Shown here: piece by piece, positions 1 to 64,000 of the stretch
Position numbering within the stretch: position 1 is the stretch's first letter
How the letters are laid out: each line of letters starts with the position of its first letter
DNA from: Myxococcota bacterium
Lineage (GTDB): Bacteria > Myxococcota_A > Polyangia > Nannocystales > Nannocystaceae
DNA: 64,000 bases
NCBI GenBank assembly: GCA_039028615.1
Contig: JBCCHT010000002.1
Location: 320,001 to 384,000, forward strand
Direction: 5' to 3'
Made by a program: the position numbers and the translations under genes
The notes under the pieces: model-generated
What the model was told of the DNA's origin: nothing
Seen by the model: the letters and a program-made list of their open reading frames with translations, nothing else
The model's database searches: none

Positions 1-379
1 GCTCGTGCGCGGAGGCCAGGGCGCGGAGATGTTCCCCATCCCCCTGCGCGGGGCCGAGTTCTACCTGCCCGGCAACCCCACCACCTGGATGGACGCCGAC
101 GGCCCACTCATCGATGTCGAGATGGACATCGAGGGCTTCAACGATGGCGTGGGCGGACACTTCAAGCGCATCGCCAACTACCAGCTCGACTGGGTGGTGC
201 TCGAAGACGGCACCTACGAGTCTTCGTTCGTACCATTTCTGATGCCCGATGGGGTGGACAGCGCGGACATCAACGGCCTGCCGGCTCACCTCACGGTACG
301 GGTGCGGCCCTTGAATCAAGCCACGCTCGAGGCCGAGCTCGACGTCGTCGTGTTCGTCGACGAAGCCATCGACAACTAG
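1..379 (+). CDS. 3' part of hypothetical protein, probably truncated by the window edge
   Basis: Open frame from the window edge to TAG at 377-379 with GC3-rich codons; no family recognised. Confidence 0.6.
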   Translation, partial: LVRGGQGAEMFPIPLRGAEFYLPGNPTTWMDADGPLIDVEMDIEGFNDGVGGHFKRIANYQLDWVVLEDGTYESSFVPFLMPDGVDSADINGLPAHLTVRVRPLNQATLEAELDVVVFVDEAIDN

Positions 380-549
380 CGCGCACCACCGATCGCAAAT
401 GCCGTTTCCACAGCACCCAACGCTGTGCGAATCGGCATACACGTAGTCGTCCCAAAGGAGGACTACGCCTCGCGTCGAAAATCGCCGTTTGATTGCGGGG
501 GGCGACGAACCGTGCGGACGGTTCGACATGCTCGTAGTGACGGACGCGA

Positions 550-3500
550 TTGGTGAGTGATCGAGACAGTCTGCCGAAGCGCCTCGCCGATCGCTTCGTG
601 GTCGAGGACCTCATCGGCCAAGGCGCCATGGGGCAGGTGTTTCGGGTCTTCGACGAGCACGAAGGCCGTCGTGTCGCGCTGAAGCTGCTCAAGCCAGAGC
701 TGAGCCAGGCGCACCAGCTGCATCGGTTCAAGCGCGAGTTCCGAGCCGCGGCCCGACTCGACCATCCCCACTGCGTCCGCAGCTACGAGTTCCTCGAGCG
801 CGACGGCTTGGCCATGCTGACCATGCAGTACGTCGAGGGCGGGGCGCTGACGCTCGAGCGCATGGAGCCGCTCGCCGTGCTTCGCCTGGGGCTCCAGCTG
901 CTGGCGGGGCTCGACCACATCCACGGCAAGCGCTTGGTCCACCGTGATCTCAAGCCGGGCAACATCCTGATCGACCGCTCGCAACCGATCCCGTGCGCGC
1001 GGCTGGCCGACTTCGGCATCGCGGGCGCGATGGACTTGGTGCACGAGGACACCACGGTCGGCTTAGTCCAGGGCTCGCTGCGCTACCTGGCTCCCGAGAC
1101 GCTCCGGGGCGGCGGGGCCGATCCGCGCGCGGACCAGTACTCGCTCGGGCTCATCCTCTATGCGCTGCTCGTGGGCCAGCATCCCTTCAGCGGGGCCGCA
1201 CGCTCGCTTCGGCAGTGGCTGGCGATCCATCGTCGCGGCCGAATCCGTCCTCTCGATCACCTGCGACCAGATCTCCCCGCGGCGTTGGTGCAGGCGATTC
1301 ACCGCATGTGCCATCGCGAAGCCAACGAGCGATTCGACGACGCCGCCTTGGCCCACGACGCGCTCGCCGAGGTGTGGCGACAGCTCCCGGACGCGGGTCC
1401 CCTGCCCGAGCATCCTCCGCTGACGCGGCGGCCCTACCTGGTGGCACCGTCCTTCGTCGGTCGGCAGCCCGAGCTCGACGCATTGATGAGCGCCCACGAG
1501 GATGGCCAGGCCGGCCGTGGTCCTCGCGTGATTCGGGTCGTCGGTGAAGCAGGCCGTGGCAAGTCGCGGCTGCTGCGAGAGCTGCTGGTCGAGGTCTTCG
1601 ACAGCGACACGATGATCTTTCCCGGCACCTGCCGCGCGGAGGGAGGCGGCCCCTACGACCCGCTCGGCGACCTGCTGGAGACGCTCGCGGATACCGAGTT
1701 CGATGGCGACGCCACGCCGCTGACGCCCGAGCCGAACTCGACCTCGCCCGCCCACCTCGCGGGGCCCGAGGACGAGACCGCCGACCTGTCGATCGCCGAG
1801 TCGGACTCTCCCCTGTCGATGGTGGCCGAGCTCCGCTCGGACCTGACGCCCCCCGAAGACCCGCTATCCGGTCGAATGCAGGCGCACGCCCGGTGGAGCG
1901 CTCGCCTGCGCCTTTTGTGCCGCATGCGCCCGGTGATGCTCATCATCGAGGACGCGCAGTGGGCCGACCCCGCCACGCTCCAGCTGCTGACCAGCATGGT
2001 GCGCACGGTGGCGATCACCCGCCAGCGCGGGGACTCGGTGCGAGCGAGCTTCGTGATCACGCACCGCCGCTCCGTCGACAACCCCGACCTCGACGCGTTC
2101 ATCGATGCCGCCCGCGAGTACGACGTGCTCACCTCGCTGGACCTGCGCCCGCTGGCGGGCATCGACTCCAAGGGCGTGCTGGCGTCGATGCTGCGCGTGC
2201 CCCCGCCGCAGCTCCCCGACGAGTTCGCCGAGCCCCTGGTCGAGCATGCCGAGGGCAACCCCCTGTTCCTGTCGCAGATGCTCCACTGCTTGCTCGGCCG
2301 CGGCCAGCTGCAGCCCGACGCCAGCGGCGGGTGGAACCTGGACTCTCAGGGCCTGTCCGCGGCCCGACTGCCCCGTAGCGTCGGGATCGCCATCGGAGAG
2401 CAGGCCGCTCGCCTCGCCACCAAGCACCAGCAGATCATGGTGGCGGCCGCCGTGCTCGGGCGTGGCTTCGAAGGCCGGCCGCTCGAGGCCATCACCGGCT
2501 TCGACGAACTGTCCATCCTCGACGGGCTCGACGAGCTGCTGCGCACGGGCTTCATCGAAGACAGCGGCAGCGGCTATCGCTTCGTGCACGATCGGATCCG
2601 CGAGTCGATCTACGCCGCGCTCCCGGCCAGCGAGCGCGTACGCCTGCATCGTCAGGCCGCCGAGCACCTGGTGGACCACGGCGGCGAGCTGCCCAGCTCC
2701 TGGCCGGCCATCGCTCACCACTTCGAACACTCGGGGCGATACGCCGAGGCCTACCGCTACTCGCTGAAGGCCGCCCGCCACGCCTCGGACGAGCATGCCC
2801 ACGGCGCCGCGCTCGGCCACTACGACGCCGCCCTGCGCATGGCCGAACGAGGCGAGCTCGACCCCGACGCGGAGATCTTCGAGTGCCAAGGCGATGCCCA
2901 CAGCGCGCTCGGCCAGTATTCGAAGGCGGTCGACGCCTATGCCCGGTGCCTCGATGGCGCGCCGGAGGGGCTCGGACGCGTGGACCTGCTGAGCAAGCTC
3001 GGCCGAGTCGAGCACAAGCGCGGTCAGTACGAACGGGCGATGAAGGTCTTCGAAGAGGTCCTGGTGGCGATGGGCACCCGGCCGTCCCCCCAAGGGCTGG
3101 TGCTTCGCGTTCAGCTCGTGCTCGCCGTGCTGGCGAGCATGCTGCCGCTGTGGCGCTGGCGAGACAGCGCCCAGCGAGCCGAAGTCATCATCCGTACCCG
3201 CACGCTGCTGTCGGAGTGCTACCTGATGATGGGCGAGATGCTGCAGACCGCCCACCACAGCATCGCGGCCGCGAACCTGGCCCGACGTGCCGGGCCGGGA
3301 CCGGCCGCGACTCGAGCCCTGGCATTCCACGGGATGGGGCTGGTGACCTTCGGCGAGCACCGCATGGGCGGCCGCTACCTGGCCCGGGCCCGGGCCTACG
3401 CCAACGAGACCGAGCTACCCGCGAGTGTGCAGTGCACCATCATGACCTCCGAGGCGCTGGCCCATCTCGCACGCGGCGACACGCACCGCGCGATCGCGAC

Positions 3501-4263
3501 GGCGGAGGCCACGTGGCGTCGCTTCGGTACGGCCGCCAGCGCCGAGGCGAGGGTCGGCTCGCTGACCACGATGAACGTCATCTTGTTGCTCTCGCAGCAC
3601 GACGACCACCGCTGCCACCACTACATTCGGCGCATGCAGGCGCTGGCGGCCGAGCTCGCGGACCCACGCCTGCAGGGCTGGGCGCACCAGCATCGGGCGT
3701 ACCTGCTGCTCCGCCGCGGAGAGCTGACATCCACCCTCGAGCAGCTGCACCAGGGGCTGCGCCTCGCTCGGGAGGCGGGCGACGGCATCATGGCGATCCG
3801 GGCCCAGGATCAGCTCGCGCTCACGCTCGCCCTGCACGGAGACTACGCCGAGGCGCTGCGACGGGGCATGACCGCCACCGCAGACACCCTGGGTCGCCCC
3901 CGCCTCCGACTCCAGCTCGCCATCGACGGAGGGTTCGTGATCGCGGCCGCGCTCGCCCGACGCAACGGACACTCCGTACCCGCGCAGGCCGAGGCGCTGG
4001 TCCGCCAGGTGCTTCGCCGCCGTCGCCGAGATGCCTGTGGGATCCCGACCTCCGCCCTTCAGTTCCGGGTCGCGGAGGCCGCGTGGCACGACGCCAGCGG
4101 CCAGCCCCACGACTTCGACGCCCCGATCGACGCCGCGGAGCGTGCCGGCCTCCACGGCGAGGTCTCGCTGGGGCGAATGATCCGCAGCCGCTTCGACGAG
4201 CGCCCGAGCGCCCCCGAACCGACGACGTCGGCGCCCATCGAGCGAGCCCCACCTCCGGCCTGA
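550..4263 (+). CDS. Ser/Thr protein kinase fused to AAA/STAND-like ATPase and TPR-like helical region
   Basis: GQGAMG, VALK, HRDLKPGN, DFG and APE kinase motifs; Walker A GEAGRGKS, Walker B IIEDAQWAD, GNPLF motif; helical repeats at the C-terminus. Confidence 0.93.
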   Translation: MVSDRDSLPKRLADRFVVEDLIGQGAMGQVFRVFDEHEGRRVALKLLKPELSQAHQLHRFKREFRAAARLDHPHCVRSYEFLERDGLAMLTMQYVEGGALTLERMEPLAVLRLGLQLLAGLDHIHGKRLVHRDLKPGNILIDRSQPIPCARLADFGIAGAMDLVHEDTTVGLVQGSLRYLAPETLRGGGADPRADQYSLGLILYALLVGQHPFSGAARSLRQWLAIHRRGRIRPLDHLRPDLPAALVQAIHRMCHREANERFDDAALAHDALAEVWRQLPDAGPLPEHPPLTRRPYLVAPSFVGRQPELDALMSAHEDGQAGRGPRVIRVVGEAGRGKSRLLRELLVEVFDSDTMIFPGTCRAEGGGPYDPLGDLLETLADTEFDGDATPLTPEPNSTSPAHLAGPEDETADLSIAESDSPLSMVAELRSDLTPPEDPLSGRMQAHARWSARLRLLCRMRPVMLIIEDAQWADPATLQLLTSMVRTVAITRQRGDSVRASFVITHRRSVDNPDLDAFIDAAREYDVLTSLDLRPLAGIDSKGVLASMLRVPPPQLPDEFAEPLVEHAEGNPLFLSQMLHCLLGRGQLQPDASGGWNLDSQGLSAARLPRSVGIAIGEQAARLATKHQQIMVAAAVLGRGFEGRPLEAITGFDELSILDGLDELLRTGFIEDSGSGYRFVHDRIRESIYAALPASERVRLHRQAAEHLVDHGGELPSSWPAIAHHFEHSGRYAEAYRYSLKAARHASDEHAHGAALGHYDAALRMAERGELDPDAEIFECQGDAHSALGQYSKAVDAYARCLDGAPEGLGRVDLLSKLGRVEHKRGQYERAMKVFEEVLVAMGTRPSPQGLVLRVQLVLAVLASMLPLWRWRDSAQRAEVIIRTRTLLSECYLMMGEMLQTAHHSIAAANLARRAGPGPAATRALAFHGMGLVTFGEHRMGGRYLARARAYANETELPASVQCTIMTSEALAHLARGDTHRAIATAEATWRRFGTAASAEARVGSLTTMNVILLLSQHDDHRCHHYIRRMQALAAELADPRLQGWAHQHRAYLLLRRGELTSTLEQLHQGLRLAREAGDGIMAIRAQDQLALTLALHGDYAEALRRGMTATADTLGRPRLRLQLAIDGGFVIAAALARRNGHSVPAQAEALVRQVLRRRRRDACGIPTSALQFRVAEAAWHDASGQPHDFDAPIDAAERAGLHGEVSLGRMIRSRFDERPSAPEPTTSAPIERAPPPA

Positions 4264-4275
4264 GTCGGTCGCACG

Positions 4276-5241
4276 CTACGGTGCCAAGCAGACGCCCACG
4301 TCTTCGAATCCCGGAGGCGCGCTGCCCTCTTCGTAGTAGGGCGAGCACGACTGGCCGGGCAGGCACGTCGCGCCCATGTCTCCGACGGCGCAGAACGAGG
4401 TGCAACAGCCCAGGTCGAAGCACTCGGGCACGAACTTGCCGGGGACGCACATGGTGCCGGGATCGCAGTCGTTGATGAACATACAGGGGTCCGCGGGCTG
4501 CCCCGCGTCGCCCGAGTCGTCGACGATGCAGGCGAAGCTGCTGGAGGTCCCGACCGGGTAGCAACCGCTCCCTTCGGGGCACGTCTGTGCGAGCGGATCA
4601 CAGGTGGAAAAACACAGCGCCAATACCCCGTCGCCCGTGATCGAGCACATCGATCCCTCGTCCTCGCACGCGGGCTTCTCCGGGGAACCGACGCACATGG
4701 CGATGCACTCGCCTTCGTTGGTCTCCTCGTCGACGTCCCAGCACATCGCCCCCAGCTCGCAGGAGTCGATGCCGCTGAAGGCATTGCCCTCGACCGTGCA
4801 CGGCTCGCCCGCGGCTCCGGGCTCGCGCGCGATGGGGCTGCAGCGCAGCGCGTTCCAGGTGCCGCCCCCATCGTTGGACCACGGCATGCACTTTTCGCCG
4901 CGCGGGCAGTCTTGCGCAAAGAGGTCGCACTCGTCCCCGCCGAAGCCGTCGTCCAAGCCGGGATCGAGGAATCCGACCCCATCATCGGTGCTGGTATCGC
5001 TGGAGCTGTCGAGGGGCGGCGGCGTGGTGGTGGAGGTGGCGGGGGGCACCGACGTGGTCGCGGGCGGAACCCCGGTCGTGGAGCTCGGTGGTGGGGTCGT
5101 GGTGGCCGCCGGAGCGTCGTCGCCGGAGCTGCTCGCGTCGGCACCTCCCGTGTCGAGCGCCACCGTGGGACCACAACCCCACGCCAACCCGCTCAGCACG
5201 CCGAGCGCCAACCACCAGTGAACTCGCGGCCTCATCCCCAC
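4276..5241 (-). CDS. Cys-rich lipoprotein of myxobacterial type
   Basis: Signal peptide with lipobox-like LAWGC, Thr/Pro/Ser linker, then Cys-rich repeats (CDLFAQDCPRGEKC, CDPLAQTCPEGSGC). Confidence 0.85.
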   Translation of the reverse strand: MGMRPRVHWWLALGVLSGLAWGCGPTVALDTGGADASSSGDDAPAATTTPPPSSTTGVPPATTSVPPATSTTTPPPLDSSSDTSTDDGVGFLDPGLDDGFGGDECDLFAQDCPRGEKCMPWSNDGGGTWNALRCSPIAREPGAAGEPCTVEGNAFSGIDSCELGAMCWDVDEETNEGECIAMCVGSPEKPACEDEGSMCSITGDGVLALCFSTCDPLAQTCPEGSGCYPVGTSSSFACIVDDSGDAGQPADPCMFINDCDPGTMCVPGKFVPECFDLGCCTSFCAVGDMGATCLPGQSCSPYYEEGSAPPGFEDVGVCLAP

Positions 5242-5392
5242 ACCCTACCACCAAAGAGCAGTAAAGTTAGTTTTAGTTTCGACCCCTGGGGCTGCTGCGT
5301 TCGGCTGTGACCTGGGAGATTCAGGCCAGAATGTACTGGAAACGGCACTCATCGCCGTGTCCGGCGACCGTTGGCGCCCATTCCGTAAACTA

Positions 5393-6571
5393 CTAAAGCG
5401 AACGAAGTTCCTTCAGCAGAAGCGAGCCGTAGCGCTCCATCTCCCACTCGTCGAGAGCACCGCAGGCCTTCAGCTCGGATTCGTTCTCCGGCATGGCCGA
5501 CGCCAGCACGATCAGCGCCTCCTTGCCGATGATGATGTCGGGCGCCATGTCGAGCTTGTCGGCCATCGCCTTGCGCCACCCTCGGAGCTCGTCGAAGCGC
5601 TTGCGTTCGTCTCGCGGCATGCCCCGTTCGATCGGCGGCGGCGTCGGGGACTCGCCGTCGAGCCCCGCTTCGATGGCGGCCCTGAGCCGCGCGCGCCCCT
5701 TGCCGCGGAGCCGCGGGTGCACCCCTCGGATCTGCGCGAGCGATTGGGCGTTGGCAGGGGGCTTCTTGGCGAGCGACACGAGCAACGCATCGGCCATGAC
5801 CCGAAACACGGGACGATCGATCTCCTGCGCCACCGCTTCGCGAAGTTGATAGAGCGCCATGAAGACGCCGCGCCCCTCCGGCGGCAGATCTCGCGCGCCC
5901 TTGATCCGCCATGCCCCGAGCGTCTCGGCCTTGGTCGGACGCGGCTCGACCCGGGTCTGTCGCAAGCAGGCATGCTCGAAGATGTCCTCGCGCTCGATGG
6001 CCTTCAGATCGGCGCGCTGTTGATCGGCGAGCTCGAGCAGGAAATGCGTGTCGTAACGAGCGTAGTCGAGCGCATGCTCGGGCAGCGGGCGCTCCCCCCA
6101 GTCGAAGCGCTGCATCTTCTTGTTCGCCCGAAACCCGTGGCTCTCGGCGAGGATCGATCCCAACCCGTAGGCGGCCCATCCCAGAACGCGAGCCGCAATC
6201 ATCGTGTCGAAGAGCCCCGCAAATGCGAAGCCGTGCTGACGCTTGAAACACAGGATGTCGTAGTCGGCGCCATGCATGACCTTCGTGATCGCCGGGTCGG
6301 CGAGGACCGGGCCGAGCGGGCTCAAGTCGACGACCAGGGGATCCACCAGGGCATCGCGGCCGGGCACCGAAACCTGCACGAGGCAGATTCGCTCCCGATA
6401 GGCGTGCATGCTGTTGGACTCGGTATCCAGAGCAAAACGCGGCGCCGTCTTCAGCTCGTCGACCAACGCCTCGAACTGCGCGTCGGTCTCGATCATGCTC
6501 CAGTTTCCGTGTTGGGAAGGGCCCGGGGTGGACACGCTGCGCATGCTACCTCGCGGACCGCAGATTCCCAC
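5393..6571 (-). CDS. rnd: Ribonuclease D (DEDDy exonuclease plus HRDC domains); true start may be slightly downstream
   Basis: ALDTES, CLVQV, MHGADYD, FDTMIAA, DWGERPL, YARYD motifs; two HRDC-like segments. Confidence 0.9.
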   Translation of the reverse strand: MGICGPRGSMRSVSTPGPSQHGNWSMIETDAQFEALVDELKTAPRFALDTESNSMHAYRERICLVQVSVPGRDALVDPLVVDLSPLGPVLADPAITKVMHGADYDILCFKRQHGFAFAGLFDTMIAARVLGWAAYGLGSILAESHGFRANKKMQRFDWGERPLPEHALDYARYDTHFLLELADQQRADLKAIEREDIFEHACLRQTRVEPRPTKAETLGAWRIKGARDLPPEGRGVFMALYQLREAVAQEIDRPVFRVMADALLVSLAKKPPANAQSLAQIRGVHPRLRGKGRARLRAAIEAGLDGESPTPPPIERGMPRDERKRFDELRGWRKAMADKLDMAPDIIIGKEALIVLASAMPENESELKACGALDEWEMERYGSLLLKELRSL

Positions 6572-6678
6572 CGCTCCGTGTAAACCCCCCGTGCACCATG
6601 GCGCTACGACCGATCGGGGCCGTCCTCTCGGGGTAACCGTGTCTGGCTCGAATCGCGCCCCTGGGGCATGATCAGCGC

Positions 6679-9510
6679 GTGTCGCACGAGTCGACCTTGT
6701 TCGATGATCGGCGCGAGCTCAGCAGTGCTTCGCTCGACCACGACGACACGAACGTAGACGGGGTCACGGCCCGAGACCCCGAGCCGATCGAGCTTCGACG
6801 CGGCGAGACCATGGGCCGCTACGTCCTGCTCGATCCGATCGGTCGCGGCGGGATGGGGGTGGTGTACGCCGCCTACGATCCCGAGCTCGACCGCCGCATC
6901 GCACTCAAGCTGCTGCGCGCCGAGAAGAACGACGCCAAGGGCAGCGCCCGCCTGGCCCGCGAGGCGCAGGCGATGGCCAAGCTCGTGCACCCCAACGTGG
7001 CCACCGTGCACGACGTGGGCAGCTTCCACGGCGAGGGCGTGTTCGTGGCGATGGAGCTCGTCGACGGCTCGGACCTCCGCACCTGGCTCAAGCGCCCGCG
7101 CGAGTGGACCGAGGTCATCGCCGTGTTCCTGCAGGCGGGCCGGGGCCTCATGGCCGCGCACCGGGTCGGGCTCATCCATCGCGACTTCAAGCCGGGCAAC
7201 GTGCTGCTCAGCGATCGCGGCGAGGTGAAGGTCGTCGACTTCGGGCTCGCCCGCCAGCTCGAGTCCAGCCTCGACAGCCACGAGATGCGCATGCTGGCCG
7301 ACCTCGAGTCGAGCGGCTCGATCAGCCAGCGCATCAAGGAGGACGTGACCCGAACCGGAGCCTTGATGGGCACCCCCGCCTATATGGCTCCCGAGCAGCA
7401 CGCCCGCCGCTCGCTCGATGCCCGCACCGATCAATTCTCGTTTTGCGTTGCGCTCTACGAGGCGCTGTTCCAGCGGCCGCCCGTCGAAGGGCATAGTCGC
7501 GTCGCGTTGGCCATGGCCACCAACCGGGGCGAGGTTCGGCCACCCCCCAAGGGGCACTCGATCCCGGCTCGGATCACGCGCGCGGTGTACCGCGGCTTGT
7601 CGCCCAAGGCCGCCGATCGCTTCCCCAGCATGGCCGAGCTGCTGGCCGAGCTCAGTTACGACCCCGGACGTCAGCGCATGCGACTGGCGGCCGGTGTGGG
7701 CGCGACCGTCCTGCTGGCGGCGGGCATCTACGGCTATGTACGGGGCCCCGAGTCCAAGCCGACCGAGGACCCACAGTGCCCCGACCCGCAGGCGGCCCTC
7801 GCCGACGTCTGGGACGACGGTCGTCGCGACACGCTGACCAAGGCCTTCGAGCGGAGCCCCCTGCCCTACGCGGTGGACACCAGCAAGTTCGTGATCGAGC
7901 GCCTCGATCGTTGGTCCGACGAGTGGGCCACGGCGCGACACGAAGCCTGCGAAGCGACGATCGTCCACGAGACCCAGCCCAAGACCACGATGGAGCTGCG
8001 CACCCACTGCCTCGATCGACAGCGCAAGGACCTGGCAGCCGTGGCCCAGCTGCTGATCGAGGCCGACACCAGCACCATCGAGCGCGCGGATCGACTCACC
8101 GCCTCGCTCCCCGCCACCGCCGCCTGTGCCGACGTCGATGCCCTCAACCGGCTCCCACCGCCCACGGATCTGGCGACCCGCGAGGTGGTCGAGACCGTCC
8201 GTGATCAGCTGAGCGAGATCCGAGCGCTACGGGCCGCGGGTCGATACCGGGTGGGATTCGAACGCGCGGGCGAGACGCGGGACCTCGCGCTGACCACCGG
8301 GTACAAGCCGGTCATCGCCGAGACGCTGTCCATCTTGGGCAACCTCCAGAACAACGTCGGCAACCGGGCCGATGGCGAGACGACCTTGCACGCGGCCGCC
8401 CAGGCGGCCACGGAGGCCCGCTACGATCAGATCCTGGTCACCGCCTGGCTCGACCTGGCGTGGAACCTGAGCATCGGCCAAAACCGCCACGACGAAGGCC
8501 TGCGCTTCACCGAGTACGCCGACGCGGTCATCACCCGCATGGGGCGACCCGAGTGGCTGCGGACCAACCTGCAGTGCACCGAGGGCAACATCAAGTGGGA
8601 GCGGCAGGACACCGAGGAGGCCCTGGTGCTGCTGCAGGCCTGCCTCGACGGGCGCCTGCGCCAGGACCCCCGCCACCCGCAGCTCGCCACCACGATGACC
8701 TATGTCGGTAACGTGCTGATCGACCTGGGCCGGCTCGACGACGCCGAGAAGGCCTTCCGCGACGCGCTCGAGGCCGCCATCTCCACGCACGGCCTCAAGC
8801 ACCCGCTGGTCGCGTCGTCCTACAACGGCCTCGGGGTCGTGTTCTATCACCAGCAGCGCCTCGCCGACGCGGAGGCGCAGTACCAGCAGGCCTACGAGCT
8901 CAACCTCGAGCTGCTCGGCCCCGACGATCCGGCCCTGCTGTACTCGCTGGGGAACATCGCCAACTGCCGACGCGAACGCGGCGAGTACAAGAGCGCGCTG
9001 GCGGCGATGCGCAAGGTCGAGCGGCTGGTCCGCAACGGCTTCCCCGCCGAGCACCGCGAGTCGGGCACGACCACCCACAACATCGCCGAGCTGCTCGCCC
9101 TGCTCGACCAGCCCGAAGACGCGCTCGAGCACTACGAGCGAGCGCTGCGGATCCGCATCGCCGTGCACGGGGCCGATGCGCTGTACGTGGCCAACACGCT
9201 CACGGGGCAGGGCGAAACCCTGCTCACCCTCGGGCGGCAGGCCGAGGCCCGCGAGGCGCTGGAGCGGGCCTACGGCATCCGGGAGGCGGCCAAGGACCAC
9301 CGCAAGGACAACTTCGGTCGCACTCGCTTCGCGCTGGGGCGCGCGCTGATGCAGTCGGACAAGGATCCCGCGCGCGCCCGCCAGCTGGTTCGTCAGGCCC
9401 GTCGCGACTACGAGACGATCGACGACAGCGCCCTCAAGCGGGAGCGCCGTGATGCGATGGACCGCTGGCTCGCCGAGCACGACCGCCCGGGCGACGCCAC
9501 GCGCAACTGA
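6679..9510 (+). CDS. Membrane Ser/Thr kinase with Cys-containing domain and TPR repeats
   Basis: GRGGMG, IALK, HRDFKPGN, DFG, TRTGALMGTPAYMAPEQ; one TM segment; TPR repeats with GxxHP spacers. Confidence 0.93.
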   Translation: MSHESTLFDDRRELSSASLDHDDTNVDGVTARDPEPIELRRGETMGRYVLLDPIGRGGMGVVYAAYDPELDRRIALKLLRAEKNDAKGSARLAREAQAMAKLVHPNVATVHDVGSFHGEGVFVAMELVDGSDLRTWLKRPREWTEVIAVFLQAGRGLMAAHRVGLIHRDFKPGNVLLSDRGEVKVVDFGLARQLESSLDSHEMRMLADLESSGSISQRIKEDVTRTGALMGTPAYMAPEQHARRSLDARTDQFSFCVALYEALFQRPPVEGHSRVALAMATNRGEVRPPPKGHSIPARITRAVYRGLSPKAADRFPSMAELLAELSYDPGRQRMRLAAGVGATVLLAAGIYGYVRGPESKPTEDPQCPDPQAALADVWDDGRRDTLTKAFERSPLPYAVDTSKFVIERLDRWSDEWATARHEACEATIVHETQPKTTMELRTHCLDRQRKDLAAVAQLLIEADTSTIERADRLTASLPATAACADVDALNRLPPPTDLATREVVETVRDQLSEIRALRAAGRYRVGFERAGETRDLALTTGYKPVIAETLSILGNLQNNVGNRADGETTLHAAAQAATEARYDQILVTAWLDLAWNLSIGQNRHDEGLRFTEYADAVITRMGRPEWLRTNLQCTEGNIKWERQDTEEALVLLQACLDGRLRQDPRHPQLATTMTYVGNVLIDLGRLDDAEKAFRDALEAAISTHGLKHPLVASSYNGLGVVFYHQQRLADAEAQYQQAYELNLELLGPDDPALLYSLGNIANCRRERGEYKSALAAMRKVERLVRNGFPAEHRESGTTTHNIAELLALLDQPEDALEHYERALRIRIAVHGADALYVANTLTGQGETLLTLGRQAEAREALERAYGIREAAKDHRKDNFGRTRFALGRALMQSDKDPARARQLVRQARRDYETIDDSALKRERRDAMDRWLAEHDRPGDATRN

Positions 9511-9665
9511 GCCGCCCCCCCGTTCGAGGGGCTCGACGTGAACGCGTCGTGCAGCACGATGGAGTCACCATGCGGCTCCCTCGACTCACCGCGCCCTCGC
9601 GAAACGTCTCTGCGAACCATGCGCGAACTCATGGTTCGGGCACCATCGGGCCGCAATCCCACACG

Positions 9666-10028
9666 ATGAACAAGATGTGCACGCGGTGCAGCTACGACGA
9701 GCTGCAGGCTGGAGTCACAGCGACCTCGACGGCGGCGACGGGCAATGCCGCCGAGAATCTCGCACGTCAGGCGGTCCCCAACGGCGCCTCCGGAGTCATC
9801 TGCTCACACTGGCAGAACGCCGACAACGTCAGGTTCGATGCCAACTGTGTCTACAACACGACCGTCCACCGAACGACGCAAGCCCACTGTGCGGGTCGGT
9901 TCCGCGGCTATCACGAGCCGTCTCAGCAACAGCTCAACGCGGAGCAGCAGTCGATCACCGCTGCTCGGAATGCCGTGCCCCAAGGCGCCACGAACGTCGA
10001 CTGCGATACCTGGCGAGCGCGCGCCTAG
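9666..10028 (+). CDS. Small hypothetical Cys-containing protein with internal duplication (120 aa from ATG 9666)
   Basis: Fills the gap between the kinase and the Rdx gene; repeated ARxAVPxGAxxVxCxxW motif supports coding. Confidence 0.6.
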   Translation: MNKMCTRCSYDELQAGVTATSTAATGNAAENLARQAVPNGASGVICSHWQNADNVRFDANCVYNTTVHRTTQAHCAGRFRGYHEPSQQQLNAEQQSITAARNAVPQGATNVDCDTWRARA

Positions 10029-10042
10029 GCCCACCCTGCCGC

Positions 10043-10318
10043 TCAGCGGTCGCTGTGGCCCAAGTCCTTGTCGGGCGCGACCCGGTCGCGGATGAGCTGC
10101 TTGAGCTCTTTGGACTCGGGGAAGCGGCCGGCCTCGGACTTGGCGAAGACGAGCTCGTCGTCGACCCGAACCTCGAAGATGCCGCCGTCGCCGGGCACCA
10201 GGGCAACCTCGCCCAGGTGCTCGCCGAGACTCATCAATAGCTCCTGCGCCATCCAGCCCGCTCGCAGCACGAAGCGGCAGCGCTGGCAGTAGAGAATCTC
10301 GACCCGAGGGCGGGACAT
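10043..10318 (-). CDS. SelT/SelW/SelH (Rdx) family protein, Cys form
   Basis: YCQRC, WMAQELL, GGIFEV, RFPE motifs. Confidence 0.92.
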   Translation of the reverse strand: MSRPRVEILYCQRCRFVLRAGWMAQELLMSLGEHLGEVALVPGDGGIFEVRVDDELVFAKSEAGRFPESKELKQLIRDRVAPDKDLGHSDR

Positions 10319-10370
10319 GACGACGCACTGAAGGGGGCGGACCCACGCGGGGGCCCGCCCTGCTCGGAGC

Positions 10371-11141
10371 TCAGCGGCTGCTGATCGCGGCCCGCATGAG
10401 CTCGCGGTTGAGCGTCACGATGGCGTCGGTGCTGATCTCCTTGGGGCACACCGCTTCGCACTCACCGTGGTTGGTGCAGCCACCGAAGTCGGCACCGTCC
10501 ATGGCCGAGACCATCTTGAGCGCTCGCTCGTTTCGCTCGACCTGCCCCTGCGGGAGCAAGGAGAGGTGGCTGACCTTGGCGCCCACGAAGAGCATGGCCG
10601 ATGCGTTCGGGCACGCGGCCACGCAGGCACCACAGCCGATGCACGCGGCGAAGTCGAAGGCCTCGTCGGCGTTGGACTTGCCGATGGGGATGGCGTTGGC
10701 GTCGGGCGCCGAGCCCGTGCCCACCGAGATGAAGCCGCCCGCGTGCTGGATAGTATCGAAGGCCGTGCGGTCGACCATGAGGTCGCGCAGCACGGGGAAC
10801 GCCTTGGCACGGAAGGGCTCGACGGTGATGGTCTCGCCGTCGCGGAAGCCACGCTGCGCGAACTCTCGCATGTGCAGCTGGCAGGTGGTCGTGCCCGGCC
10901 GCGGACCGTGCGGGACCCCGTCGATCACCATCGAGCAGGTACCGCAGATGCCCTCACGACAGTCGTGATCGAAGGCGATGGGGCCCTCGGGGTACTTCTC
11001 GTGGTTGTGGATGATCTCTTCGTTGAGCACGTCGATGGCCTCGAGGAAGGACATCTCCTCTTCCACCTGGACATCGTAGGTCTTGAACTCGCCCGAGGGG
11101 GCGCCGCTCTTCTGTCGCCAAATTTTGAACTTGACCTTCAT
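10371..11141 (-). CDS. sdhB: Succinate dehydrogenase/fumarate reductase iron-sulfur subunit
   Basis: [34 protein letters not shown]; start [10 protein letters not shown] just after the sdhA stop. Confidence 0.96.
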
Positions 11142-11149
11142 CGTTCGGC

Positions 11150-13081
<1,932 letters not shown>

Positions 13082-13117
13082 GGTGTCGGTTGCCTTTGCG
13101 AATGAAGAGGGAGGCGG

Positions 13118-13801
13118 TTAGGCGGAGACGAGCTTGAGCAGGCAGGCCACGGGCACGGCGGCGAAGCCCAGCCCGGTGACCACCGCGATGGCGGGTCCGA
13201 CTTTTTGCAGCGGCTCTTTGAAGCGACCCTTGGCCACGCCCAGGGTGCGGAACATGCTGCTGACCGCGTGGCTGAGGTGCAGCGAGACCGCCACCACCGA
13301 CAGCAGGTAGGTGATGGTGATGACCGGGTTCTGGAAGCTGCGCACGAAGTTCGTGTAGATGTCGCGGCGCCCCATCGCGTCGGTGAGGTCTTCGTAGGCG
13401 ACCACCTCGAGGGTGAAGTGCGCGAGGTGGAAGAGCACGAAGGCCACCACCACCCAGCCGGTGAGGATCATGCTGCGCCCCCACGGCGTGCTGCGTTGCG
13501 CCTTGAGCGCGGCGTACCGGTTCGGGCGCGCGGCGACGTTGCGGGCGGTGAGCTTGACCGCGCACGCGATGTGGATGCCGATCATCGCGACCAAGCCGAG
13601 GCGAGCGCCCCATTTGATCCCACCCAGCCCTTGCATGAAGGCGGCGTAGTCGTTGTACGCGTCTTGCCCGGCAAAGACCTGGAGATGGCCCGCCATGTGC
13701 TGGAGCAGGAATCCGACCATGGCCAGTCCGGTGACGGCCATGATGACCTTCAAACCGAGAGTGGAATTCCAGGCGGACGATGAGGAAGTGGAAGCGCTCA
13801 T
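13118..13801 (-). CDS. sdhC: Succinate dehydrogenase cytochrome b subunit (b558 family)
   Basis: KVIMAVTG motif, five TM helices, heme-ligand His residues; first gene of sdhCAB. Confidence 0.93.
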   Translation of the reverse strand: MSASTSSSSAWNSTLGLKVIMAVTGLAMVGFLLQHMAGHLQVFAGQDAYNDYAAFMQGLGGIKWGARLGLVAMIGIHIACAVKLTARNVAARPNRYAALKAQRSTPWGRSMILTGWVVVAFVLFHLAHFTLEVVAYEDLTDAMGRRDIYTNFVRSFQNPVITITYLLSVVAVSLHLSHAVSSMFRTLGVAKGRFKEPLQKVGPAIAVVTGLGFAAVPVACLLKLVSA

Positions 13802-14202
13802 GGCAGTTCGGTCCCCGATGTGAGGGCGCGGCCTGGAGTTTTTCCTCCAGGAGCCCCCTGAAGGAGGCATCTACCACACTCGGAGCCCCGGCACCGCGCG
13901 CAAGGCCAAGTGCGCGAAAGATGCGGGGGTAGACCCACATCGTGGCTGCACCGTCCGAGTCGGCGCCGTGGCCGACTCAGAGGTGCGCAGGGGCGTCTAT
14001 CTGCCCGCGGACCGAAGTTTCGGGGTCGAGCGCGGCCCGACCCGAAGGGGGGAAGACGCACATTCGAGATCTCCCGCCGATGCCGCTCGATCAACCTGGG
14101 CATAATTCCGGCGCGGCGGCGTTTCCTCCAGGCCCCGTGCCGAATGCCCGTGCCCACGCTCATCCTCCCGACGGCTCAGGACCTCCCGCGAGACCACGGC
14201 CC

Positions 14203-16062
14203 ATGAGCGCGGTCGACCCATCGGGCGCATCGCTGTCCCTCGGTGAGCATCTCGGGCAAGGAGCCGTCGCCACCGTACGCCGGGTCCATGGCCCCGGCGG
14301 GCGGGTCTACGCGGGCAAGCTGCTGCACGAATCCCACGAGCGCGACGCGGCCTCTCGCGCCCGGTTCGCGCAAGAGGCCGAGCTGCTCGAAGGCCTGTCC
14401 CACCCCAACCTGGTCGGCTTCCACGGCCTGGTCGACATCGAGGGTCGGCGGGTGCTGCTGATGGAGCTGGTCGAAGGGCCCACGCTGGCGGAGGTCATCG
14501 CCCGCGAGACGACCCTCGACCCCGCGCGCGTGCAGCAGCTCGGTCGGGGCTTGGCCGCCGGCCTGGCCTACGCGCATCGGGCCGGCATCGTGCACCGCGA
14601 CCTCAAGCCCAGCAACGTGCTGCTCGCGGGCGGCACCGAGCCCAAGATCGCCGACTTCGGCATGGCGCGCGCGACCTCGCTGTCCGGGGTCGGCTCCCAG
14701 GGCCTGACCGTGCTGGGCACGCCCGACTACATGGCGCCCGAGTGCCTCGACCCGCTGGCGGTCGACGCCCGCACCGATCTGTACGCGCTCGGCTGCATCT
14801 TGTTCGAGATGCTCGCCGGGCGCCCGCCGTTTTCTTCGGCCACGCCGCTCGGCTTGCTCAAGGCCCACCGCGACCACGACGTGCCGGCTCTACCCACGAG
14901 CGTGCCCGCGCCCCTGCGCACGCTCGTGACGTCGCTGCTCGCCAAGACCCCGGGCGACCGCCCGCAGGCGGCCGAGTCCGTGCGCGACGCCCTCGATGCA
15001 ATGCTCGACCCCTCGAGCGACGCGGCCGGGTCCACCGCGCTCGCGGTGGCGTCGTCCGCCGCGCCGCCCACCGTCGCCCGCGGTCGCTGTGTCGCCTGTG
15101 GAGCCCCGCTGGTGACCGCGCTCGGCCAGTGCATCGATTGCGGCCACGAGATCGCCCACCTGGAGGCCGGCCGCTGGTCGGTGCTCGTGACCGGGCCGGG
15201 TGAACCCGGCGACAAGCTCGACGCCACCCTGCGCGAGCGCCTGCGCCAGTGGTTCGAGGACAACCCCGAGCTGGGCCTCGAGCCCGCCGACAACCTCGTC
15301 AAGAAGATCCCCCGGGTCCCCTTCCCCATCACCACCAAGGTCTCCGAGCGCAGCGGGGCGAGCTTGGTCCGCGCCCTGCAGCGCCTCGGGCTGGAGGCCA
15401 CCGCCGTCCGGGGCGGGCCCATGGCGTACAAGCCCATGCGAGCCAAGTCGCGCACGCTGATGGGTCGCATGGCGCTCATCATGACGAGCTTCATGAGCGG
15501 CCTGTGGCAGACGGGCTGGGCCGCGGGCATCGTGATGGTGGGCTTGTTCGTCGCGGCCGGGGTCATGGTGGCCAATGCCAACCGCCGGGTGACGCGGCAG
15601 CTCGCCAACAATCGCCAGCCGCTGCCCGAGCCGGTCCGCAAGGCGCTCGAGCAGACCCGCGAGGCCCTGCCCGCGATCCAAGAGCGACGTCATCGCCAAG
15701 GTCTGCGAGCGGTGCTCACCCGCGTGGTCGACCTCGCCCGGGACACCGCCAGCGACGACCCCGAAGCCGCCCAAGAGCTCGTGCAGGCGGTCAATGCCGC
15801 CGTCGCGGCCGCGGCTCGGCTCGACGCTCTCGACCGTGAGCTCGCGGCGATGGACCAGGACAGCGCCACCCAGCACGCCCGCGCGACTCTGCACGCGCGC
15901 GACACCTGGGCCTCGCGGCTGCTATCGCTGACCGCCACCCTCGACACGCTCGCGTCCCGCCGGGCCGCCGCCGGGGCCCGACGGGGGCTCGCCGACGACG
16001 AAGAGACGCTCGATCAGCTGCGTGCCCACGTGGAGGCGCTCGAGGAGGTCCAGAACGCATGA
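14203..16062 (+). CDS. Ser/Thr kinase with Zn ribbon, L7/L12-like domain, TM hairpin and helical C-terminus
   Basis: GQGAVA, AGK, HRDLKPSN, DFG, GTPDYMAPE; CVAC...CIDC; hydrophobic segments; ATG 14203 preferred over the longer ORF start. Confidence 0.88.
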   Translation: MSAVDPSGASLSLGEHLGQGAVATVRRVHGPGGRVYAGKLLHESHERDAASRARFAQEAELLEGLSHPNLVGFHGLVDIEGRRVLLMELVEGPTLAEVIARETTLDPARVQQLGRGLAAGLAYAHRAGIVHRDLKPSNVLLAGGTEPKIADFGMARATSLSGVGSQGLTVLGTPDYMAPECLDPLAVDARTDLYALGCILFEMLAGRPPFSSATPLGLLKAHRDHDVPALPTSVPAPLRTLVTSLLAKTPGDRPQAAESVRDALDAMLDPSSDAAGSTALAVASSAAPPTVARGRCVACGAPLVTALGQCIDCGHEIAHLEAGRWSVLVTGPGEPGDKLDATLRERLRQWFEDNPELGLEPADNLVKKIPRVPFPITTKVSERSGASLVRALQRLGLEATAVRGGPMAYKPMRAKSRTLMGRMALIMTSFMSGLWQTGWAAGIVMVGLFVAAGVMVANANRRVTRQLANNRQPLPEPVRKALEQTREALPAIQERRHRQGLRAVLTRVVDLARDTASDDPEAAQELVQAVNAAVAAAARLDALDRELAAMDQDSATQHARATLHARDTWASRLLSLTATLDTLASRRAAAGARRGLADDEETLDQLRAHVEALEEVQNA

Positions 16063-18077
16063 ATGCCCTGCCCCAACGACTCGGCCTCGAGGTCATCGAA
16101 GGCCCCGCGCGCATCGGCTCCGAGCTTCGCTGGCGGGTACAGCACGAAGGCCGCCCCGCCCTGCTGGCCCAGCTGCTCCCCGAGCTCGCCCACGACCCCG
16201 CCGTACGCCGTCGCTACGTGCGGGACGTGGAGCGACTGCGAGGCCTGGGCTTGGCCGGGCTGGCGCCGACGCGGAAGACCGGGCCCGAGCCGGATCCTCG
16301 CGCTCCCGAGGCGCCGCCGCCGTGGCGCCTGCGCGACGACCCCGAGGGCGAGACGCTCGAACACTGGCTCACCCGGCGTGCACCCGCGCCCGTCGACGAG
16401 GTCGCGCGGCTCGGAGCGGCGCTGGCCGAGCTGGTGCATCGACTGCATGGTCGGGGCGCCGTCGTGCGCAACCTCGACCCCAGCCACGTGGTGCTCGCTG
16501 CCGACGATCGACTGTGGCTCACGGATGTCGGCCTCGCGCGCGTCGACGTGCTCTCCACGCGCACCGCGGCCAGCCTCATCCTCGAGGGCTCGCCCTACAC
16601 CGCGCCCGAGCTGCTCACCGAGACGGTCGTCGACCAGCGGGCGGACCTGTACGGCTTGGGCACGATCTTGTTTCGCGCGGTCACGGGCATGCTGCCCTAC
16701 GGCGACTCGAACTCCCTGCTGCGCCCCACCGAGCCGCCGCCGCGGGCCTCGACCCTCCGCCCGGACATCCCCGCCGGCTTCGATGAACTCATCGCACGCT
16801 GCCTCGACCACGACCCCGCCGCGCGCCCCGACAGCGCCGCACAGCTGGCCGAGATTCTCGGCGGGCGATCGAACCTGCCGTCGCGGGAGGCTCGCGTCCC
16901 CTGCCAGGAATGCGGCACCCCCCTGCGGCCCGGCCAGCGCTTGTGCACCCACTGTGGAAAGCTCGCCGTGCAGTTCGTCCCCGCGACGACCCCCGACGAG
17001 GGGCACGAGATCGTCCTGCGCAAGATCGACGAAGGCGCCGAGGCCCGCGCCAAGCTCGAGCGCATCTTGGGCGCCGTCTCCGACGGGCCGCTACCGCCGC
17101 TGAACTTCGTGGTCGGCGACGCCCGCATGTACTCCAAGGGCGAGCGCAAGGCGTTCATCACCCTGCCCGCGCGCCTGGTCTCGGGCCTGTCCGAGTCGAG
17201 CGCACACGCCCTCAATCAGAGACTGGCCGACGCCGGCCTCCACACGCGCGTCGTGGCCCCGCGAGGGCCCACGGCCGGCTTGGCGCCCCGGGAAAAGCGA
17301 GGGCTCGCCATCGGAGCGGCCGCCTCGGTCGCCGCCATCTTGGGGGCGTTCGTCCTCGCGGTCGGGGAGGCCGGCTTGAGCATGGCCGTGGTCATCGCCG
17401 GCGTCATGACCCTGGTCGCGGCCGCGATCCTGGTGTCGGTCGGCCTCGTGCTGCGCCACCGAGAGAAGCGCAAGAAGAAAGACCCGGTCGTCGCGTTGCG
17501 ACCCACGCCGGCCGCCCTGCCCGCGTCCGATCCCTTGGTGGCTCGACTCGCGGCGCTGCTGACCGGCGACCCGCCGCCCGATCTCCGCGAGCAGGTCGGC
17601 GAGCTCGCCCTGGCCGTGCAGCGGCTGGTGGATCACCGCGCCCACAACCGGGCCGAAGCCGACGAGATCGATGCCGTCACCGCGCCCGTGGCTCAGCTGG
17701 TCTCGCTCATCGAGGGTCAGGTGCAGGCGATCCGCCGTATCGACCTCGAGCTGGGCACGCTCGACGAAGGCGCCCTGGTTCGGGCCCTCGCTGCCGCGGA
17801 AGCCCGCGGAGACGCGCCCGCGGCTCGCGAGACGCTGCTCGAGGGGCTCGACCGCCTCCGTGCCCTCGAGGACGCGCGTGCCCGCCGTTTTCATCGCTTG
17901 CTCGAAGCCACGCACCTCGCCCGCCGCTCGGTGGAGCTCGGCCTCGCGGTGCACGATGGCCAGGCCGAGCACGAACGACATGTCGCCCAGGCCCTCGCTG
18001 CCCTCGAACGAGAGCTGGGCGAAGACGTCGACGCTTCGTCATCTCCCGCGGCGCTGCCCGCAGCCGCGGCCGGCTGA
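16059..18077 (+). CDS. Pseudokinase with the same architecture as the upstream kinase
   Basis: Retains GSPYTAPE and DLYGLG, but HRD is VRN, DFG is DVG, and the Gly loop and VAIK Lys are absent; CQEC...CTHC; two TMs; ATGA overlap with the upstream gene. Confidence 0.85.
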   Translation: MNALPQRLGLEVIEGPARIGSELRWRVQHEGRPALLAQLLPELAHDPAVRRRYVRDVERLRGLGLAGLAPTRKTGPEPDPRAPEAPPPWRLRDDPEGETLEHWLTRRAPAPVDEVARLGAALAELVHRLHGRGAVVRNLDPSHVVLAADDRLWLTDVGLARVDVLSTRTAASLILEGSPYTAPELLTETVVDQRADLYGLGTILFRAVTGMLPYGDSNSLLRPTEPPPRASTLRPDIPAGFDELIARCLDHDPAARPDSAAQLAEILGGRSNLPSREARVPCQECGTPLRPGQRLCTHCGKLAVQFVPATTPDEGHEIVLRKIDEGAEARAKLERILGAVSDGPLPPLNFVVGDARMYSKGERKAFITLPARLVSGLSESSAHALNQRLADAGLHTRVVAPRGPTAGLAPREKRGLAIGAAASVAAILGAFVLAVGEAGLSMAVVIAGVMTLVAAAILVSVGLVLRHREKRKKKDPVVALRPTPAALPASDPLVARLAALLTGDPPPDLREQVGELALAVQRLVDHRAHNRAEADEIDAVTAPVAQLVSLIEGQVQAIRRIDLELGTLDEGALVRALAAAEARGDAPAARETLLEGLDRLRALEDARARRFHRLLEATHLARRSVELGLAVHDGQAEHERHVAQALAALERELGEDVDASSSPAALPAAAAG

Positions 18078-18078
18078 G

Positions 18079-18711
18079 CTACCCGCAGACCTCGCCGAGC
18101 CCGGTGAGGTTGTAGCAAGTCATGCCGATGGGACAGGTGGCTCCGCCCGCGCAGTCGAGGGCGCAGGCGGTGTCGGGCAGGTCGTTGACCACGATCGAGA
18201 CGCAGACGGGCACCGCGGTGCCGCCCGGCGACGGGTCACAATCGACCGCGGCGTTGGTGCACGCGACCGCGGAGCAAAAACCGTCGATCACCACGCCCCC
18301 GGCGTCGCTGATGGTGATGCACAGGTTCGGCAAGAAGCCACACTCGTCGCCGACGGTGCACGGCGCGTACATGCCCATGTCGGGCTGCATCCCGCTGCCA
18401 CCGCCGCCGTCGTCGGTGCTGCCGACCGTGGTGACCCCCGTGGTCGTGCCCACGACTCCGTCGCCGCTGCTGTCGGCCATGCCCGTCGTGGTCTCGCCGC
18501 CCTCCGAGGACCCACCACCCGAGCCCTCCGTCGCGGCGTCCTCCGTGCCCGATCCAGAGGGCTCCCCCGTCTCCGTGCCCGGAGTCATGGTCGTGACCGG
18601 AGCCGCGGCCGTCGCAAAGGGACTATTGCCGTCGGTCTCGACGACCGTGCACGCGAGCGACGACGCCCCGGCGAACATCAGTCCAACAACCTCGAATCGA
18701 ACCCCTACCAC
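18079..18711 (-). CDS. Cys-rich lipoprotein
   Basis: Lipobox-like SLAC, Thr/Gly/Ser linker, C-terminal domain with ten Cys. Confidence 0.8.
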   Translation of the reverse strand: MVGVRFEVVGLMFAGASSLACTVVETDGNSPFATAAAPVTTMTPGTETGEPSGSGTEDAATEGSGGGSSEGGETTTGMADSSGDGVVGTTTGVTTVGSTDDGGGGSGMQPDMGMYAPCTVGDECGFLPNLCITISDAGGVVIDGFCSAVACTNAAVDCDPSPGGTAVPVCVSIVVNDLPDTACALDCAGGATCPIGMTCYNLTGLGEVCG

Positions 18712-18736
18712 CCGATCACGATAGCGTAGACGGCAA

Positions 18737-18761
18737 GGAACCGAGCCGACCGCTCGGTTCC
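18737..18761 (-). terminator. Terminator-like hairpin downstream of the vWA gene
   Basis: GGAACCGAGC-cgacc-GCTCGGTTCC perfect 10-bp stem; only a short T run follows. Confidence 0.5.
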
Positions 18762-18778
18762 CATTGTGGCCGGTCGGG

Positions 18779-20311
18779 TCAATTACCGTGCAAGAGCTGG
18801 TACGCCTGGTTGTGGTTTTCTCGCACGCTGCGGGCCTGAGCTTCGAGACCGTCGTTCGGGAACGGCTGCGGCCTCGGGCTCACCGCAGTCGGTGCGCCCT
18901 TGGTCATGGGCCTCGGCCGTGGGTGGGATTTCTTCTTGGGTCGGCGTTGATGCGAGACCTTGGGCGGCGGCGGCGGAGCGAGGCCCTCGAGCGTGGGCTC
19001 GAGCTCGACCAGGCCGTCGACCAGCCGGGACAGCTCTGCATCGGGCATGTCCTCGAGGAGCGCTCGCGCTTGCGCAATGGTGCTGCCCACCAGCGTCTTC
19101 GCGGCCGGCACCTGACCGGAGCGCGCCATGGAGACCGCCTGTAGCGTGGCGGCGGCAGTCGTGGCCCGGGCGGCAGCCACCGCCACTTCGAGGTCCACGC
19201 CCTCGGCCAGGGCCCCCTCGTCGGCGGTCGCTTTGGCGGACACGAAGGTCCGCTCGACCATGCCCTGGCCCGCCCTCGCGTCGGTGTAGTTGACCACCCC
19301 GTCGAGCAGCTCCACGGTGGCGCCGTCGCGATGGGATCCGATGCCCAGCTTCACCAGCAGGGTCCGCTCTTCGTGCTCGGCCAGGTCGGGGAGCCGCAGC
19401 ACGTAGCCGCGACCGTTTTGGCTCATCCCCTGATGCGTGGAGCCATAGCCCGGCACCTCGAGCACGCTGACCCCGGGCCCCGGGTTGAGCGTCACGGAGA
19501 CCCCCGTCGCGGCGAGCCGCTCGAGCCCCAGCACTTCGTCGCGGAACACGGCGGCGACCATCTCGGGCTCTTCCACGAAGTGAAAGCGTCCGCCCGTGGT
19601 CTGGGCGATGCGACCCAGCAGGGTCTCGTGGAACTCGAGCCCCAGGCCCAGCGTAGTGATGGGCACGCCGACTTGAGCCACGGTTTGGTTCACCGCCGCT
19701 TCGTCGTTGGGCACGCCGTCGCTGACGAGGACGAGGCGATTGATCTCGTACTTGGGCGCCTGCAGCTGCACCTGGTACCAGCCCATCGCGAGGCCCTCGC
19801 TCAGGCTCGTGGTGCCCGAGGCTTCCATGGCCTCGATGGCCTCGACGATGGCCGGCTTGGTCTCGGGCGAGACGGCGGTCGCGGGCACCAGCACCTCCGC
19901 GACCGAGCCGAAGGACACCAAGCTGAAGGAGTCACCGTCGTGCAGATCGTCCAGCAGGGTCAGCGCGGCGTCGCGAGCCTGGTCGATGGCCTCGCCCGCC
20001 ATGGATCCCGAGGTATCGACGACGATGCCGATGTTCGCGGCGGGCCGGGGGACGTCCTCGAGCTCGGGGCTCCGCACCCCGATGCGAACCCAGCGCTCGC
20101 TCGGCGCGTCCGCGGCCACGAAGCGGTTGTCCAGCCGAGATCCGAGCTGGAGCTCGATGGGCTCCACGCCGGCGTCGGGGACCGCGAGCGCTTCCTCGAC
20201 GCCCTGGCCCGGGTCGGGACTCACCGGAGGGTGATGAGCATTGCGCGGAGTACAGGCGGGCATCACAAAGGCCGCCGCAAGGACCAACAGGGATAGGCTT
20301 CGTCGTCGCAT
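18779..20311 (-). CDS. von Willebrand factor A domain lipoprotein (YfbK-like)
   Basis: Signal peptide ending MPAC; MIDAS DTSGSM, GTT and LVSDG motifs. Confidence 0.9.
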   Translation of the reverse strand: MRRRSLSLLVLAAAFVMPACTPRNAHHPPVSPDPGQGVEEALAVPDAGVEPIELQLGSRLDNRFVAADAPSERWVRIGVRSPELEDVPRPAANIGIVVDTSGSMAGEAIDQARDAALTLLDDLHDGDSFSLVSFGSVAEVLVPATAVSPETKPAIVEAIEAMEASGTTSLSEGLAMGWYQVQLQAPKYEINRLVLVSDGVPNDEAAVNQTVAQVGVPITTLGLGLEFHETLLGRIAQTTGGRFHFVEEPEMVAAVFRDEVLGLERLAATGVSVTLNPGPGVSVLEVPGYGSTHQGMSQNGRGYVLRLPDLAEHEERTLLVKLGIGSHRDGATVELLDGVVNYTDARAGQGMVERTFVSAKATADEGALAEGVDLEVAVAAARATTAAATLQAVSMARSGQVPAAKTLVGSTIAQARALLEDMPDAELSRLVDGLVELEPTLEGLAPPPPPKVSHQRRPKKKSHPRPRPMTKGAPTAVSPRPQPFPNDGLEAQARSVRENHNQAYQLLHGN

Positions 20312-20531
20312 CAAAAACGCGTTCCGGGCCCCGAACGCCGGCCGCCATGGCCGGCTTACGGGCAAAGATCCAGACAGTCGGGTTCACGGAACGCACCACC
20401 GCGGGAACCGGCCTGGGCTCCATCACTTTCGCCCCTCCCGCTACGCGTGTTCAGGGATCCGCGGATGGCCGCAGGCCCTCCGAGACCGGTTTGGAGCGTT
20501 GTTCGGGCCCGCGTGATATCGTCGATGACTG

Positions 20532-22448
20532 ATGACGGCATCGTCTGCGGCAGACCAAGCGGGAACGAACCTCGTGTTGGTGTGCTGCGCTCGCGAAGAC
20601 GCCGAGCCCTTGAGCGAGACGCTCAGCGTGCTGCGCGAGGACGGGCTGGAGGTCGAGCTGGTCGAAGGGCTCGACGAAGACGCCAAGCGACTGACCGCGG
20701 TCATCGAAAAGCACGGGGGCGCCGGCCTCTACGTGCTGTGCCGCAGCCCTCGCCTCGGCCGCGAACAGGTGGAAGAGCTGCGCGAGCTGCTGCTGGCCCG
20801 CCACGTCCCCTTCGCCCGCACGCTGACGGTGGCCGTCGGTGGCCGAGGGGCGCTGGCCGATCGCATTCGCTCCGGGCTGCGTCGATCGAGCACGCGGGGC
20901 GGCGGGAGCAGCCGCAGCGCCGCTTCGTCCCGAGGAGCCTCGGCGCGCGCCAGCTCGGGTCGCGTGTCGATCACGCCCACGGACACCACGGAGGACGAAG
21001 AGCCGACGCTCGTGGGGCGCCGCGATGCCCTGGGCACGACCCCGCCTTCGCCTCCCAGACCTCCCGCCAAGCCCCGGCCTCCGTCGGGGACTTCGGCCGT
21101 CAACAAGCGCCCACCCGCGCCTCCGCGCCCGCCCGCCTCGGCCAGCAAACCGCCGGCCCCCTCGAAGCCGCCGCCGCCGCCCGCACCGGATGCCGCGGAC
21201 TCGATGGTGGCCACGGCGACCGAGTCGATGATCGAGGAGATCGAGACCTCGCCCGAGGACACTTCGCTGAGCAATCCGCGGATCTCGATGTCGGACCTCG
21301 ACCTGTCGGACCTCGACGACTCGATCACCGACATGCGCATGCCGGCGGAGGAGAGCACCTCCGAAGGGCAGCTGACCGCACAGATCTCCGGCGACACCGT
21401 GATCGGGCCGATGCCCGCGATGATCACGGGCGACACGCTCACGGGTGAGAAGATCCCGGAAGACTTCCGCAAGAAGATGGCCGCGCTGGGCGGCGTATGG
21501 CCCGAGCCGCGCCCCGCGACGACCGAGCCCGCGCCCGCGCTGCCTGCTCCCGAGTCGACGCCGACCGCCGCCGACTCGGGCGAGGCCTTCGCGCCCTCCC
21601 TGCCGGAGTTCTCCGACTCGGCCGCGCACGAGACCAACCCGGCGGCGGAAGACGTCACTCGACCCGGGTCCTCGGAGGACTCGAACGCGGCCCCGGCTCT
21701 GCCTCCACCGGATGAGGCGGAGGACGTGGCCACGGTACCCGTGCCCGCACTGACCACGCCGAGACCCGTGGTGGCCACGAATAGCTCGCCGCTGGAATCG
21801 ACCGTGCCCACTCCGGTGGTCCAGGCCTCGAACGAGCCCGGCCCCGCACCGGTCGGGCCGTCCTTTGCGAGCAGCTCGGGTTCGCTGCCGAGCTGGCTGC
21901 CGTGGGCGCTGGGCGGAGCCGCCGTGCTGCTGTTGTGCGTGGTGGTGGCGGTCGCCGCGTGGCCCGACGACGAGCCGGACGAGGTCGCCAGCAACGAGGC
22001 GACCTCCGAGCCCAAAGACGACGACGCACCGAAGCCCGAGGCCGACCCGACCCCGGAGAAGAAAGCCGAAGCCGCACCGCCGGTGAAGCCGCCGCCGCCC
22101 AAGACCTACCCGGTGCTCGCCGCGCTGCGCACTCGGCAGGTCCGCGCCCTCGACGTCCTGCTGGTCGCCACCGAGACCTCGAACGCCGACGACCACGCCG
22201 CCGCGAGCCAATACTGCGAGGCGCTGGAGATCGCCGGACTCGGCGGCTGGCGCCTCCCCGATGTGGGCGAGCTACGCTCTTTGAGCGACGCCCAGATGAT
22301 CCAATCGAACAAGTACTACTGGTCGGCCACGGCCGCCGACCTCTTCGGCGACACCCACCTGGCCTGGTACGGGCGGCGCAAGTACGCCAAGCCCCACGCC
22401 AAGGCTGCGCTGACCCAGTGCGTGCGCGGGAGCTCGAGCGACTCGTGA
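20532..22448 (+). CDS. Single-pass membrane protein: TIR-like N-terminus, long disordered linker, TM, Lcl/DUF1566-like C-terminus
   Basis: N-terminal LVLVCCARED...LREDGLEV...LYVLCRS; TM WALGGAAVLLLCVVVAVAAW; C-terminal YCEAL..AGLGGWRLPDVGELRSL...YYWSAT. Confidence 0.8.
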   Translation: MTASSAADQAGTNLVLVCCAREDAEPLSETLSVLREDGLEVELVEGLDEDAKRLTAVIEKHGGAGLYVLCRSPRLGREQVEELRELLLARHVPFARTLTVAVGGRGALADRIRSGLRRSSTRGGGSSRSAASSRGASARASSGRVSITPTDTTEDEEPTLVGRRDALGTTPPSPPRPPAKPRPPSGTSAVNKRPPAPPRPPASASKPPAPSKPPPPPAPDAADSMVATATESMIEEIETSPEDTSLSNPRISMSDLDLSDLDDSITDMRMPAEESTSEGQLTAQISGDTVIGPMPAMITGDTLTGEKIPEDFRKKMAALGGVWPEPRPATTEPAPALPAPESTPTAADSGEAFAPSLPEFSDSAAHETNPAAEDVTRPGSSEDSNAAPALPPPDEAEDVATVPVPALTTPRPVVATNSSPLESTVPTPVVQASNEPGPAPVGPSFASSSGSLPSWLPWALGGAAVLLLCVVVAVAAWPDDEPDEVASNEATSEPKDDDAPKPEADPTPEKKAEAAPPVKPPPPKTYPVLAALRTRQVRALDVLLVATETSNADDHAAASQYCEALEIAGLGGWRLPDVGELRSLSDAQMIQSNKYYWSATAADLFGDTHLAWYGRRKYAKPHAKAALTQCVRGSSSDS

Positions 22449-23122
22449 GCGCCAAGCAAGCTCCGCCCTCCAAGTCGTCCCGCGCCACCGACCCGTCGCG
22501 TCGCGGCCTGCGACTGATGGTGTACGACCGCAGCTGTCGGGGCCGCACCGCCCTGCCCGGGCTCTCGCATGCGTGGTGGGCCGGGGCCAAGCTCTACCGC
22601 ACCATGCGTCGGCTCGACGCCTACGTCGGGGTCGACAGCTGGGAGCAAGGGCTCGAGTTCCTCGCCGAGTATCGCCCCGAAGAGCCCTTGGCCGAGGTGC
22701 AGTACTGGGGCCACGGCAAGTGGGGTGGCGCCCGCGTTCGCCAGCAGATGCTCGATCGCAGCGCGCTCGAGTCGAAGCATCCCCTGCACTCCCGGCTCGC
22801 CGCCGTGCGCGATCGCTTCGTGCCCGACGCCCAGGGCCTTTGGTGGTTTCGGACCTGCGAGACGCTCGGGGCCCGGCCCGGTCAGCGCTTCGCGATGGAG
22901 CTGTCGGACTTTCTCGGCGCACGCGTGGCCGGCCATACCTTCATCACCGGGCACCTCCAGAGCGGCCTGCACACCCTCGCTCCGGGGCAGCGGCCGCAGT
23001 GGTCGGAGGACGAAGGGCTCCGCGAAGGCTCGGTCGAAAAGCCCACGCGGGCGCACTGGTCCAAGCTCCGCGCGCCCAACACCATCACGTGCCTCCGCGG
23101 CACCATTCCCAAGGGCTACTGA
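22445..23122 (+). CDS. Hypothetical protein with DUF4347/caspase-like pattern and His-Cys dyad
   Basis: GTG start overlapping the upstream TGA; EVQYWGHG..G, WWFRTCET.G..GQRF..LS..LG..V.G pattern. Confidence 0.75.
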   Translation: MSAKQAPPSKSSRATDPSRRGLRLMVYDRSCRGRTALPGLSHAWWAGAKLYRTMRRLDAYVGVDSWEQGLEFLAEYRPEEPLAEVQYWGHGKWGGARVRQQMLDRSALESKHPLHSRLAAVRDRFVPDAQGLWWFRTCETLGARPGQRFAMELSDFLGARVAGHTFITGHLQSGLHTLAPGQRPQWSEDEGLREGSVEKPTRAHWSKLRAPNTITCLRGTIPKGY

Positions 23123-23146
23123 GCCATCGCGGCTGACCGCCGGGCC

Positions 23147-24142
23147 CTAGCTGGTGCGGGCTCGGCCGGACTGCGATCGCGAGCGGCAGCGGGACTCGCC
23201 GGAGCCACAGCGAAAGCGAACGTGCATGTGGTCGCGGTGGCCATCCCAGTGCTTGAGGATGGGCGGCGTCTCGGACTCGCGGCCGGGCACGCGGAAGTAG
23301 CGGGCGAACTCTTCCTCGCTCAGCTCGCGGCGAGCCAGCGGCCGTAGCAGGCGCTGCAGCCGAATGCTGATGAAGATCTGCTGGACCTCGCCAGTCTCGA
23401 CCAGGGCGCGAATGAGGGCCCAATTGCGCTCGACGTCGAAGTTGTCGGCGTTGGCTCGTTGCCAGCGCTCGTGCTCGAGGCCGTCGCTGAGGATATAGCC
23501 CAGGTCGACGTCGCGACCGGTGCGATGAGATCGATGAGGCGCGGCTCGACCTCCGCGGCGGGCCGAGATTTCACCCACCGAGATCGGCGGCGCGTCGTCG
23601 AAGGTTCGACCATAGCGGGTGAACGCGGTGACCATCGCCTCGATGGCATTGCTCGCGCCAAAGGCCCGAGTCCGTCGCTCGCGGAGCGTCCAGAACGGAC
23701 CCTCGGGCATCGGCTTGCCGTGCTCGAGACGCCCCGAATTCGGAGCGCCCACCGAGCGGGTCGGCTTTTCGTCGGAGGCCCGATACACCCACAGGCGAGC
23801 GCCGGACTGCACCCGCTGCTGCCCGCGAAGCTGTGGGTTGAGCTCCATCAGAGCGCGCTTCTTGATGCCCCAGCGGCTCGCCAGCGCGTCGACGCTCTCG
23901 CTCTCGCCCACCGTCCACTGGATCTCGAGCAACGAAGGCAGCGGCATGGCCTCGACCGCCTCGGCCTCGGCGGCCTCGGCCACCGTTGCCGCCAGAGCGA
24001 CGGTCGTCGGTGCCGGGGGCAGCATGCTCATGGAGGCGGGCTCCGGCACGACCGACTGGCCTCGGACACTGGTGGTGGTCTCGAAACCCGCACCGATGGC
24101 CAACGGCCCTATCAGGGCCAATGCACGAAGGTATCCCCCCAC
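23147..24142 (-). CDS. Penicillin-insensitive murein endopeptidase (MepA/M74-like) with LysM domain
   Basis: LysM-like segment (VGESESVDALASRWG..LMELNP); SVGAPNSGRL, HRSHRTGRDVD, HRDHMHVR. Confidence 0.88.
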   Translation of the reverse strand: MGGYLRALALIGPLAIGAGFETTTSVRGQSVVPEPASMSMLPPAPTTVALAATVAEAAEAEAVEAMPLPSLLEIQWTVGESESVDALASRWGIKKRALMELNPQLRGQQRVQSGARLWVYRASDEKPTRSVGAPNSGRLEHGKPMPEGPFWTLRERRTRAFGASNAIEAMVTAFTRYGRTFDDAPPISVGEISARRGGRAAPHRSHRTGRDVDLGYILSDGLEHERWQRANADNFDVERNWALIRALVETGEVQQIFISIRLQRLLRPLARRELSEEEFARYFRVPGRESETPPILKHWDGHRDHMHVRFRCGSGESRCRSRSQSGRARTS

Positions 24143-24219
24143 GACTCGCGAACTCTACCGAAGGTGACGATCGGGAGCCACTGCAATCGGCCCCATCGAT
24201 GTGAGCGTATTTCGAACGA

Positions 24220-24252
24220 AAAGGTTCCCTGCGACCCGCGCAAGGAACCTTT
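24220..24252 (-). terminator. Probable intrinsic terminator of the TetR gene
   Basis: AAAGGTTCC...GGAACCTTT inverted repeat, T run on the minus strand, about 30 nt past the stop. Confidence 0.55.
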
Positions 24253-24282
24253 GGAGTGCGAAGCCCTGCGACCTCGACCTAC

Positions 24283-24873
24283 TCAGTTCGAGGTCGACTT
24301 GGGGGCGGCGTGGGCGACCAGGAGCAACAGCGCGCTGACCATCATGTCGACGAGCTGGTCTTCGCTCATCTCGGCTTCGTGCTCGAGCCACTGGAGACAA
24401 GCCGACTCGGTGAAGCCCGCCCATCCGAACACGGCCACGCGCTGAACCGCACCGTCGTCGCGGATACCGGCGCGCTCGAGGATGCGGCGGACCACCTTGT
24501 TCCGCGCGTCGTCGATGATGCGCTGGACCTCGTCGTCGACCTCGCCCCGCATGAGCGTGCGATAGAAGGTCGCGTTGAGACGAATGAAGCCGACGAAGCG
24601 GGCGAGCGCGCCGCGGACGGATTCTTCGAATGGCACTTCGTCGTCGAGCTGCGTGGCCTCGAGGACTCGGCGCGCGAGCTCGCGAACGGTGGCGACGTAG
24701 TAGCCGCGCTTATTGGCAAAGTAGTGGTAGAGCAGCCCCTTGGAGACACCGCCGGCGAGCGCGATGTCATCCGTGGACACCTGATCAAAGGCGCGTTGGC
24801 TGAAGAGCTCGACACCGAGCTCGAGCAGGCGGGCACGCCGCTGATCCACGGAGAGTCGTTGTGCACGAGGCAT
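24283..24873 (-). CDS. TetR/AcrR family transcriptional regulator
   Basis: RRARLLELGVELF...DIALAGGVSKGLLYHYFANK HTH. Confidence 0.93.
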   Translation of the reverse strand: MPRAQRLSVDQRRARLLELGVELFSQRAFDQVSTDDIALAGGVSKGLLYHYFANKRGYYVATVRELARRVLEATQLDDEVPFEESVRGALARFVGFIRLNATFYRTLMRGEVDDEVQRIIDDARNKVVRRILERAGIRDDGAVQRVAVFGWAGFTESACLQWLEHEAEMSEDQLVDMMVSALLLLVAHAAPKSTSN

Positions 24874-24887
24874 GTCGGTACATTGAA

Positions 24888-24914
24888 TCTTTATTGGGCG
24901 ATGCTCAATAAAGA
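24888..24914. promoter_or_regulatory. Palindromic operator, probably TetR autoregulatory site
   Basis: TCTTTATTG-ggcgatgct-CAATAAAGA, AT-rich inverted repeat about 15 nt upstream of the tetR ATG. Confidence 0.7.
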
Positions 24915-25168
24915 AAATGGATCGAGCCCGAATAACGTCGTTCAGTAAGGGGTTGGCGTACATTCCCTGACGCAACTTCTGCACACGCGCACCGAACGCC
25001 GGCTAAAACGTCCTCGGAATGGAGTTCCGAGCCAGGAAACGAATCCAGCTCGGTTGAATCAGAAGCAATCTCGGGGACCTCTTTTTCAACCGGAAGATCT
25101 CGATCCAAAGCCCACAAGTCGCGCGGGTTCGCACCGGGCCAGTCGGCCGAAGGCGCCAAACCCGAGAC

Positions 25169-26068
25169 TCAGGCCTGCGTCGAGGCCGCGCGCAACGAAG
25201 CCATCAGCGCCTCGGCCGCGGACGATGGCGTCCGGTCGCGGCGATGCACCAGCCAGAACCAGCGCGCGACCGGAGTCCCCGCGACCGGCACGATCTCCAT
25301 GCGGCTGCGTTCGAGTTCATCCGCCACCGCGTGGCGAGAGACGAAGCTCAGGCCGAGCCCACTCAGCACGCAGCGCTTGGCCGCCTCGGTGCTGCCCACG
25401 ACCAGGCGTGGCGCCAGTCCCTCGCCGCCGCGCACCTGCGTGAGCAGGTCGGCCACCGCCGCTCGGGTGCCCGAGCCCTCCCCTCGCAAGATGAGCGGCA
25501 ACCCGCGCAGCTGCGTGGGCTCCAGGGGCTTGGTGGACTCGACGAAGGGGTTCGGCGAAGGGCCGACCAGCACGACCTCGTCTTCGGCAAAGGGCTCCGC
25601 CACCAAGCCGCGTTCGCTGGGGCGACGGCCGACCAACGCACAGTCGCACTCGTCGGCCATCAAGGCGGCCAGTGCTCGTGACGACGCGGACACGTTGACC
25701 TGAACGTCGACCCCGGGATGACTGCGCCGCAGTCGAGCCAAATGAGGTGCCAACAGGTACTCGCCGGGGATGGTGGAGGCTGCCACCACCACCCGACCCC
25801 GCTGCCCCTCGTCTTCCGCCCGCAGCTCGGCCAGCGCCTCGTCGCGCAGGGCGATGAGTCGCTCGGCGTAGCTGCGCAGCAACAGGCCCCGCGAGGTCAC
25901 CCGCACCCCGTCTCGACCCCGGTCGAGCACGCGTCCGCCCACCGCCGCCTCGAGGGCTTTGACCTGGAAGCTGACCGTGGACTGGCTGATGCCCAGGGCC
26001 TCTGCGGCCCGCGTGAAGCTGCCGTGCTCGAGCACGGCCAACAGCGTCACCAGTTGGTCGAAGTCCAT
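25169..26068 (-). CDS. LysR family regulator (CysL/selenium-metabolism-associated-like subgroup)
   Basis: SFTRAAEALGISQSTVSFQVKALE HTH; ASTIPGEYLL and GSGTR motifs. Confidence 0.92.
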   Translation of the reverse strand: MDFDQLVTLLAVLEHGSFTRAAEALGISQSTVSFQVKALEAAVGGRVLDRGRDGVRVTSRGLLLRSYAERLIALRDEALAELRAEDEGQRGRVVVAASTIPGEYLLAPHLARLRRSHPGVDVQVNVSASSRALAALMADECDCALVGRRPSERGLVAEPFAEDEVVLVGPSPNPFVESTKPLEPTQLRGLPLILRGEGSGTRAAVADLLTQVRGGEGLAPRLVVGSTEAAKRCVLSGLGLSFVSRHAVADELERSRMEIVPVAGTPVARWFWLVHRRDRTPSSAAEALMASLRAASTQA

Positions 26069-26077
26069 CGTGCGCGG

Positions 26078-26707
26078 CTACTTGGTGCCGAAGAGACGGT
26101 CGCCCGCGTCGCCGAGCCCGGGCAGGATGTAGCCCTTTTCGTTGAGGCGCTCGTCGATGGCCGCGGTGAAGACCTCGACATCGGGATGCTGCCCGCAGAA
26201 CACCTCGATGCCCTCGGGTGCCGCCAGCAAGCAGGCGAACTTGATGTTCTCCGCGCCCGCCTCCTTGACCCGCTGCACCGCCGCCGCGGCCGAGTTGCCC
26301 GTGGCGAGCATGGGGTCGACCACGATCACCTGACGATCGGCCATGTCCGAGGGCGCCCGGAAGTAGTACTCGACCGGCTCGAGCGTCTTGGGGTCGCGGT
26401 ACAGGCCCACGTGCCCGACCCGAGCCGAGGGCAGGATCTTGGTCATGCCGTCGAGCAACCCGGCGCCCGCTCGCAGCACCGAGATCAGCACGACCTTCTT
26501 GCCCGCCAAGAACGGGGCGTGCATCGACATCAAGGGCGTCTCGATCTCGCGCTCCTCGAGGGGCAGGTCGCGGGTGACCTCGTAGCCCAGCAGCATCGCG
26601 ATCTCCTGGAGCAGCGCCCGAAAGTTGCTGGTGCTCGTCTCCTTCCGACGCATCAGCGAGAGCTTGTGCTTGATCAGCGGGTGGGCAATGTTGTGAACCT
26701 TGGCCAT
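26078..26707 (-). CDS. upp: Uracil phosphoribosyltransferase
   Basis: [41 protein letters not shown]. Confidence 0.97.
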
Positions 26708-26784
26708 CGAAGCTGCCTTTCGAGCGGGGTTTCGGTCGTAGATCAGAAGCGGTCGGGGCGACAAGAGCGAGAATGGACCGGTCG

Positions 26785-27744
26785 CTAGCGGCCGGCCGCG
26801 AGCGCCTGGGCGCTGGCCAGGCCCCATGCCCGCATGGTGACGCGGGCGATGACCGAGGTCTGGCTGATGCCGAACGCGATCAGGATCTTGAAGGCGTTGG
26901 CCTGCTCTGCGCTGGGCGCCACCACCCAGTACAGCACCATCAGCCCGAGGCCCACGACACCGAGCCGAACCGTAACCCCGACGATGGCGCCCGTCCGTGC
27001 CCGGCACAGGCTCATCCCGCGCTGGAGGGCCGTCATCGCGGTGCACTCCGGGTCGGCGATGGCCGCCACCTTCGCGTAGTCGACGATGAGCCGGATCGCG
27101 AGCATGAACGCCCACACCACGAGGTACTTGCCCACGATCCACGCCGCATGGACGCGCTCGTCGATGACGTCGCGGTTGTGGTCGGCGACCCAGGCGGTGA
27201 GCCACGGCAGCATTTTCGCCAGCACCACCGCCCACGCGATCCAGCCGACCACGGCCAGGGTCAGCATGCGACCGAAGTGCTGCGCCCCCAGGCGGATCAA
27301 GCCCCGCTCGTCACCGCCGAAGCGGGCGAGCAGGCCTCCCGAGAGGAAGGTCCAGCCCAGCAAGTAGCACAGCCCGGCCACCATCAGCGGGAGCGGCAGC
27401 GCGAACATGGCCCCCGTGACCAGGCCGTCGAGCGCACGCAGGACCGCCCCGATGCCCACGATACCGGCGTCGAAGGTGCCCGCGATGCCCTGCGCCTGCG
27501 CAGAGAACGACGCGTACCACAGGCCGTCCCAGCTGCTCAGGAGGTTGTCGGCGGCCTCGCGGTGACGGAGCGACTGCGCCAGCGTCGATTGCATCGCGCC
27601 CGCCAAGGGCAACGCCAACAACACGCTGAGCAAGTAGGCCGCGCCGACCGAGGTCCAGTGTTCTCGAACCCGAGACCATCCCGTGGCCACCGCCTGCGCC
27701 GCCCCGACGGACGTCGATTGTGATTGTGATCGCGAAGAACTCAT
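26785..27744 (-). CDS. Multi-pass membrane protein of unknown function
   Basis: Several hydrophobic helices; 9 nt downstream of the M1 peptidase gene. Confidence 0.8.
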
Positions 27745-27753
27745 GGCGGTGCC

Positions 27754-29850
27754 TCAGGAGAAGAAGGCGAAGGCTTCCATGCTGTGCTGAACCCAGACCA
27801 TCCACTTGCTCGACCACTTGGTGGCGGCCAGCTCGGCCGGGGCTTCGCGAAGCCAGGCATTGTTGGAGAATTCGGTGTCGAGCACGAGCACGTGCCCCGG
27901 GTCGACGCGCACGCGGTCGACTCGGGCGGGGCGCTCGTAGCGGTAGGTCTGCCAGCGGTCTTCGCCGTCCCAGTGCTCGATGGTCCGCGCTCCGTCGGCG
28001 AAGGTGACCTCGACCGCGACGGGGAAGCGGCCCTCGCCCCAGCGTCGCACGGTGACCACCGACTGCCAGGGGCGCTCGCCAGAGGTCTCTTCGGGGTCTT
28101 GGTCCGCGTGGCCGTGCACCGAGGATGCGCGCCAGCTTCGGACCTCGTCGACCGCGTAGTCGAACACCACCGACTCCTTCCAGACCTGGGCGAAGAACCA
28201 GTCGAGGCGTTGGCCACTGACCAGATCCATCGTGCGGAAGAAGTCCTCAGGTTTCGGGTGCGAGAACGCGAAGCGACGGAAGTAGTGCGTCATCCCGCGC
28301 TGAAAGGTGGGCCAGCCCAGGTAGTTCTCGAGCGTGCGCAGGGTCAGCGCCCCCTTGTCGTAGGAGTTGACGCGATAGCCCCCCGGGCCCGTCTTCCACG
28401 AGTGCCGGGACTGCGGGTCGCGCTTGAGCGCGGAGTGCATGCCCACGTGACGGTCGGCGCCCGCCGTGCGCTCGGGCGGCACGACGGAGGGAAAGGCCAC
28501 GGGAAAAAAGCCCTCGAGGTAGCGCTCGACGTGGGCGTGCTCGGGGAACGCCGCCTCCATCGTGCGTGTGGTCGAGTAGGTGTTGAAGCCCTCGTCGAGC
28601 CAGGCGTGCTCGAACTCGTCGTTGGCGATCATCCCGTACCAGAACTGGTGCCCCGCCTCGTGGACCGTGACCCCCTCGGGCGAGCGGCGCTCTTTGGGGG
28701 ACAGCCAGCGCGTGCCCCCGGTAAACAGCGTCGGGTACTCCATGCCGCCCGTGCCCGAGCGATAGGCCGGGTCCACCACCGTGATGTGCCCGTAGGGATA
28801 GGGCCCCCACCAGCGACCGTAGTGCTCGAGGGCCGCCTCCGTCGCGTCGAAATAGCGATCGCGATGCTCGGCGTGGTCGGGCATCAGCAGCAGGCGCATG
28901 TCGACCGGAGGCAAGCCGGGGGACTCGAAGCGCCGCTCGTGCACCGCGAACTCCGTGCTCGCGGTCCAGGCGAAGTCGTGCACATCGGGCTGCACGAAGC
29001 GATGGGTGGTCTCGCCGCTGCCCTCGGTCGTCTCCGTCTCGCGCCCCGTCGCGCCCACCACCCAGTCCGTAGGTGCGGTGATCGAGACGTCGTAGACGCC
29101 GAAGTCCGAGTAGAACTCGGTCTGGATGAACTGGTGGCAGGCCCACTGCCCGTCGGGCTCGAGTACGCCGACCTTGGGGAACCATTGTGCGGCCAGCAGG
29201 TAGTTCCCGCGCGTCCCCGTCCGCGCGAAGGTCCGCGGCATCTTGGAGGTGAATCGCAGCTCGACCTCGATGGTCTCGCCCGGCGCCACCTCTCGCGGCA
29301 GCGGCACCCGCAGCACGGTGCGATCGTCGGTATTGCCGTCGTCGGGCGAGATGAACTCGGCCCTCGGATGCAGGTCGACGGCCGCGCCTGCTCCCTCATC
29401 CCTCAGACGCAGCTCGTGCACGTCGACATAGGCCCAGTCCTCGGGTCGGCGGTCGTCGTAGCGGTTGCCTCGCTCCCGCGCTCGCCGAAGGAACGAGCTC
29501 CGATCGTTGCGCCACGCGTTGTAGTAGAGGTGGTAGCGCAGCTCGGACGTGGGGTGCTCGGTGATGTTGGTCCACCGCAGCACCTGCTGCCCTTCGATGG
29601 TCTCGTGCTCGGGATCCCACCGCACCTGCATGGTGTAGTTGGCGTTGCGCGGGCTCAGGGGGCCGTCGGGCCACACCATGGGCTCGGCCAACGCATGCGT
29701 GGGGCCGTGGTCGCTCATGCCGGGCACGACGGGTCCGGGCTTGGCCGCCTCGACGGGCGCCGACGCCAACAGGCCCAAGACACCCGACCACATCACGCCC
29801 CATCGCCAGCCTCTTCGCGCATGCCGAGTTGGGCCAAGGGAGGACATCAT
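27754..29850 (-). CDS. Secreted M1 family zinc metallopeptidase
   Basis: Signal peptide; GGMEY, HEAGH and WLDEG (HEXXH-x18-E), YDKG. Confidence 0.93.
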   Translation of the reverse strand: MMSSLGPTRHARRGWRWGVMWSGVLGLLASAPVEAAKPGPVVPGMSDHGPTHALAEPMVWPDGPLSPRNANYTMQVRWDPEHETIEGQQVLRWTNITEHPTSELRYHLYYNAWRNDRSSFLRRARERGNRYDDRRPEDWAYVDVHELRLRDEGAGAAVDLHPRAEFISPDDGNTDDRTVLRVPLPREVAPGETIEVELRFTSKMPRTFARTGTRGNYLLAAQWFPKVGVLEPDGQWACHQFIQTEFYSDFGVYDVSITAPTDWVVGATGRETETTEGSGETTHRFVQPDVHDFAWTASTEFAVHERRFESPGLPPVDMRLLLMPDHAEHRDRYFDATEAALEHYGRWWGPYPYGHITVVDPAYRSGTGGMEYPTLFTGGTRWLSPKERRSPEGVTVHEAGHQFWYGMIANDEFEHAWLDEGFNTYSTTRTMEAAFPEHAHVERYLEGFFPVAFPSVVPPERTAGADRHVGMHSALKRDPQSRHSWKTGPGGYRVNSYDKGALTLRTLENYLGWPTFQRGMTHYFRRFAFSHPKPEDFFRTMDLVSGQRLDWFFAQVWKESVVFDYAVDEVRSWRASSVHGHADQDPEETSGERPWQSVVTVRRWGEGRFPVAVEVTFADGARTIEHWDGEDRWQTYRYERPARVDRVRVDPGHVLVLDTEFSNNAWLREAPAELAATKWSSKWMVWVQHSMEAFAFFS

Positions 29851-29896
29851 CGGGGCGACGATACCCGAAAAACCTCCCCCGCTCGCTCGCCTGCAG

Positions 29897-30871
29897 CTAC
29901 GGCTGCCCCGCCACCACCAGCGCTCGCGCCGACTCGACCGGAAACGCCATCGAACCGTCGATACTGGCGGTCAGGGCGTCTTGGAGGCGCGGGTGAGTCC
30001 ACTGAAACCCGAGCTGCTCGAGACCGGCGGGACGAACTCGTTGCCCCCAAAGGAGCATCTCGCGAGCTTGCTCCGCGCCGAAGACCAGCCGCAACGCGGT
30101 GGCGGGAGCCGGGACCCACGCCGGCCGGCGCAGGCAGGCCGCGTACTGGCGAGCAAAGTCGGTGTTGCGGACGGGCTGCGGCGTGACCGCGTTGAGCACC
30201 CCCGACATGCGGGGGTCACCGAGCCCCGCCACGATGATGGCGACCAGATCACCGAGGCCGATGAAGCTCCAGAACTGGCGGCCCGAGCCCAGCCGACCGC
30301 CGAGACCGAGGCGTGTGGGGGCGCGCAGGGCCCCGAGCAGGCCGCCGTCGCCCAGCACGTGACCGAAGCGCAGCCGCAGGACGCGGACGCCCCGAGCTTC
30401 CAGAGGGCGGACCGCCGCCTCCCAGTCGCGCACCACCCCGGCGAGAAAACCATCGCCGATGGGGCTGTCTTCATCGACCCATGCGTCGGCAGTGTGGCCG
30501 TAGAAGCCGACCGCCGAGGCCTGCACGATCACCTTGGGCGGCGTCTTCAGCTGGGACAGCGCGGCGACGAGGAGCTTGGTGCCTTCGATGCGACTGTCGG
30601 CGATTTCCCGCTTGCGGGTCTTGGTCCACTTCGCGGGGCCGATCGGTGCGCCTGCCAAGTTCACCACCGCATCGACGCCCTCGAGATCCGCGGGATCGAG
30701 GCGTCGCTGAGCGGGAGACCACTCGATCGCGTCGGCATCGGACCCGGGGGGCCGACGCACCATGCGACGGATGCGAATGCCCGCCTCCGCATCGGTCAGG
30801 GTCTTGCAAAGGGCTCGCCCCACGAAACCGGTGGCGCCCGAGATGGCGATGCACGGAGGGGAATCGGCCAT
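29897..30871 (-). CDS. TIGR01777-family NAD-dependent epimerase/oxidoreductase
   Basis: SGATGFVG, VVNLAG, SAVGFYG, WE, LGSGRQ motifs. Confidence 0.92.
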   Translation of the reverse strand: MADSPPCIAISGATGFVGRALCKTLTDAEAGIRIRRMVRRPPGSDADAIEWSPAQRRLDPADLEGVDAVVNLAGAPIGPAKWTKTRKREIADSRIEGTKLLVAALSQLKTPPKVIVQASAVGFYGHTADAWVDEDSPIGDGFLAGVVRDWEAAVRPLEARGVRVLRLRFGHVLGDGGLLGALRAPTRLGLGGRLGSGRQFWSFIGLGDLVAIIVAGLGDPRMSGVLNAVTPQPVRNTDFARQYAACLRRPAWVPAPATALRLVFGAEQAREMLLWGQRVRPAGLEQLGFQWTHPRLQDALTASIDGSMAFPVESARALVVAGQP

Positions 30872-30949
30872 GAATGCGCTTTAGCACGGGGTGCTGCGGC
30901 TCGCCGCTCGAATGGCTGCGAGCGGCGTCGCGTCGGGCCGTGTCTGTGA

Positions 30950-31882
30950 CTACAGCGTGGTGCCGAGCCATTCGAGGATCTCGGGCACGACCTCGGGGAA
31001 CTCGCTGAGCAGCGTCACTCCGTGAGCACTCGAGCCCTCGATGATCTCGACGCGGGTCTCCCCGGTCGCGTCGGCGACCAGCTGCGTGCAGCTGTCGGCT
31101 TGGACTCCGCCGTTGTCGCCGTCGGTGGCCAGGCAGAACAGGTTGCCGAGCGTCAGCGATTTCGGCATCCCCGCGAGGGCCTCCACCGCTTCGAGCCGTG
31201 TCGAGATGGGCACCGCCGCCGAGATCGAGCCCTCGTGCAGAGCGACGACCGTGAGGTTGGCCCCGATGCTCGTGCCCACCGCCCCCAGGCGAGCACCGTC
31301 GACCGAAGGCGACTCGCGAAGCCAGTCCAGGGCCGCGGCGACATCGAGCGGCGCTTGGTCGGGATCGGTGAGGATGTCGGACAGCGCCCCCTGCTGAGGC
31401 CCGGAGTCGCCGTGACCACGTAGATCGAGCGCCAGGGCCACATAGCCCGCGTCGACGAACGTGGGGAGCAGCGCGTCCCACTGGCTGCGATCGTTGGCGA
31501 ACTGGTGGATCAGGAGGAGGCCGGGCAGGCAGGTGCCTTCGGTCGGTCGAGCAACGGTCGCGGCGAGCTCGGTGCCGTCGGCCGCCATGAGACTCAGCTC
31601 TTCGCTCACCAGGGGACCCGCCGCGGGGGTGCAGCCCTGGGCTGTGCCTTCGCCGTCGCTGGTGTCGTCCGCTCCGGTGGTGCTCGTGCTGGCCGGGGCG
31701 GTGGTGGAGCCGGGTTCGCCGGTGTCACTGCTCGACGCTGCGACGCCGCCGCTCGACGAGTCCGAGGCAGTGGCACTGCCTTCGTCGGTGGTGCAGCTGC
31801 TCCCGATCACGGCGAGGGCAAAGAGGAAGGACGTAGGACAATCGGACCAAGACAGGTGCACGGCGGACTCCGCGGACGACAA
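30950..31882 (-). CDS. Alpha/beta hydrolase lipoprotein (start uncertain)
   Basis: Lipobox-like GSSC, Ser/Thr linker, DLRGHGDS, nucleophile elbow GTSIG, C-terminal AHG. Confidence 0.85.
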   Translation of the reverse strand: MSSAESAVHLSWSDCPTSFLFALAVIGSSCTTDEGSATASDSSSGGVAASSSDTGEPGSTTAPASTSTTGADDTSDGEGTAQGCTPAAGPLVSEELSLMAADGTELAATVARPTEGTCLPGLLLIHQFANDRSQWDALLPTFVDAGYVALALDLRGHGDSGPQQGALSDILTDPDQAPLDVAAALDWLRESPSVDGARLGAVGTSIGANLTVVALHEGSISAAVPISTRLEAVEALAGMPKSLTLGNLFCLATDGDNGGVQADSCTQLVADATGETRVEIIEGSSAHGVTLLSEFPEVVPEILEWLGTTL

Positions 31883-31954
31883 CGTCCGCCTGGCTCGCAG
31901 GTTACCGTCTGTGGAGCGGGGTGACGCGGCCGCGCACAGCGCGACGGATGCCCA

Positions 31955-32881
31955 TCAGTCGCCGAAGACTTCCTCGAGCGTCTTCGCGGTCAGCACCCGC
32001 TCGACCCATCGATCGAGCTGCTCGAGCCCCGCCCCGTGCACGCGCGCTTGCGCGGCCGAGGGCAGCTCGCCGAACTTCAACTGTAGCAGCCGAAGAAGAA
32101 CCCTGGCTTCGCCTTCCATCCGGAGCTCGTCCAGAAAGTCGATCGCCTCGGCTTCGACCTCGGGCTTCATCATGCTCATGATCGTCTCCAACTCCTGCCG
32201 GTAGGCTCTTCCAATATACGTCCAAAATGGCCGAAGTGCTTCGGGGCCGCGCTCGGACCGCAGTTCGATAAACAGCCGGCCCAACCGGTCCCCTCGTTCC
32301 CGGCCGGACAGGCTCCGGGATACCGCAACCAACGCCGCGCGCGACACGACATCGCAGACCGCACGCGCCTGCTCGAAGCGGTCGAGCTGCCGTGGCCCGA
32401 GTTCGAGGACTTCCATCCGCAGCTCCACGTGGGCTCCGCCGTCGACCACGGGCGGGGTGCACAGCTCGGACAACCGCCGCGCCTTGGTCCACCGCCCACC
32501 CGTGTAGAGCAACACCGGGATCACGTACGGCAACCGGTCACGCGGAACGTCTGGCCGCTCGCGATACTGCCGCAGCGCGTTGTTGCAGTACGAGTGCATG
32601 CGCAACGGCATCATCGCGTCCTCGGTGGTCTGGTTTTCCCACAGGCAATAGACCAGTGCGTCCCCTGCCCCACGGACCTTCACGTCGAAGACCAGATCGC
32701 TGAAGCTCGCCTTCAGCTCGGCATCGACATAGCTCCCGTTGATCAGCCGTAGCGTAGGCCAGTCGATCTGCGCCCCGAGCTGGGGCGCCATCGCAACGCG
32801 AAGCACGCCCGCGGCGTGCTCGGGTTTGGACAAAATCTCCTTCAGGAACAGGTCGTGAGGAGGTCGACGGGGAGAGGCCAT
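31955..32881 (-). CDS. Rpn family recombination-promoting nuclease / YhgA-like protein with DUF4351-like tail
   Basis: PHDLFLK, SDLVF, ENQT..D..MPLRM..Y, LP.VIPVLLY; C-terminal LLQLKFGELP...LDRWVERVL. Confidence 0.88.
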   Translation of the reverse strand: MASPRRPPHDLFLKEILSKPEHAAGVLRVAMAPQLGAQIDWPTLRLINGSYVDAELKASFSDLVFDVKVRGAGDALVYCLWENQTTEDAMMPLRMHSYCNNALRQYRERPDVPRDRLPYVIPVLLYTGGRWTKARRLSELCTPPVVDGGAHVELRMEVLELGPRQLDRFEQARAVCDVVSRAALVAVSRSLSGRERGDRLGRLFIELRSERGPEALRPFWTYIGRAYRQELETIMSMMKPEVEAEAIDFLDELRMEGEARVLLRLLQLKFGELPSAAQARVHGAGLEQLDRWVERVLTAKTLEEVFGD

Positions 32882-32929
32882 GGCTCCCCCTCACCTAGTG
32901 AGGACCAGCCCTGGTCGTGGACACCGAAT

Positions 32930-33589
32930 CTACTCGGACGAGCCGTCGCCAGGGCCGGAGGTCAGCGCCGGAGTCACGCGGAACGCCGACGCCTGCAGCT
33001 CGTTGTCTCCCAGCTCGTGGGGCAACAAGACGCCATACGCCTCCTCCATGAGCTTGCGACCGGTTCGACGCGTGCGGAGGAAGCGAAGCGGCTCTTGGAT
33101 CAACGGAGCGGCCCCGAGCGCCATCAGCCACAGCGACCCGCCGAGACCGATGATGGTGGCCATACACACCAGGAAGAACGCCAACATGCCGAACTGAAAC
33201 AGGGTGGCGCGCGAGGTCAGCGGATGCTTGCGCCGAACCATGCTCACCCGCGTGCCCCGTGGCTCCGGCTCGAAGCGAACCTCGAGCATGTCGGGGTACG
33301 GGGTGGGCTCCAGGTGACCACGAAACCCTCGCCGGTTGGGCCGGCGCCACAAGACGACTCGATCGTCGTGGCGCTCGTAGAAGAACCGACCGTCGAAGTA
33401 GACGCGCATCAGCGGGGTATCTTGGTCGAGCCGTCGCTCCTCGAACCCGGCTCGGCCGGCGAGCAGATCGATGAGCTCGCTGACCGACAGCCCGACGAGC
33501 AAATCCCGCCTCGCGGCCGCGGCCCGAACCGCCTTGCGAGACACGAGAGTCGTGGGCGGGTCGCCCGTAAGCGCGCTGCTCATCCGCAA
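32930..33589 (-). CDS. Hypothetical membrane protein
   Basis: Gap-filling ORF with a hydrophobic hairpin near the C-terminus. Confidence 0.6.
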   Translation of the reverse strand: MRMSSALTGDPPTTLVSRKAVRAAAARRDLLVGLSVSELIDLLAGRAGFEERRLDQDTPLMRVYFDGRFFYERHDDRVVLWRRPNRRGFRGHLEPTPYPDMLEVRFEPEPRGTRVSMVRRKHPLTSRATLFQFGMLAFFLVCMATIIGLGGSLWLMALGAAPLIQEPLRFLRTRRTGRKLMEEAYGVLLPHELGDNELQASAFRVTPALTSGPGDGSSE

Positions 33590-33694
33590 GCGGTAGCACG
33601 AAGGACACGGTGTCGCCCTCGCCGATTTTCGCCGGCCCCAGAGTTCACCGCGTCGCGACGCAATCGCAGGCCCGTAGAGCCGACGTTCGGCCCC

Positions 33695-33736
33695 AAAAAA
33701 AGGAGCGGGCCTTGCTCGAAAAAGAGCAAGGCCCGC
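33695..33736 (-). terminator. Intrinsic terminator of the atu-like operon
   Basis: GCGGGCCTTGCTC-gaaaaa-GAGCAAGGCCCGC perfect 13-bp stem, with a T7 run 3 nt past the stem on the minus strand. Confidence 0.85.
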
Positions 33737-33757
33737 CGCTTCGACCGAACTCCGCCG

Positions 33758-34633
33758 CTACTTCGCGGGCTGAAGCCCCATCGCCGCCCGGGCTTCGGCC
33801 GGCGACGCGACCTCGCGACCGGCTTGCCGAGCACACTTCACCATGGCCTCGATCAGGTCGCCATTGCCTCGCGCTCGCTCGCCGTCGGGCAGGTAAAAGG
33901 TGTCCTCGAGCCCCGTGCGCAGCGAGCCCCCGAGCTCGGCGGCCCGCTGATGCAGCGGCCACACGTCCTGGCGACCGATGGCGGTGACCTCCCACGAGCA
34001 GCCCTCGCGACGGTAGTCGATGAGCAGCGGCAGCAGGCGTGGGTCGGCGGGCATGCCCGAGGCCACCCCCATCACGAAGTTGTAGTGCGGGCTCTTGGCC
34101 ATGCCGACGTCGGAGAACAACCCCACCGAGCGCACGATGCCCACGTCGAAGCACTCGAACTCCGGCATCGCGTCGACTTCCTTCATGATGTCGAGCATCT
34201 CCTGGATCTTGGAGACCGGGTTGTCGAACACCATCGGCGGCCACGCCCAGGTCCCGGCGCGCCGAGCCTTGAGGTAGTTGAGGCTGCCCGCGTTGCAAGC
34301 CGCAATCTCGGGGCGTACCAGCTTCATCGCCTCGACCGGGCCGGACACGTCCTTGCCCACGACCCCGGTAGTCATGTTGATGATCACGCCGGGGCAGGCC
34401 TCGCGCACCGCCTTGGTGATCTCCGCGCAGATGGTCGGATCCCACGTGGGCATGTGCCCCATGCCCGGATCCTGGCTGCGGTAGTGCAGGTGCATGATGG
34501 TGGCCCCCGCGTCGAAGGCCTCCTTGGCCGACGCGGCCATCTGCTCGACCGTGACCGGAACGGGATGCTGCTTGGGGTTGGTGAGCACCCCGGTCACCGC
34601 ACAGGTGATGATCGCCTTGTCTGATTCGCTCAT
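33758..34633 (-). CDS. Beta-keto acid cleavage enzyme (BKACE/DUF849, Kce-like)
   Basis: IITCAVTG, GATIMHLHYR (HxH), RTGLEDT motifs. Confidence 0.92.
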   Translation of the reverse strand: MSESDKAIITCAVTGVLTNPKQHPVPVTVEQMAASAKEAFDAGATIMHLHYRSQDPGMGHMPTWDPTICAEITKAVREACPGVIINMTTGVVGKDVSGPVEAMKLVRPEIAACNAGSLNYLKARRAGTWAWPPMVFDNPVSKIQEMLDIMKEVDAMPEFECFDVGIVRSVGLFSDVGMAKSPHYNFVMGVASGMPADPRLLPLLIDYRREGCSWEVTAIGRQDVWPLHQRAAELGGSLRTGLEDTFYLPDGERARGNGDLIEAMVKCARQAGREVASPAEARAAMGLQPAK

Positions 34634-36624
34634 CCGTCGTTCTCCGTCTCTTCGAGGGTCAGCTGGGCGACGATTTGTCGCGCGCTGACCTGGTCACCCT
34701 CGGCGATGGACACCGCGGCCACGACCCCGTCCGCGGGGGCCGGCACGCGATGCTCCATCTTCATGGCCTCCAAGATCAGCAAGGGCTGACCGCGCTCGAC
34801 GGACTCGCCCGCCGCTACGAGCACGGAGACCACCCGTCCGCCGATCGGCGCCCGGACTTGGCCGTCCCCGTCCTCGCCTTCGTCGGAGGACCCGCGAGGA
34901 GGCGGCTCGTGGAAGCTGAAGGCCGAGCCCGCCTCGTCGACGGCAATCCCGTCGTCGAGCATCGCGACCGACAGCCGCTTGCGCACGCCGCTCGTCTCCA
35001 CGACGACCTGCTCGGCCCCGTGCTCGACGACCCGGAGCTCGAGGGCATCGCCTTCGCGCGCGCCCTCGACTCGGAACTTCCCGCCGCCGTCGTGCTGGAC
35101 GCGTAGCGTGCGTTGGTCCTCGCGCTGCCGTAGGAACACCGGCCACGCGGGGTTCCCCGTGCTCCTCCACGGCCACGGATCGAGCCGCGCCTCGGGACGC
35201 GCGGGGTCCAGACCCGAGCGCACGACGGCCGCGACCGCCCACGACAGCGCCGAGGGCTCCGGTCGCTGCGGAGGATCGTCCGCCAGCATCTTGTCGATGG
35301 CATCGGTGGTGATGGTGCCCGCCACCACTGGTTCGCTGTCGAGCAGCTCGACGAGGAAGTCGCGGTTGCTGCCGACCCCGAGCAAGACGCTCTTGCGAAT
35401 GGCCGCCACCAGGCGGCGCCGCGCCAGCTCGCGTGTCTTGCCGTAGCCGATGAGCTTGGCGATCATCGAGTCGTAGAACGGCGAGATGGTCTGCCCGGAA
35501 CGAACCCCATCGTCGACGCGCACTCCGGTGCCCTGGTACGGCCGCCACGCCGCGATCCGCCCCAGCTGCGGCGCAAACCCGGCGTAGGGGTCCTCGGCGT
35601 AGATCCGAGCCTCGATGGCGTGCCCCTCCATCCGCAGGTCCTCCTGAGCCAGCGGCAGAGGCTCGCCCTCGGCCACCCGCAGCTGCAGCTCGACCAGGTC
35701 GAGCCCCGTCACCATCTCGGTCACCGGGTGCTCCACCTGCAGGCGCGTGTTCATCTCGAGGAAATAGTAGTTGCCGTCGTCATCCAGCAGGAACTCGACG
35801 GTGCCCGCTCCCTCGTAGCCGATGGCCTTGGCCGCCGCGACGGCTGCTCCGCCCATCGAGGCCCGCAGCGTCTCGTCGACCGCGGGCGACGGCGCCTCTT
35901 CGAGCACCTTCTGGTGCCGACGCTGCGCCGAGCATTCCCGCTCGCCGAGGTGAATCGCATTGCCGTGCGTATCGGCGAAGACCTGGATCTCGACGTGCCG
36001 GGCCCCTTCGACCAGCCGCTCCAAGAACAGGTCGCCGCGACCGAACGCATTGGTGGCCTCCGAGCGGGCGCTGGCGATGGCATCCGCCAGCTCGCCGATC
36101 TCCCGGACCACCCGCATACCTCGACCACCGCCGCCCGCGACGGCCTTGACCAAGACCGGCATCCCGATGGCCTCCGCCTCCGCGCGCAGCGTGGCGTCGT
36201 CCTGGTCCTCGCCCAGGTAGGCGGGAGCCGTGGGCACCTCCGCGTCGATCATGCGGCGCTTGGCCTGCACCTTGTCGCCCATCAAGCGAATCGCCGACTC
36301 GGGCGGACCCACGAACGTGATGCCCGCGTCCACGCAGGCCTTGGCCAGGTCGCCGTTCTCCGAGAGGAAGCCGTAGCCGGGGTGGAGCGCATCGGCCCCC
36401 GTCCGCGCCACCGCGTCCATGATCCGCGCCAGGTCGAGATACGACTCGGCCGCGGGCCCCGGACCCAGGCACACCGATTCGTCCGCCTCGGCGACGTGCG
36501 GCGCCTCTTCGTCGGCTTCGCTGAAGACGGCGACCGTCGCGATTCCCAGGTCACGCGCGGAGCGGATCACCCGGCGGGCAATCTCGCCGCGATTGGCGAT
36601 GAGCAGCTTTCGAATACCCGGCAC
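34630..36624 (-). CDS. atuF: Acyl-CoA carboxylase alpha subunit (biotin carboxylase plus BCCP), geranyl-CoA carboxylase-like
   Basis: ANRGEIA, HPGYGFLSEN, EMNTRLQVEH, EAMKM; atuF assignment from gene order. Confidence 0.85.
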   Translation of the reverse strand: MPGIRKLLIANRGEIARRVIRSARDLGIATVAVFSEADEEAPHVAEADESVCLGPGPAAESYLDLARIMDAVARTGADALHPGYGFLSENGDLAKACVDAGITFVGPPESAIRLMGDKVQAKRRMIDAEVPTAPAYLGEDQDDATLRAEAEAIGMPVLVKAVAGGGGRGMRVVREIGELADAIASARSEATNAFGRGDLFLERLVEGARHVEIQVFADTHGNAIHLGERECSAQRRHQKVLEEAPSPAVDETLRASMGGAAVAAAKAIGYEGAGTVEFLLDDDGNYYFLEMNTRLQVEHPVTEMVTGLDLVELQLRVAEGEPLPLAQEDLRMEGHAIEARIYAEDPYAGFAPQLGRIAAWRPYQGTGVRVDDGVRSGQTISPFYDSMIAKLIGYGKTRELARRRLVAAIRKSVLLGVGSNRDFLVELLDSEPVVAGTITTDAIDKMLADDPPQRPEPSALSWAVAAVVRSGLDPARPEARLDPWPWRSTGNPAWPVFLRQREDQRTLRVQHDGGGKFRVEGAREGDALELRVVEHGAEQVVVETSGVRKRLSVAMLDDGIAVDEAGSAFSFHEPPPRGSSDEGEDGDGQVRAPIGGRVVSVLVAAGESVERGQPLLILEAMKMEHRVPAPADGVVAAVSIAEGDQVSARQIVAQLTLEETENDG

Positions 36625-36633
36625 GGTCAGACC

Positions 36634-37476
36634 CTAGGACTTTCCGCCGTCGGCCCAATGGGGCGGGCGTTTTTGAATGAACGCAGTCATACCTTCGGTG
36701 CCCTCGGGCCCCCTCGCCTGCTCGGCGAACTTCTGGGCGCCCTCGTCGAGCACGGCGTCGTGGTCGATGGCTCCGACCTGCAACATCAGGTGCTTGGTCG
36801 CCGCGATCGCTCCGGGAGCACAGCGACGAATCTGCTTGAGGATGCCTTGGAGGATCTGGTCGACCTCGTCGTCGTTCGTGGCCAGCTCGTGCACCAAGCC
36901 CATGGCATGGGCGGCGGCGCCGTCGAAGCGCCCACCGGTCACCGCGAGCCGTCGCGCCTGCGACAGACCCAGCCGACGGACCAAGAACGGCGCGATCTGA
37001 GCCGGCGGCAGCCCCAAGCCGGTCTCCGGCAAGCCGAACTTCGCGTCGTTCTTGGCGATGGCCACGTCGGCGACGCACGCCAGACCAAAGCCCCCGCCGA
37101 GCACCGCCCCTTCGAGCACCGCGACCACGGCCTGCGGCGCTCGATCGAACGCGGTGATCATGCGACCGAAAGCCCGGTTCACCTCGGCGACCGGGTCCTT
37201 CTCGCCCTCGGCCGGCATGTTCATGCGCGCCTTGGCCATGTCCTTGACGTCACCACCCGCGCAGAAGTGCCCTCCGGCGCCGCGCAGCACCAAGGCCCGC
37301 ACGTCGCGACGATCGAGGATCGCCTCGAGCAAGGCCTCGAGCTCCCCCACCATCTGGAGGCTCATCGCATTGCGAGACTCCGGCCGGTTCAGGGTGACGT
37401 GCAGGACCCCGGTCTCGTCCTTGCTCAGGAGGAGATGCTCGGGGCTCAGCTCTTCGAGTCGCCCGTCCTCACTCAT
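36634..37476 (-). CDS. atuE: Enoyl-CoA hydratase, isohexenylglutaconyl-CoA hydratase-like
   Basis: LNRPESRNA, FCAGGD, GGGFGLAC, LPETGLG.PAQIAPF. Confidence 0.82.
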   Translation of the reverse strand: MSEDGRLEELSPEHLLLSKDETGVLHVTLNRPESRNAMSLQMVGELEALLEAILDRRDVRALVLRGAGGHFCAGGDVKDMAKARMNMPAEGEKDPVAEVNRAFGRMITAFDRAPQAVVAVLEGAVLGGGFGLACVADVAIAKNDAKFGLPETGLGLPPAQIAPFLVRRLGLSQARRLAVTGGRFDGAAAHAMGLVHELATNDDEVDQILQGILKQIRRCAPGAIAATKHLMLQVGAIDHDAVLDEGAQKFAEQARGPEGTEGMTAFIQKRPPHWADGGKS

Positions 37477-38645
37477 CAGCTCTTGGCCTTCTTCTTGCTG
37501 GGCAAGATGCCCATGAGTTTGCAGATGATCGACATCATCACCTCGTCCGCACCACCACCGATGGAGACCAGACGCCCGTCACGGAAGAAGCGCGACACCT
37601 TGGACTCGGCCATGTAGCCCATGCCGCCCCAGAACTGCAGGCACGTGTCGGCGACCTCGCGCGCGAGCCGGCCCGACTTGAGCTTCGCCATGGACGCCAG
37701 CTTCGTGACGTCCTTGCCGCTGATATAAAGCTCGGTCGCCTGGTAGGTCAGGGCGCGCAGAGCCTCGATCTCGGTCGCCAGCTCGGCCAGTTTGAAGTGC
37801 ACCCACTGGTGGTCGAGCACCGACTTGCCGAACACCTGGCGATCGCCCGTGTACTCGATGGTCGCGGAGAGCACCTGGTCGAGCCCGCCGATGACGTTGG
37901 CCGCGCCCCACAGCCGCTCCTCTTGGAACTGGATCATCTGGAAGGTGAAGCCGTGCCCCTCCTGGCCGATGATGTTGCGCGCCGGCACCCGCACGTCGTC
38001 GAAGCGAATCTCGGCGGTGTCCGAGGAGGCCATGCCGATCTTCTTGAGCTTGCGAAACCGGACCACGCCCTTGGCGTCCATGGGCACGATGATCAGGCTC
38101 TTGTTGCGATGCGGCGCCCCCTCGGAGGTGTTGGCGAGGCAGCACATCCAGTCCGCCTGCATGCCGTTGGTGATCCACATCTTGCCGCCGTTGATCACCC
38201 ACTCGTCGCCCACCCGACGTGCCTTGGTCTTGATCGCGGCTACGTCCGAGCCCGCGCCCGGCTCGCTGACCCCGATGCACCCCACCCGATCGCCGGAGAT
38301 CGACGGCACCAGGAACTCCTGCTTGAGCTCCTCGCTCCCGAATTTGGCCAACGCCGGGGTGCACATGTCCGTCTGTACGCCGATGGCCATGCCCACGCCG
38401 CCAGTGTGCATACGTCGACCAAAAGTCTCGGCCATGATCACCGAGTACGAGTAGTCGAGCCCCAGCCCGCCGTAGGCCTCGGGCTTGGTCACCCCGAGGT
38501 ACCCTTGATCGCCCAGCTTCTTGAAGACCTCATGGGCGGGGAAGATCTCTTCTTCCTCCCACTTGTCGGCATGGGGATTGATCTCCCGCTCGATGAATTT
38601 GGCCAGGTTGTCCCGCAGCTGCTCGTGCTCGTCAGTGAGTTTCAT
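37476..38645 (-). CDS. atuD: Acyl-CoA dehydrogenase, citronellyl-CoA dehydrogenase-like
   Basis: GVSEPGAGSDV, KMWITNG, QTDMCTPAL, SIGGGADE. Confidence 0.85.
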   Translation of the reverse strand: MKLTDEHEQLRDNLAKFIEREINPHADKWEEEEIFPAHEVFKKLGDQGYLGVTKPEAYGGLGLDYSYSVIMAETFGRRMHTGGVGMAIGVQTDMCTPALAKFGSEELKQEFLVPSISGDRVGCIGVSEPGAGSDVAAIKTKARRVGDEWVINGGKMWITNGMQADWMCCLANTSEGAPHRNKSLIIVPMDAKGVVRFRKLKKIGMASSDTAEIRFDDVRVPARNIIGQEGHGFTFQMIQFQEERLWGAANVIGGLDQVLSATIEYTGDRQVFGKSVLDHQWVHFKLAELATEIEALRALTYQATELYISGKDVTKLASMAKLKSGRLAREVADTCLQFWGGMGYMAESKVSRFFRDGRLVSIGGGADEVMMSIICKLMGILPSKKKAKS

Positions 38646-38672
38646 GGCTTCGCTCCTGGTCGTGCTCGCGCC

Positions 38673-40295
38673 TCACAGGCGCGCCACACCGAAAGTGTTG
38701 GGACGGAGCTGACGCGCCTGCGACTCGCGACAAATCGCGAGGGTGGTCGCCAGTACCCGTCGGGTATCACGGGGGTCGATGACGCCGTCGTCCCACAGCC
38801 GGGCCGTGGCAAAGAGGGCGTCGGACTCTGAGTCCAGCTTGTCGCGAATGGCCCCGGTCATCTTGGCCATGTTCTCGTCATCGATGTCCACGCCCTGTCG
38901 CTTGAACTTGGCGCGGGTGATGATCTCCATGACCTTGGCCGCCTGCTCGCCGCCCATCACCGAGATGCGCGCGTTGGGCCAAGCGAAGATGAAGCGCGGG
39001 TCGAAGGAACGACCACACATGCCGTAGTTGCCGGCTCCGAAGGCTCCGCCGAGCAAGATCGTGATCTGCGGGACGCTGGCGTTGGCCACCGCCTGGATCA
39101 TCTTGGCGCCGTGCTTGACGATGCCCGCCGCCTCGGCGTCGGTGCCCACCATGTAGCCGGTGGTGTTCTGCAGGTAGATGATGGGCGTGCCCGACTGGCA
39201 GCAGGCCTGAATGAAGTGCCCGGCCTTGGCCGCGCCCTCGGGGAAGATCGGCCCGTTGTTGCCGATGATGCCCACCGCCTGGCCCTCGATGCGAGCGTGA
39301 CCACAGACAGTCTGCGCTCCATATAGAGGTTTGAAGTCGAGGAAGTCCGAGCCGTCGACGATGCGGGCGATGACCTCGCGGACGTCGTAGGGCTGGCGAT
39401 AGTCGACCGGCACCACGCCCAGGAGTTCTTCGGCATCGAAGCGCGGGGGCTGGCTCTCCCGACGCTCCAGCGGTCCGCGCTGGTCTTCGTCCCACGGGAT
39501 CTTGCCCATCAGCTCGCGGGCAATCTCGAGGGCGTGGGCGTCGTCCTGGGCCATGTACTCGGCCGTCCCCGACACGCTCATGTGCATCTGCGCCCCGCCG
39601 AGCGTCTCCTCGTCGGCATCCTCGCCGAGCGCCGCCTTCACCAAGGGCGGGCCGGCCAGGAAGATCCGGCTGCGCTCCTTGACCACGATGACGTAGTCGG
39701 ACAACCCGGGGATATAGGCCCCGCCCGCCGTCGACGACCCGTGCACCACCGTCACCTGCGGCAAGCCGGCCGCGGACAGTCGCGCCATGTTGGCGAACAC
39801 CCGGCCGCCCTCGACGAACAGCTCGCTCTGGTACAGCAGGTTGGCGCCTGCGCTCTCGACCAGGCTGATGCAGGGGAGCCGGTTGTCGAGCGCGATCTCC
39901 TGCGCCCGCAGGCTCTTGCGCAGGCCCATCGGCGAGATGGCGCCGCCCTTGATGGCCGAGTCCGAGGCGCTGACCATGCAGCGTCGACCCGCCACGAAGC
40001 CGATGCCGATGACGTTGGAGCCGCCCGAGATCGAGCGCTTCCCGTCGTCGTCGTGCATCTTGTAGCCCGCGAGCGTCGAGAACTCGAGGAAGGGCGAGCC
40101 GCGGTCGAGCAGCCGAGTGACGCGCTCGCGAGGCAGCAGCTGCCCCCGCTTGTCGTACTTGGCCTGCTTGGTCGCGGAGTGGGCCCGAACCTTGGCCTCG
40201 AGCTCGCGAAATTGGTCGACGAGCGCGAGCATCTTGCCGCGGTTGTCCGCGAACGCCTCGCTCCGAGTATCGATGGACGATGACAGCACGGGCAT
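38673..40295 (-). CDS. atuC: Acyl-CoA carboxylase beta (carboxyltransferase) subunit, geranyl-CoA carboxylase-like
   Basis: LLPRER, ESAGANL, STAGGAY, GAGNYGMCGR, DDGVIDPRDTR. Confidence 0.85.
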   Translation of the reverse strand: MPVLSSSIDTRSEAFADNRGKMLALVDQFRELEAKVRAHSATKQAKYDKRGQLLPRERVTRLLDRGSPFLEFSTLAGYKMHDDDGKRSISGGSNVIGIGFVAGRRCMVSASDSAIKGGAISPMGLRKSLRAQEIALDNRLPCISLVESAGANLLYQSELFVEGGRVFANMARLSAAGLPQVTVVHGSSTAGGAYIPGLSDYVIVVKERSRIFLAGPPLVKAALGEDADEETLGGAQMHMSVSGTAEYMAQDDAHALEIARELMGKIPWDEDQRGPLERRESQPPRFDAEELLGVVPVDYRQPYDVREVIARIVDGSDFLDFKPLYGAQTVCGHARIEGQAVGIIGNNGPIFPEGAAKAGHFIQACCQSGTPIIYLQNTTGYMVGTDAEAAGIVKHGAKMIQAVANASVPQITILLGGAFGAGNYGMCGRSFDPRFIFAWPNARISVMGGEQAAKVMEIITRAKFKRQGVDIDDENMAKMTGAIRDKLDSESDALFATARLWDDGVIDPRDTRRVLATTLAICRESQARQLRPNTFGVARL

Positions 40296-40304
40296 GGATT
40301 CGCC

Positions 40305-41189
40305 TCAGTCTTTCTTGGGCTCGCCGTCGCCCCCGAGGATCTTGGGCACGACCGCGCGATGAAAACCCTGGTACGGCTCGCTCTTGGACTTCGCGGGCGA
40401 GGGCCAGTGCAGGCTGGCCAGCGGCGCGCCTCCGTCGACCTTGATGGTCTCACCGGTGACGAAGGCCGAAGCCTCGCTGAGCAAGTAACAGATCGCCGAG
40501 CTGACCTCGGCCTCGGTGGCCAGGCGCTTGAGCGGCACCGAGTCGCGGAGCTTGGGGATCATGGCCTTGACCGGCCCGGAGTAAGTATCGAGCCCGCTGC
40601 TGGCCACCCAACCCGGCGCGACCGCGTTGACGCGAACCCCGTCCGGCGCCCACTCGATGGCCGCCGTCTGGGTCAGGTTGATCATCCCCGCCCGAGCCGC
40701 GCCCGAGTGCCCCATCCCCGGCATGCCCTTCCACATGTCGGCGACGATGTTCACGATGCTGCCGCCGTGGTTGTTCATGTGACGGGTGAACAGCTCGCGC
40801 GCGACGAGGAAGCCGCCCACCAAGTTGGTGCGGACCACCGTCTCGAAGCCCTTTTGATTGATGAGGGCCAGCGGCGCGGGGAACTGCCCGCCCGCGTTGT
40901 TCACCAACCCGTGCACTCGGCCCCGACGCTCGATGATGCCCCCGATGACCTCGGCGACTTTCTCCTCGGCGCGGATGTCCAAGACATCCCAGTCGGCCGA
41001 GCCACCGTCTTCGGTGATCTCGGCGGCGACCCGCTCGAGCTTGTCCTGCTTGCGGCCGATCAGGACGACATGGGCTCCCAATGAGGCCAGCTCATGTGCC
41101 GTGCAGCGGCCGATGCCGCTACCGCCCCCAGTGACGATGATGCTCTGACCCGCGAACAGGTCGGTACGAAACACGGAACGGTAGGTCAT
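40305..41189 (-). CDS. atuB: SDR oxidoreductase, citronellol/citronellal dehydrogenase-like
   Basis: YRSVFRTDLF, TGGGSGIG, NNAGGQF, GMGHSGAARAG. Confidence 0.82.
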   Translation of the reverse strand: MTYRSVFRTDLFAGQSIIVTGGGSGIGRCTAHELASLGAHVVLIGRKQDKLERVAAEITEDGGSADWDVLDIRAEEKVAEVIGGIIERRGRVHGLVNNAGGQFPAPLALINQKGFETVVRTNLVGGFLVARELFTRHMNNHGGSIVNIVADMWKGMPGMGHSGAARAGMINLTQTAAIEWAPDGVRVNAVAPGWVASSGLDTYSGPVKAMIPKLRDSVPLKRLATEAEVSSAICYLLSEASAFVTGETIKVDGGAPLASLHWPSPAKSKSEPYQGFHRAVVPKILGGDGEPKKD

Positions 41190-41307
41190 GGATGGCCCAA
41201 GGTCGCTCGCGACGCGGCGCCACCCTACGGCGGACCTCGTCAAAACGGAAGTGTCATTGTGAAAATTCGCCAAAGAACATCGTTATCGGCATTTTATTAC
41301 CTCACAA

Positions 41308-41328
41308 AAGCGTACGACCGTACGGTTG
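41308..41328. promoter_or_regulatory. Overlapping palindromes, candidate repressor operator in the divergent atuB/SCP2 promoter
   Basis: AAGCGTACG-AC-CGTACGGTT and CGACCGTACGGTTG, each with one mismatched pair, beside an AT-rich tract. Confidence 0.55.
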
Positions 41329-41380
41329 GCGCAATCTGCACTTCTGGACGCGCGCCGGATCATGGAGTACGAAGCCCGTG

Positions 41381-41683
41381 ATGAGCGTTGAAGATCTGAC
41401 CAGCAAAATCGCCGAGCGCATGGGCCAGGACTCGGGCCTTGGTGCGATTCTCAAGTTCGACCTGGGCGACGCCGGGGCGATCGTTCTCGACGGCAAGAAT
41501 GACCCGAACTCGGTCAACAACGACGCGTCGACCGAAGCCGACTGCACCGTCGGCGTGAGCCTCGAAGACCTCACCGCCATGATGAGCGGCGACCTCGATC
41601 CCATGGCCGCGTTCTCGCTGGGCAAGCTCCGCATCGAGGGCGACATGGGCGTCGCCATGAAGCTCGGCAGCCTGCTGCAATAA
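41381..41683 (+). CDS. SCP2 sterol/lipid-binding domain protein
   Basis: ADCTV, GDLDPMAAFSLGKLRIEGDMGVAMKL. Confidence 0.93.
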   Translation: MSVEDLTSKIAERMGQDSGLGAILKFDLGDAGAIVLDGKNDPNSVNNDASTEADCTVGVSLEDLTAMMSGDLDPMAAFSLGKLRIEGDMGVAMKLGSLLQ

Positions 41684-41711
41684 GCCGCCGCACCCTCTCT
41701 CGTAAACGAAA

Positions 41712-41746
41712 GAGCCCGAGTCCCTCGCAATCGAGGACTCGGGCTC
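41712..41746. terminator. Terminator hairpin between convergent SCP2 and xth genes
   Basis: GAGCCCGAGTC(C)CTCG-caat-CGAGGACTCGGGCTC; TTTCGTTT follows on the minus strand. Confidence 0.75.
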
Positions 41747-41771
41747 GGTCGTGTGGGCTCGCGGACGGAGC

Positions 41772-42551
41772 TCAGGAGAAGCGAGCCGTCACCGGGACGT
41801 GATCGGAGGGCACGTCCCACCCCCGCGGCTTGCGATCGTGAATGACCTCGGTGCAGCGCTCGGCCATTGCCTTGGTCGCGTAGACGTGATCGATGCGCAG
41901 CCCCTCCCCCTGCTCGTAGCCGTTGGTCCGGTAGTCGTACCAGGTGAAGTGTCCGCCCTCGGAGACGTGCCGGCGGAAGCAGTCCTCGAGCCCGAAATCG
42001 AGCAGGTTGGCCAGCGCAGCGTGCTCTTCGTCGGTAAAGAGCAGTCGTCCGCGAAAACGCTCGGCGTCGTACACGTCGCGGTCGTCGGGCGCGATGTTGA
42101 AGTCGCCCACGATCACCACCGAGCCGCCCGCGTCGTGCTTGGCGTCGAGCTCCTCTCGGAGGCGCTTCAGCCAGCGGAGCTTGTAGTGATAGGCATCCGA
42201 GCCCAGCTCGGTCCCGTTGGGCACGTAGAGGTTGTAGACGGTCAGCTCCCCCTGGGTCACCGCCAACACGCGAGGGTGCCGGTCGGCATCACCCTCGGCG
42301 AAGCCACACTGGACCGCATCGGGCTTGGTCTTGGTCAACGTGGCCACGCCCGCCAGCGCCTTGCCGCCGTGAAGCGTCACCTGATAGCCGAGCTCCATGA
42401 AGGGCACCCGCGGGAAGAGCTTGTCTTCGACCTTCGTCTCCTGCAGGCACACGATGTCGGGCTCGTGGTCGTACAAGTACGTGAGCACGTGATCGAGCCG
42501 GGCTCGGATCGAGTTGACGTTCCAGCTGGTGATCGACAGCGGGGTCGACAT
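41772..42551 (-). CDS. xth: Exodeoxyribonuclease III
   Basis: SWNVNS, LQETK, YVPNG, GDFN, RIDH, SDH. Confidence 0.95.
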   Translation of the reverse strand: MSTPLSITSWNVNSIRARLDHVLTYLYDHEPDIVCLQETKVEDKLFPRVPFMELGYQVTLHGGKALAGVATLTKTKPDAVQCGFAEGDADRHPRVLAVTQGELTVYNLYVPNGTELGSDAYHYKLRWLKRLREELDAKHDAGGSVVIVGDFNIAPDDRDVYDAERFRGRLLFTDEEHAALANLLDFGLEDCFRRHVSEGGHFTWYDYRTNGYEQGEGLRIDHVYATKAMAERCTEVIHDRKPRGWDVPSDHVPVTARFS

Positions 42552-42623
42552 GGCGGCGGAGGCTAGCAGGGCTCCCTCCCCTCGCGTAGCCAGCGCTCCC
42601 TACGCGCGCTATGCTGGCAGTCC

Positions 42624-43037
42624 GTGACTGTCGACGAGCTGGAACGCGTGCTCCGAGCCGCGACCGACGAGATCGAAGGCGAGGACGGTCGTTGGCAACT
42701 TCGACTCGGAGAAGTGCCCTTGGCCTGCATGACCGATCTCCACTTCGATCGCATGCGGATCATCGCGCCCATCGCCGAGGTCGACGAAGTCACCGACGAG
42801 CTGCGCGATCTGTGCCTCGAGGCCAACTTCCACACCGCCCTCGATGCCCGCTACGCCACGAGCGAAGGCGTGCTCTATGCCGCCTTCATCCATCCTCTTT
42901 CGCCGCTCGATGCCGAGCAGGTCGAGTCTGCCATCCGTCAGGTTGCCAGCCTGGTCGAGACCTTCGGCACGACCTTCTCCAGTGGAGAGCTGGTCTTCGG
43001 CGATCCCCCGCCGGGCCAGGGCGGCCTGATGAACTGA
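42624..43037 (+). CDS. YbjN/CesT-like chaperone-fold protein
   Basis: Small acidic protein; RMRIIAPI, LEANFHTALDARYA pattern. Confidence 0.7.
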   Translation: MTVDELERVLRAATDEIEGEDGRWQLRLGEVPLACMTDLHFDRMRIIAPIAEVDEVTDELRDLCLEANFHTALDARYATSEGVLYAAFIHPLSPLDAEQVESAIRQVASLVETFGTTFSSGELVFGDPPPGQGGLMN

Positions 43038-43389
43038 CACCGCAGTTCGCAGGCAGCGATCGGGCTGCGCGAAGTCGGGCCCTCTGAGGAGTGAGCCCCT
43101 CTGCTCGATATCGCGCCGCCCTCGCGTGGCATCGAACCCCTCGGTCTCGCCGACAGACGGTGTGCCCTGCCCATCGCGACGCGCGTACCGCGGACCGCCT
43201 CGGTAGATCGCCGTCGTGCGCGATTATGTGCAGGAACCCCGTACGTCCTCGTATTCGGGCACTGAGGGAGATCTCCTCGAATGAATGAGCACAGTCACAC
43301 ACCGTTCGAATCCGGCTTCTGAACAACGGTCAGCGAGATAATCTTGTGCTCTACGCAACGGTCGCGTCCTGTTTTCATGTGTGCGCATC

Positions 43390-43493
43390 TCCTTCCATCC
43401 CGTACCCTGGACCCATCAACTCATCCGGGTAACCAGATGGGCTGATGAGCGCCTCGCACGCGCTCCCAGGGGCCGGGGAAACACAAGAAGGAA
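43390..43493 (+). ncRNA. Candidate structured 5' leader (three-way junction with GNRA hairpin)
   Basis: CCCTGG/CCAGGG encloses a long hairpin capped by GUAA and a GAGCGC/GCGCTC hairpin; TCCTTC can pair with the RBS. Confidence 0.35.
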
Positions 43494-43497
43494 GACG

Positions 43498-45264
43498 ATG
43501 CGGATGGCTGACTCACAGTTGAAGAATGTTCTCGGAATTGTCGCGGCATTTGCGCTCCCCATCGTGGGGGTGGGCTGCGCGGCTGACGACACGGGGGACG
43601 AGCTCGAGGGCTTCGACCAAGATCGAATCATCGAGATCAGCAACGAGAGCACCTGTGTGACGCTCATTGCGGGCAAGAAAGCCAACGCTGGCACGGTCTG
43701 CACGTCCATCGACAACACGGTCGACACCTCCGCCCAGTGTGGCGAGGGAGCAGCCGGCGTCATGAACGTCACCTTCGAAACGACCGGTCCCTGGGAGCTG
43801 GTCAAGGCCCGCATCGGCGTGGGCAAGGGCATGGAGGACATTCCGACCACGCGACGGGGACGCGTGAAGAAGAATCAGCTGCCCTACCAAAGCGGTGACA
43901 TCGAGGGCGCGACCAGCCAGAGCTTCGCCGTTCCGCTGTGCGAGCTCGGCCTCGATGCGGCGGACACCGAGTGCGACCCGCTCAAGGCCCACGTCGTCGC
44001 CCACGCCCGCGTTCGCAAGCAGCGTCGCAACGGCACCTACCGCTACAAGGGTGCCTGGGCCGACGGCATCTCGCTCGGCCGCCGCCGTCGCTGGGGCAAG
44101 TTCTTCACCATGGAGCTGACCTGCTCCGAGGGCGAGACCCCGCCCCCGCCCCAGGCTCAGTGCGAGACCGCCTTTGCGGCGGGCCCGGGCGCCACCTGTT
44201 TCTTGGGCGCCGACTTCGACGGTGACGGCCACGACGACGGCCACGGCAACTGGGGCTGGACCAACGGTCCCGTCGCCCCCGGCACCTCGACGCAGTGGCC
44301 CGTCTACGCGTCGGTCGGCGGCTGCGATCCCACGCAGGGGCAGCACGTCGGCAACCTGGGCATCTCCTACGACGGCTCCAACGCCACCGTCGTGTTCGAC
44401 CGCGTCGGCGAGATCACCCTCGACGAGGAGCAGCTGTACATCGGCAGCGAGGCGCTGGCCCGCGATGCCGACGGCGAGTTCACGGTCACGCCCGCCGACT
44501 TCCCGATCGCGGTCGACCTCGAGGACGCCACCCAGACCACGCACACCGTCTCCGGCCTCAGCGGCGACGTCCACGTCGTCTACCACGCGGTGGCGTGCGG
44601 CGAGGGCCTCGAGCCCAACGAGGATCCGCTGGCCGTGCTGACCGACGAGTTCCTCGTCGACGGCGACCTGTCCGGCTGGAGCATCCACGAGCCGAACACC
44701 GCCGACGTCAAGGTCGAGGACGGTGCGCTCATCATCGAGCCCTTCGGCAACACCCAGTGGTACGCCACCGACGAAGCGATGCAGGTCTACAAGACCGTCG
44801 CGGGTGACTTCTCCGTCTCGGCCCACATCCAGGTGACCAACCTGGCGGGCGAGCCCGCGGCCCCCGGCGACCCGTACCGCATCGGCGGCATCATGGTTCG
44901 CGACCCGGCCAGCGAACTGCCGAACACCTACCACATGGGCATCGGCAACATGAACCAGCCCGAGGTGGTCACCGTCTCCAAGAGCACCGACGAGGGCAGC
45001 AGCAGCATCGGCACTCAGCCCTGGGGCGGCACCACGGCCGAGATGCGAATCTGTCGAGTCGGCAGCGACATCCAGTCCTTCATTCGCCTCGACGACGACG
45101 AGGGCTGGCGACTGCTCGACCACCGCACGCGCGGCGATCTGCCCTCGACCCTGGCCGTCGGCGCGATCGGCTACGCCGGAACTCCCGTGCCCGACCTCCA
45201 CGTCGAGGCGGACTACCTACAGTTCCAGACCATCACCAAGCTCGAGGACTGCTACCGCGACTAG
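43498..45264 (+). CDS. Lipoprotein with two related N-terminal beta domains and a C-terminal ConA-like/DUF1349-like domain
   Basis: RBS GAAGGA; lipobox VGVGC; C-terminal YKTVAGDF...GGIMVR...RICRVGS...WR pattern. Confidence 0.8.
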   Translation: MRMADSQLKNVLGIVAAFALPIVGVGCAADDTGDELEGFDQDRIIEISNESTCVTLIAGKKANAGTVCTSIDNTVDTSAQCGEGAAGVMNVTFETTGPWELVKARIGVGKGMEDIPTTRRGRVKKNQLPYQSGDIEGATSQSFAVPLCELGLDAADTECDPLKAHVVAHARVRKQRRNGTYRYKGAWADGISLGRRRRWGKFFTMELTCSEGETPPPPQAQCETAFAAGPGATCFLGADFDGDGHDDGHGNWGWTNGPVAPGTSTQWPVYASVGGCDPTQGQHVGNLGISYDGSNATVVFDRVGEITLDEEQLYIGSEALARDADGEFTVTPADFPIAVDLEDATQTTHTVSGLSGDVHVVYHAVACGEGLEPNEDPLAVLTDEFLVDGDLSGWSIHEPNTADVKVEDGALIIEPFGNTQWYATDEAMQVYKTVAGDFSVSAHIQVTNLAGEPAAPGDPYRIGGIMVRDPASELPNTYHMGIGNMNQPEVVTVSKSTDEGSSSIGTQPWGGTTAEMRICRVGSDIQSFIRLDDDEGWRLLDHRTRGDLPSTLAVGAIGYAGTPVPDLHVEADYLQFQTITKLEDCYRD

Positions 45265-45334
45265 GTGAGTCCTCCGGCAGACCCCTACGCGGGTCGCGAC
45301 AGACGAGGTCGCAGCGAGGTTTCGCTGCGGCCTC

Positions 45335-48322
45335 GTGCGCTTTTCGACCTTCGATCCCTTGAGCACACATCGAGCTTCGGGGGAAGCTTGGAGGCACCGA
45401 GTGAAGGATCCCACCACACACGCGCCCGCGTCGTTGTTGACGAACACGGGCAGCGCTTCTCGGTCGGGACGCCGTCGTCGCTCCAGCGATCGAAGACGCG
45501 ACCGCGAGCTGCCCAGCGGGTCTCGCCTCGGTCGCTACGTGGTGCTCTACCGCCTCGGTCGCGGCGGCATGGGGGTCGTGTACGCGGCCTACGATCCTCA
45601 GCTCGATCGCAAGGTCGCGGTCAAGGTCCTGCGTCCCAATCGCAAGCCGCAAGACGGCGAGGACGACCGCATGCTGCTCGAAGCGCAGGCCCTCGCTCGG
45701 CTCGCGCATCCCAACGTCGTCGCCGTGCACGATGCCGGCTTGATCGACGGCCAGGTCTTCGTGGCCATGGACTTCGTGGAGGGCGACACCCTGCGGCGCT
45801 GGCTCAAGGCGGCCCCTCGCTCGCGACGGGAGATCCTCGACGCCTTTCGGCAGGCCGGCGAGGCCCTGGTCGCCGCCCACTCCGCCGAGATCGTCCACCG
45901 CGACTTCAAGCCCGACAACGCGATCATCGGCCGGGAAGGTCGGGTGCAGGTGCTCGACTTCGGGCTCGCGCGGCTGCGCAGCGACACGCCCGCGAACGAC
46001 TCGATGTCGGGGCGGCGGCTGAGCACCGAGCGCAGCGGCGGATACAGCCGGGAAGACTATCGGCGCAAAGGCACGCCCGCCTACATGGCGCCCGAGCAGC
46101 ACGACCACGAGGACGTGGGACCGGCCGCCGACCAGTTCTCCTTTTGCGTCTCGCTGTGGGAGGCCCTGTGCGGGCGCCCGCCCTTTTTCGGGCGTAACGA
46201 GGTCCTGCTCACCAACATCGTCACGGGCAACTTCTCCGACTCGGGACGCAAGCTCTCCGGGCACCTACGGAAGATCCTGCGGCGCGGGCTCGCAGTCGAT
46301 CCAGGCGATCGCTACCCCTCGATGCGGGCGCTGCTCACCGACCTCGATCGAGACCCCCGTCGACGCTGGCGTCGCGTGGGCTTGGGCGTGGGCGCGCTGG
46401 TCATCGCGGGCGGGGGTGCGGCCGCCTATGCCCAGCTCGCAGCGCCCTCCGATCCCTGCACGGCGGGCACCGAGCGCATGGCCGAGGTGTGGAACGACGA
46501 GACCCGCGCCCAGGTCGACACCGCCATCGCGAACTCGAACCGCGGCCACTCCTCGCACACGCAGCAAGCCATCGGCCAGGCCGTCGACGACTACTCACAG
46601 CGCTGGGTCTCGACCTATACCGAGGCCTGCGAGGCCACCCACGTGCGGCACGAGCAGTCGGATGCCCTGCTCGATCTGCGGATGAACTGCCTCAGCCAGC
46701 GCCTCGAAGACCTGTCTGCCGTGACCACTCTGCTGGCCGACGCGGACGGAGAGGTGGCCGACCGTGCGCTGTCGACCATCGACGGGCTCTCGGTGATCGA
46801 GGGCTGCAACGACGTGCTCGCCCTGCGTGAGCGTCAGCCGCTGCCCCGGGACGAAGAGCGCCGCCGCGAGGTCGAGCGAACTCGCGGACGCGTCGCCCAG
46901 AGCCGAGCTCTCGAGCGAGCGGGTCGCCTGGACGAAGCAGTGGTGGGTGCCCGGGCGGCCCTCCGACGCGCGCGGGAGCTCGACTACGAGCCGCTCGTGG
47001 CCAAGGCCGGCCTCGCCCTCGGCACCGCCCTCGAAGCCAAGGGGGACATCGACGAAGCCAGCCAGGTGTTGCTGGACGCCGAGCTCGCGGCCGAGGTCGC
47101 GCGCGACGACGCGGTGCTCATGGAGATCCGGGTGCTGCTGGTCATGGTCGAAGGCGACCGCCAAGCTCGCACGCACTCCGGGCACATCTGGGCCCGGCTG
47201 GCCCGCGCCACGCTCGAGCGCATCGGCGGCGACCCGGGCTTCGAAGCCCTGCTCGAGAACAACGTCGCCCTCGTGCTCGAGCACGAAGCCCGGCCCGAGG
47301 ACGTGCTCGCGCACCAACGCCGGGCGATCGAGCTGGCCGAGCAAGCCGGCCTCAGCGAGCTGCGCCGCGCCTCGCTGTACAACAACCTCGCCGGGACCCT
47401 CGCGCAAGTCGGTCGCTTCGACGAAGCCCTGCAGCGAGCCCAGCAAGCACGCCTGACCTGGGAGCGCTCGCTGGGCAGCCAGCACCATCGCGTGGCCACG
47501 GCCATGGCCATGCTCGGCTACATCTACGACCTGCGCGAAGACACCCGGCAGGCGCTGCACTGGTACCAGCGCGGCTACGACCAGATCGTGCGCGAGCTCG
47601 GGGCCGACAACCCGCGCACCGCCGAGCTGCTCGCCAACCTCGCGATCAGCCAGGCCCAGCGCGGGCAGCTCGAAGAGGCCGAGGGGAGCTTCCGCCGCGT
47701 CCTCGCGCTCAACACCAAGGCCTTTGGTCCCGACCATTTCCAGGTCGCCCGCGCCCACGTCAACCTCGGCGTGCTGCTCAGCCGCCGTGGCTACTACGAA
47801 GACGCGCTCGCCGAGCAACGACGCGCCCTCGCCATCAAGGAGCGCACGCTGGACGACGACAACCCCCAGCTCGCCGCGTCGCTCCACGAGGTCGCCAACG
47901 CGCTCGAGAAGCTCGAGCGACACCACGAAGCGCTGCCGCTGCGCGAGCGAGGCCTCGACATCCTCGAGCAAGCCTACGGACGCGGGCACGCTCGGCTCGC
48001 GACCGTGCTCGCCAACCTCGCCTACAACTACCTCGAGGTGGACGACCTCGGCCATGCCCTCTCCGTCGCGAGTCGAGGGTTGGTGGTGGCCGACGATCCC
48101 TCGGTGGGCCCGGTCGAGCGGGCGTACATCCAGCTCGTGCTCGCCTCGGTGCTGAGCGCTCGCGACGAAGACCTCGACCGTGTACGCGAGCTCTTCGACC
48201 TCGCCCAGCGCTCGCTGACCGACCACGAAGCGCCCACGCAGCGGCAGCTGCTGAGCCTGCTCGCCGAGCGCCATGGCTGGGAGGTCGAAGCCAGCCCCCC
48301 GCCCTCGGCCACCGCCGGTTAG
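45335..48322 (+). CDS. Membrane Ser/Thr kinase with TPR repeats, paralog of 6679-9510 (start may be GTG 45401)
   Basis: GRGGMG, VAVK, HRDFKPDN, DFG, GTPAYMAPEQ; TM; ACEAT...LRMNCL domain; TPRs. Confidence 0.93.
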   Translation: MRFSTFDPLSTHRASGEAWRHRVKDPTTHAPASLLTNTGSASRSGRRRRSSDRRRDRELPSGSRLGRYVVLYRLGRGGMGVVYAAYDPQLDRKVAVKVLRPNRKPQDGEDDRMLLEAQALARLAHPNVVAVHDAGLIDGQVFVAMDFVEGDTLRRWLKAAPRSRREILDAFRQAGEALVAAHSAEIVHRDFKPDNAIIGREGRVQVLDFGLARLRSDTPANDSMSGRRLSTERSGGYSREDYRRKGTPAYMAPEQHDHEDVGPAADQFSFCVSLWEALCGRPPFFGRNEVLLTNIVTGNFSDSGRKLSGHLRKILRRGLAVDPGDRYPSMRALLTDLDRDPRRRWRRVGLGVGALVIAGGGAAAYAQLAAPSDPCTAGTERMAEVWNDETRAQVDTAIANSNRGHSSHTQQAIGQAVDDYSQRWVSTYTEACEATHVRHEQSDALLDLRMNCLSQRLEDLSAVTTLLADADGEVADRALSTIDGLSVIEGCNDVLALRERQPLPRDEERRREVERTRGRVAQSRALERAGRLDEAVVGARAALRRARELDYEPLVAKAGLALGTALEAKGDIDEASQVLLDAELAAEVARDDAVLMEIRVLLVMVEGDRQARTHSGHIWARLARATLERIGGDPGFEALLENNVALVLEHEARPEDVLAHQRRAIELAEQAGLSELRRASLYNNLAGTLAQVGRFDEALQRAQQARLTWERSLGSQHHRVATAMAMLGYIYDLREDTRQALHWYQRGYDQIVRELGADNPRTAELLANLAISQAQRGQLEEAEGSFRRVLALNTKAFGPDHFQVARAHVNLGVLLSRRGYYEDALAEQRRALAIKERTLDDDNPQLAASLHEVANALEKLERHHEALPLRERGLDILEQAYGRGHARLATVLANLAYNYLEVDDLGHALSVASRGLVVADDPSVGPVERAYIQLVLASVLSARDEDLDRVRELFDLAQRSLTDHEAPTQRQLLSLLAERHGWEVEASPPPSATAG

Positions 48323-49092
48323 AACAGAAGCGGGACCCCGACCCACGCCGCCAAGGCCAGGTTGCCCGCCGCGACCCAGCGATACGGCGGATAGAGCCGA
48401 AACCGTAGCCAGTAGCCGAACACCAGGCCTCCGACCATGGCGGCCGCGGGATGGCCCGCCAACGCGCAAGCGAGCATCATCGGCCAGCACAGCACCAGGC
48501 ACGTCCAGCCCAGACGCAGGCCATCCGCGAAGACGTGTCGCGCCCAGATCCATCGACGCCCGGGCAACGGACGGCCACCGTGGCAGGACCACAGCGAGCG
48601 TTCATGGGTTTTCGTGAGGGTCCAGCCCGCCGAAAAGAGGAAGAGCACTACCGCGATGGGTGCGGCGAACTTCCCGAGGGCGATGGTGACCCACGCGACG
48701 GGGTAGGCGAGCACGACCCAGGGCATCAGATAGCCCAGCACGAAGAGACCGACGCCCACGCGGCGCACATGCAGGAACGAGCGAAACGCCACTCGTCGGA
48801 TGTGGAGCACCTCGAGCGGGAGCATCATCGCGACCACCATCGCCATCCAGGCGACGGCCGAACCCGTGATCGGGCTCGCGGCGGAGCGATGGTGATGATG
48901 GTGGTGGTGGTCTCCACCGTCCATTCCGCTGGCCTGGGCCTCGAACCCGAGCCCCTGGACCATGTGCGGCAGCATCATGGCCCAGCCGACCAAGGCGAGG
49001 GCCAGGACCCACCACTCGGGATGAGCCCGGCACCAGCGCCTCAGACCAGCCCATCGATTGGAACGTGTCGACATCGCCGTTTGGCCTCTCAT
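48319..49092 (-). CDS. DUF2182-like predicted metal-binding membrane protein with His7 tract
   Basis: DHHHHHHH, WMAMVVAMMLP, GWTCLVLCWPMM, multiple TMs; ATGA overlap with tyrosinase. Confidence 0.82.
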   Translation of the reverse strand: MRGQTAMSTRSNRWAGLRRWCRAHPEWWVLALALVGWAMMLPHMVQGLGFEAQASGMDGGDHHHHHHHRSAASPITGSAVAWMAMVVAMMLPLEVLHIRRVAFRSFLHVRRVGVGLFVLGYLMPWVVLAYPVAWVTIALGKFAAPIAVVLFLFSAGWTLTKTHERSLWSCHGGRPLPGRRWIWARHVFADGLRLGWTCLVLCWPMMLACALAGHPAAAMVGGLVFGYWLRFRLYPPYRWVAAGNLALAAWVGVPLLF

Positions 49093-50492
49093 TGTGCGTA
49101 GAGGCTGAGACGACCGATACGCATCCGATCGCCCGCCGCGGGGCGCACGGGTCGGATGTCGATCGGGACCGTCGTTCGATCCGCAAGGGCCTCGACCGCT
49201 TCGGTGACGTCGAGATCCGAGCTGAGGCCCGCGCCCCCGTGCTTGTCGTCCGTGTCACTCGCCGCCGCGATCCCAAACGGAGAAACGCGTCCCACGAAGT
49301 GCCGCTCTCGCTCCTCGTCGTCGGCTCCGGCCGGGACCCCCACGTAGACGTCGAACGCTCCAACGTTGGTGTCGCTCGTCATGTGCTCGATGTGAAGGAC
49401 ATAGCGCGTCGACTCCGGGTCGTTGTTTGCGTACCGCGGCTCGAGGGGAAGCGAAGTGGCCGTCACGCCGCGGTCCATCGGCACCTCCAGCGCGGCGTCG
49501 GCCACCCCGATCATCGTGGGTTCGATGGGAGCCGATGCAGCGAAGCGGGCCGGAGGTTGGGCCTCCGCTGACGGTACGGGATCGCTGACGTCCTCGTAGA
49601 GGTATCCGAGTTCTGCCGTCTTCACGACTTCGCGGGGAGTCATCCAGTGGTCGTTGCCATTGACGTCCTTGAATCGGAACCGTTGCTCCAACCAGACGCG
49701 GCTCGTTGGGTTCTCGTTTCGAGGGCTGCGGGCGACCCACACGTCCCATAGTCGGTCGAGGTTGCAGTGGTGGGTGTAGAAGCTGGGATCCCGCGCCGAC
49801 CGATCGAAATCGGCCATGACCTCACCAACCGCCACGTGGACCGAGTTGTGCGGGTACTGTTCCAACGCCCCTTGCTCCTTCAGGTTCAGATGCTCGGTTC
49901 TGCCGATGTTCCGGCTCCCGAAGTTCTCGAACCCACTGACGAGCAAGGTGTCCTTCGTCCGAACGGATCTTTCCCCAAAGGAACGGCCGTCGTTGATGTA
50001 GCGATCCTCCAAGAACAGGTGGTTCGGCTCCGCCCGGTTCGTCCCCGTCTCGGTGGCGGTCCACTCCCGCTTGCGGAACGACTTCGGTAGCCGGCGGCGT
50101 TCTTCTTCACTCACCGCTCCGGCACCGCCCTTGCCCTGGTAGGTCCTCCAGTACGGCAGGGTCCAGTCTTTCGGCCCTTTCAGCACCTCCCCGTGCACCT
50201 CGACCCCGTCGCGGATGATCTTCGCCACGATGCTCTCGAAGTGAAGCAAGTAAATCCGATGCCAGGGCCAGATGAACCAATGGCCGTGCTGGCACTGCCT
50301 CCAGTACGGCTTCATCTGCGGCGGCAACGGTCGCTCCCGCTTGGGAACCGAGTGGATCTTCGCTTGAAACAGCCAGCTTCGATGATCCGTCTCGGGCAGG
50401 CTCTTCATGAAGCCGACCGCCCGGCTGTACCACAGCATGGTGTCGTCATTGGGGTCGGCTTCGATCGTCAGGATGTCTTTGCGTGTCTTCAT
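49089..50492 (-). CDS. Tyrosinase (type-3 di-copper polyphenol oxidase) with C-terminal domain
   Basis: CuA His in KIH, CQHG, PWHR; LPYW; CuB in PHNSVH and DPSFYTHHCNLDRLW; start MKTRKDI chosen. Confidence 0.92.
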   Translation of the reverse strand: MKTRKDILTIEADPNDDTMLWYSRAVGFMKSLPETDHRSWLFQAKIHSVPKRERPLPPQMKPYWRQCQHGHWFIWPWHRIYLLHFESIVAKIIRDGVEVHGEVLKGPKDWTLPYWRTYQGKGGAGAVSEEERRRLPKSFRKREWTATETGTNRAEPNHLFLEDRYINDGRSFGERSVRTKDTLLVSGFENFGSRNIGRTEHLNLKEQGALEQYPHNSVHVAVGEVMADFDRSARDPSFYTHHCNLDRLWDVWVARSPRNENPTSRVWLEQRFRFKDVNGNDHWMTPREVVKTAELGYLYEDVSDPVPSAEAQPPARFAASAPIEPTMIGVADAALEVPMDRGVTATSLPLEPRYANNDPESTRYVLHIEHMTSDTNVGAFDVYVGVPAGADDEERERHFVGRVSPFGIAAASDTDDKHGGAGLSSDLDVTEAVEALADRTTVPIDIRPVRPAAGDRMRIGRLSLYAQ

Positions 50493-50738
50493 GAGGTTCC
50501 GGTCCAGGCGCTCGCGATGGCTCATCGACGGGAGCTGAGAGTCGAGGCGTTGCGCTCGACTGGCGCAGGTCATCGAGGGGAGCCCAATGGCTGTTCCCCG
50601 ACCCGACCAGGACGACCAAAGATTGCTACCGAACGCCGATTTCGAGCTCAAACAGCAGATTCACGTCCACATTCGTTGGCGCACTGCCGTTCACCGAGGC
50701 AGCCCAACGGGGACCATCAGGCCCCCCGCAGCAAAGAA

Positions 50739-51767
50739 CTAAACGAGCATGTGCCGATGCAAGGGCCGGCCTTGGCCGAGTTCCTGGACGAGGTGGAACA
50801 TCAGCTCGGTAAAGCGGCTGCCTTGCCGTGAGACGGTCCGCTGAAAGACCTCGTCTTCGCGCAGCCGCACCACCATGGGCTCTTTGCCATCCTCGGTGCG
50901 CTCCAAGTACGCACGATACAGATCGAGCATCTCCTCGACCTGCGGCACATCCCGGCCCACGACGTCGGAGAGACTCCGCAGTCGCTGCAGCGGCGTGCGA
51001 CCGACCATGCTTCGAACATCCTGCCGAGTCACGCGAACGGGATCGTCGGCGGTGAGCGCCAACAGGTAGGTCAGCGCCGAGAAGCACGTCAAGCAGCGAG
51101 CGAGTCGCATCTTGTAGCTCTTATAGCGACGCTCGGCGAGCAGCACGGCGGGGCGGTCCGCAGGCGAGATGGTGGTGTCCTGCTCGAGCTCCAGTCGTTT
51201 GTCGCGAAGCCGCGACTCGTGGTTGAGCAAGACGATCCGCCAGTAGCGAACGATGTCGTTGACGAGCACGAAGGGCAGATAGTCGCTCGAGTGCAGGTCT
51301 TCGTTGAGCCAGTAGGCGTCGAGGATCTTGTCGACGATGGTGTCGTGGGCGGGCTGCCCCATGAGCACTCGGCTCTCGAGCAACAAGAGCATGCGCTTGG
51401 TCAGCACGCCGCGACCATCGTCTTGCGGATCTCCGAGCAAATCGAGCAGCTCGGTGGCGCGCACGGGCTGGAGGTACTTGCCGTCCCCGTCCAGGGCGGG
51501 CAATCCGGCGGCGGCGTTGGCCGTGCGCACGGCGGTCACGAGCGGGGTGAGCTGCCGGGGTTCGTCGTCGATGCGCGCGATGTAGGCGTCGAGGTCGCTG
51601 CCCTTGCCCATCTCACCGCGCCCACAGGAGCCGGTGGCGTAGACGCAGGTGTGCTCGCCGATGAGCTCGGGGACACGTTCACCGAGCTGCGCGTCGAGGC
51701 TCCGCTGCAAGGCGGCGACCTTGTCTTCCGTGCGTTGGCGTCGTCGCTCGAATACCTCGCCGTCCAT
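50739..51767 (-). CDS. Pol-beta superfamily nucleotidyltransferase with helical C-terminal domain
   Basis: ATGSCGRGE....SDLD (GS...DxD); LTKRMLLLLES and NDIVRYWR segments. Confidence 0.85.
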   Translation of the reverse strand: MDGEVFERRRQRTEDKVAALQRSLDAQLGERVPELIGEHTCVYATGSCGRGEMGKGSDLDAYIARIDDEPRQLTPLVTAVRTANAAAGLPALDGDGKYLQPVRATELLDLLGDPQDDGRGVLTKRMLLLLESRVLMGQPAHDTIVDKILDAYWLNEDLHSSDYLPFVLVNDIVRYWRIVLLNHESRLRDKRLELEQDTTISPADRPAVLLAERRYKSYKMRLARCLTCFSALTYLLALTADDPVRVTRQDVRSMVGRTPLQRLRSLSDVVGRDVPQVEEMLDLYRAYLERTEDGKEPMVVRLREDEVFQRTVSRQGSRFTELMFHLVQELGQGRPLHRHMLV

Positions 51768-52399
51768 CAGTCGTCGCTCCCTCCGTACTCGAAGACGTTG
51801 GCGAAGATTTCAGCCTGTGCAATCGCATCGTCGACGGCGTGGTGCGTATTGGGCCGACTCGATTGCAACGCGGCGGGCAGGCCCTTGCGACCGGCACTGG
51901 CGATCGGAATGCCGCGCTTGATCGCGACGGCCGTCTTCACGTCGAAGCAACGGGAGTGCTTGAAGGGCGAGCTCCCGGCGAAACGCACGAAGTACCAGTA
52001 CAGCCACGACCAGTCGAAGCTGAGCGGATAGGCCACCAAGACCGGACGGCCCGATCCGCAGCGCTCCGAGATCCAGCGATGGGCCCGCTCCATGGCCGCG
52101 GCCGGGTCGGCTCCAGCCTCCAGCAAGGCCTGGCGATCGAGACCATTGACGGCGAGCGCCTCGGGCTCGAACTGCGTGGAGATGGGCTTCAGCTCCGCGT
52201 AGAACGAATCCTCATGGCTGGGAGGTCGACGAAATTGGGTGCCGTCGAAGCTGCCGGCCACCACGAGCGCAAAGCTCAGCATCGAGTACGGACCGGGGAT
52301 CGGCCCGTCCGTCTCGACGTCGGCGGAGAAGTAGACGTCGGTGATCGGGGCGTCGGGGCCCGGGAGCCATGACGCCAATTTGACCGAGCCTTCCGACAT
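51767..52399 (-). CDS. DEDDh 3'-5' exonuclease (Rv2179c/RNase AS-like)
   Basis: DVETDG, FDW, HHAVDDA; TGATG overlap with the NTase gene. Confidence 0.88.
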   Translation of the reverse strand: MSEGSVKLASWLPGPDAPITDVYFSADVETDGPIPGPYSMLSFALVVAGSFDGTQFRRPPSHEDSFYAELKPISTQFEPEALAVNGLDRQALLEAGADPAAAMERAHRWISERCGSGRPVLVAYPLSFDWSWLYWYFVRFAGSSPFKHSRCFDVKTAVAIKRGIPIASAGRKGLPAALQSSRPNTHHAVDDAIAQAEIFANVFEYGGSDD

Positions 52400-52504
52400 C
52401 CCTCTTCCACCGGGCTCACGCGGCCCGCGTGCGGATCGTACACGCGTCGATCCGCGACGGCCATCCATGTTCGCCGCGCTGCGCTCGTTCGCGCACGGGC
52501 ACGC

Positions 52505-53701
52505 TCAGCCTTCGGGCTCGAAGTTCTGACAGGCGATGTCGATGCTGACGTTGAGCGCGGTCTCGACCGCCATGGGCACGGAGGCGGGGCCGCTGCACAG
52601 ATCCGCGGAGTAGCCGTTGGCCCCGAGCATGTCGGTGAACTCGTAGAGCCGGGTGGCGTGGAAGATCTCGCAGTCGAAGCCCGCGCAGCCACAGCTACCC
52701 GGCTGCTGGCAGATGTTGACGCCCGCTGCGACGTTGGGATCGCCGGCCACCACGATGGCCGACACGCCGTCTATGTCGCCGTTTTTCACGGTGACGAGCT
52801 CGTCGACCAAATCGCCGAGGTTGGGGGGCGGCGTGGCACACCCGATGCCGCAGACGTTCCCGCCCATCTGGTCGTAGGCCCCGTAGTCGTCGACGTCGGT
52901 CAGCAGCACCAACACGAGCAGGGCATCATCGCGCACGAAGTCGTTGATGCCGCTCGAGAGCAAGGTGCTGGCGCTGGTCAGGACGTGTTCGCAACCGAGC
53001 GCGGCGCCACCGATACCGCCCACCTGCCCCACCGCTCCGTTGAATGCGTTGGCGATCTCCATGGGCGTCATGGAGGTGGAGTCGAACCACGGGTCGGGCT
53101 CGAACCAACCGGGCGGGACCATGAAGCCATGGTCGTCGTCGTCGGTCACCGCGATGCGATAGTCGATGCCGCCGCCGTTGAGCGCCTCGAGAGCCATGAT
53201 GACCTGAGTGAAGGCCCCGGTCGCGGCCAGAGCAGCGCGCTCCTCGATCATGGAGGCCGAGCCGTCCACGGCGAAGAGCACGTCGATCGCCTGGCAGCCC
53301 ATCCCGATGCCTCCGGTCGGCGGCGGGCCGACATCGAGGATCGGTCCGCCGCCATCATCGGTGGTGCCCGTGGGAGGCTCGCCGCTGGAGTCCAGGCCCG
53401 TGGTGAGCGGTGGCATGCCGTCGGTCGTGTCACCGCCGGTCGCCCCCATGGTCGCCCCCCCCCCGGTGGGCGTCGCCGCGGTGTCGGCTGGTGTGGCCCC
53501 GTCGTCGGTGGTCCCTCCGATCGAAGTGCAGACGCCCGACAAGCACTCGAGGCCCGGGTCACACGCGCCGCCATCGGTGCAGCGGCAGTCTTGCGAGCCC
53601 ACGAGACAATCGTCGTCGCTGCCACCGAGCCCTCCGCACGCGGCTCCGGCCACCGTCGCCGTCATCCACAGACCAACCCACGTTCCCTTCCGCAAAGCCA
53701 T
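52505..53701 (-). CDS. Cys-rich lipoprotein with vWA-like domain
   Basis: Lipobox GAAC; CLVGSQDCRC...C module; IDVLFAVDGSASM (DxSxS), LLTDVDD. Confidence 0.85.
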   Translation of the reverse strand: MALRKGTWVGLWMTATVAGAACGGLGGSDDDCLVGSQDCRCTDGGACDPGLECLSGVCTSIGGTTDDGATPADTAATPTGGGATMGATGGDTTDGMPPLTTGLDSSGEPPTGTTDDGGGPILDVGPPPTGGIGMGCQAIDVLFAVDGSASMIEERAALAATGAFTQVIMALEALNGGGIDYRIAVTDDDDHGFMVPPGWFEPDPWFDSTSMTPMEIANAFNGAVGQVGGIGGAALGCEHVLTSASTLLSSGINDFVRDDALLVLVLLTDVDDYGAYDQMGGNVCGIGCATPPPNLGDLVDELVTVKNGDIDGVSAIVVAGDPNVAAGVNICQQPGSCGCAGFDCEIFHATRLYEFTDMLGANGYSADLCSGPASVPMAVETALNVSIDIACQNFEPEG

Positions 53702-53788
53702 GGCCGAGTGTACGACGGTGGTCGACGGTTTCACTGACGAAGCGCAACGAGAAGCGATTCGGGATGGGCCGGGGGCCGAAGACCACAT

Positions 53789-54691
53789 CTACTGGGGATA
53801 GGATTCGAACACGCTCTTGAGCCACTGCCAGACGGCGGCGATGCGGGGAATCTCGCGAGTCGCCCGATGACCGACCATCCACAGCGACCCCTGCGGGAGC
53901 TCGGCCAACGACTCGCGTAGCCGAGCCACGCAGGGCATGGCCTGCAAGTGCGGGAGCTCGGCGTAGGCCGTGGGCGCGATCATGACTCCGATCCCCGCCC
54001 GCACCGCTTCGATCTGGGCGGTCATGCTGCTGCTCTCGAGCACGACGTGGGCGGGCTCGACGTGGCGAGCGACCCACTGGGCGTCGGGCTGATGCGCCAG
54101 GTCTTCGCCCCAGGTCACCCAGCGCACGTCCTTGGTCCGGCGCAGCCGTTTGATCTGCGCCACGACGTCCGGCGATGCGACGAGAGCGTAGCCGCTGGTC
54201 GCCAGCCGGGTGACGACGAAGTCGCCCGCCTCCGGCCTGCGGATCCGCAAGGCAATGTCGGCTTCGTGCCGCGAGAGATCGGCATAGCGGATCGTGGACA
54301 CGACCTGCAGCCGCAGCCGCGGGAACGCGTCGGACAGCTCGATGATCCGCGGCGCGAGGAAGTGGTCGACGAAGCCGGGCGGGGCGGTCAGCCGCACGGC
54401 CCCCTCGGGCTCGACCTCGAAGCCATCGAGCCCCCGCGCGAAACCTCGGGCCGCCTCTTCCATGCTCTGCGCGTAGGGCAGCAGGCGCTCGACCGCGGCC
54501 GTGGCCCGGGTGCCATCCGGGGTGCGATCGAACAGGTGCGCCCCCATCTGCTCCTCGAGCGTGCTCAGTCGCCGCGACACGGTCGAGATGTTGACCTGCA
54601 ACTGTTCGGCGGCCCGCTTGAGCGAGCCGTGGCGATGCAGCGCCAAGAGCACCTTCAAGTCGTCCCAACGCAGCGATTCGACATCTTGCAT
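53789..54691 (-). CDS. LysR family transcriptional regulator
   Basis: WDDLK..LA...GSLKRAAEQL...STVSRRL HTH; EADIALR. Confidence 0.93.
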   Translation of the reverse strand: MQDVESLRWDDLKVLLALHRHGSLKRAAEQLQVNISTVSRRLSTLEEQMGAHLFDRTPDGTRATAAVERLLPYAQSMEEAARGFARGLDGFEVEPEGAVRLTAPPGFVDHFLAPRIIELSDAFPRLRLQVVSTIRYADLSRHEADIALRIRRPEAGDFVVTRLATSGYALVASPDVVAQIKRLRRTKDVRWVTWGEDLAHQPDAQWVARHVEPAHVVLESSSMTAQIEAVRAGIGVMIAPTAYAELPHLQAMPCVARLRESLAELPQGSLWMVGHRATREIPRIAAVWQWLKSVFESYPQ

Positions 54692-54699
54692 GAATGCAA
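54686..54699. promoter_or_regulatory. LysR box (T-N11-A palindrome) overlapping the LysR start
   Basis: TTGCAT-GA-ATGCAA in the divergent promoter; TGCAAACCCC repeated at 54695 and 54736. Confidence 0.65.
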
Positions 54700-54756
54700 A
54701 CCCCTCTTGAAAATTAGCTCAACGACAACCCGTACTGCAAACCCCATCCTGGAGGC

Positions 54757-55722
54757 ATGAGCGAAGTCCACACCGTGTTCGGAGCCGGCCAGATCGGAAC
54801 CCTGCTGGCCACACAGCTCGCCCAGGCCGGCCACCGGGTACGCCTCGTCCGTCGCGGGCCGGCCCGCGCCGCGATCCCCGGGGTCACCTGGATGCAGGGC
54901 GACGCCACCGATGCCGCCTTCGCAGCCGAGGCGTGCCGCGGTGCCACCACCGTCTACAACTGCACGAACCCGCCCGACTACGCCCGTTGGGATGGCCTGC
55001 TGCAGCCGCTGTTTCGCTCGATCTGGAAGGCGGCCGCCGACGCGGAGGCACGCCTGGTCCAGCTGGACAACCTCTACATGCTGGGCCGCCCGCCGAGCGC
55101 CCCCTTCGACGAGTCCACGCCGATGAACCCCTGCAGCCACAAGGGTGCGCTGCGCAAGGCGATGGCCGAGGAGCTGATGGAGATGCACGCCCAAGGTCGG
55201 CTCGAGGCGTGTGTGGGTCGAGCCTCGGATTTCTTCGGGCCCGACACGCCGAACACCGCGGTCATGCGCCCCGATGTACTGAAGCGTCTGCACCAAGGCG
55301 GCTCGGTCTATCTGTTCGGCAACCCGGACATGCCGCACAGCTACTCGTATGCCCCCGATGTCGCCCGCGGTCTCGCGACGCTCGGCACCCATCCCGACGC
55401 CCCGGGTCGCACCTGGCACCTGCCCGTCTCGGCTCAACGCACCACCCGGGAGCTCCTCGAGGCTTTTGCCGCGCACTCGGGGGTGAAGATCAAGGTCCGT
55501 CGGGTGCCGCAGTGGCTCATGCGAACGATCGGCGTATTCGTGCCGCTGTTCGCCGCGGTGGCCGAGATGGCCTATCAGTGGGACGTCCCCTATCTCGTGG
55601 ACGACCGGGCGTTCCGAACGACCTTCGGCATCGAGCCCACGCCGCTGCCCCAAGCGATCGAAACGACGCTGGCCTCGACCCGACCCGAAGCCGCACCCGC
55701 TACGGCCCGAACGGTGAGCTGA
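54757..55722 (+). CDS. NAD-dependent epimerase/dehydratase family protein
   Basis: GAGQIG, DNLYM, KG.LR, RASDFFGP; RBS GGAGG. Confidence 0.9.
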   Translation: MSEVHTVFGAGQIGTLLATQLAQAGHRVRLVRRGPARAAIPGVTWMQGDATDAAFAAEACRGATTVYNCTNPPDYARWDGLLQPLFRSIWKAAADAEARLVQLDNLYMLGRPPSAPFDESTPMNPCSHKGALRKAMAEELMEMHAQGRLEACVGRASDFFGPDTPNTAVMRPDVLKRLHQGGSVYLFGNPDMPHSYSYAPDVARGLATLGTHPDAPGRTWHLPVSAQRTTRELLEAFAAHSGVKIKVRRVPQWLMRTIGVFVPLFAAVAEMAYQWDVPYLVDDRAFRTTFGIEPTPLPQAIETTLASTRPEAAPATARTVS

Positions 55723-55734
55723 GCTCGCGACCGC

Positions 55735-55968
55735 TCAGCGGCGGGGCACGAGCGGATCGACCAGCGACTCCAGGCCGTTGGTCTTGATCTCGAGCGCCAG
55801 GGCCATCTGCTCCCCGAGCACGCCCTTGGGAAACCCCTCGCGGGCGAACCACAGCAGGTAGCGCTCGGGCAGGCGGATCAGCGGCCAGCCCGAGTACTTC
55901 CCGAACGGCATCGTGGCCTCGGCCAACTGCAGCAGCTGGGTGGGATCGGGCTCGAGCGCGCTCGCCAT
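55735..55968 (-). CDS. DUF3820 family protein
   Basis: MPFGKY...LPERYLLWF...GFPKG.LG....EIKTNGL. Confidence 0.88.
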   Translation of the reverse strand: MASALEPDPTQLLQLAEATMPFGKYSGWPLIRLPERYLLWFAREGFPKGVLGEQMALALEIKTNGLESLVDPLVPRR

Positions 55969-56043
55969 GCCGCCGACGATAACGCGAGCCACCGCGGCAC
56001 GTCAGCCACTGCGCACCCCCGGAGTGCTGCTAGGGTCGCCCCG

Positions 56044-56973
56044 ATGTCGGCCGCGTTCCCCCCTGCCCTGGTCCCCGGCCAACCCTTGCGGAGCCTGCTT
56101 CCCGAGTCGACCTGGGTCCGCCTGGCCGAGTCGCTGCTCGAGCGACACGGGCTCCCGAGCGCCGACGTGGCGATGTTCTCCACCGGCTCCGACGTGGTGC
56201 TCGGCTCCCGCGCCCACGTGGTGAAGGTGAGCAACCCGAACTGGCGGGCGCAGATGGTCAGCGAGCGCGAGTGGAACCAGCACCTGCGCGGACGCTTGCC
56301 GCTGCGCATCGCCGAGCCGCTCGCATGGGGGGAGATCGACCAGTGGCCCTACCTGATCACCGAGCGAATCGAGGGTCCCTCGCTGGCCGAGGTCTGGCCG
56401 ACGCTCGATCGCTCGACTCGCCTGCGGCTGGCGGCCGATCTCGGCACGATGATGGCCCAGCTGCACGCGGTCGAGCCCCCGGACGGGCATGCGGCACGGT
56501 GGCCCGCGTTCGTGGCGAAGCGTCACGCGCTCATGGACGAGCGACTCGCGGCGCAAGGGGCCGACGAACGGTGGCGCTCCGAGATCCAGCAGTTCGTGCA
56601 GCGAACGGCGCGACCCGAGCGTCCGCTGGTGTGTCTGCATACCGAGCTGCTCGGCCATCACGTCCTGCTCGAGTCCCGCGACCGGCTTCGGCCCACCGCG
56701 CTGATCGACCTGGCCGACGCCGAGGTCGGACACCCGGACTACGACGTCGCCGCGCTGGTGGAGTTCGTGTTCATGGGCGAGGCGGGATGCCTCGACGCAT
56801 GCCTCGGCGCCTACGGCTGGAGTGAAGCCGAGCGCGGCGCCGCGGGATCGCAGCGACTCGCGGCGTGGGCCCTGCTGCATCGCTTCTCCAACCTGCCCCG
56901 CATGCTGGAGGCCGTGGGCAGCCCTGCCCCCACGAACCTCGACGCACTCGTCGAGCGCCTGTTTCGCTGGTAG
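56044..56973 (+). CDS. Aminoglycoside phosphotransferase/choline kinase-like protein
   Basis: HVVK, WPYLI, LH, LIDLAD...G...YD; catalytic loop reads HTELLGHH. Confidence 0.8.
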   Translation: MSAAFPPALVPGQPLRSLLPESTWVRLAESLLERHGLPSADVAMFSTGSDVVLGSRAHVVKVSNPNWRAQMVSEREWNQHLRGRLPLRIAEPLAWGEIDQWPYLITERIEGPSLAEVWPTLDRSTRLRLAADLGTMMAQLHAVEPPDGHAARWPAFVAKRHALMDERLAAQGADERWRSEIQQFVQRTARPERPLVCLHTELLGHHVLLESRDRLRPTALIDLADAEVGHPDYDVAALVEFVFMGEAGCLDACLGAYGWSEAERGAAGSQRLAAWALLHRFSNLPRMLEAVGSPAPTNLDALVERLFRW

Positions 56974-57086
56974 CGGGCCTCCGATCGCCCGTACGGGTGC
57001 GCACCGAGCACCAGCGACCGTACCGGTCGCCGGACTTTTCGCACGCTCCCGCTCCGACGAGATCCGCCCGCTCGATGGGCGCCGCG

Positions 57087-58556
57087 TCAGCCCGAATCGC
57101 TGGCGCCCGACGAGGCGATGGTCGCCGCGATCGATGGGGTCTTGGTGCGCCCGCGCAGGAAGAAGTGGTGCACGAGCAGCGCGCCGACGAACCAGCCCGC
57201 GCCGAGGAACAGCGAGGGGTCGGCATTCGAGGCGAGCACCACCAGCACCACCACGCTCGAGACCATGTAGAGCACCGGGGTGACCGGGTAGCCCCACGCT
57301 CGGTACGGGCGCTTGGTGTTGGGCATCTTGCGGCGCAGGATCATCACCGCCATCACGGTGAGCGTGCCCGTGATGAGCATCGCCGCGGTGGTGTAGTTCA
57401 TCAGCTGCTCGAAGCTCTGGCTGAAGACCAACACCAAGGCCCACGCCGCCTGCATCCACAGGGCGACGACCGGGGTGCGGAAGCGCTTGTGGAGGTGGCC
57501 GGCCGAGCCGGGACAGTGCCCGTGGCGAGCCATCGCGAAGGCGATGCGAGAGCCGGTGAGCACGGTGCCGTTGATCGAACCCAGCATCGCGAGAACGATG
57601 AGGGTGGTGACCCCGAGCTCGCCGATTCGACCGAACAAGGCCCCCGCCGCCGCGGTGCCGGCCTCGCCCACGTTGGCCAGGTCGGCCATGGGGAACACGG
57701 CCAGGAACCCGACGCACAGAATGAAATAGAGCGCGGTGACCCCCAGCGTTCCGCCGACCAGCGCCCGCGGTAGATTGCGCGCAGGGTTGCGAATCTCGCC
57801 GCCTACGAAGATTGCGGCGTTCCAGCCCGAGTACGCGAAGTAGACCGGCAGGAAGGCCAGAGCCGCGGCCGCGGTGGTGGGCATGGTGATGGGACCGGGC
57901 GAGGCCCACGCTCCACCGTCGACCCCCTCCGAGGCGAGCACGCCGACGCTGGCGGTCAGCAACACGAGCACGGGGATCCCGGTGAGCACCACCTGGAATC
58001 GACCCGAGACCACGACGCCGATGTGGTTGAGCGCGGTCAGGCTCACCACGATGATCACCGCCCACGCGATGGTCGGATCCAGGCCGAACTGCAGCGGCAG
58101 CTCGTAGTACGGACCGAGCACCACGGGCAGCTGGAACGACGCCGTGCCCACGGCCATCGTGGCCAAGGACCCGGGGAAGATGGCGAGCAGCTGCAGCCAC
58201 CCCACGCCGAAGGCGATGCCCGGGCCATAGGACAGCCGGAGATAAGGATAGTCACCGCCCGCGCGCGGCATCATGGCGCCGAGCTCGGCGACGGCGAGCG
58301 CACCGAACAGCGCCGACAAGCCGCCGACGACCCACATCGCGAGGAAGGTGCCCGGGTGCTCGAGCTGCGCCGCAACCACGGGCGGCGCGATGAAGATTCC
58401 GATGCCGAGCATCGACCCCGCGACGAGCGCCAGCGCGGGGAGGGGGCCCAAGGAGCGGGCTTCTTCGTGGTCGGGGTCTCGCACGTGGACCAAGGGCCAG
58501 GGACGTTTCCGCGGACTGTACCGCAAGATCCCGCGAGTCTCGGCAAAACCGGCCAA
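57087..58556 (-). CDS. APC family amino acid permease (start may be about 70 nt downstream)
   Basis: GSMLGIGIF, ELGAMMPRAGG, FAYSGW, EIRNP, RPYR; about 12 TMs. Confidence 0.92.
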   Translation of the reverse strand: MAGFAETRGILRYSPRKRPWPLVHVRDPDHEEARSLGPLPALALVAGSMLGIGIFIAPPVVAAQLEHPGTFLAMWVVGGLSALFGALAVAELGAMMPRAGGDYPYLRLSYGPGIAFGVGWLQLLAIFPGSLATMAVGTASFQLPVVLGPYYELPLQFGLDPTIAWAVIIVVSLTALNHIGVVVSGRFQVVLTGIPVLVLLTASVGVLASEGVDGGAWASPGPITMPTTAAAALAFLPVYFAYSGWNAAIFVGGEIRNPARNLPRALVGGTLGVTALYFILCVGFLAVFPMADLANVGEAGTAAAGALFGRIGELGVTTLIVLAMLGSINGTVLTGSRIAFAMARHGHCPGSAGHLHKRFRTPVVALWMQAAWALVLVFSQSFEQLMNYTTAAMLITGTLTVMAVMILRRKMPNTKRPYRAWGYPVTPVLYMVSSVVVLVVLASNADPSLFLGAGWFVGALLVHHFFLRGRTKTPSIAATIASSGASDSG

Positions 58557-58717
58557 CGGCAGGATCGCGCCTCCTACGCCCGAGCAGGTCGATTCATGCC
58601 CGGGGGCGCCGTGGCCGTTTCATAGAGCCTCGACGCGGAGCGAGGCCTCTTGGCCGGCGACCTGGCCCCCGAGGTTTGACAGGCCGGAATTCCCGGGGCT
58701 AGCGTGCCCGCCGGCCC

Positions 58718-59938
58718 ATGCGCGCCCCCCACCCTCATGCACCACGGACGTCGCGAGCGACCGCCTGCACGCTCCGCCGCGGGCCGCTGCAAACGTCGCT
58801 CGGCAAGTGGATCGGCCGCGGGCTGAGCCTCGCCCTCGTCGTCGCTCTGGTCCCCACCGGTTGCAAGAACGGCCCCGACCTCTCCGCCGACTACGCGCAA
58901 ACCGCCCGCGAGAACTACGAGCTGGCGCTGGGCGAGTTCTCGGACGAGGACTGGGACGAGGTCATCCAGTACGCCGACTTCGTGCGGATCCGGTTCCCCT
59001 TCAGCCGCTTCGCGGTCGAGGCCGAGCTGCTGATCGCCCGCGCCGAGTTCGAGGAAGGCAACTACCTCACCGCGCAGGATGCCTTCCGCCAGTTCGCCAA
59101 GCTGCACCCCACGCACCAGCACGTGCGCAACGGTTGGGTCAGCTACATGGCCGCGGTGTCGGCCTACATGAACGGGCCCCAGAACTTCTTCTTGTTCCCG
59201 CCCGATCACCAGCGTGATCAGTCGCGACTGCGCGAGGCGTTGGTCGAGCTCGAGTACTTCTTCGATCACTACGGCGGCACGCCCTCGACCGAGCACGCGG
59301 CCGCCCTGCGCGACGAGATCAACCGACGCCTGCTCGAGCACGAGCTGTACGTCGCCCGCTTCTATCTCGACCGCGAGAAACCCGAGGCCGCCATCGGCCG
59401 GCTCGAGTCGGCGCACGCTCGCTACCCGGGGATCGGCCTGGATGCCGAGGTGTTGTTCCTGCTGGGCATCACCTACCTGCGCATGGAAGAGATCGAGCTG
59501 GCGCGCTCGACCTTCAGCGAGCTGCAGAGCCAGCATCCGAAGCACCACCACGGGAAGCAGGCGCGGATCTACCTGCGCTACATCTACGACACCTACGGCC
59601 CCGCCGATCCGGGACGCGAGCGCCCCGATCGCAGTCCGCCCAAGCCCCTGCCGCCGCCCGAGCCCAAGAACCGGGAGCGACCGGAGCACCCGGAGGCGAT
59701 CGAAGAGCCCGAGGTGCCCGCGGGTCCCGTGCTGCAGACCACACCGCCCAGCGGCGGAGCGAAGGGCACGCTCGAGACCGGGGGCAAGGCCAAGGTCGGC
59801 GGTGGAGCCGAGGCCAGTGGCGAGGCCAGCTCCGAGAGCGAAGCCAGCAGCGAGGCGGCCAGCGAAGAAGAAGCGGCGAGCGGCAGCGAGAGCGACGCGA
59901 CCGAAGAGGACCCGGACGCGGGCTCCGAGAGCGAATAG
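58718..59938 (+). CDS. bamD: Outer membrane protein assembly factor BamD lipoprotein with Pro-rich/acidic tail
   Basis: Lipobox PTGC; RFPFS, F.KLHP, RDQ, HELYVARFY, AAIGR motifs. Confidence 0.88.
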   Translation: MRAPHPHAPRTSRATACTLRRGPLQTSLGKWIGRGLSLALVVALVPTGCKNGPDLSADYAQTARENYELALGEFSDEDWDEVIQYADFVRIRFPFSRFAVEAELLIARAEFEEGNYLTAQDAFRQFAKLHPTHQHVRNGWVSYMAAVSAYMNGPQNFFLFPPDHQRDQSRLREALVELEYFFDHYGGTPSTEHAAALRDEINRRLLEHELYVARFYLDREKPEAAIGRLESAHARYPGIGLDAEVLFLLGITYLRMEEIELARSTFSELQSQHPKHHHGKQARIYLRYIYDTYGPADPGRERPDRSPPKPLPPPEPKNRERPEHPEAIEEPEVPAGPVLQTTPPSGGAKGTLETGGKAKVGGGAEASGEASSESEASSEAASEEEAASGSESDATEEDPDAGSESE

Positions 59939-59962
59939 CTCGAGCCCACGCCGAAACGATCA

Positions 59963-59994
59963 ACGCCCGCGAAGCTCACCGAGCTCGCGGGCGT
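59963..59994. terminator. Hairpin between convergent bamD and lipoprotein genes
   Basis: ACGCCCGCG(A)AGCTC-acc-GAGCTCGCGGGCGT; no clear U tract. Confidence 0.45.
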
Positions 59995-60016
59995 CGCCGT
60001 TCGGGGCCGGCCGAAG

Positions 60017-61426
60017 TCAGCCCTGCGGCGGGGTCGATCCGACCAGCGCAAAGCCGGTCATGTCCGAGTAGGTATAGGCGTCGACCAAGCCGGTGACCGT
60101 GTCGTAGGTCCCGGTCGTCGGATCCATGCGATAGGCGGCCGTGCCCGCCCCCACGCCCGGCACCCCGGCGACACCCCAGATGTTGCCCTCGAAGTCGATG
60201 CTCACCCCGTGCACGTGCTCCGGGATCGTGAAGCTCGCGACCTCGGTCACCGAGTTCGTATTGATGGCGCGGAAGGTGAACGGCGCGGCGTTGGAGCCCG
60301 AGACCCACAGGCGGTCCTCGCCGTCGACCATGCAGCCGCCCAGATCGAGCGGGAGGTTGTAAGAGGCCCAGGTGCCCGTGCCGTGGTCGTAGCGGTTGAC
60401 CGCCCCGCCACCGCAAGTCCAGATGCGCTCCTCGTCGTCGATGGCAATGCCGTAGCCCGACCGCCCGGTGGTGGGAATGAGGTCGTAGCTGAGATCGTCG
60501 ATGTCCACCCGCACGAGGAAGTCCCCGAAGATGTGCATCTCGTTGAACCAGAGGTTGCCCTCGGTGTCGACGACCGCCCCGTAGCCCCCGAAATCGTTGA
60601 ACGCGGTCAGGCCGTTGATGGTGACCATGTCGTCGATGCTGCCGTCGTCGCCGTTGAGCAGGATGACGTCGGCCGTGCCCCCGACGTTGGTGCCCGTGGT
60701 CCAGACCTGCTGGCCCTGCCACGAGCAGGTCCCCGGGTTGAACGTCCCCTGCGTCCACGCGATGGGGCGCTGCGAGCCGTAGGCGAAGGGCGAATGCCAG
60801 GCGACGCACTCCTCGGTGCCCCAGGCCAAGATGTCGGACGCCCCGGTCGAGGTCTGGATGCCCGCCATACCGTTGGACTCCTGGCAGTCGCCCTGGTCGG
60901 CGTAGACCTTGGTGATGCCGCCCGTGCGGTTGGCCACCGCCACGTCGCCGGAGAGGTTGACCGAGGTCCGCGACGGCAAGCCGTTGGGGTTGGGCGACAC
61001 GAGGAAGCGACCGACCTCGTCGAGCGTCTGCGTGTCGATCTTGGAGATCGTGCCCTCGCCGCTGTTGGCGATCCAGATGTAGCTGAAGGACAGGTCACCG
61101 ACCTCGCCCCCGCCACAGCCACCGCCGCCGCCATCGGGCGTCTCGTTGACGTCGAAGATGAAGCCGTCGTCGCTGCTGTCGGGGTCTTCGGTGGTCGCCT
61201 GGTCGGTGGTGCCCCCCGTCGTGCCCTCGGCACTCGATTGATCGGTCGTCGGGTTCGGCGTCGGATCCCCCGTGACCGACGTCGCCATGGTCGGGACGTC
61301 GTCCGAAGTGTTGCCCGCGGAGGCGTCGTTCTGTTCGCCTTCCTGCCCGGGGGTGCATGCCATGGCCGCCAACGCGACGGTCGCTCCCAGTGTCTTCACC
61401 CAATCTCGAGTCAAGCCAACATCCAT
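60017..61426 (-). CDS. Lipoprotein with Vgb/NHL-like beta-propeller
   Basis: Lipobox AMAC; Thr/Asp linker; YIWIANS...SKIDT, PSRTSV, GYG.A.D..G..W repeats, YTYSDMTG. Confidence 0.85.
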   Translation of the reverse strand: MDVGLTRDWVKTLGATVALAAMACTPGQEGEQNDASAGNTSDDVPTMATSVTGDPTPNPTTDQSSAEGTTGGTTDQATTEDPDSSDDGFIFDVNETPDGGGGGCGGGEVGDLSFSYIWIANSGEGTISKIDTQTLDEVGRFLVSPNPNGLPSRTSVNLSGDVAVANRTGGITKVYADQGDCQESNGMAGIQTSTGASDILAWGTEECVAWHSPFAYGSQRPIAWTQGTFNPGTCSWQGQQVWTTGTNVGGTADVILLNGDDGSIDDMVTINGLTAFNDFGGYGAVVDTEGNLWFNEMHIFGDFLVRVDIDDLSYDLIPTTGRSGYGIAIDDEERIWTCGGGAVNRYDHGTGTWASYNLPLDLGGCMVDGEDRLWVSGSNAAPFTFRAINTNSVTEVASFTIPEHVHGVSIDFEGNIWGVAGVPGVGAGTAAYRMDPTTGTYDTVTGLVDAYTYSDMTGFALVGSTPPQG

Positions 61427-61940
61427 CGAGCCATCGTACCAGCCTCCGCTCGCTCGACGACTTTCGTGCGATTTCCCGACGGTCGATCGTGGCTCTGGAC
61501 CAATGTGGGGCTGACCGGACGCGATGCCGACAGGGATACACCTACGCGAGGCAGCGCGACCGCGCGACCGCGCGACGACACACCACCGTTCGTTCGACGG
61601 CCTCGGCTCGGCCATCGACACCGCGGGCCTGCTCGACATGGACGTCGCGGATCGGCACTGCGGCCGACGACGGCGGGACGGCGACCGGCGTCGATGCGCA
61701 CGGTCGGATCGACACACCCCGCGAGAGCCGATCGCACTGCGGCTGCCCCGCGCATCGCGGCGCGGGTCCCCCAACCGCGGAACGGGAGCCGTCCCGGCAT
61801 GCCGAGATCCCCCGCTCGACACCCGCTACCGCGTCTCAACCGGCAACCAGCCGCCGCTCAGCCGCCTTCGTAGCCCGGTTTGGGCCTAGGACCCGCGACG
61901 GGTTGGTGCTCGCGGCGGTTCCTTCGTACGCTAGCCGCTG

Positions 61941-62630
61941 GTGCAGGATCCGGGGCAAAAGTCATCGCCCAACGCGCTGCGGGAACTCGACGACTGGACC
62001 CTGTGGGAGCGCTGGCGGGACAACGATCGGCGGGCGGCCACCGTCCTGGTCGAGCGTTACTCCGGCATGCTCCATCGGTTCTTCCGCAACAAGGTGTGGG
62101 ACACCGAGGACGCGACCGAGCTCATCTCCGAGACGCTGCTCGGCTGCGTCGGTGCGCTCGACCGAGCGGAGCCCACCGGGCCGTTCCGGTCGTTCTTGTT
62201 CGCGATCGCGATGAACACCCTTCGTCGCTACATCCGGGTCACGTTCAAGCGGAAGCAAGAGGTCGAAGACTTCGACGAAGTCTGCGTGGGCGACATCGAC
62301 GACACGCCCAGTGCGTTCGTGTCCCGCAACTCCGAGACGCGGCTGTTGGTTCGTGCACTGCGACGACTACCGATGAAGTTCCAGATCGTGCTGGAGCTGC
62401 AGTTCTTCGAGCAGATGTCGGGCGCCGAAATCTCCGAGCTGCTCGGCATGCCGGCCGCGACCGTCTACACCCGGCAACGACGTGCACGGGCCAAGCTCCG
62501 CACCATCGTCGAGGACCTCGCCTCCACGCCCAGCGTCGCCCACTCGACGATGATGGGAATCGAGACGTGGGCCCATCAGGTGCGGGCGCAGCTCGAACCT
62601 CCGGCCGACGACGACGACGAACAAAGCTAG
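61941..62630 (+). CDS. ECF RNA polymerase sigma factor
   Basis: Region 2 (DATELISETL, FRSFLFAIAMN) and region 4 (ALRRLP...EISELLGMP.ATV..R..RAR). Confidence 0.9.
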   Translation: MQDPGQKSSPNALRELDDWTLWERWRDNDRRAATVLVERYSGMLHRFFRNKVWDTEDATELISETLLGCVGALDRAEPTGPFRSFLFAIAMNTLRRYIRVTFKRKQEVEDFDEVCVGDIDDTPSAFVSRNSETRLLVRALRRLPMKFQIVLELQFFEQMSGAEISELLGMPAATVYTRQRRARAKLRTIVEDLASTPSVAHSTMMGIETWAHQVRAQLEPPADDDDEQS

Positions 62631-62897
62631 TATTTTCGGGGCGTTGAACGCCGCGTCGGCTCGCGAAGAGCAGCGCGGTGTTCCGGGGTTCGGTCCCGAC
62701 TTCGACCCATCGGCGGCATGTCGAACACTGCCGGTTGGCCGGAGCAGCGGCGGCGGAACATCATGTTCGTCGACGCCGCCGTCCGGTCCCTCCCGATGCC
62801 GCACCGAGCGCTGGTACGTGAAGGTGCGTGCGTTCCCCATTCCCGCGCGCATGACGTACCCTCGTCGGGGCATCGAGCCTTCGTCTTCGTTCCAACG

Positions 62898-63704
62898 ATG
62901 GATGCACAGATCAAAAACCACCTCGCCGCGGGTCGCGAGCTGTACCAAGCCGGCGACTACGAAGGCGCACGAGCGCACCTCGAGGCGGTTCGCGAAGCCC
63001 ACGATGGCTTCGCCGACGTGCACAACATGCTCGGCTACATCCACTCCGAGCAAGGTCGCCCGGAGCAGGCCTGCGAAGCGTTCGAACGCGCGCTGGCCAT
63101 CAACCCGCACTACACCGAGGCGACGCTGAACCTGGCCGTGCTCTACAACGAGCTCGGGCGCTACGACGAAGGGCGCAAGCTCTACGAACAGGCTCACAAC
63201 TCGCGCGGCTCGGGGGGACTCGAGGAGCTCGAGCCCTTGGCCCGCGGCAAGATCGCCAACATGCACCGCGACCTCGCCGACGCCTACCTCGCGGTGGGAC
63301 TGGCCGACCACGCGATCAAAGAGCTGCAGAAGGCGCTGCGGGTGTGTCCTACCTTCGTCGACATACGGACGATGCTGGCCAACACCCTGCGGGAAGCCGG
63401 CCGCTTCGCGCAGTCGCTCGACGAGTTCCAAGCCATCTGCGACCTGTCGCCCGACTACCTACCCGCGCGTACCCACTACGGGGTCACGCTGTGGCGGGTG
63501 GGTCGAATCGCAGAGGCGCGTGCGCAGTGGCAAGAGGTGATGGAGCGCGATCCAGGGAACCGTAGCTGCCAGGTCTACTTGAAGATGACCGATGGGCAGA
63601 CCGATGCCCCCGTCGAGGTCGAACAGAGCGACGACGACGCCGACGAGGCCGACGCGTCCGAGGACTCACCCGAAGACGACGGCGAAGATCACGAGTCCGA
63701 GTAG
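62898..63704 (+). CDS. Tetratricopeptide repeat protein
   Basis: Tandem TPRs ([23 protein letters not shown]); acidic tail. Confidence 0.88.
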
Positions 63705-63750
63705 CCCCAGACCTGCCCGGCGCGGAGCCGATGGCATACCCTCCCATCGA

Positions 63751-64000
63751 ATGGTCGCGGCCCCTCCTCGCCCGCCCGAGTTTCTGAAACCCGCCCAGAG
63801 CTTGAGCAGCCGCTACGAGCTGCTCGGACGCCTTGGTTCCGGCGGCATGGCCGAGGTCTATCTCGCGCGCGCGGTGGGCCTGGCCGACTTCGAGAAGATC
63901 GTCGTCCTCAAGCGCATTCTCCCGGCCAAGCGAGACGACGCCCGCTTCATCGAGATGTTCCGCGACGAGGCCCGCGTCGCGGCCACGCTCGAGCACCCGA
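63751..64000 (+). CDS. Ser/Thr kinase, 5' part truncated by the window end (absent from the ORF track)
   Basis: Manual translation: MVAAPP...[19 protein letters not shown]...VVLKRILP...[15 protein letters not shown]. Confidence 0.9.

Follow-up and report, generated by a model that had tools for sequence, protein, structure and literature searches.

A lineage-restricted, apparently undescribed family of membrane proteins with a TIR-like/TM/lectin-fold layout, and an adjoining peptidase gene that is probably not a dedicated partner

A Gene Pair and Its Neighbours

Within the window (the whole 64,000-nucleotide stretch analysed, from an assembly of 12.3 Mb in 94 contigs), a gene for a membrane protein is followed in tandem by one for a peptidase-fold protein (Table 1). 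Both open reading frames were verified and were the frames chosen by a codon-model gene caller, the GTG start of gene 2 overlaps the TGA stop of gene 1 (GTGA), and orthologues of gene 1 in the same genus begin at the equivalent methionine. The motifs, coordinates and overlap that an initial annotation had given for the pair were all present. Gene 2 is ~78% identical to Paraliomyxa miuraensis and Nannocystaceae homologues, its closest named relatives, which points to Nannocystaceae as the family of the source. A scan for sigma-70 promoters and terminators, which is uninformative for this lineage, yielded none on the strand of the two genes, either between them or downstream.

Table 1. Features of the gene 1-gene 2 locus, with positions in the window.
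Feature	Position	Strand	Basis
Gene 1, membrane protein of 638 aa with a single pass; the genome has four such paralogues	20532..22448	+	ORF; same-genus orthologues
N-terminal flavodoxin-like domain, residues ~12-122	20565..20897	+	AF2 pLDDT 86.7; hhalign; column frequencies
Low-complexity linker, residues 123-457, predicted to be cytoplasmic	20898..21902	+	Composition; conserved short motifs
Acidic-hydrophobic motif DLDLSDLD, residues 255-262	21294..21317	+	Gene-1-subfamily pattern
Single transmembrane (TM) helix, residues 458-477, predicted N-in/C-out	21903..21962	+	Hydropathy; charge bias
Lcl_C/DUF1566-like (C-type-lectin-like) domain, residues 523-638	22098..22445	+	Pfam PF07603; invariant Cys562, Cys630
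Gene 2, stand-alone protein of 225 aa without a TM, DUF4347/Tce1-like with a clan CD peptidase fold	22445..23122	+	
Gene 2 His90, Arg136 and Cys138	22712-22714 (His90); 22856-22858 (Cys138)	+	Invariance; fold
Convergent LysM + Peptidase_M74 gene, synteny control, start uncertain	23147..24142	-	Kept with the pair

On the 5' side of gene 1 are a divergent vWA gene and two Ser/Thr kinase genes, and on the 3' side of gene 2 a convergent LysM-Peptidase_M74 gene (M74 hereafter), whose stop is 24 bp from that of gene 2, and then a TetR gene. The kinase genes (13942-18077, + strand) stand in tandem close to gene 1 and occupy the same place in several related loci; both products have a CxxC pair resembling a zinc ribbon and, towards the C-terminus, hydrophobic segments. 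The vWA protein (18779-20365, - strand) has a lipoprotein-like N-terminus, and its position beside gene 1 is kept in the closest relatives only. Farther downstream on the - strand are a large protein that looks secreted and has an HExxH motif (26785-29850; aminopeptidase-like by eye), then a multi-pass membrane protein, and an ORF judged by eye to be Rpn/PD-(D/E)xK transposase-like (31955-32881).

The Ectodomain, Membrane Helix and Linker of Gene 1

The C-terminal domain of gene 1 had been called DUF1566/Lcl-like, and the call was borne out by PF07603 matches in all 20 family members tested (best E 2.3e-9), though gene 1 itself, at 31.3 bits (E 2.8e-7), falls below the curated cut-off of 34.9. 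The match to PDB 8q4e was weak, and NCBIfam produced weak matches to two adhesin models only. Cys562 and Cys630 are invariant in the ectodomain family and presumably occupy the disulfide positions of C-type lectins. Gene 1 has one hydrophobic segment, beginning at residue 458 (mean hydropathy 2.5); a clear TM is present in 130 of the 133 full-length family members, and the net charge is more positive on its N-terminal side in 112 of the 133. Since the charge bias, the Lcl_C domain and the invariant Cys pair agree, the favoured topology is one with the N-terminus in the cytoplasm and the C-terminal domain in the periplasm. The idea of an outside-sensing receptor is thus retained in part: the C-terminal domain would indeed lie beyond the inner membrane, but in a Gram-negative cell that place is the periplasm, with the domain 45 residues from the membrane.

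According to PMC11162425, the C-terminal domain of Legionella Lcl is C-type-lectin-like, trimerises, binds glycosaminoglycans and has no disulfides. The ectodomain of gene 1 differs from it in its Cys pair, in its sub-cut-off score, and in being joined to a TM and a cytoplasmic domain where Lcl has a collagen stalk. It is as conserved as the N-terminal domain (mean identity of 51% for each over 14 loci) and not hypervariable. No second copy of the ectodomain DNA, i.e., no DGR template repeat, was found in the genome, and the sole RT is on another contig (C16); with neither a template repeat nor a linked RT, a DGR-diversified target was ruled out.

The 335-aa linker is rich in Pro, Ser, Ala and acidic residues (Pro 18%, Ser 13%, Asp+Glu 13%) and includes the conserved motifs EEPTLVG, DLDLSDLD and, twice, I-x-G-D/N-T. 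The DLSDLD pattern occurs in 34 of the 133 full-length linkers, as against at most one in shuffles, and WADSL (12/133) and RDVV (36/133) are likewise far above shuffles. Each of the three clusters in one part of the receptor tree (made with FastTree, its deep branches weak), DLSDLD, apart from one unplaced row, being limited to the gene-1 subfamily; in one adjacent genus DLDLSDLD reads DLxGVLD. A further pattern, Asp/Glu-(x)-Thr-hydrophobic-hydrophobic, which may mark kinase and FHA sites, was counted 85 times in the 133 linkers, versus a shuffle mean of 13. As the linkers include 25 close orthologues, such counts show conservation, not independent origins. DLDLSDLD could be a docking motif or a candidate site for cleavage after Asp.

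A TIR-Like N-Terminal Domain

The AF2 model of the N-terminal domain has four strands and four helices in a flavodoxin-like alpha/beta fold. The initial annotation had described this domain as TIR-like, and profiles favour that: in hhalign the family profile gave TIR at 85.7% over 91 columns versus 14.1% for B12-binding and 5.5% for REC, with controls at 0.6% (reversed) and at most 1.3% (column shuffles). Pfam TIR_2 (PF13676) matched 7 of 20 members weakly (best E 0.0016), gene 1 itself not among them, while Response_reg matched none of the 20; among the Atlas rows listed, 5/6 were TIR-named, every score being <0.9. Against a TIR assignment, the profile signal is lost once the first 33 residues are removed, and a structure search with the model favours receiver-like domains. 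TIRs appeared in Foldseek as weak rows only (E 0.008-0.03) and were absent from the top 50 by Z, and the profile matched mainly designed Rossmann-type proteins among the sequences of solved structures. The fold was as predicted, except that it has four strands only and no firm structural match to a TIR.

Receiver domains have an acidic pocket after strand 1 and a phospho-acceptor Asp that ends strand 3. The receiver-specific positions in this family hold Cys-Cys-Ala and Cys-Arg-Ser, and these residues, together with the low REC probability, ruled out a canonical receiver domain. Cys18 (70% conserved) and Cys19 (97%), at 20583-20588, and Cys70 (92%), at 20739-20741, sit at the ends of strands 1 and 3, where flavodoxin-like folds usually bind ligands, making a redox or metal site possible. 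Arguing against such a site, Cys70 is Val in 5 of 49 gene-1 subfamily members in which Cys19 is unchanged. That the domain is not TIR-derived at all, but some other flavodoxin-fold module, for instance a degenerate receiver-like one, perhaps with such a Cys site, in a protein serving as an envelope tether or stress sensor, is distinctly unlikely given the hhalign margins over REC, B12-binding and the controls, the TIR_2 and Response_reg counts, and the names of the Atlas rows.

Most of the bacterial TIRs so far characterised are NADases of defence systems or effectors directed at hosts. In the N-domain family the column of the TIR catalytic Glu holds Glu in 12% of 145 members, versus 21 of 25 control TIRs; the helix-C Trp, found in 19 of the 25 controls, is absent; and the Phe-x-Ser-Tyr of TIRs is replaced by Val-x-Cys-Cys. 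A conserved NADase was ruled out because the catalytic Glu and Trp are not conserved across the family. The best explanation in our view, as part of the main reading given below, is a shortened, enzymatically dead domain derived from a TIR; against its being dead, Glu82 is present in gene 1 and in 30 of the 49 members of its subfamily, mostly from one genus. Canonical TIR_2 matches number 5 in the source genome versus 26 and 24 in two genomes of the same genus (G048 and G049).

A Lineage-Restricted Family of Putative Receptors

The N-domain profile found 306 representatives at 50% identity, and of the best 150 of these, 113 end in the same C-terminal domain. The full layout of N-domain, linker, TM and C-domain is present in 133 of 170 N-domain proteins, and in both sets most of the others are fragment-like. 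Receptor N-domains occurred in 46 of the 73 genomes of the bacterial family (1-9 matches each; four copies in the source genome); 23 genomes from three genera had none, nor did any of the 249 outside genomes sampled. Other receptor subfamilies keep fixed neighbourhoods across genera no less well than that of gene 1 (following hsp20-degP, flanked by hbd and a SpoIID gene, close to purK/uvrA, or adjoining GAPDH). PADLOC returned no match for either full protein, and this, along with the stable synteny and the conserved ectodomain, suggests core signalling genes rather than defence islands. No description of the architecture or of the pair was found in the open-access literature, where supplementary tables (PMC8195603, PMC7159879, PMC11135422) could list either, and the earlier remark that the arrangement was not known as described agrees with this; the TIR-like/TM/lectin-fold proteins are apparently an undescribed, lineage-restricted family.

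At 14 loci a DegP/HtrA gene, usually in an NTP-transferase-hsp20-degP block, immediately precedes a sister paralogue of gene 1 (L001, G000:C9:42000-56000; L167, L182, L183, L227-L232 and L234-L237); degP is missing from five other loci of that block. This adjacency may point to a role in envelope stress, or to cleavage of the receptor in the periplasm. In a further subfamily the receptor gene is convergent with a SpoIID gene, so that two subfamilies adjoin genes for peptidoglycan-acting enzymes (M74, SpoIID).

The proposal of an innate-immunity-like module fits these data poorly. In its fullest form an outside ligand would trigger TIR NADase signalling and caspase-like cell death against phages or competitors, and in its favour are Glu82 of gene 1 and the prediction of bacterial conflict systems that combine TIR, CLec and caspase-like domains (PMC10907252, PMC8195603). 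Yet the catalytic residues are not conserved in the family, PADLOC was negative for both proteins, all genomes of five genera have the locus, always at one site with housekeeping genes around it, and the ectodomain is no less conserved than the N-domain and lacks a template repeat, all of which makes the module very unlikely.

Gene 2, a Putative His-Cys Peptidase

The reading of gene 2 as a caspase-fold His-Cys protein was upheld. The top rows of Foldseek and VIA-align with a model of gene 2 were Tce1, caspases, CHAT, clostripain and legumain, with His90 shortly after strand 82-88 and Cys138 shortly after strand 132-135. Both residues are invariant in two sets of homologues (105/105 and 99/99), as is Arg136, two residues before the Cys, in 99/99, and the family has five near-invariant Trp. 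The Cys-2 position presumably lines the S1 pocket, as in caspases and metacaspases, and on that geometry Arg136 makes an acidic P1 residue plausible. The DUF4347 (PF14252) match of gene 2, at 21.5 bits (E 2e-4), falls short of the curated cut-off of 24.6; DUF4347 was a precomputed domain in 6 of 120 homologues listed, and the Atlas score was 0.97. Sequence and profile searches of solved structures in the PDB with gene 2 produced no match. No hydrophobic TM segment is present, and on our main reading gene 2 would be a putative cytoplasmic His-Cys peptidase of many Myxococcota.

The nearest characterised relatives are Tce1 (PA0256) and Tce2, DUF4347 putative cysteine proteases of Pseudomonas aeruginosa, and the substrates of DUF4347/Tce1 proteins are given as unknown in PMC13323088. 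Gene 2 differs from them in its sequence (15% identity to Tce1), its conserved single copy, its near-invariant Trp, its Arg at Cys-2 and its independence of Hcp, which is present in 1 of the 19 outside genomes having gene 2 and missing from several near-complete genomes of the family that have it. This lack of co-occurrence ruled out an Hcp-loaded type VI secretion cargo, and the broader notion of a Tce1-like T6SS effector, with gene 1 unrelated or its immunity partner, is most improbable, the low identity and the family profile's failure to match any PDB sequence also weighing against it. Compared with clostripain, CHAT, legumain and caspases, gene 2 has a like fold but is almost never fused: the sole longer homologue found (P0293), in a search that is weak evidence, has an alpha/beta-hydrolase (PGAP1/lipase-like) domain in front. 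Alpha/beta-hydrolase genes also lie 5' of gene 2 in several Polyangiaceae-related loci.

Is Gene 2 a Partner of Gene 1?

Gene 2 is single-copy in 65 of the 73 genomes of the family and is present in 19 of the 249 outside genomes. A gene-1 orthologue lies directly 5' of it in all 27 genomes that have such an orthologue, i.e., in all genomes of five genera (g1, g2, g3, g7 and g17), and at these loci the two ORFs overlap or are within about 100 bp of each other. The other 38 family genomes with gene 2 comprise 20 with no detectable receptor N-domain, 17 with other subfamilies elsewhere and one in which a contig end cuts the locus (flanks were checked for nine of the 17 and for the last). Gene 2 is thus away from any receptor in at least 37/65 family genomes and in 19/19 outside genomes, and it is equally conserved where no receptor was detected. 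Among the best 80 of 300 gene-2 loci, gene 1 was directly upstream in 21, and in no record named Nannocystis, Plesiocystis, Enhygromyxa or Polyangiaceae; elsewhere the upstream neighbours were unrelated (pssA-like, truA, alpha/beta hydrolase, LysR, PDH E2, thymidylate kinase, kinases). No gene-2 homologue was near any of 43 paralogue loci, and the adjacency maps as one change, with support of 71, on a 99-row gene-2 tree (a quick IQ-TREE, deep branches weak). The claim of a dedicated protease is not supported, given that gene 2 mostly stands alone, that the paralogue loci lack it and that the adjacency has a single origin, and of the expected neighbourhood conservation there remained linkage in 27 genomes of five genera, with one origin and none in an independent lineage.

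The retention of the pair was set against synteny in two genomes from other adjacent genera, of which 400 kb each was compared with the source genome. Tight co-directional pairs with orthologues were still adjacent in 26/36 and 34/42 cases, and the retention of gene 1 with gene 2 is therefore ordinary for an operon pair, which does not imply that they are unrelated, since this background class includes real functional operons. Convergent pairs were rarely kept (2/17 and 4/25). M74 is convergent with gene 2 and yet accompanies it in 21 of the 22 adjacent loci examined, as against 0/76 others, which makes it the more unusual companion. Over 13 loci, distance correlations of the two gene-1 domains were 0.77 and 0.71 with gene 2 and 0.85 and 0.84 with M74; the co-divergence of gene 1 with gene 2 does not exceed that with M74.

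These observations leave a tentative case, which we doubt, for recruitment in the five genera, where the older peptidase would cut the acidic linker (e.g., after Asp in DLSD) and release the TIR-like domain as a signal. The points that tell for it, and against independence, are the 27/27 adjacency with ORFs that overlap or nearly do, so that a gene-1 orthologue without gene 2 was never seen; the cytoplasm, in which the linker and the active parts of both proteins would lie; the restriction of DLSDLD to the gene-1 subfamily; the invariant Arg136 and plausible acidic P1; the position of a sister subfamily behind the protease gene degP; and His170, fixed in 23 of 23 gene-2 rows adjacent to a receptor and rare elsewhere. 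On the other side are the single origin, the lack of any co-divergence excess over the M74 control, the DLxGVLD variant in an adjacent genus, the undiminished conservation of gene 2 where no receptor was detected, and the paralogues without gene 2, which have an acidic-hydrophobic motif of their own (WADSL) that is more suggestive of a docking helix than of a cleavage site. A wider version, rather unlikely in our estimate, would make the family a Toll-like receptor class regulated by proteolysis, by periplasmic DegP in one subfamily and by an acid-specific, caspase-like gene 2, acting in the cytoplasm, in that of gene 1, where a cut at DLSD would free the TIR-like domain and create a receptor-to-caspase route in a multicellular predatory bacterium.

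A Proposed Role and Its Precedents

Our main reading, to which we give a probability of roughly 0.55, is that the two genes have independent functions with operon-level linkage, gene 2 being the older, and that the peptidase gene adjoining gene 1 is probably not its dedicated partner. Gene 1 would be an inner-membrane receptor or scaffold of a lineage-specific paralogue family, inserted so that its N-terminus faces the cytoplasm and a lectin-fold domain, stabilised by a disulfide, the periplasm. On the precedent of Lcl, the ectodomain may bind an envelope ligand (a glycan, a peptidoglycan fragment or a protein) and cluster, and the dead TIR-derived domain and the linker motifs would then offer docking sites, probably phosphothreonine ones, for cytoplasmic partners, the output being envelope or contact signalling and not NAD+ depletion. 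Members of the family are most likely non-enzymatic scaffolds for such signalling. Gene 2 would have landed once behind one receptor paralogue, with which it is probably co-transcribed and translationally coupled, while its main job would be independent of the receptor.

Gene 1 resembles TIR_2 proteins and the animal Toll/IL-1 receptors in profile similarity over strands A-D and, in the case of Toll receptors, in the succession of TIR, TM and extracytoplasmic ligand-binding domain. It departs from them in its four strands, its Val-x-Cys-Cys, the poor conservation of Trp and Glu, its 335-aa disordered linker and its periplasmic sensor, and its N-terminal TIR has the opposite polarity to that of Toll receptors. 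If the main reading is true, bacteria built a Toll-like layout independently and, in routine envelope signalling, use a TIR-derived domain purely as an adaptor; a dedicated receptor-caspase pair would be the more exciting claim, yet the genomics does not speak for it. Gene 2, a compact, highly conserved, stand-alone relative of DUF4347/Tce1, would be a convenient enzyme for defining the specificity of that family.

Two further precedents bear comparison. DGR-diversified CLec/FGS antigen sensors with TIR, CHAT or STAND domains, known from multicellular bacteria, likewise combine a lectin-fold sensor with TIR or caspase-like effector domains, and some of the CLec domains are periplasmic (PMC10907252). 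Gene 1 differs from them in its conserved ectodomain, the lack of a template repeat and an RT that is not on its contig, and no NTPase or MoxR partner was seen among the genes flanking the pair. The GltJ-type proteins of myxobacteria have a ZnR-linker-GYF arrangement followed by a membrane receptor module, with binding motifs in the linker (PMC11135422). Gene 1 may be likened to them in placing a small cytoplasmic interaction domain and a long, motif-bearing linker before its membrane module; the domains are different, and this is a working analogy only, with no homology claimed. In the longest paralogue (~1100 aa; L003:2844-6398, G000:C27) the linker contains many E/D-(x)-T-V-V repeats and is a candidate array of multiple phosphothreonines.
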